Shown here: in pieces, positions 1-4,330 of the stretch
How the letters are laid out: each line of letters begins with the position of its first letter
How positions within the stretch are numbered: position 1 is the stretch's first letter
IMG/VR virus record: IMGVR_UViG_2663763282_000003
Location: 1 to 4,330 of that record
Source of the DNA: a virus
Lineage: Duplodnaviria; Heunggongvirae; Uroviricota; Caudoviricetes
Length of the DNA stretch: 4,330 bases
Strand: one strand, 5' to 3'
Position numbers and translations under genes: made by a program
The notes under the pieces: generated by a model
The model's database searches: none
Told to the model about the DNA's origin: nothing
What the model saw: the letters and a program-made list of their open reading frames with translations, nothing else

Positions 1-185
1 GAATATCTGCGGCAGCGGGCTTGTAATGGGTTAAGTGATAACAGATGTCTGGAAATATAGGGGCAAATCCAGATTGGATTTGCAACCTCAGGAAACAGCC
101 AACAGCAGCAAAGTAGCAATCATCAAAATCATCCTGAATACGACGATTCAATTCCCTTCTAAAGTAGCAACATAAGGATTCCATT

Positions 186-479
186 ATGCCAGCGCCTCTG
201 TATGGTGCGGATGCCCCGCGCCGCTGTTCCGGCAATTCCGTATCGGAGGTGCTGGATAAATTCAGAAAAAACTACGATCGGATAATGTCGCTACCGCAGG
301 AAACGAAAGAGGAAAAGGAATTTCGCCACTGTATATGGCTTGCAGAGAAAGAAGAACGCGAGCGAATTTACCAGACATCAATCCGACCATTCCGCAAAGC
401 CACATATACCCACTTCCCTGAAATTGACCCGCGCCTGCGTAATTACCGCTCACGCTATGGCGCTATCAGTAATGACTGA
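186..479 (+). CDS. hypothetical phage early-region protein (97 aa), function unknown
   Basis: ATG at 186 preceded by AAGGA at 174-178 (7-nt spacer); open frame to TGA 477-479; co-directional with the downstream operon. No family recognised from the translation. Confidence 0.55.
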
Positions 480-489
480 GGAATTTACC

Positions 490-654
490 ATGAGAGGACT
501 TGCATACAACCCCGGCATTCTTCCGGCAGAAATGATTATTCGCCAACGCGTAAAGCCAATGCCATCGAGAGAGGAATTGCTTAAGAGAAATTCTTTTCCA
601 TCAGTGAATCAAAACAAGTATCTGAATGCGATGTTGCGGAGTGGGAAGAAATGA
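490..654 (+). CDS. small hypothetical protein (54 aa, basic), possibly translationally coupled
   Basis: ATG at 490 with GAGG at 478-481 (8-nt spacer); stop TGA 652-654 overlaps the ATG at 651 of the next gene (ATGA). It is the distal part of the 340..654 frame in the ORF track; the upstream part of that frame overlaps the better-supported 186-479 gene. Confidence 0.3.
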
Positions 655-1133
655 AACAAATGACACTAATTGAGATGGATGGTTTTCTGAAAGGTAAATG
701 CATCCCACGAGATTTAAAGGTTAACGAAACAAACGCTGAATATCTTGTGCGTAAGTTCGGTGAACTTGAATCAAAACTAGAAACGGCGTTGCGGGAGTGT
801 CGTTCTGCTGGAATCACGATTGATAACCTTGAGGCTAAATGCGCGAAGATGGCTGCTGAAAATACCTCACTTAAGCAATCTGAGAAGGAATTTAATGACT
901 TTTGTCGTGAGGAGTTTAGCGAATGGGAAGATGATGTTACTGAAACTCCAGCCACCGATGCTTTCCTGGCTGAAGTACGGGCGCAGGGGGTAGAGATGTA
1001 CGCAGATAACCTCGACAACGGAGCAGACGACGCAGAACGAGGTGGTTTTGATTATGCCGTTAAGTTTCTACGCAGTGAAGCATCTAGTGTACGTTTGTTC
1101 GCCGACCAGCTTCGCAAAGGAGGCAACCAGTGA
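651..1133 (+). CDS. hypothetical acidic coiled-coil protein (160 aa)
   Basis: ATG at 651 with GGAG at 638-641; stop TGA 1131-1133 overlaps the GTG start of the next gene (GTGA). Translation has a heptad-like central segment ([43 protein letters not shown]) and an acidic C-terminal half; hand count about 33 D/E versus 22 K/R. Confidence 0.6.
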
Positions 1134-2026
1134 GCAAGATTGACTATCAGGCACTGCGTGAGGCGGCAGAAAAAGCAACGTGTGGTGAGTGGTCGCTCGA
1201 ATATGGAGAGGGCCAATTTGATGGTGATGATGCGCTAATTCATCGTGACGTTGTTGGATATCTTCCCATTTGCAGAATTGAAGGAGCGCATCCTGAAAGC
1301 GGTTTCGATGAAGATTTCCAAATAGAACAGCAGGCCAATGCTGAATTCATCGCCGCAGCCAATCCAGCTACCGTCTTGGCGCTGCTGGATGAGCTGGAAA
1401 GAAACCAGCAATACATCAAACGCCGTGACCAGGAGAACGAGGAGATTGCGTTAACGGTAGGGAAGCTGCGTGTTGAGCTGGAAGGCAAAGACAAGCTGAT
1501 TGCAGAGCTTGGAAAACAATGCGCCGAATGGGAGCGAAAAGCATTAAGCAACTTTGAAGAGTGTGCTGCGATGGCTGAACGTATCGAAGAGTTGCAGACA
1601 AAATCTGCACCAGATTCGTTTGGCATCATCGGTGAAAATATTCGAACACAGGATAATCGAATAACGTCAGACCCTATGTTTTGTGTGTATCAAAAGCGCG
1701 AAATCGTTGTTGATGCTGATTATGACTATGACCGGATTGTCTGGGTTGATGAAGATGGCAATGAAGCCAATAAACGCCAAAGTCGTCGTCTCGAACTACT
1801 TCACGAAAACTTTCGAGAGCCACCAGAAAAATGGCGGCGCGTTGCTGTGAAAGATATTGATGAATTCGTTACCTGCTGTTTCACCGAACAGGGTTGTAAA
1901 GACTACCTGGCAGCCAATGGTCACAATCTTCGCTTGCCATTTATATATGTAAATGGCGGTTTCAGGAACGCTGAATATATCGGCATAAGAAACTGGCTTG
2001 CTGGCATTCGCATCAAAGGAGAGTGA
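1130..2026 (+). CDS. Ead/Ea22-like family protein (298 aa): conserved N-terminal module, central coiled coil, long C-terminal domain of unknown function
   Basis: GTG at 1130 preceded by a strong AGGAGG at 1118-1123 (6-nt spacer). N-terminus [21 protein letters not shown] resembles the conserved N-terminal signature of lambdoid Ead/Ea22 proteins as recalled from memory. Central region (about aa 85-150) is coiled-coil-like. Position upstream of an Ea8.5-like gene, xis and int mirrors the lambda ea22-ea8.5-xis-int order. Confidence 0.75.
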   Translation: MSKIDYQALREAAEKATCGEWSLEYGEGQFDGDDALIHRDVVGYLPICRIEGAHPESGFDEDFQIEQQANAEFIAAANPATVLALLDELERNQQYIKRRDQENEEIALTVGKLRVELEGKDKLIAELGKQCAEWERKALSNFEECAAMAERIEELQTKSAPDSFGIIGENIRTQDNRITSDPMFCVYQKREIVVDADYDYDRIVWVDEDGNEANKRQSRRLELLHENFREPPEKWRRVAVKDIDEFVTCCFTEQGCKDYLAANGHNLRLPFIYVNGGFRNAEYIGIRNWLAGIRIKGE

Positions 2027-2228
2027 GATGAGCAGGAATACGGGTTTGTAAAAGATAACGCTTGTGAAAATGCTGAATTTCGCGTCGTCTTCACAGCGAT
2101 GCCAGAGTCTGTAGTGTCAGATGATGACCGTACTCAAACATCGGGTTGAGTATTATCTTACTGTTTCTTTACATAAACATTGCTGATACCGTTTAGCTGA
2201 AACGACATACATTGCAAGGAGTTTATAA

Positions 2229-2510
2229 ATGAGTATCAATGAGTTAGAGTCTGAGCAAAAAGATTGGGCGTTATCAATGTTGTGCAGATCCGGTGTCTTG
2301 TCTCCATGCAGACATCACGAAGGTGTTTATGTAGATGAAGGTATAGATATAGAGTCGGCATACAAATATTCCATGAAGGTTTATAAGTCTAATGAAGACA
2401 AATCCCCATTCTGCAATGTGCGAGAAATGACTGATACCGTGCAAAATTATTATCATGAGTACGGTGGAAACGATACTTGCCCTCTCTGTACAAAACATAT
2501 AGATGATTAA
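2229..2510 (+). CDS. Ea8.5-like small cysteine/histidine-rich (putative zinc-binding) protein, 93 aa
   Basis: ATG at 2229 with AAGGAG at 2216-2221 (7-nt spacer); stop TAA 2508-2510 followed by a hairpin plus T-tract. Translation carries Cys at 19, 27, 62, 85, 88 (C-terminal CPLC) and His at 29, 30, 76, 90. Same length (93 aa) and same position relative to Ea22 and xis as lambda Ea8.5, as recalled. Visibly lower GC than flanking genes (about 38% versus 53% in 60-nt samples counted by hand). Confidence 0.6.
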   Translation: MSINELESEQKDWALSMLCRSGVLSPCRHHEGVYVDEGIDIESAYKYSMKVYKSNEDKSPFCNVREMTDTVQNYYHEYGGNDTCPLCTKHIDD

Positions 2511-2527
2511 ACCAAATATTACATAAC

Positions 2528-2557
2528 AATCCTCGCATTCGCGGGGATTTCTTTTAT
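2528..2557 (+). terminator. intrinsic (rho-independent) terminator-like hairpin after the Ea8.5-like gene
   Basis: 5' arm AATCCTCGC (2528-2536), loop ATTC (2537-2540), 3' arm GCGGGGATT (2541-2549): 9 bp with one G-U pair, followed by TCTTTTAT (2550-2557). Confidence 0.6.
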
Positions 2558-2598
2558 CTGAACTCGCTACGGAGGGTTTTGTTTTATGGAGATGATAA

Positions 2599-2766
2599 AT
2601 GCACTTCCGAGTTACAGGTGAATGGAATGGAGAACCATTCAACAGAGTTATCGAAGCCGAGAACATCAGCGACTGCTATGACCACTGGATGCTGTGGGCG
2701 CAGATAGCACATGCAGACGTAACCAATATTCGAATTGAAGAACTGAAAGAACACCAAGCCGCCTGA
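2599..2766 (+). CDS. small hypothetical protein (55 aa)
   Basis: ATG at 2599 with GGAG at 2588-2591 (7-nt spacer); open frame MHFRVTGEWNGEPFNRVIEAENISDCYDHWMLWAQIAHADVTNIRIEELKEHQAA to TGA 2764-2766. Below the length cutoff of the supplied ORF track. Stop codon lies in the loop of the next terminator hairpin. Confidence 0.4.
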   Translation: MHFRVTGEWNGEPFNRVIEAENISDCYDHWMLWAQIAHADVTNIRIEELKEHQAA

Positions 2767-2780
2767 TGGCGGTTTTTTAT
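2756..2780 (+). terminator. intrinsic terminator-like hairpin
   Basis: Stem CCGCC (2759-2763) / GGCGG (2768-2772), loop TGAT (2764-2767), extendable by flanking A-U and G-U pairs, followed by six T (2773-2778). Confidence 0.6.
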
Positions 2781-2792
2781 TGGAGACAAGAA

Positions 2793-3137
2793 ATGTCAGA
2801 TTTGGCTATGAAGGTTTTGAAATGGCAATCGACTGGCGATGTCGGCATCAGTAGCGCAACTCTTGCCTCAATCGCATGTGGACTGAAAAAGAATATCTAT
2901 GGTCATCACTTCGGCGCTCCACATGACGCAGCCGATTTCAGACGATGCGTTGCACTTGTTGAGCAGATCCCAGAAATCAGAGATTCATTCGACAAGGTTG
3001 CAAAGCGCGTTCCGGCATTCAAAGGCATCCTCAACGAATGGGATTCCCTCGTTGATCTGTTGAAGTCTGAAATGAAGATACACGGAAACAAAGCACCAGA
3101 GACTTACAGAAGAATTAGCGAGTTACGCAAGGACTAA
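2793..3137 (+). CDS. hypothetical protein (114 aa), function unknown, immediately upstream of xis
   Basis: ATG at 2793 with GGAGA at 2782-2786 (7-nt spacer). The in-frame ATG at 2766 used by the ORF track lies inside the upstream terminator hairpin and has no Shine-Dalgarno. Stop TAA 3135-3137. No family recognised. Confidence 0.6.
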   Translation: MSDLAMKVLKWQSTGDVGISSATLASIACGLKKNIYGHHFGAPHDAADFRRCVALVEQIPEIRDSFDKVAKRVPAFKGILNEWDSLVDLLKSEMKIHGNKAPETYRRISELRKD

Positions 3138-3142
3138 CCACA

Positions 3143-3161
3143 GCCTCATACTCGATGAGGC
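3143..3161 (+). terminator. possible weak terminator or RNA hairpin
   Basis: 7-bp stem GCCTCAT (3143-3149) / ATGAGGC (3155-3161), loop ACTCG; the downstream T-tract is poor (CTGTTCATT), so termination efficiency is doubtful. Confidence 0.3.
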
Positions 3162-3227
3162 CTGTTCATTGCTCAATGATATCCAGACCTACCGCAATAA
3201 TACCAATCCAATAAATGGAGATTCCAG

Positions 3228-3575
3228 GTGGAAGAAGAAATCTTCACTCGTGAAGAGGCAGCGTCGTATCTGAAGGTAGACAAAGGCACTATCACGCAGT
3301 GGATACGAAGTGGACGACTTCAGGCCGCAAAGATAAATCCAGATAAACCTAAAAGCCCATATCGCATTTGCAAGTCAGACTGCATTGCGGCGCTTAAGTC
3401 TGTGAGACACAATAGCGCGGTGAATGCGGTTGATGTGCAGGAGGTTAAAGCATGTCAATCAAACTACGCGGTGGCACGTGGCACTGCGATTTCGTCGCGC
3501 CAGATGGATCAAGAGTTAGACGCTCTCTTGAAACATCGGACAAAAGGCAAGCGCAAGAACTTCACGATCGTCTGA
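3228..3575 (+). CDS. xis: excisionase (Xis; P22-type excisionase/DNA-binding protein), 115 aa
   Basis: GTG at 3228 with GGAG at 3217-3220 (7-nt spacer). Small basic protein with an N-terminal HTH-like segment (FTREEAASYLKVDKGTITQWIRSGRLQAA). Sits directly upstream of and overlapping the integrase gene, as in P22-type int-xis modules. Confidence 0.75.
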   Translation: MEEEIFTREEAASYLKVDKGTITQWIRSGRLQAAKINPDKPKSPYRICKSDCIAALKSVRHNSAVNAVDVQEVKACQSNYAVARGTAISSRQMDQELDALLKHRTKGKRKNFTIV

Positions 3576-4330
3576 AAGCAGAAGCGTGGAGAGTAAAAAA
3601 TCTCGGGGAATCACCGAAAAAGCTATTCAAGGAAGCCTGCATACGGTGGCTGCGTGAGAAATCGGATAAGAAGTCCATTGATGATGACAAGAGCATTATA
3701 TCGTTCTGGATGTTGCACTTCAGAGAAGCCATTCTCTCTGACATAACAACAGAAAAAATAATGGAGGCGGTAGACGGGATGGAAAACCGCCGCCATCGCC
3801 TGAACTGGGAGATGAGCCGGGACAGGTGTTTGCGACTTGGCAATCCGGTGCCGGAGTATAAACCAAAGCTTGCAAGCAAAGGAACGAAGACGAGGCATCT
3901 GGCAATACTTCGCGCCATTCTCAATATGGCTGTTGAATGGGGATGGCTTGACAGGGCACCCAAAATATCAACACCACGCGTTAAGAATGGACGCATCAGA
4001 TGGCTTACAGAGGAGGAATCGAAGCGCCTGTTTGCAGAAATTGCTCCTCACTTCTTCCCTGTGGTCATGTTTGCAATCACGACAGGCCTTCGCCGTTCCA
4101 ACGTTACAGACCTTGAGTGGTCACAGGTCGATCTGGATAAGAAAATGGCATGGATGCACCCTGATGAAACAAAAGCTGGCAATGCGATCGGAGTTCCTCT
4201 TAACGAAACCGCATGCCAGATATTAAGAAAACAGCAGGGGCTCCATAAGAGATGGGTATTTGTCCACACCAAACCTGCCTACCGAAGCGACGGAACAAAA
4301 ACAGCAGCGGTAAGGAAGATGAGAACCGAC
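3452..4330 (+). CDS. int: phage tyrosine integrase (site-specific recombinase, P22-type), 3'-partial: N-terminal 293 codons in window
   Basis: ATG at 3452 preceded by AGGAGG at 3439-3444 (7-nt spacer). Frame stays open to the last base of the window (879 nt, no stop). Translation MSIKLRGGTWHCDFVAPDGSRVRRSLETSDKRQAQELHDRLKAEAWRV... has an arm-binding-type N-terminus and the box I motif region TTGLRRSN containing the first catalytic Arg. Downstream catalytic residues would lie beyond the window. Confidence 0.9.
   Translation, partial: MSIKLRGGTWHCDFVAPDGSRVRRSLETSDKRQAQELHDRLKAEAWRVKNLGESPKKLFKEACIRWLREKSDKKSIDDDKSIISFWMLHFREAILSDITTEKIMEAVDGMENRRHRLNWEMSRDRCLRLGNPVPEYKPKLASKGTKTRHLAILRAILNMAVEWGWLDRAPKISTPRVKNGRIRWLTEEESKRLFAEIAPHFFPVVMFAITTGLRRSNVTDLEWSQVDLDKKMAWMHPDETKAGNAIGVPLNETACQILRKQQGLHKRWVFVHTKPAYRSDGTKTAAVRKMRTD

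Follow-up and report, generated by a model that had tools for sequence, protein, structure and literature searches.

The gene ea22 is the largest of the poorly understood exo-xis (early-left) region, which affects the lysis–lysogeny decision and thereby the release of Shiga toxin in EHEC. Deletion analysis showed that Ea22 of lambda and of Phi24B is pro-lysogenic (PMC7093339), and published two-hybrid screens recovered no Ea22 partner. The prototype of Ea22 variant 3 (V3) is the protein of stx phage vB_EcoS_P27 (ANJ65579.1; Goddard et al. 2024, PMC10834534; Dydecka et al. 2020, PMC7093339), the gene of which is transcribed at a very high level early (PMC10834534, PMC7093339). P27 Ea22 was purified at full length as a tetramer, lambda Ea22 is tetrameric too, and the Ea22 C-terminal regions studied are dimeric and acidic; for the V3 C-terminal domain (CTD), the predictions of AlphaFold and ESMFold disagreed (PMC10834534). 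The significance of the terminal R/KGE tail is called unknown in the literature.

The other relevant system is Oad2, gp27 of phage HK446, which directly inhibits the P2 OLD abortive-infection nuclease. It is a relative of P22 EaE that in some cases occurs as a fusion with EaD/Ea22 proteins, and the Oad2/Ea22 locus has been termed an anti-defence hotspot; the HK75 homologue of Oad2 is unable to inhibit OLD (bioRxiv 10.64898/2026.07.10.737580).

The DNA analysed here, referred to as the window, is a stretch of 4,330 nucleotides of viral origin (IMGVR_UViG_2663763282_000003:1-4330). The following features were assigned, with positions counted from its first letter:

651..1133, plus strand: upstream, putatively coupled ORF of 160 aa, Oad2/EaE family (BLASTP to Oad2; phrog_614)
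1117..1122, plus strand: Shine–Dalgarno sequence AGGAGG within the 3′ end of the upstream ORF (direct reading of the sequence, ...caaAGGAGGcaaccaGTGagc)
1130..2026, plus strand: Ea22-like gene of the Ea22 variant-3 type (ORF call; identical protein called on CP012140.1)
1130..1360, plus strand: N-terminal head, aa 1-77 (full-length AF2 model; alignment with lambda, P27 and POCJ13; inside the PF13935 match)
1364..1600, plus strand: central long helix or coiled-coil stalk, aa 79-157 (AF2 helix; PF13935 reaches aa 147)
1601..2023, plus strand: CTD, aa 158-298, the Ea22_V3 CTD corresponding to PHROG 3205 (phrog_3205 match; AF2; family conservation)
2000..2026, plus strand: mosaic joint, comprising the last 8 codons (AGIRIKGE) and the stop, with AAGGAG (DNA alignment with lambda)

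The ORF at 1130..2026 (+) starts with a GTG codon and encodes a protein of 298 aa; the position given in the first-pass annotation was borne out by ORF calling. The AGGAGG sequence lies 6 nt from the GTG start, which overlaps the TGA stop of the preceding ORF (GTGA). This overlap suggests that the two ORFs are translationally coupled, and no sigma-70-like promoter site was found in front of the Ea22-like gene. Within the assembly collection, 97 blocks contain a record of the identical 298-aa protein. Since this protein is on record and the annotations of P27, POCJ13 and HK022 show near-identical architectures, the ORF is a real gene.

A prophage of chromosome CP012140.1 (GCA_001579965.1) encodes the same 298-aa protein; there, the genes follow the order cI/cro, erf, abc2, DUF2737, 160-aa ORF (Oad2-like), Ea22-like gene, ea8.5, 55-aa ORF, 114-aa ORF, xis and int, with host proA/proB-type genes beyond int. 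The Ea22-like gene belongs among the early pL ('exo-xis', recombination-proximal) accessory genes, and the prophage is lambdoid or P22-like. From the last eight codons of the gene through ea8.5, the window DNA is ~99% identical to that of lambda. Because the lambda-like DNA begins within these codons, the R/KGE tail coincides with the mosaic joint. The joint also holds the AAGGAG sequence, the equivalent of which serves, in the P27 annotation, as the RBS of the following gene.

Profile analysis revealed a match to Pfam PF13935 (Ead_Ea22) at aa 2-147 with an E-value of 1.2e-32 and 113.9 bits (gathering cut-off, 27), so the proposed Ead/Ea22-family N-terminal module is upheld well above the cut-off. 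The central coiled coil proposed along with it was also recovered: a helix at the N-terminus (H6-15) is followed by a long coiled-coil helix (79-157), which aligns with the stalks of lambda and P27. The gene occupies the early-left operon slot between the recombination genes and xis/int, and the protein ends in ...AGIRIKGE, with the R/K-G-E tripeptide known from the literature. As regards variant 3, the CTD aligns over its full length with that of P27 Ea22 (143/143 residues, ~97% identity), and an extra N-terminal segment of ~63 aa without a lambda counterpart is present, although its sequence type is that of POCJ13, not P27. The phages that match the CTD are the variant-3 set of PMC10834534. 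As every testable feature of Ead/Ea22 proteins and of variant 3 was found, the protein is of a known kind, an ordinary annotated member of published Ea22 variant 3 (P27, HK022), and such proteins are named "ead/Ea22-like family protein" by the NCBI pipeline. Support is good both for this identity and for the modular anatomy.

The full-length AF2 model was taken for the domain boundaries of head and stalk only. In this model, the head consists of a conserved helix (IDYQALRE), a three-stranded insert and a second helix (NAEFIAAANP...), with elements at H6-15, E20-24, E34-39, E44-50 and H61-76. The insert is hypervariable between phages, and lambda Ea22 does not have it. Thus, the conserved N-terminus expected by the first-pass annotation is not simply so: a hypervariable insert sits inside it, and at least nine head types occur in IMG/VR loci. 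The stalk (79-157) is a single uninterrupted helix (pLDDT 93-97) and, according to the alignment, is 18 residues shorter than the stalks of P27 and POCJ13. From the shallow alignment of close homologues used for this model, the CTD was predicted poorly (pLDDT ~40-50).

The last ~140 residues had been described as unrecognised, and this stands as far as curated domain libraries are concerned. A profile search split by domain matched the N-terminus to Ead_Ea22, while the C-terminal part gave no Pfam match, even at E<=10, and no meaningful NCBIfam match. The description does not hold beyond these libraries, as the region is the published variant-3 CTD of P27 and belongs to PHROG 3205 (phrog_3205 match at aa 145-297; E-value, 9.1e-52), the profile of which matches all 78 of 78 diverse CTD representatives. 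PADLOC, the library of which contains defence and not anti-defence proteins, gave no match to the CTD, and no PDB sequence was matched with the family profile. In the single-sequence search, 2ipq (STY4665/TraI_2_C) appeared with an E-value of 0.37; this match was gone with the family profile and in both fold searches.

Modelling of the CTD from a domain alignment of 63 diverse copies (43-57% identical to the query) yielded a mean pLDDT of 94.3 and a pTM of 0.81. The model has an alpha/beta fold of the order a-b-b-a-b-a-b-a, with, in domain numbering, alpha(7-18), beta(27-39), beta(47-52), alpha(60-71), beta(80-95), alpha(98-111), beta(116-121) and alpha(126-136). A confident model was obtained only with the deep domain-level alignment, and the outcome with shallow versus deep alignments explains the published disagreement between predictors for V3. 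A Foldseek comparison of the model with 350,542 PDB chains gave no match at E<=0.001 (best TM-score, 0.22). In the BFVD fold search, the significant matches were only uncharacterised phage proteins with 13-17% identity, including proteins of Fusobacterium phage Fnu1 and Bacillus phage pW4. The structure prediction and fold comparison proposed earlier have thus produced a confident model with no solved relative in the PDB. The domain is also distinct from that of lambda Ea22, as had been supposed: apart from the last 8 residues (AGIRIKGE), no alignment was obtained, the lambda Ea22 CTD (residues 102-182; PDB 8DSX) was not alignable with it, and 8DSX was absent from the fold-search matches. Two findings had been named beforehand as speaking against the first-pass annotation, namely a CTD aligning to a known domain and a missing Ead/Ea22 match, and neither was obtained.

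In the 63-sequence alignment, about 22 positions of the CTD, mostly polar, are at least 90% conserved. Conservation exceeds 85% at Q174, N176, R177, T179, P182, F184, V186, K189, W205, L221, R237, F246, V247, T248, C250, F251, T252, E253, G255, C256, G264, H265, N266, L267, P270, R279, N280, E282 and R287 (full-length numbering), and the motifs are TQDNRxTxxPxFxV, FVTxCFTEQGC, GHNL..P and RNxE....R. H265 is conserved in 95% of the 63 members, and the family members, with a median pI of 5.2, tend to be mildly acidic. Two readings of the motifs were set aside, a PD-(D/E)xK nuclease and a papain-like Cys-His site: fold support is absent, and some members dispense with the Cys.

An exhaustive HMMER search with only the CTD as query retrieved 1,458 representatives at E<=1e-3 and 806 at E<=1e-10, these counts being cluster representatives at 50% identity. 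The family spans many phyla and reaches beyond Proteobacteria into Actinobacteria, Planctomycetes and an archaeal MAG, its taxa including Marinobacter, Azospirillum, Francisella, Micromonospora, Planctomycetes, Dependentiae and a Methanosarcinales MAG. When phage genomes were searched by tblastn with aa 156-298, 90 phage records were found, 87 of them at >=95% identity. The latter include HK022, POCJ13, 75/02 Stx, VT1-Sakai, P27, PA8, PA28, phi272, 1717, 2851 and many Stx2a and Stx1a phages; the CTDs of P27 Ea22, HK022 p35 and POCJ13 gp76 are 96-97% identical to that of the window.

Among 79 IMG/VR viral contigs with a ~97% identical CTD, the domain is preceded by 48 different N-terminal sequences, which represent at least nine unrelated head types. 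In 149 representatives, the CTD is C-terminal in 91, stands alone in 29, and is N-terminal in 16 and in the middle in 13. Examples of the domain alone, as a protein of ~150 aa, are p12 of Aeromonas phage phiARM81mr and gp126 of the jumbo Tunturiibacter phage Tunturi_5. The fusion partners recognisable by Pfam are DUF551 (n=3), Ead_Ea22 (n=2) and, once each, dATP/dGTP pyrophosphohydrolase, DUF3850 and Lar. Distant copies lie in arrays of small co-directional ORFs and in phage early, recombination or integrase regions, near genes for integrases, RdgC, YqaJ, DUF551, dUTPase, Bro-N and a gp5.9-like RecBCD inhibitor, and no constant partner gene was found among 15 distant loci. These sequence comparisons show the CTD to be an autonomous, mobile and freely swapped phage module, and both the head insert and the CTD are exchanged on a conserved helical scaffold. 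The swapped C-terminal module foreseen by the first-pass annotation is therefore supported by the variety of heads before a ~97% identical CTD, as well as by the different N-terminus in HK022 and the stand-alone proteins; that the module acts as an effector or sensor, as was also proposed, is something we infer.

The ORF upstream (651-1133) is 54% identical to Oad2 (HK446 gp27; E-value, 5e-59) and 91% identical to the HK75 homologue, HK75_28. The Ea22-like protein itself has no similarity to Oad2 (BLASTP, E=1.8). In other genomes, the V3-type domain is placed behind the Oad2 N-terminus (HK022 p35, P0024, P0002), behind the Oad2 middle region (Hafnia P0110, P0115) or before the ETPATDAFL... C-terminal segment of the Oad2 family (P0183, P0181, P0185). 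Because it is repeatedly joined to Oad2-family pieces, there is a circumstantial case that the CTD may be active in the same arena as Oad2-type inhibitors.

The reading to which we give slightly better than even credence is that of a "displayed binding module", i.e., an oligomeric stalk presenting a target-binding CTD early in infection. The stalk would oligomerise the protein, as is assumed by homology with the 80% identical P27 tetramer, and would thereby present several copies of the CTD, which would be the working end. The CTD would act early in infection as a mobile binding module, its target being either a conserved component of the host or of its defences, or a small ligand, with recognition through the invariant, mostly polar residues Q174, N176, R177, T179, T248, T252, E253, H265, N266, R279, N280, E282 and R287. 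The outcome might be a shift to lysogeny and host survival, as reported for lambda and Phi24B Ea22, or the neutralisation of a defence or of a recombination-linked host function, comparable to the neighbouring abc2 and Oad2-type genes. As the tested phages carry other CTDs (lambda, its own type; Phi24B, DUF551), the pro-lysogenic phenotype is not simply transferable to the V3 domain. High early expression, as seen for P27 ea22, favours a stoichiometric binder, and the many invariant polar residues could equally be compatible with a catalytic site. The readings overlap, and the degrees of confidence attached to them are not intended to add up to certainty.

Among the alternatives, the most credible, though still unlikely, is that the CTD is specifically an anti-defence effector, namely an inhibitor or decoy of a host immunity system that responds to phage recombination or to the inhibition of RecBCD. 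The Ea22 scaffold would then be the carrier that oligomerises it, and its role would resemble that of the neighbouring Oad2-type protein. It is suggested by the place of the gene between abc2 (anti-RecBCD) and xis, by the apparent coupling to an Oad2-family ORF and by the hotspot character of the locus, where Oad2-EaD/Ea22 fusions occur (bioRxiv 10.64898/2026.07.10.737580). The recurrent fusion of the CTD to Oad2-family segments, Lar (restriction alleviation) and DUF551, the gp5.9-like RecBCD inhibitor in one distant neighbourhood, the mildly acidic character of the family (median pI 5.2) and the very high early expression of P27 ea22 point in the same direction. On the other hand, the CTD and Oad2 are unrelated in sequence (E=1.8), the modules fused to it are mosaic, and shared recombination linkers may be all that brings them together, and the published Ea22 phenotype is pro-lysogenic instead; PADLOC gave no match either, though its library consists of defence proteins. 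The most far-reaching form of this idea, which we regard as speculative and rather unlikely, would be that the Ea22_V3 CTD founds a large uncurated phage family (at least 1,458 clusters) with no solved fold relative and serves as a portable inhibitor or decoy directed at some conserved component of host immunity or recombination surveillance, passing between oligomeric carriers of the Ea22 and Oad2 types within an anti-defence hotspot.

An enzymatic CTD, with nucleotides, nucleic acids or protein side chains as examples of its substrate and the invariant polar residues as its active site, is improbable. It would account for the invariant or near-invariant Q, N, R, T, T, T, E, H, N, R, N, E and R at ~45-55% identity; in addition, one member is fused to a dATP/dGTP pyrophosphohydrolase, and genes for dUTPase, thymidylate kinase and PAPS-reductase are present in some neighbourhoods.

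A further reading starts from the cysteines to which the first-pass annotation drew attention. The C249-C250-x5-C256 pattern and the quoted peptide strings are indeed present in the window protein, but the pattern is not conserved family-wide. C249 is replaced by Ala in 56/63 diverse members, position 250 is Cys in 59/63 and replaced in 4/63, and position 256 is Cys in 55/63 and Ala in 8/63, so that three or four ligands conserved across the family, as in a Cys-cluster metal-binding domain, were not found. Members without these Cys retain the remaining motifs. As the Cys positions vary while the other motifs persist, a canonical metal cluster is unlikely, and the "cluster" is a feature of the enterobacterial copies and not a conserved three-Cys site. 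It is accordingly very improbable that CC-x5-C forms a metal (Zn/Fe-S) or redox-sensing cluster and that the CTD is a sensor, in spite of the three Cys in the window protein and the enterobacterial copies, the 95% conserved H265 and the speculation in the literature on Ea22 and oxidative-stress induction: substitution leaves at most two Cys and one His, which is not a canonical four-ligand site, and the remaining ligands lie at the end of a strand and at the two ends of one helix.

The reading of the long ORF as an artefact, in which the Ea22 scaffold and a separate downstream gene were joined by a frameshift, is effectively refuted, since the fused architecture is the same in P27, POCJ13, HK022 and many prophages, the identical 298-aa protein occurs in 97 assembly blocks and P27 Ea22 was purified as a full-length tetramer, which outweighs the occurrence of the CTD as a separate gene in some phages, an in-frame stop just 5′ of the CTD in 6 IMG/VR loci and the literature on a split ea22 in 933W (another variant).

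The gene itself is ordinary; of moderate interest is the role of its CTD, a very widespread phage domain without a solved structural relative, which is present in many Stx-converting phages, Stx2a and Stx1a phages among them. What is new here is the confident fold model, the list of invariant residues, the recurrent Oad2-family fusions, the size and phylum spread of the CTD family and the finding that the family does not preserve the Cys pattern in the manner of a metal site. The fold model, the invariant residues and the Oad2 fusions make the question of CTD function more testable.

In comparison with the named systems, P27 Ea22 shares with the window protein the Ead_Ea22 scaffold, the coiled-coil stalk, the IKGE end and the early-left operon position; the two are 80% identical overall and ~97% identical over all 143 residues of the CTD. 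They differ in the head insert (aa ~17-65), which is of another sequence type in the window, and in the gene that follows, a lambda-type ea8.5 in the window and other ORFs in P27. The closest full-length phage relative is gp76 of Shigella phage POCJ13, listed together with the Ea22-like protein of phage 75/02 Stx, with 92% identity. It has the same head type and CTD, whereas its stalk is of the longer P27 type and its gene is flanked by DUF4752 upstream and a DUF551 protein downstream. Lambda Ea22 (NP_040612), which lacks the head insert, can be aligned in the N-terminal helix, the first part of the coiled coil and the last 8 residues (AGIRIKGE), and its gene occupies the same slot upstream of ea8.5, with near-identical downstream DNA. 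PHROG 3205 provides a cluster label only.

HK022 p35 (NP_037688) shares the distal stalk and, at 97% identity, the CTD (83% identity overall), while at its N-terminus ~40 residues of the Oad2/EaE type, resembling the ORF at 651-1133, stand in place of an Ead/Ea22 head. Oad2 shares its hotspot with the Ea22-like protein, and several genomes contain segments of its family joined to the V3-type domain. The relative of Oad2 in the window is the upstream ORF and not the Ea22-like protein; both Oad2 and the Ea22-like protein apparently combine a helical N-terminal part with a variable specificity region.

A mosaic recombination joint is placed by sequence comparison at the 3′ end of the Ea22-like gene (1130–2026, + strand), where about 99% DNA identity to lambda extends across positions 2000–2560 (+), from the last eight Ea22-like codons (AGIRIKGE*) through ea8.5. 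The 'R/KGE' tail of Ea22 proteins, which is recorded in the literature without explanation, thus lies on this joint, because the lambda-like DNA begins within those eight codons. The joint also includes the motif AAGGAG, whose counterpart in phage P27 is annotated as the RBS of the following gene. Directly past the stop codon the window has 11 nt more than lambda, and this insertion introduces an ATG that opens a seven-codon mini-ORF, which may be the leftover of a lost, translationally coupled downstream gene.

Features flanking the Ea22-like gene.
186–479 (+): abc2 anti-RecBCD gene, P22 Abc2 family (Pfam PF11043, E = 5.8e-63; phrog_656)
651–1133 (+): 160-aa ORF of the Oad2/P22 EaE family, upstream of the Ea22-like gene, assigned by sequence identity to HK446 gp27 and the HK75 homologue
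2029–2052 (+): mini-ORF MSRNTGL*, 7 codons, 7 nt 3′ of AAGGAG, arising from the 11-nt insertion
2229–2510 (+): ea8.5 homologue (Pfam Lambda_ea8_5, E = 1.1e-48)
2528–2549: terminator-like hairpin 3′ of the ea8.5 homologue, also conserved with lambda
2599–2766 (+): 55-aa ORF (phrog_676)
2756–2775: G+C-rich hairpin with T-run, across the stop/start junction of the 55-aa and 123-aa ORFs
2766–3137 (+): 123-aa ORF (phrog_1229), called as 114 aa in CP012140.1
3228–3575 (+): excisionase (HTH_17; phrog_2907)
3452–4330 (+): tyrosine integrase, incomplete, running past the window end

The N-terminal head of the Ea22-like protein contains a hypervariable insert (aa ~17–65, window 1178–1324), flanked by the first helix on one side and the NAEFIAA helix on the other. 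Among the IMG/VR loci (L007–L086), at least nine unrelated insert sequence types precede a ~97% identical C-terminal domain, and the insert is therefore suggested to be a second recognition surface undergoing diversifying exchange. Junctions of the V3-type domain with other modules repeatedly carry the short conserved peptide ETPATDA(F/Y/L)L (family representatives P0183, P0181, P0185, P0110 and P0170); it is also contained in Oad2, and has the appearance of a linker or of a recombination boundary common to many mosaic proteins of the early region.

AlphaFold2 modeling of the C-terminal domain (window 1595–2023) yielded a pLDDT of ~40–50 with 39 close full-length homologues, whereas the value was 94.3 when the alignment comprised 63 diverse sequences of the domain alone. 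This dependence on the alignment probably accounts for the published disagreement between the AlphaFold and ESMFold models of Ea22_V3.

The Ea22-like gene starts at a GTG that overlaps the TGA of the upstream ORF (GTGA). The product of the latter shares 54% identity with HK446 gp27 (Oad2), which directly inhibits P2 OLD, and 91% with the HK75 homologue, which has no activity against OLD according to the same preprint (bioRxiv 10.64898/2026.07.10.737580).

At the 3′ end of the window, the integrase gene starts within the excisionase gene. In CP012140.1, a chromosome with a prophage encoding the identical Ea22-like protein, proA/proB-type host genes come next after the integrase, as expected for phages with thrW integration; the annotated attP of HK446 is thrW-like.

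The lambda ea8.5 gene and its homologue in the window are virtually identical at the DNA level, and lambda orf55 is matched in size and position by the 55-aa ORF, its candidate counterpart.

Follow-up and report, generated by a model that had tools for sequence, protein, structure and literature searches.

The open reading frame (ORF) at positions 2229..2510 of the + strand is almost certainly phage lambda gene ea8.5, and its product is the same protein as lambda's. It lies within a stretch of 4,330 nucleotides, called the window below. The gene is thus an already known one, carried here by a lambdoid backbone other than lambda, and its protein sequence adds nothing new. What is new is the picture of the Ea8.5 family as small, stand-alone, acidic and AT-rich compared with its flanks, together with the observation that the same protein accompanies an unrelated Int and a divergent CII. 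These features bear on the role of ea8.5, one of the oldest unassigned genes of phage lambda.

Identification of ea8.5

The ORF begins with ATG, comprises 93 codons and encodes 93 amino acids, exactly as described in a first-pass annotation made from the sequence alone, and is preceded by a ribosome-binding site.

2229..2510, + strand: ea8.5 coding sequence (lambda identity; PF20735, 164 bits; phrog_6325; AF2 model)
2216..2221, + strand: Shine-Dalgarno sequence AAGGAG, by direct reading, 7 nt before the ATG

All residues of the product (93/93) are the same as in lambda Ea8.5 (NP_040611, translated from lambda 29374-29655); at the DNA level, identity is 99.6%, the sole base change being a synonymous one at 2456. 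The protein matches Pfam family PF20735 (Lambda_ea8_5) over profile positions 1-90 of 90 with 164.3 bits (E=1.1e-48; curated cut-off, 27 bits), phrog_6325 over positions 1-93 of 93 (E=8e-54), and the solved homologue 2M7A at E=2.5e-18. The label Ea8.5-like, proposed initially, therefore understated the relationship. On the opposite strand, the overlapping ORFs 2274..2666 and 2236..2361 gave no match in PHROGs, and the 130-aa minus-strand ORF overlapping ea8.5 gave none in NCBIfam.

It is extremely improbable that this ORF is a chance reading frame or a non-functional remnant. Lambda does dispense with ea8.5 in the laboratory, but the gene has a strong ribosome-binding site, is 95-100% conserved in 241 E. 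coli genomes, and belongs to a family that extends down to 27% identity across Proteobacteria with invariant Cys ligands; moreover, folded homologues have been solved, and transcription and translation of the lambda gene have been reported. The conservation effectively refutes a non-functional ORF.

The GC content of ea8.5 is 0.383, compared with 0.468 for the Ea22-like ORF, 0.476 for orf55, 0.460 for the whole window and 0.471 for the window minus the gene. An AT-rich block extends over 2027-2598 (GC 0.390), and 5% of all 282-bp windows reach a GC as low as that of ea8.5. The dip is genuine but modest: the first-pass estimate of 38% for the gene was accurate, whereas the neighbours are at 46-48% rather than 53%.

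Prophage context and the ea8.5-orf55 cassette

The window is the leftward early (pL-type) operon of a mosaic lambdoid prophage, with all genes on the + strand.

186-479, + strand: abc2, anti-RecBCD, full-length, P22/HK022-type (PF11043, E=6e-63)
490-654, + strand: DUF2737-like ORF, 54 aa
651-1133, + strand: orf160
1130-2026, + strand: Ead/Ea22-like protein, 298 aa (Ead_Ea22 domain at residues 2-147; phrog_3205)
2000..2782, + strand: ea8.5-orf55 mosaic cassette, 783 bp (blastn against lambda and the E. coli 1008S13 prophage, L002)
2599..2766, + strand: orf55 (lambdap35 homologue), 55 aa (phrog_676, E=5.5e-40; lambda annotation NP_597778)
2793-3137, + strand: orf114 (HK022p30-like; phrog_1229)
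3228-3575, + strand: HTH_17 excisionase-like ORF, 115 aa
3452-4330, + strand: tyrosine integrase

Positions 71-4330 are 100% identical to a prophage in CP012140.1 (L013 6942-11201), which sits at tRNA-Thr(CGT), i.e. thrW, beside proA-proB in a chromosome of the E. coli/Shigella type. Bases 1-70 are unmatched in that prophage, and many phage matches likewise begin at 71 or 186. This difference places a mosaic junction at 70/71, upstream of abc2, and means that the window must derive from a sibling prophage whose recombination module is not the same.

Several details of the operon can be added. The DUF2737-like ORF, orf160 and the Ea22-like gene are joined by overlapping ATGA and GTGA stop-start junctions, which suggest translational coupling. 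A hairpin at 3143-3161, after orf114, has no T-run. The excisionase-like ORF runs ~120 nt past the integrase start codon (3452) in a different frame, and its HTH domain covers residues 6-51 only; either the actual Xis may be shorter or the xis/int overlap may be genuine, and it also appears in the RefSeq annotations of mEp213 and HK75.

As in lambda, ea8.5 lies downstream of ea22 in the leftward early operon, and the Ea8.5 protein, the ribosome-binding site, hairpins t3 and t5 and the orf55 partner are the same. In contrast, the Ea22-like gene encodes 298 aa rather than the 182 aa of lambda, orf114 is present between orf55 and xis and is absent from lambda, and xis/int are of the SfX/mEp213 type with thrW as target. 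The position between an Ea22-like gene and xis given in the first-pass annotation is correct as to order, although both orf55 (2599-2766) and orf114 (2793-3137) intervene before xis.

The region shared with lambda is sharply delimited. The cassette, which spans the last 27 nt of ea22, the leader, ea8.5, orf55 and the terminator-like hairpin after orf55, is 96.7% identical to lambda and 98.9% identical to L002, an unrelated E. coli prophage located at sbcB (both by blastn), and the end points 2000 and 2782 are identical in the two matches. Outside these limits, lambda matches only short ea22-derived patches (1129-1178 and 1382-1483). The two short patches and the last 27 nt are all that the Ea22-like gene has in common with lambda ea22, and the C-terminal part of its product differs from lambda's (phrog_3205); such patchy sharing indicates that ea22 is itself mosaic, its conserved 3' end being the left recombination boundary of the cassette. 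orf55 is a constant companion of ea8.5, following it in L002 and in the CP012140.1 prophage as well.

Comparison with related phages points in the same direction. Both mEp213 and mEp043 match the window from 2523 on (t3 hairpin, orf55, orf114, xis and int) and lack ea8.5, carrying DUF4752 and other small genes where it would be, while HK75 lacks the entire ea8.5-orf55 block; the slot between the ea22-like gene and xis is thus hypervariable among related phages. The fixed ends and these three phages show ea8.5-orf55 to be a mosaic cassette that is portable and occupies a hypervariable slot for accessory genes. The proposal of separate acquisition, made earlier from base composition, is therefore supported in part, by the mosaic cassette with its fixed ends and by the AT-richness over flanks described below.

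In phage mEp234, the match to the window (2453-2592) begins within the last ~57 nt of ea8.5. A remnant of the 3' end thus seems to be retained in this phage, suggesting that ea8.5 was replaced or deleted there by recombination inside the coding sequence.

Predicted zinc site, predicted fold and charge

The Ea8.5 product contains Cys at positions 19, 27, 62, 84 and 87 and His at positions 29, 30, 76 and 90. We aligned 50 full-length family members, obtained from an exhaustive HMMER scan of 1.84 billion representatives, and found C27, C84 and C87 to be invariant and H30 to be 98% conserved; a separate set of 22 sequences gave the same conservation of metal ligands. Positions A14, A44-Y45-K46 and R65-E66-M67-T68-D69 are also well conserved. 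C19, H29, C62, H76 and H90 are not conserved in the family, and these non-ligand residues of lambda Ea8.5 are missing from both homologues of solved structure, EC0111_1119 from EPEC O111:H- (PDB 2M7A, ~41% identical to Ea8.5) and PP_3909 from Pseudomonas putida KT2440 (PDB 2M7B, ~28% identical). From the ligand conservation and the published account of the homologue structures, we infer that Ea8.5 binds zinc, the predicted ligand set C27-x2-H30 … C84-x2-C87 joining the N-terminal hairpin to the C-terminal helix. The earlier suggestion of zinc coordination is supported by this conservation pattern, but its list of residues needs correction: C27 and H30 hold, C84 and C87 had been numbered one too high (as C85 and C88), H76 had been missed, and C19, H29, C62 and H90 are not conserved, so that half of the listed residues fall out.

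An AF2 model of the ea8.5 product (pLDDT 85.4, pTM 0.71) had 2m7a and 2m7b as its only significant PDB matches. In the structural search of PDB and BFVD, the other matches were Ea8.5 homologues and uncharacterised proteins only, with no characterised inhibitor among them. The model predicts a helical protein whose termini would be stapled together by the zinc site, with the fold seen in 2M7A and 2M7B, i.e. homeodomain-like with a zinc knuckle. Kwan 2013, as cited in PMC8614690, describes the two solved structures as hybrids of homeodomain and zinc finger, and the "fused homeodomain/zinc-finger" given in the first-pass annotation agrees with the title of that paper as it is quoted there. No homeodomain or HTH profile was recognised in a Pfam search, in which PF20735 was the sole match; the Ea8.5 fold is known to escape sequence-based detection (PMC3824215).

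Ea8.5 is strongly acidic, with a pI of 4.81 and a net charge of -8, and so is its family (median pI 4.70 and median net charge -8 for the 50 members, 46 of which have a pI <6). These electrostatics are unlike those of a net-basic DNA-binding homeodomain. Net charge is a crude proxy; with that in mind, the uniform acidity points to protein binding rather than to a DNA-binding homeodomain. It thus weighs on the view that Ea8.5 is a sequence-specific DNA-binding transcription factor that directly represses phage or host promoters, its homeodomain-like helices reading DNA and its zinc knuckle stabilising or extending the contact. The structural-genomics authors and later reviews lean toward a transcription-factor role (PMC8614690 and PMC4195576), and several basic residues are kept in the family (K46, R64/R65, K72 and K89), which as a local patch could still contact nucleic acid. 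Nevertheless, the searchable literature holds no report of sequence-specific DNA binding by Ea8.5, and we regard a transcription factor as quite unlikely.

Distribution and genomic context of the family

The Ea8.5 family is small, with 73 representatives at E <=1e-3 among 1.84 billion. Its members are essentially always stand-alone proteins of 87-115 aa. Longer members (P0035, P0054, P0066 and P0082) were considered as domain fusions, but they carry PF20735 alone and look like mis-called starts; another candidate fusion, P0030, was a low-complexity artefact. In 7 out of 7 loci, the family gene is more AT-rich than its ±3 kb flanks, by 0.03 to 0.17, indicating that low GC characterises the family as a whole, as is typical of accessory genes that move horizontally.

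We detected the ea8.5 sequence in 241 out of 5,426 complete E. coli genomes, many of which represent laboratory lambda or DE3 lysogens. Some database records should be read with caution. A 48-kb record named "Campylobacter phage CJLB-4" (MW057783.1) is a 99% match to lambda over the queried region, the record of a Xanthomonas phage (OQ055246.1) is lambda-identical in part, and so are Ea8.5 fragments labelled Ancylomarina and Acinetobacter baumannii. These records look like contamination with lambda control DNA or vectors rather than true host range.

No conserved gene neighbourhood was found among distant Ea8.5 homologues. In a Chromobacterium prophage, a lone homologue lies between RusA and HNH/terminase genes, antisense to all its neighbours, and must therefore have its own promoter. 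A metagenomic phage carries its homologue after DnaB/DUF1376, and other homologues are found at island borders or in non-phage loci. In Burkholderia, the homologue lies between genes for an 885-aa AAA_13/AAA_21 ATPase and a 376-aa DUF3800 protein, within an integrase-bounded integrative island adjoining mutS (L004/L005 2912-7678). This neighbourhood, a single locus, looks defence-related.

One possibility is that Ea8.5 is an anti-defence or host-takeover factor, an acidic small protein, perhaps mimicking nucleic acid, that blocks a host nuclease, a restriction system or an abortive-infection sensor. Such a role had been put forward in the first-pass annotation, where it was pure speculation. 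Small size, acidity, early expression and dispensability in the laboratory make up the usual profile of an anti-defence gene, and ea8.5 lies a few genes downstream of the anti-RecBCD gene abc2. However, the association with presumed defence neighbours comes from one locus, the fold shows no structural similarity to known inhibitors in PDB or BFVD, and no paper in the searchable literature makes a connection between defence or anti-defence and either ea8.5 or the exo-xis region. Scans with NCBIfam and PADLOC were empty, but the PADLOC result carries no weight here, its models being those of defence proteins and not of anti-defence proteins. Overall, we consider an anti-defence function distinctly unlikely.

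Leader and hairpins flanking ea8.5

An untranslated leader precedes ea8.5 and three hairpins follow it.

2027..2228, + strand: AT-rich untranslated leader, 202 bp, GC 0.40
2528..2557, + strand: predicted intrinsic-terminator-like hairpin with T-run (t3; 9-bp stem at 2528-2549, dG -13.1 kcal/mol, z = -4.2)
2562..2585, + strand: second, weaker hairpin with T-run (predicted t4, by comparison with lambda)
2756..2782, + strand: terminator-like hairpin with T-run over the orf55 stop codon (predicted t5, dG -13.4)

The leader is identical to lambda from ~2045 to the ATG in the alignment and differs by 11 bp inserted within 2030-2040, close behind the stop codon of ea22. Over 2027-2228, we found no sigma-70 consensus promoter and no Rfam match, and RNA structure was not in excess (z = -0.1). 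The only promoter candidate seen by eye, a weak extended -10-like TGTGAAAAT at 2062-2070, was not considered evidence. All three hairpins were already listed as predicted terminators in lambda (t3, t4 and t5; PMC4195576 Table 4). Compared with lambda, the t4-like hairpin has lost one stem pair through a C-to-A change at 2573, and it was not picked up by a consensus terminator scan. The t5-like hairpin marks the right end of the cassette, since homology to both lambda and L002 stops at 2782.

These signals are relevant to another possible explanation, that ea8.5 is a moron-like, autonomously expressed accessory gene with its main role in the lysogen rather than in lytic development, e.g. a change in host physiology, an effect on cell-division or replication timing, or the exclusion of other phages. 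Consistent with this are the AT-richness of the family genes over their flanks, the strong predicted terminator-like hairpins after ea8.5, the lone antisense Chromobacterium homologue and the hypervariability of the slot. In addition, ribosome profiling reportedly detected translation of ea8.5 in uninduced lambda lysogens (Liu 2013, as cited in PMC4195576), host MinE was a two-hybrid match, and an effect on cell-cycle synchrony has been reported for the exo-xis region (PMC8614690). On the other hand, the 202-bp leader lacks a sigma-70 consensus promoter, the gene is co-oriented within the pL operon in lambda as well as here, and no lysogen phenotype has been reported. We therefore judge a moron-like role in the lysogen to be rather unlikely.

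Possible function of Ea8.5

Papers on Ea8.5 assign it no function, as had been presumed in the first-pass annotation, and the available observations come from diverse assays. In yeast two-hybrid screens, its partners were Ea8.5 itself, Int (in two vector systems), Q, Ren, Stf, Tfa and host MinE (PMC3224144, PMC8614690), but the two-hybrid study itself flags the Ea8.5 bait as promiscuous and less reliable (PMC3224144). Multicopy ea8.5 is described as strongly repressing the CII-dependent promoter paQ, slightly repressing pI and leaving pE unaffected (Los 2008, as summarised in PMC7093339 and PMC3824215), and, in the account given in PMC7093339, overexpressed ea8.5 acts on the promoters less strongly than the entire exo-xis region does. 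Phage development after H2O2 induction was delayed with a plasmid-borne ea8.5 frameshift (PMC4195576), and the gene is non-essential by CRISPRi (PMC10695390).

The operon-mates of ea8.5 offer a point of comparison. Orf73 (a TraR/DksA-like RNA polymerase binder), Orf63, Orf60a, Orf61 and Ea22 are likewise early, small and non-essential, and their overexpression, like that of Ea8.5, influences the lysis-lysogeny balance. Ea8.5 has no sequence or fold relationship to any of them. Nevertheless, Orf73 provides a precedent, as a small zinc-containing exo-xis protein that binds host RNA polymerase and not DNA, as outlined in PMC9239242.

The comparison of phage backbones narrows the choice of partners. 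The same Ea8.5 accompanies an integrase that is 22% identical to lambda's (over a partial alignment) and a CII that is 35% identical, making it unlikely that the protein functions by specific contact with lambda Int or CII, and a conserved host target more plausible.

Based on these considerations, our best guess, for which support is weak and which we would put at somewhat less than an even chance, is that Ea8.5 is a small protein-binding modulator rather than a DNA-binding transcription factor, and that it damps CII-dependent promoters through a host partner. Early synthesis of Ea8.5 would depend on the N-antiterminated leftward transcript, in which the hairpins flanking ea8.5 have to be read through; a low level might also be made in lysogens. 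The protein would then bind a partner that is basic and probably interacts with nucleic acid, and that is conserved in hosts and not specific to one phage. Such binding would indirectly damp the CII-dependent promoters, paQ more than pI, and the reduced CII-dependent output would nudge the lysis-lysogeny decision toward lysis. Several points speak against a protein-binding modulator: the promoter effects come from multicopy overexpression, the two-hybrid partners carry the reliability warning mentioned above, the local basic patch might yet engage nucleic acid, and published opinion leans to a transcription factor. The moron-like and anti-defence explanations overlap in part with the modulator proposal.

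Implications for the Ea8.5 family

A broader interpretation, possible but doubtful, is that the family is an autonomously mobile, AT-rich, moron-like cassette. Its product, an acidic mini-protein stapled by zinc, would bind and neutralise a nucleic-acid-binding protein that is conserved in bacteria, and would do so both in infected cells and in lysogens. Candidate targets would be defence sensors or nucleases, nucleoid or division factors, and factors associated with RNA polymerase. If true, this interpretation would account for an identical Ea8.5 working alongside unrelated Int and CII modules, and for the presence of distant homologues in non-lambdoid elements across Proteobacteria.

In summary, the value of this copy of ea8.5 is modest and comparative: an identical protein occurs in three phage backbones with unrelated integrases and divergent CII. 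Together with the acidic, stand-alone and AT-rich character of the family, this shifts the weight among the hypotheses toward a host protein that is conserved as the target, and makes DNA binding or phage-specific partners less attractive. Any function found for Ea8.5 would hold directly for this prophage as well as for ~4% of complete E. coli genomes.

Follow-up and report, generated by a model that had tools for sequence, protein, structure and literature searches.

The window, the whole 4,330-nt stretch of DNA that was analysed, is a segment of a mosaic lambdoid prophage; its + strand follows the leftward early (pL) operon, of which the region forms the distal end. The gene order is abc2, a 160-aa ORF, an Ead/Ea22-like gene, ea8.5, ORF55, ORF114, an xis-like gene, and an integrase gene. 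At most about 68% of the window was covered in one place by any phage or complete E. coli record, a value typical of lambdoid mosaics. The features were as follows.

186-479: abc2, anti-RecBCD
Between abc2 and the Ead/Ea22-like gene: 160-aa ORF
1130-2026: Ead/Ea22-like gene
2229-2510, + strand: ea8.5 homolog, upstream of the ORF55 cassette (Pfam PF20735 Lambda_ea8_5, E 1.1e-48; phrog_6325)
2528-2557, + strand: predicted intrinsic terminator tL4, hairpin 2528-2549 (nine pairs, loop of 4) with the T-rich tail TCTTTTAT (consensus scan)
2560-2587, + strand: t4-equivalent, terminator-like leader hairpin (AACTCGC-TACG-G[C>A]GGGTT) plus TTTTGTTTT, weakened in the window
2586-2621, + strand: 11-codon mini-ORF, not conserved (ATG 2586, TGA 2619-2621), with its ATG overlapping the Shine-Dalgarno sequence of ORF55
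2588-2591, + strand: Shine-Dalgarno sequence GGAG of ORF55, 7 nt before the ATG (GGAGATG in 200 of 213 loci)
2599-2766, + strand: ORF55, 55 aa, lambda orf55/lambdap35 family (phrog_676, M60848, NC_001416)
2756-2781, + strand: predicted intrinsic terminator t5 overlapping the end of ORF55 (stem AAGCCGCC 2756-2763, loop TGAT 2764-2767, stem GGCGGTTT 2768-2775)
2793-3137, + strand: ORF114 (phrog_1229, E 1.7e-51; ORF114 in M60848), Shine-Dalgarno sequence GGAG at 2782-2785
3143-3161, + strand: hairpin after ORF114 with no T-run (GCCTCAT-ACTCG-ATGAGGC), 6 nt after the ORF114 stop, conserved in 434/HK022
3228-3575, + strand: excisionase-like gene, HTH_17, 115 aa (phrog_2907 excisionase, E 4e-31; Pfam HTH_17)
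3452-4330, + strand: integrase gene (Pfam Phage_integrase)

The 115-aa excisionase-like ORF overlaps the start of the integrase gene by 124 nt, and lambda, 434, and HK022 have the 72-aa lambda Xis behind ORF55. A search of the whole window against Rfam (E <= 1) gave no match, and therefore no known riboswitch, attenuator, or sRNA family is present there. At the other end of the window, positions 35-70 (within an ORF at 35-175, MITDVWKYRGKS...) recur fused inside ORF55 of other prophages (proteins P0046 and P0049; MTGVWKYRGKS...EPFNRVIEAE...), and this looks like a recurrent recombination junction that makes chimeric ORF55 N-termini.

ORF55 as a conserved protein gene

ORF55 starts with the ATG at 2599 and comprises 55 codons (168 nt), ending with the TGA at 2764-2766. 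Its initiation, judged good in an earlier note on this DNA, was borne out by the GGAG at 2588-2591, which was present in 200 of 213 related loci with the same leader. The whole protein matched phrog_676 (E 5.5e-40), its residues 1-55 aligning with positions 1-55 of the 55 in the profile. The same ORF is named ORF55 in M60848, the 1990 record of phage 434, and lambdap35 in the lambda genome (NC_001416), where it lies directly upstream of xis, at 29118-29285; the protein of the window is about 96% identical to that of lambda orf55. ORF55, tL4, the leader hairpin, and the stop-codon hairpin have thus all been annotated or predicted already in lambda, 434, or HK022, and no part of the arrangement is new, a named status that the earlier note had missed.

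A homolog set of 243 loci was collected, and it contained 118 distinct coding sequences. All 118 were exactly 55 codons long, with neither a frameshift nor an internal stop, and one had a non-ATG first codon. Loci that keep the hairpins and have a broken ORF, which the earlier note had proposed as evidence against its reading, did not occur among these alleles; the ORF and the hairpin were both conserved. Comparison with a clade of 73-75% identity (Klebsiella and relatives) gave a dN/dS of 0.07-0.13 with synonymous sites near saturation, and the variable alignment columns at codon positions 1, 2, and 3 numbered 30, 13, and 50, respectively. The AlphaFold model had a pLDDT of 90.4 and a beta-beta-alpha-beta fold (strands 2-9 and 12-19, helix 23-37, strand 41-49), with the last six residues at low confidence; the C-terminal tail therefore seems free to encode the 5' arm of the stem that overlaps it. 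The results indicate purifying selection on ORF55 and mark it as a genuine, conserved protein gene. The suggestion that the product may be a real small protein is thereby strongly supported, by the length fixed in 118 alleles, the dN/dS of about 0.1, and the confident fold.

The orf55 family is a small one, with 54 representative clusters in a set of 1.84 billion proteins, and no family for ORF55 was found in Pfam. Chimeric and truncated versions are present in databases. In one metagenome contig (L027, 2501-2668), ORF55 carries two compensating frameshifts (MHFGVTGEMEWRTIQQSYRTENISDC...), which may be an assembly or sequencing error and not a real variant. Matches in Shewanella, Pseudomonas, Bradyrhizobium, Kitasatospora, Paenibacillus, and other assemblies (L005-L025) were phage lambda itself on short or low-coverage contigs, and its presence in these public assemblies looks like DNA contamination or spike-in. 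The search of assembled-genome contigs returned almost only this contaminating lambda and added no diversity. An antisense ORF of 57 aa (2584-2757, minus strand) was rejected as a candidate gene, being broken in 33 of 123 variants. A CRISPRi essentiality screen of lambda did not have lambdap35 among the genes tested, PMC5737525 contained no per-gene mention, and no experiment on the t5 hairpin or ORF55 was found in the literature searched.

Hairpins flanking ORF55

The consensus terminator scan found 10 sites in the window on both strands, compared with 3.8 +/- 2.0 in shuffled sequences. The two strongest + strand sites, 2528-2549 and 2756-2775, bracket ORF55 as had been described from first inspection, and both hairpins formed when 2510-2800 was folded, a check that the earlier note had recommended.

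The upstream hairpin, with a folding energy of -13.1 kcal/mol, begins 18 nt after the ea8.5 stop. It is annotated as 't-L4' in 434 (M60848) and as 'tL4 terminator' in HK022 (X51962), and it corresponds to the predicted terminator t3 of lambda (PMC4195576 Table 4). A literature search for 'tL4' gave nothing informative; tL3 appears in PMC2532685 solely as a cloning-vector part. Sequence identity among relatives begins just upstream of tL4, marking a mosaic breakpoint. In L071, L118, L091, and L175, the site of tL4, some 50-75 nt upstream of the ORF55 start, has either no hairpin or an unrelated one of comparable strength, such as AACCCGC-CGAG-TGCGGGTT and GCCGC-TTAA-TGCGG, with the leader downstream unchanged.

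A third, conserved hairpin, which the earlier note had overlooked, lies in the leader at 2560-2579 and is followed by TTTTGTTTT directly before the Shine-Dalgarno sequence of ORF55. Its lambda equivalent, t4, was predicted by ARNold as TTTTATCTGAACTCGC-TACG-GCGGGTTTTGTTTTATG (Bloch et al. 2014, PMC4195576 Table 4). Among the 213 loci with this leader, 205 read GGCGG or GGCGA in the 3' arm, giving an 8-bp stem with a UACG loop and -11.0 to -11.9 kcal/mol. A2573 of the window is a rare C->A change in this arm that opens the stem, leaving -5.3 kcal/mol. The GGAGG at 2571-2575, formerly taken as the Shine-Dalgarno sequence of the 11-codon mini-ORF, arises from this point mutation and occurs in 3 of the 213 loci, namely the window and two others. 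The mini-ORF itself is present in the window as described; across relatives it has 11, 28, 31, or 50 codons or lacks its ATG, so that it is not a conserved feature, and its candidacy as a leader peptide was rejected on the variable length or absent ATG and the rarity of GGAGG.

The hairpin at the end of ORF55 has 8 pairs, including 5 G-C pairs, a loop of 4, and about -13 kcal/mol in the scan and the fold. The TGA, which the earlier note had described as most of the loop, supplies three of the four bases of TGAT, and a run of six T at 2773-2778 followed by ATT completes the structure, the run being 5-8 T long in nearly all relatives. The hairpin was kept in 237 of about 243 loci, and nearly all of 50 distinct 3' ends retained it together with the T-run and a TGA in the loop. 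Changes in the stem included one double compensatory replacement of G-C by U-A (GCCTCC...GGAGG) and wobble switches from G.U to A-U (29 loci), from G.U to G-C, and from G-C to G.U, with the four innermost pairs nearly invariant. The minimum-energy and centroid folds of 2510-2800 formed the terminator hairpin and contained no competing helix using its arms. ARNold predicted the hairpin as terminator t5 in the lambda interval from exo to xis (AAGAACACCAAGCCGCCTGATGGCGGTTTTTTCTTGCGTG; Bloch et al. 2014, PMC4195576 Table 4), and this prediction was all that was found for lambda, no Term-seq or reporter data for the hairpin coming to light. With its G+C-rich stem, T-run, and evolutionarily maintained pairing, the stop-codon hairpin has the sequence features of an intrinsic terminator and is predicted to act as one.

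About 21 loci carry a weakening C->A change in this stem, and phage 434 has a real mismatch there. An explanation of the odd 434 hairpin as a sequencing error of 1990 was rejected, as the modern 434 genome is identical at the site. These weakened loci and 434 suggest that strong termination is not always required. Weak stem variants were seen in none of the loci with the lambda xis/pI context and in few of those with other contexts, in numbers that are small and heavily redundant.

Downstream of the T-run, the 114-aa gene starts at 2793, in agreement with the earlier note. The in-frame ATG at 2766 overlaps the ORF55 stop (TGATG) and would give a 123-aa form of ORF114. Coupling through TGATG was considered and rejected; this ATG was out of frame in 16 of 42 loci with the ORF114 context, and in lambda it opens a 7-codon ORF only. 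Its frame is not conserved, since phages differ in the length of the T-run (6, 7, or 8). Phages of the 434/HK022 type carry ORF114 as an inserted cassette between ORF55 and xis; lambda lacks it. The hairpin at 3143-3161 that follows ORF114 is not a canonical terminator.

Identity among relatives ends right after the T-run. At least six different modules were found beyond it: the lambda xis leader, ORF114, AlpA-like genes of 66 aa and 63 aa, a 71-aa membrane ORF, and others; the excisionases among them are of several unrelated types. The order in the 434 record (M60848) is t-L4, ORF55, ORF114, t'-I, xis, and int. In lambda, the ORF55 hairpin stands immediately before TTGCGTGTAATTGC, ahead of xis; this sequence agrees with the consensus given for the cII site of pI in the 434 annotation. 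Phage 434 has a related hairpin, with a terminator annotation, that abuts its cII site TTGCGTGTAATTGC after the inserted ORF114. Related hairpins occur twice in this phage, after ORF55 and before xis, bracketing ORF114. Since the lambda ORF55 hairpin and 434 t'-I both directly precede the cII-site sequence, the alignment leads us to infer that they are positional counterparts.

Stop codons in terminator loops in the orf55 family and other genes

In the clade of 73-75% identity, the protein ends with ...EAAH* and the hairpin, GCCGCC-CACTGA-GGCGG-T5/6, again has the stop in its loop; the stem is degraded in one sublineage. Two lineages with 47-52% identity to the window protein lie elsewhere in the genome, one right after the N gene and the other near the repressor, and both have a TAA stop in the loop of a GC-hairpin followed by a T-run (GCCGC-CTAACAA-GCGGC-T6 and CTGCC-TAACT-GGCGG...T5). 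Four deep lineages kept the design; their stops are TGA or TAA, their loops measure 4-7 nt, and the register of the stem is shifted among them. The other five of the family's nine deep lineages lacked a terminator at the stop; there the following gene abuts or overlaps. A weak tree did not place the hairpin-bearing lineages in one clade.

Homologs with 33-53% identity were found in other genomic contexts. Remote homologs L251-L253 (1501-1662), L247 (1501-1668), and L250 (1501-1671) were located after the N antiterminator gene, near a cI-like repressor, and after replication genes. These different genome positions indicate that the orf55 protein is not tied to the xis/int neighbourhood.

As a base rate, 112 distinct ORF-terminator pairs of other genes in the same loci were examined, and the stop lay in the loop in 3 (about 3%) and in the 5' arm in 2. 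All three stop-in-loop cases end with Ala-Ala or Val-Ala encoded by the GC-rich 5' arm; they are unrelated lambdoid genes (L259 1466-1482, L253 1437-1457, and L048 1176-1197). A stop codon in the terminator loop is therefore an uncommon but recurring compact gene-end design in these phages. Its persistence in the orf55 family is notable, though confounded by shared ancestry. Simple compaction would predict less than this combination of retention at 47-53% identity and a base rate of about 3%, and selection for translation sensitivity may have contributed. What is modestly new here is this retention, at about 50% identity, of a stop in a terminator loop with the C-terminal Ala-Ala encoded by the stem arm, and its recurrence at a few other lambdoid genes.

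Interpretation and comparison with known systems

In the lambda pL operon, intrinsic terminators are overridden by N-modified polymerase. The explanation that we favour, with moderate confidence, is that ORF55 is a real gene flanked by ordinary, antitermination-overridden terminators at module boundaries that insulate xis/int, and that the stop codon in the loop is more a by-product than a switch. ORF55 travels as a compact cassette of one or more terminators, a Shine-Dalgarno sequence, the ORF, and a terminator in which the last codons form the 5' arm and the stop lies in the loop. tL4, t4, and t5 would be ordinary Rho-independent terminators, of which tL4 and t4, in the untranslated leader, would stop unmodified polymerase, with the stop-codon hairpin as a further barrier before ORF114, xis, and int. 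Polymerase modified by phage antitermination (N, gene 24, or put type) would pass all three. Expression of ORF55, ORF114, xis, and int would thus come to depend on antitermination, and xis/int would be shielded from unmodified polymerase; the recombination breakpoints of the mosaic fall at the same hairpins. Neither an N gene nor a nut site occurs in the window, and antitermination in this phage is therefore assumed from synteny.

Given a stop codon in the loop, the 5' arm (2756-2763) would be covered by a ribosome that is completing ORF55 or that closely follows the polymerase, and termination at the last hairpin should consequently fall on unmodified, actively translated transcripts. Moving a stop codon to 5 bp from a terminator lowered its efficiency from about 90% to less than 10%, and efficiency was restored without translation (Li et al. 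2016, NAR, PMC4824070). Terminators early in the coding region were not repressed, coupling not yet being established there (Li et al., PMC4824070), and earlier work on ribosome repression of stop-proximal terminators is that of Wright and Hayward and of Roland et al., as cited in PMC4824070. ORF55 is just 168 nt long, so that the ribosome effect could be partial. We consider that the stop in the loop probably makes t5 sensitive to translation. No evidence of a dedicated switch was seen here: antitermination is already provided in the operon itself, many members of the family lack the design, and homologs far from xis keep it. This translation sensitivity is regarded less as a dedicated regulatory switch than as something that follows physically from an inherited, compact arrangement.

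In the pyrBI attenuator, a ribosome close behind the polymerase blocks the terminator hairpin. A similar arrangement at ORF55, in which the stop in the loop is selected and translation of ORF55 decides whether polymerase enters ORF114, xis, and int, is unlikely, although several observations speak for it. The geometry is exactly as required, the Shine-Dalgarno sequence is strong and conserved, the stop stands in the loop in four deep lineages against the base rate given above, the cassette usually lies directly before excisionase genes of several unrelated types, and ribosomes repress stop-proximal terminators in experiments (PMC4824070). However, the polymerase reading the operon would be antitermination-modified and should be indifferent to the hairpin, and unmodified polymerase would already have been removed by two terminators in the leader, which is not translated. 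Moreover, a terminator at the stop is lacking in five of nine deep lineages, homologs after N or near the repressor keep the design though far from xis, and the same design, also with C-terminal Ala-Ala, is found at unrelated genes. The lineages also share ancestry, so that retention is not independent evidence, and terminators early in coding regions escape repression (Li et al., PMC4824070), ORF55 being short. Distinctly improbable is an extended form, in which transcription would halt ahead of the excision and integration genes unless ORF55 is being translated just behind the polymerase or the polymerase is antitermination-modified, so that excisionase expression would follow the translational state of the cell; most speculatively, a Gp2-like Orf55 would act on RNA polymerase and so feed back. 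If translation sensitivity is real, it would add a layer of control before xis/int in lambda, among the best-studied genetic switches, and would explain why the cassette is often found directly before unrelated excisionase types.

A main role of the hairpin outside termination, either as a 3'-end stabiliser or processing site of the ORF55 mRNA or as a 'linker' for homologous recombination between modules, is very unlikely. The mosaic breakpoints exactly at the T-run and just before tL4, and the related hairpins bracketing the ORF114 cassette in 434, would fit such a role. On the other hand, the hairpin shows all the sequence hallmarks of intrinsic terminators, among them a run of 5-8 T in nearly all variants; the compensatory changes preserve RNA pairing and not DNA sequence; the diverged lineages keep the structure with different sequence, which is no help to homologous recombination; and Rfam gave no match to a known processing element. 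The third alternative, that ORF55 is not a protein gene but a leader or regulatory ORF or a chance ORF over conserved RNA elements, might draw on its small size, missing Pfam family, putative function, and chimeric or truncated database versions, and is effectively refuted already by the fixed length and the dN/dS, with the confident predicted fold and the homologs of 33-53% identity in other contexts pointing the same way.

With ordinary module-boundary terminators as the favoured explanation, the value of the analysis is mainly clarification: ORF55 is a real, conserved protein gene of the lambda family, its hairpins are known or predicted terminators located at mosaic boundaries, and the mini-ORF with its Shine-Dalgarno sequence reflects a rare point mutation.

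The closest known systems are lambda orf55 (lambdap35, NP_597778) and 434 ORF55 (AAA67903), flanked by tL4, lambda t4 and t5, and 434 t'-I. Compared with these, the protein of the window is about 96% identical, the leader and the order ea8.5-ORF55-(ORF114)-xis-int are the same, and two hairpins are near-identical, the one in the leader being weakened by a rare change. The window differs in this rare C->A in the t4 stem, in having ORF114 of the 434/HK022 type, and in having a P22-like, not lambda-like, xis/int module.

The pyrBI leader ORF likewise runs through its attenuator. At ORF55, the terminator is reached by a translating ribosome and the stop codon lies in the loop, as in an attenuator. 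Unlike attenuators, ORF55 encodes a conserved folded protein and not a leader peptide, and the operon has its own processive antitermination; a leader-peptide attenuator has a non-functional leader ORF, and ORF55 does not qualify because it is conserved and confidently folded. No alternative antiterminator structure was seen in the folds of 2510-2800. Similar to the stop-proximal terminators repressed by ribosomes (PMC4824070), t5 has the stop codon at or inside the hairpin, and a close ribosome would prevent its folding.

T7 Gp2, an inhibitor of host RNA polymerase (PDB 4LK0, 4LLG, 2LMC), was the top Foldseek match of the ORF55 model (prob 0.99, TM 0.59-0.62, 23% identity). Lambda Orf55 was previously modelled as a small alpha/beta protein resembling T7 Gp2, a likeness called speculative (Donaldson 2021, PMC8614690), and a speculative model of its docking to RNAP was published (PMC8614690). 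A function of Orf55 as a Gp2-like inhibitor binding the RNAP beta' jaw is accordingly putative and speculative. A profile search of ORF55 against PDB sequences gave hits at chance level alone.

The moron of lambdoid phages, described by Juhala, Hendrix, and colleagues, is an autonomous gene cassette with its own promoter and terminator. ORF55 differs in having no sigma-70-like promoter between tL4 and its start (none in 2511-2598); the sole + strand promoter-like hit, at 2427-2456, lies inside ea8.5, upstream of tL4. Expression of ORF55 appears to depend on operon transcription. Like a moron, ORF55 is a small accessory gene with its own terminator downstream, varied genome positions, and breakpoints at the edges of the cassette.

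Follow-up and report, generated by a model that had tools for sequence, protein, structure and literature searches.

The gene at positions 2793–3137 of the window (the whole 4,330-nt stretch of viral DNA that was analysed) lies in a variable slot ahead of xis, and its protein belongs over its whole length to PHROG 1229, which also includes HK022 gp32, 434 gp33 and mEp213_026. From the distribution and conservation of the family, its product may be directed at the host, in counter-defence or host takeover, a reading to which we give a probability of about 40%. An accessory role in excision, the other function that had been suggested for the gene, is not supported. We propose that the gene is an accessory cassette, self-contained and not essential, located at the distal end of a lambdoid early-left (pL) operon.

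The window is the distal part of such an operon, with every gene on the + strand, and contains the following features:

186–479, + strand: abc2, anti-RecBCD
651–1133, + strand: phrog_614 protein
1130–2026, + strand: Ead/Ea22-like protein
2229–2510, + strand: ea8.5
2599–2766, + strand: lambda orf55 homologue (phrog_676), the upstream neighbour of the target gene
2756–2781, + strand: hairpin (2756–2775) with T-run, terminator-like in a terminator scan, ending the orf55-like gene
2782–2786, + strand: Shine-Dalgarno sequence GGAGA, its GGAG ending 7 nt before the ATG
2793–3137, + strand: target gene, 114 codons, ATG start, TAA stop at 3135–3137
3143–3161, + strand: downstream hairpin, a perfect 7-bp stem without T-run or U-tract
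3190–3194, no strand: right mosaic joint
3228–3575, + strand: excisionase of the P22/SfX type, 115 aa, GTG start (Pfam HTH_17, 1.4e-8; phrog_2907 'excisionase', 1.5e-52)
3452–4330, + strand: tyrosine integrase, 5' part, running off the window (Pfam Phage_integrase; phrog_10426)

The excisionase ORF overlaps the start of int and is homologous to the P22-type Xis of SPN9CC, and the counterpart of the integrase in mEp213 is annotated with a thrW-type att site. The Ead/Ea22-like protein begins at a GTG that overlaps the stop codon of the ORF before it, and is composite: residues 2–147 form an N-terminal Ead/Ea22 domain, the C-terminal half matches a different PHROG (phrog_3205), and lambda Ea22 is only patchily homologous.

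The strong ribosome-binding site and clean reading frame reported in the initial annotation were both borne out. GGAGA is kept in 434 and HK022, while lambda and HK620 are without it and diverge exactly there. The 114-codon frame gave dN/dS values of 0.03–0.27 in 30 pairwise comparisons of close relatives, and it is kept as coding among relatives that fall into 2,805 clusters; the ORF is a genuine gene under purifying selection. A mechanical ORF list offers an alternative in-frame ATG at 2766, which would add nine codons to give a 123-aa version. Because this extension falls within a hairpin and T-run that are also found in lambda, which is without the gene, and because conservation among the homologous proteins begins at MSDLAMK, the supported start is that of the 114-aa form and not that of the 123-aa form. 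Some gene callers give the longer form (P0001, P0002, P0007), and in the window the sequence TGATG at 2764–2768 is made up of the orf55-like stop overlapping the ATG of that form.

Hairpins had been described on both sides of the gene and these were recovered, the upstream one (2756–2775) with a deltaG of -13.4 kcal/mol and a z-score of -3.5 against shuffled sequences, and the downstream one (3143–3161) with values of -11.9 and -4.0. The latter is kept in 434, HK022, HK75 and mEp213, and in 434 and HK022 it accompanies the gene. A third hairpin is present at 2528–2549 (deltaG -13.1, z -5.5), so that one stands after each of ea8.5, the orf55-like gene and the target gene, with T-runs following the first two; terminator-like sites in the region 2000–3600 number six, against 1.2 expected. 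A consensus scan found no sigma-70-like promoter upstream of the target gene, although a weak or activated promoter may escape such a scan. The Rfam scan of the window returned no RNA family, and a cII-type box of the form TTGY-N6-TTGY was not found near the gene in the window. Lambdoid pL transcription is N-antiterminated. Given the lambdoid organisation of the operon and the lack of a promoter-like site, expression is probably delayed-early, by antiterminated read-through of the preceding hairpin, with translation starting from the gene's own ribosome-binding site, as read from the sequence.

Mosaic joints lie exactly at the edges of the target gene, which behaves as a cassette. On the left side, lambda and HK620 are about 96–100% identical to the window up to 2782 (BLAST mapping) and beyond this go directly to the cII box and xis or the int promoter region; the window, 434 and HK022 go on with the Shine-Dalgarno sequence and the target gene. 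On the right side, the nucleotide identity to 434 and HK022, which is 95.5–95.7% over the segment 2523–3193, stops at 3193. Past this point, 434 and HK022 have a second similar hairpin with a T-run, a cII box and a lambda-type xis, and the window has a P22-type xis. The initial annotation had regarded the position before xis as a variable cargo slot of lambdoid phages, which agrees well with its contents: it is empty in lambda, holds eaC in P22, holds the target gene in 434, HK022, mEp213 and SPN9CC, and carries a deletion scar in HK75. In SPN9CC (L006, 3854–4204), an unannotated P22-type excisionase ORF of 116 aa lies directly after the family member and overlaps int.

The target gene is dispensable, being absent from lambda and HK620, deleted in HK75 and truncated in Stx phages. 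HK75 keeps a window-like xis/int but only the last 49 nt of the gene, and Stx phages of the Traversvirus group have only the first 56–79 codons, which are fused to, or lie beside, an adenine DNA methyltransferase gene. The scar in HK75 (L013, 1747–1830) joins the first 32 nt of the Ea22-like gene to the 3' end of the target gene, corresponding to window positions 1131–1162 and 3089 onward, and a 3' remnant like it (query 297–345 only) occurs in some E. coli genomes (H225). The truncated copies of phi315 (L143, 3001–3168) and phiSTEC801-Stx1a (L144, 3001–3234) have the methylase now in the slot after the orf55-like gene. A second boundary sequence is found before the cII box and xis in 434 (L005, about 3905–3945) and HK022 (L014, about 5465–5505), so that in these two phages the cassette is bracketed by two similar sequences of the form GCCGC-loop-GCGGC, T5–6, xTTG, the first of which precedes the gene (window 2756–2782); lambda has just one. 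Recombination between repeats of this kind could account for gain or loss of the target gene.

[quoted passage not shown] In temperate enterobacterial phages it is consistently found directly before xis, integrase is its most frequent neighbour (13 of 71 loci, see below), and the exo-xis region taken together is reported to influence lysogenisation and induction (PMC3824215). However, the check for co-occurrence with particular int/xis types, which had been suggested along with a role in excision directionality, showed independent assortment. Among 43 enterobacterial loci, the sequences after the target gene fell into eight classes (P22-type, 13; AlpA-like 66-aa, 8; lambda/HK022-type, 7; a 97-aa type, 2; and four singletons), which include at least four clearly different xis/int modules. 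There is no co-inheritance with a cognate integrase: HK75 retains the same xis/int without the gene, and family members occur in replicons without Int/Xis, namely Sergei, the protelomerase phage N15, Mu-like transposable phages and megaplasmids. Nor was a helix-turn-helix or winged-helix domain (Xis, HTH_17 or AlpA type) detected in the target protein by Pfam, NCBIfam or PHROG matches, while the ORF at 3228–3575, a bona fide Xis, does match. Since the gene assorts independently of xis/int and is missing from HK75, the excision reading is unsupported, and a function in excision, integration or lysogeny is very improbable. The joints and the varied downstream modules place the gene on the operon side of the joint rather than within the recombination module, and for annotation purposes adjacency to xis should not be taken to imply a role in excision.

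That no family could be named for the protein, as stated at the outset, holds for Pfam, NCBIfam, PADLOC and the PDB, in none of which a sequence search matched, whether the query was the single protein or one of two family profiles (for PADLOC, nothing at E<=1 for the target protein), but it does not hold for PHROGs. Residues 1–114 align to profile positions 1–113 of the 116 positions of phrog_1229 (E 1.7e-51), a family listed as being of unknown function, and the same profile was matched by all 36 of 36 diverse relatives. A match to a characterised housekeeping or structural family was likewise not found in Pfam, NCBIfam or the PDB. The DNA of the gene is 97–98% identical to 'hypothetical protein' genes of mEp213 and mEp043 (98%), the Stx phages 1717 and 2851, and others, and the protein is 96.5–99% identical to those of mEp043, mEp213, Huey, Stx2a phages and 434. 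No credible functional name was seen on homologues among the matches listed; the labels 'lipoprotein' (AP012530) and 'sigma54-dependent transcription regulator', in one record each, were judged to be spurious. No papers were found that name phrog_1229, the exo-xis papers do not treat the target gene, and the supplements of accessory-gene screens and of a Vibrio anti-defence study contained neither its sequence nor its motif.

The family is large and widely distributed. A profile search with ten full-length relatives against 1.84 billion cluster representatives (clusters at 50% identity) recovered 2,805 proteins at E<=1e-3 and 623 at E<=1e-10. The target gene was matched in 940 of 5,426 complete E. 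coli genomes (17%), with up to four copies per genome, and 915 genomes carry at least 80% of it; among the matches listed, the full-length ones are labelled 'hypothetical protein' throughout. In sequenced phages, tblastn found 275–286 records with a family member, including lambdoid and P22-like phages, about 150 Vibrio phages, and phages of Aeromonas, Arthrobacter and Clavibacter. One member is carried by the Salmonella phage Sergei (Sashavirus), a virulent-type phage, the complete annotation of which includes its own DNA polymerase, primase and helicase and has no integrase, excisionase or repressor annotated. A back-translated motif pattern found every known locus and at least 120 further loci in IMG/VR. 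Some of the IMG/VR loci are from Mu-like phages with the family gene between MuB/DUF3164 and GemA/Mor; Mu itself has no homologue. Plasmid records with a family member number 84, of which 69 are from Pseudomonas, and the two that were examined are megaplasmids of about 400 kb. One Pseudomonas megaplasmid of the IncP-2 type (about 410 kb), pNY11173-DIM (L141), carries its member at 5995–6351, adjoining a site-specific DNA methyltransferase, a second N-6 methylase and an SOS-response-associated peptidase.

The target protein (114 aa, 12.8 kDa, pI 8.95) is all-helical and is predicted to be a compact, soluble domain of seven helices, the AlphaFold model having a pLDDT of 93.5. Foldseek searches of BFVD returned five uncharacterised viral proteins with a probability of 1.0 and query TM-scores of 0.67–0.95. 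One match, A0A3G5AI15 of Sylvanvirus, from a giant virus metagenome (probability 1.0, query TM-score 0.70, 20% identity), could represent either true breadth of the family or a phage or bacterial contaminant. No likeness in sequence or fold to a characterised anti-defence, takeover or enzyme family was found, and solved structures such as Acb2, Tad1/2, Ocr, AsiA, Gam and others showed no resemblance; the helical model is a confident one, and the predicted fold is without a solved relative.

Across 146 diverse domains of the family, P43, D48 and C52 are conserved in 100%, D45, R51 and W83 in 99%, G18, S20, S21, L55 and P60 in 97%, and W11 in 96%. These give the family motif W..G..GxSS ... PxDxxD(F/L)xRCxxL....PE ... 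W(D), conserved at 96–100% and with every residue present in the target protein. The spacing from P43 to W83 is fixed and the loop at 29–42 varies in length. In the model, S20-S21 is at the N-terminus of helix 2, and P43, D45, D48, R51 and C52 are at the start of helix 3. The near-invariant polar residues, along with W11 and W83, most likely make up a single conserved site for binding or catalysis, the clustering of these residues in space being inferred, although the S-S pair, P-x-D, P-E and A-P, all at helix N-termini, may have a partly or purely structural role. Net charge varies greatly within the family (pI 4.5–10, median 6.5), and because overall charge is not conserved a local functional site is favoured over a general DNA-mimic or basic DNA-binding surface.

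Several variants of the domain were seen. P0067 (333 aa) contains a tandem duplication, the first copy being degenerate and without GxSS and D45, an arrangement that may fit a dimeric unit. The N-terminal extensions differ in kind, some being zinc-ribbon-like and one Ead/Ea22-like. Among the 20 longer relatives scanned, the only named partner was a CCA-adding enzyme, in P0165 (558 aa; L019), where PolyA_pol, RNA-binding and HD domains are followed by the family domain at the C-terminus. This protein is from a single 1.9-kb contig, too thin a basis for a functional clue, and could be an artefact of gene calling or recoding. A reading of the sequence as HhH or HhH-GPD (G-x-S-S-x-T-h-A, with P-x-D about 22 residues on) was also tried and found no profile or fold match.

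As a discrete cassette bounded by hairpins, with one homologue labelled as a lipoprotein (see above), the gene might be taken for a prophage-expressed moron that benefits the lysogen, as a lipoprotein or through superinfection exclusion or defence. This is largely refuted and its chances are minimal. A promoter-like site is lacking ahead of the gene and the downstream hairpin has no U-tract; the N-terminus is charged and predicted to be helical, without a signal peptide, and the putative lipobox Cys29 is present in only 21% of members, for which reasons the lipoprotein reading was rejected. There was also no PADLOC match, and the family extends to a virulent-type phage.

The surroundings of family members were surveyed at 71 non-redundant loci (4 kb to each side of the gene, after clustering of the targets at 80% identity). 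After integrase, the most frequent neighbours were SSB, DUF551 and helicase (6 each), GemA (5), and YqaJ, RdgC, MT-A70, DUF3164 and MuA (4 each), and no fixed partner gene was found. Outside the lambdoid phages the gene often comes after genes for recombination or replication: an exonuclease in Sergei, RusA in Vibrio phage K249, DUF3799/RecT/RdgC in L007, SSB and an Rv2179c-like exonuclease in L009, and an exonuclease-subunit gene in N15. Together with the recurrence of SSB, YqaJ, RdgC and helicase as neighbours, and the presence of abc2 in the operon of the window, this is consistent with a helper of phage DNA metabolism that modulates recombination or replication, with SSB, a nuclease or a recombinase as possible binding partners. 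We consider such a function unlikely, since no single recombination partner occurs in more than 6 of the 71 loci, close relatives with the same recombination genes can do without the gene, and the protein has neither likeness to a known DNA-metabolism domain nor, as a family, a conserved net charge.

The suggestion that the protein is host-directed or anti-defence, made in the initial annotation, fits the distribution and context of the family and is retained here as a putative function. The early and accessory surroundings of its members also hold counter-defence genes, such as abc2 in the window, Sequestin in L009, a Lar-like gene in Vibrio phage K249 and orphan DNA methyltransferases on the megaplasmid. 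This proximity is weak evidence, as phage early regions hold many kinds of genes; recombination and replication genes are equally frequent neighbours. In the case of L009, a 50-kb metagenomic phage contig, the gene directly downstream of the family member (6548–6742) matches Pfam Sequestin (PF21825). If the protein is host-directed, our best guess is that the conserved polar site would bind, sequester or modify a target molecule. This molecule should be common to many bacteria, because the family has no fixed partner gene, assorts freely from xis/int, and is found in proteobacterial and actinobacterial phages as well as on megaplasmids. Candidates could include a conserved host protein, a nucleic acid or a nucleotide-derived molecule.

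Among known systems, the closest are the proteins of HK022 (gp32, AUM59808), 434 (gp33, UMO75297) and mEp213 (mEp213_026, AFM76366) and the homologues of Stx phages 1717 and 2851, which are the same protein, of equal length and with 95–99% amino acid identity. Their genes likewise stand between the orf55-like gene and xis, with the same hairpins on either side, and are all annotated as 'hypothetical protein', but the downstream xis/int differs, being lambda-type in 434, HK022-type in HK022 and P22/SfX-type in the window. N15 gp42, which contains the family domain at residues 57–157 (E 5.7e-21), and the extended forms (phrog_15291 and phrog_4212, matched by 36/36 and 33/36 of the diverse members, respectively) have the conserved domain and motif in common with the target protein but differ in having N- or C-terminal extensions. 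The N15 gene also differs in its setting, a protelomerase phage-plasmid with no xis/int nearby.

More distant comparisons rest on position or on kind. The lambda genes ea8.5, orf55, ea22, orf60a, orf61 and orf63 belong to the same operon segment, and like the target gene are small, early and dispensable in the laboratory (PMC8614690), but the lambda exo-xis accessory genes are unrelated to it in sequence and predicted fold, lambda itself being without the gene; the published exo-xis phenotypes and models leave it out (PMC8614690). EaC of P22 occupies the same slot, directly upstream of a P22-type xis, but is a protein of 211 aa unrelated to the target (hhalign probability 0.2%). The 'sponge' proteins Acb2, Tad1, Tad2 and Sequestin are alike in kind only, as stand-alone proteins of about 100 aa with a patchy, early and accessory occurrence, and a gene for Sequestin adjoins one family member.

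A bolder form of the host-directed reading, which we regard as rather doubtful, is that PHROG 1229 and its relatives (about 2,800 clusters) represent a new class of counter-defence or takeover proteins, with a fold unseen among solved structures and an S-S/D/D/R/C site acting on a common bacterial target, possibly a nucleotide-derived immune signal or a conserved host protein. If true, this would explain why the family is present in phages of several phyla, both temperate and virulent-type, as well as on megaplasmids and in 17% of complete E. coli genomes.

The copy in the window is an ordinary one, near-identical genes having already been deposited as 'hypothetical protein', and the wider interest lies in the family. 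PHROG 1229 is a large family under strong constraint, its fold can be predicted with confidence, and it has neither a Pfam entry nor a structural relative that has been solved. The family is found in about one in six complete E. coli genomes, Stx-converting prophages included. It is therefore a reasonable target for study, and identifying the molecule on which it acts would allow thousands of phage and prophage genes to be annotated at once.
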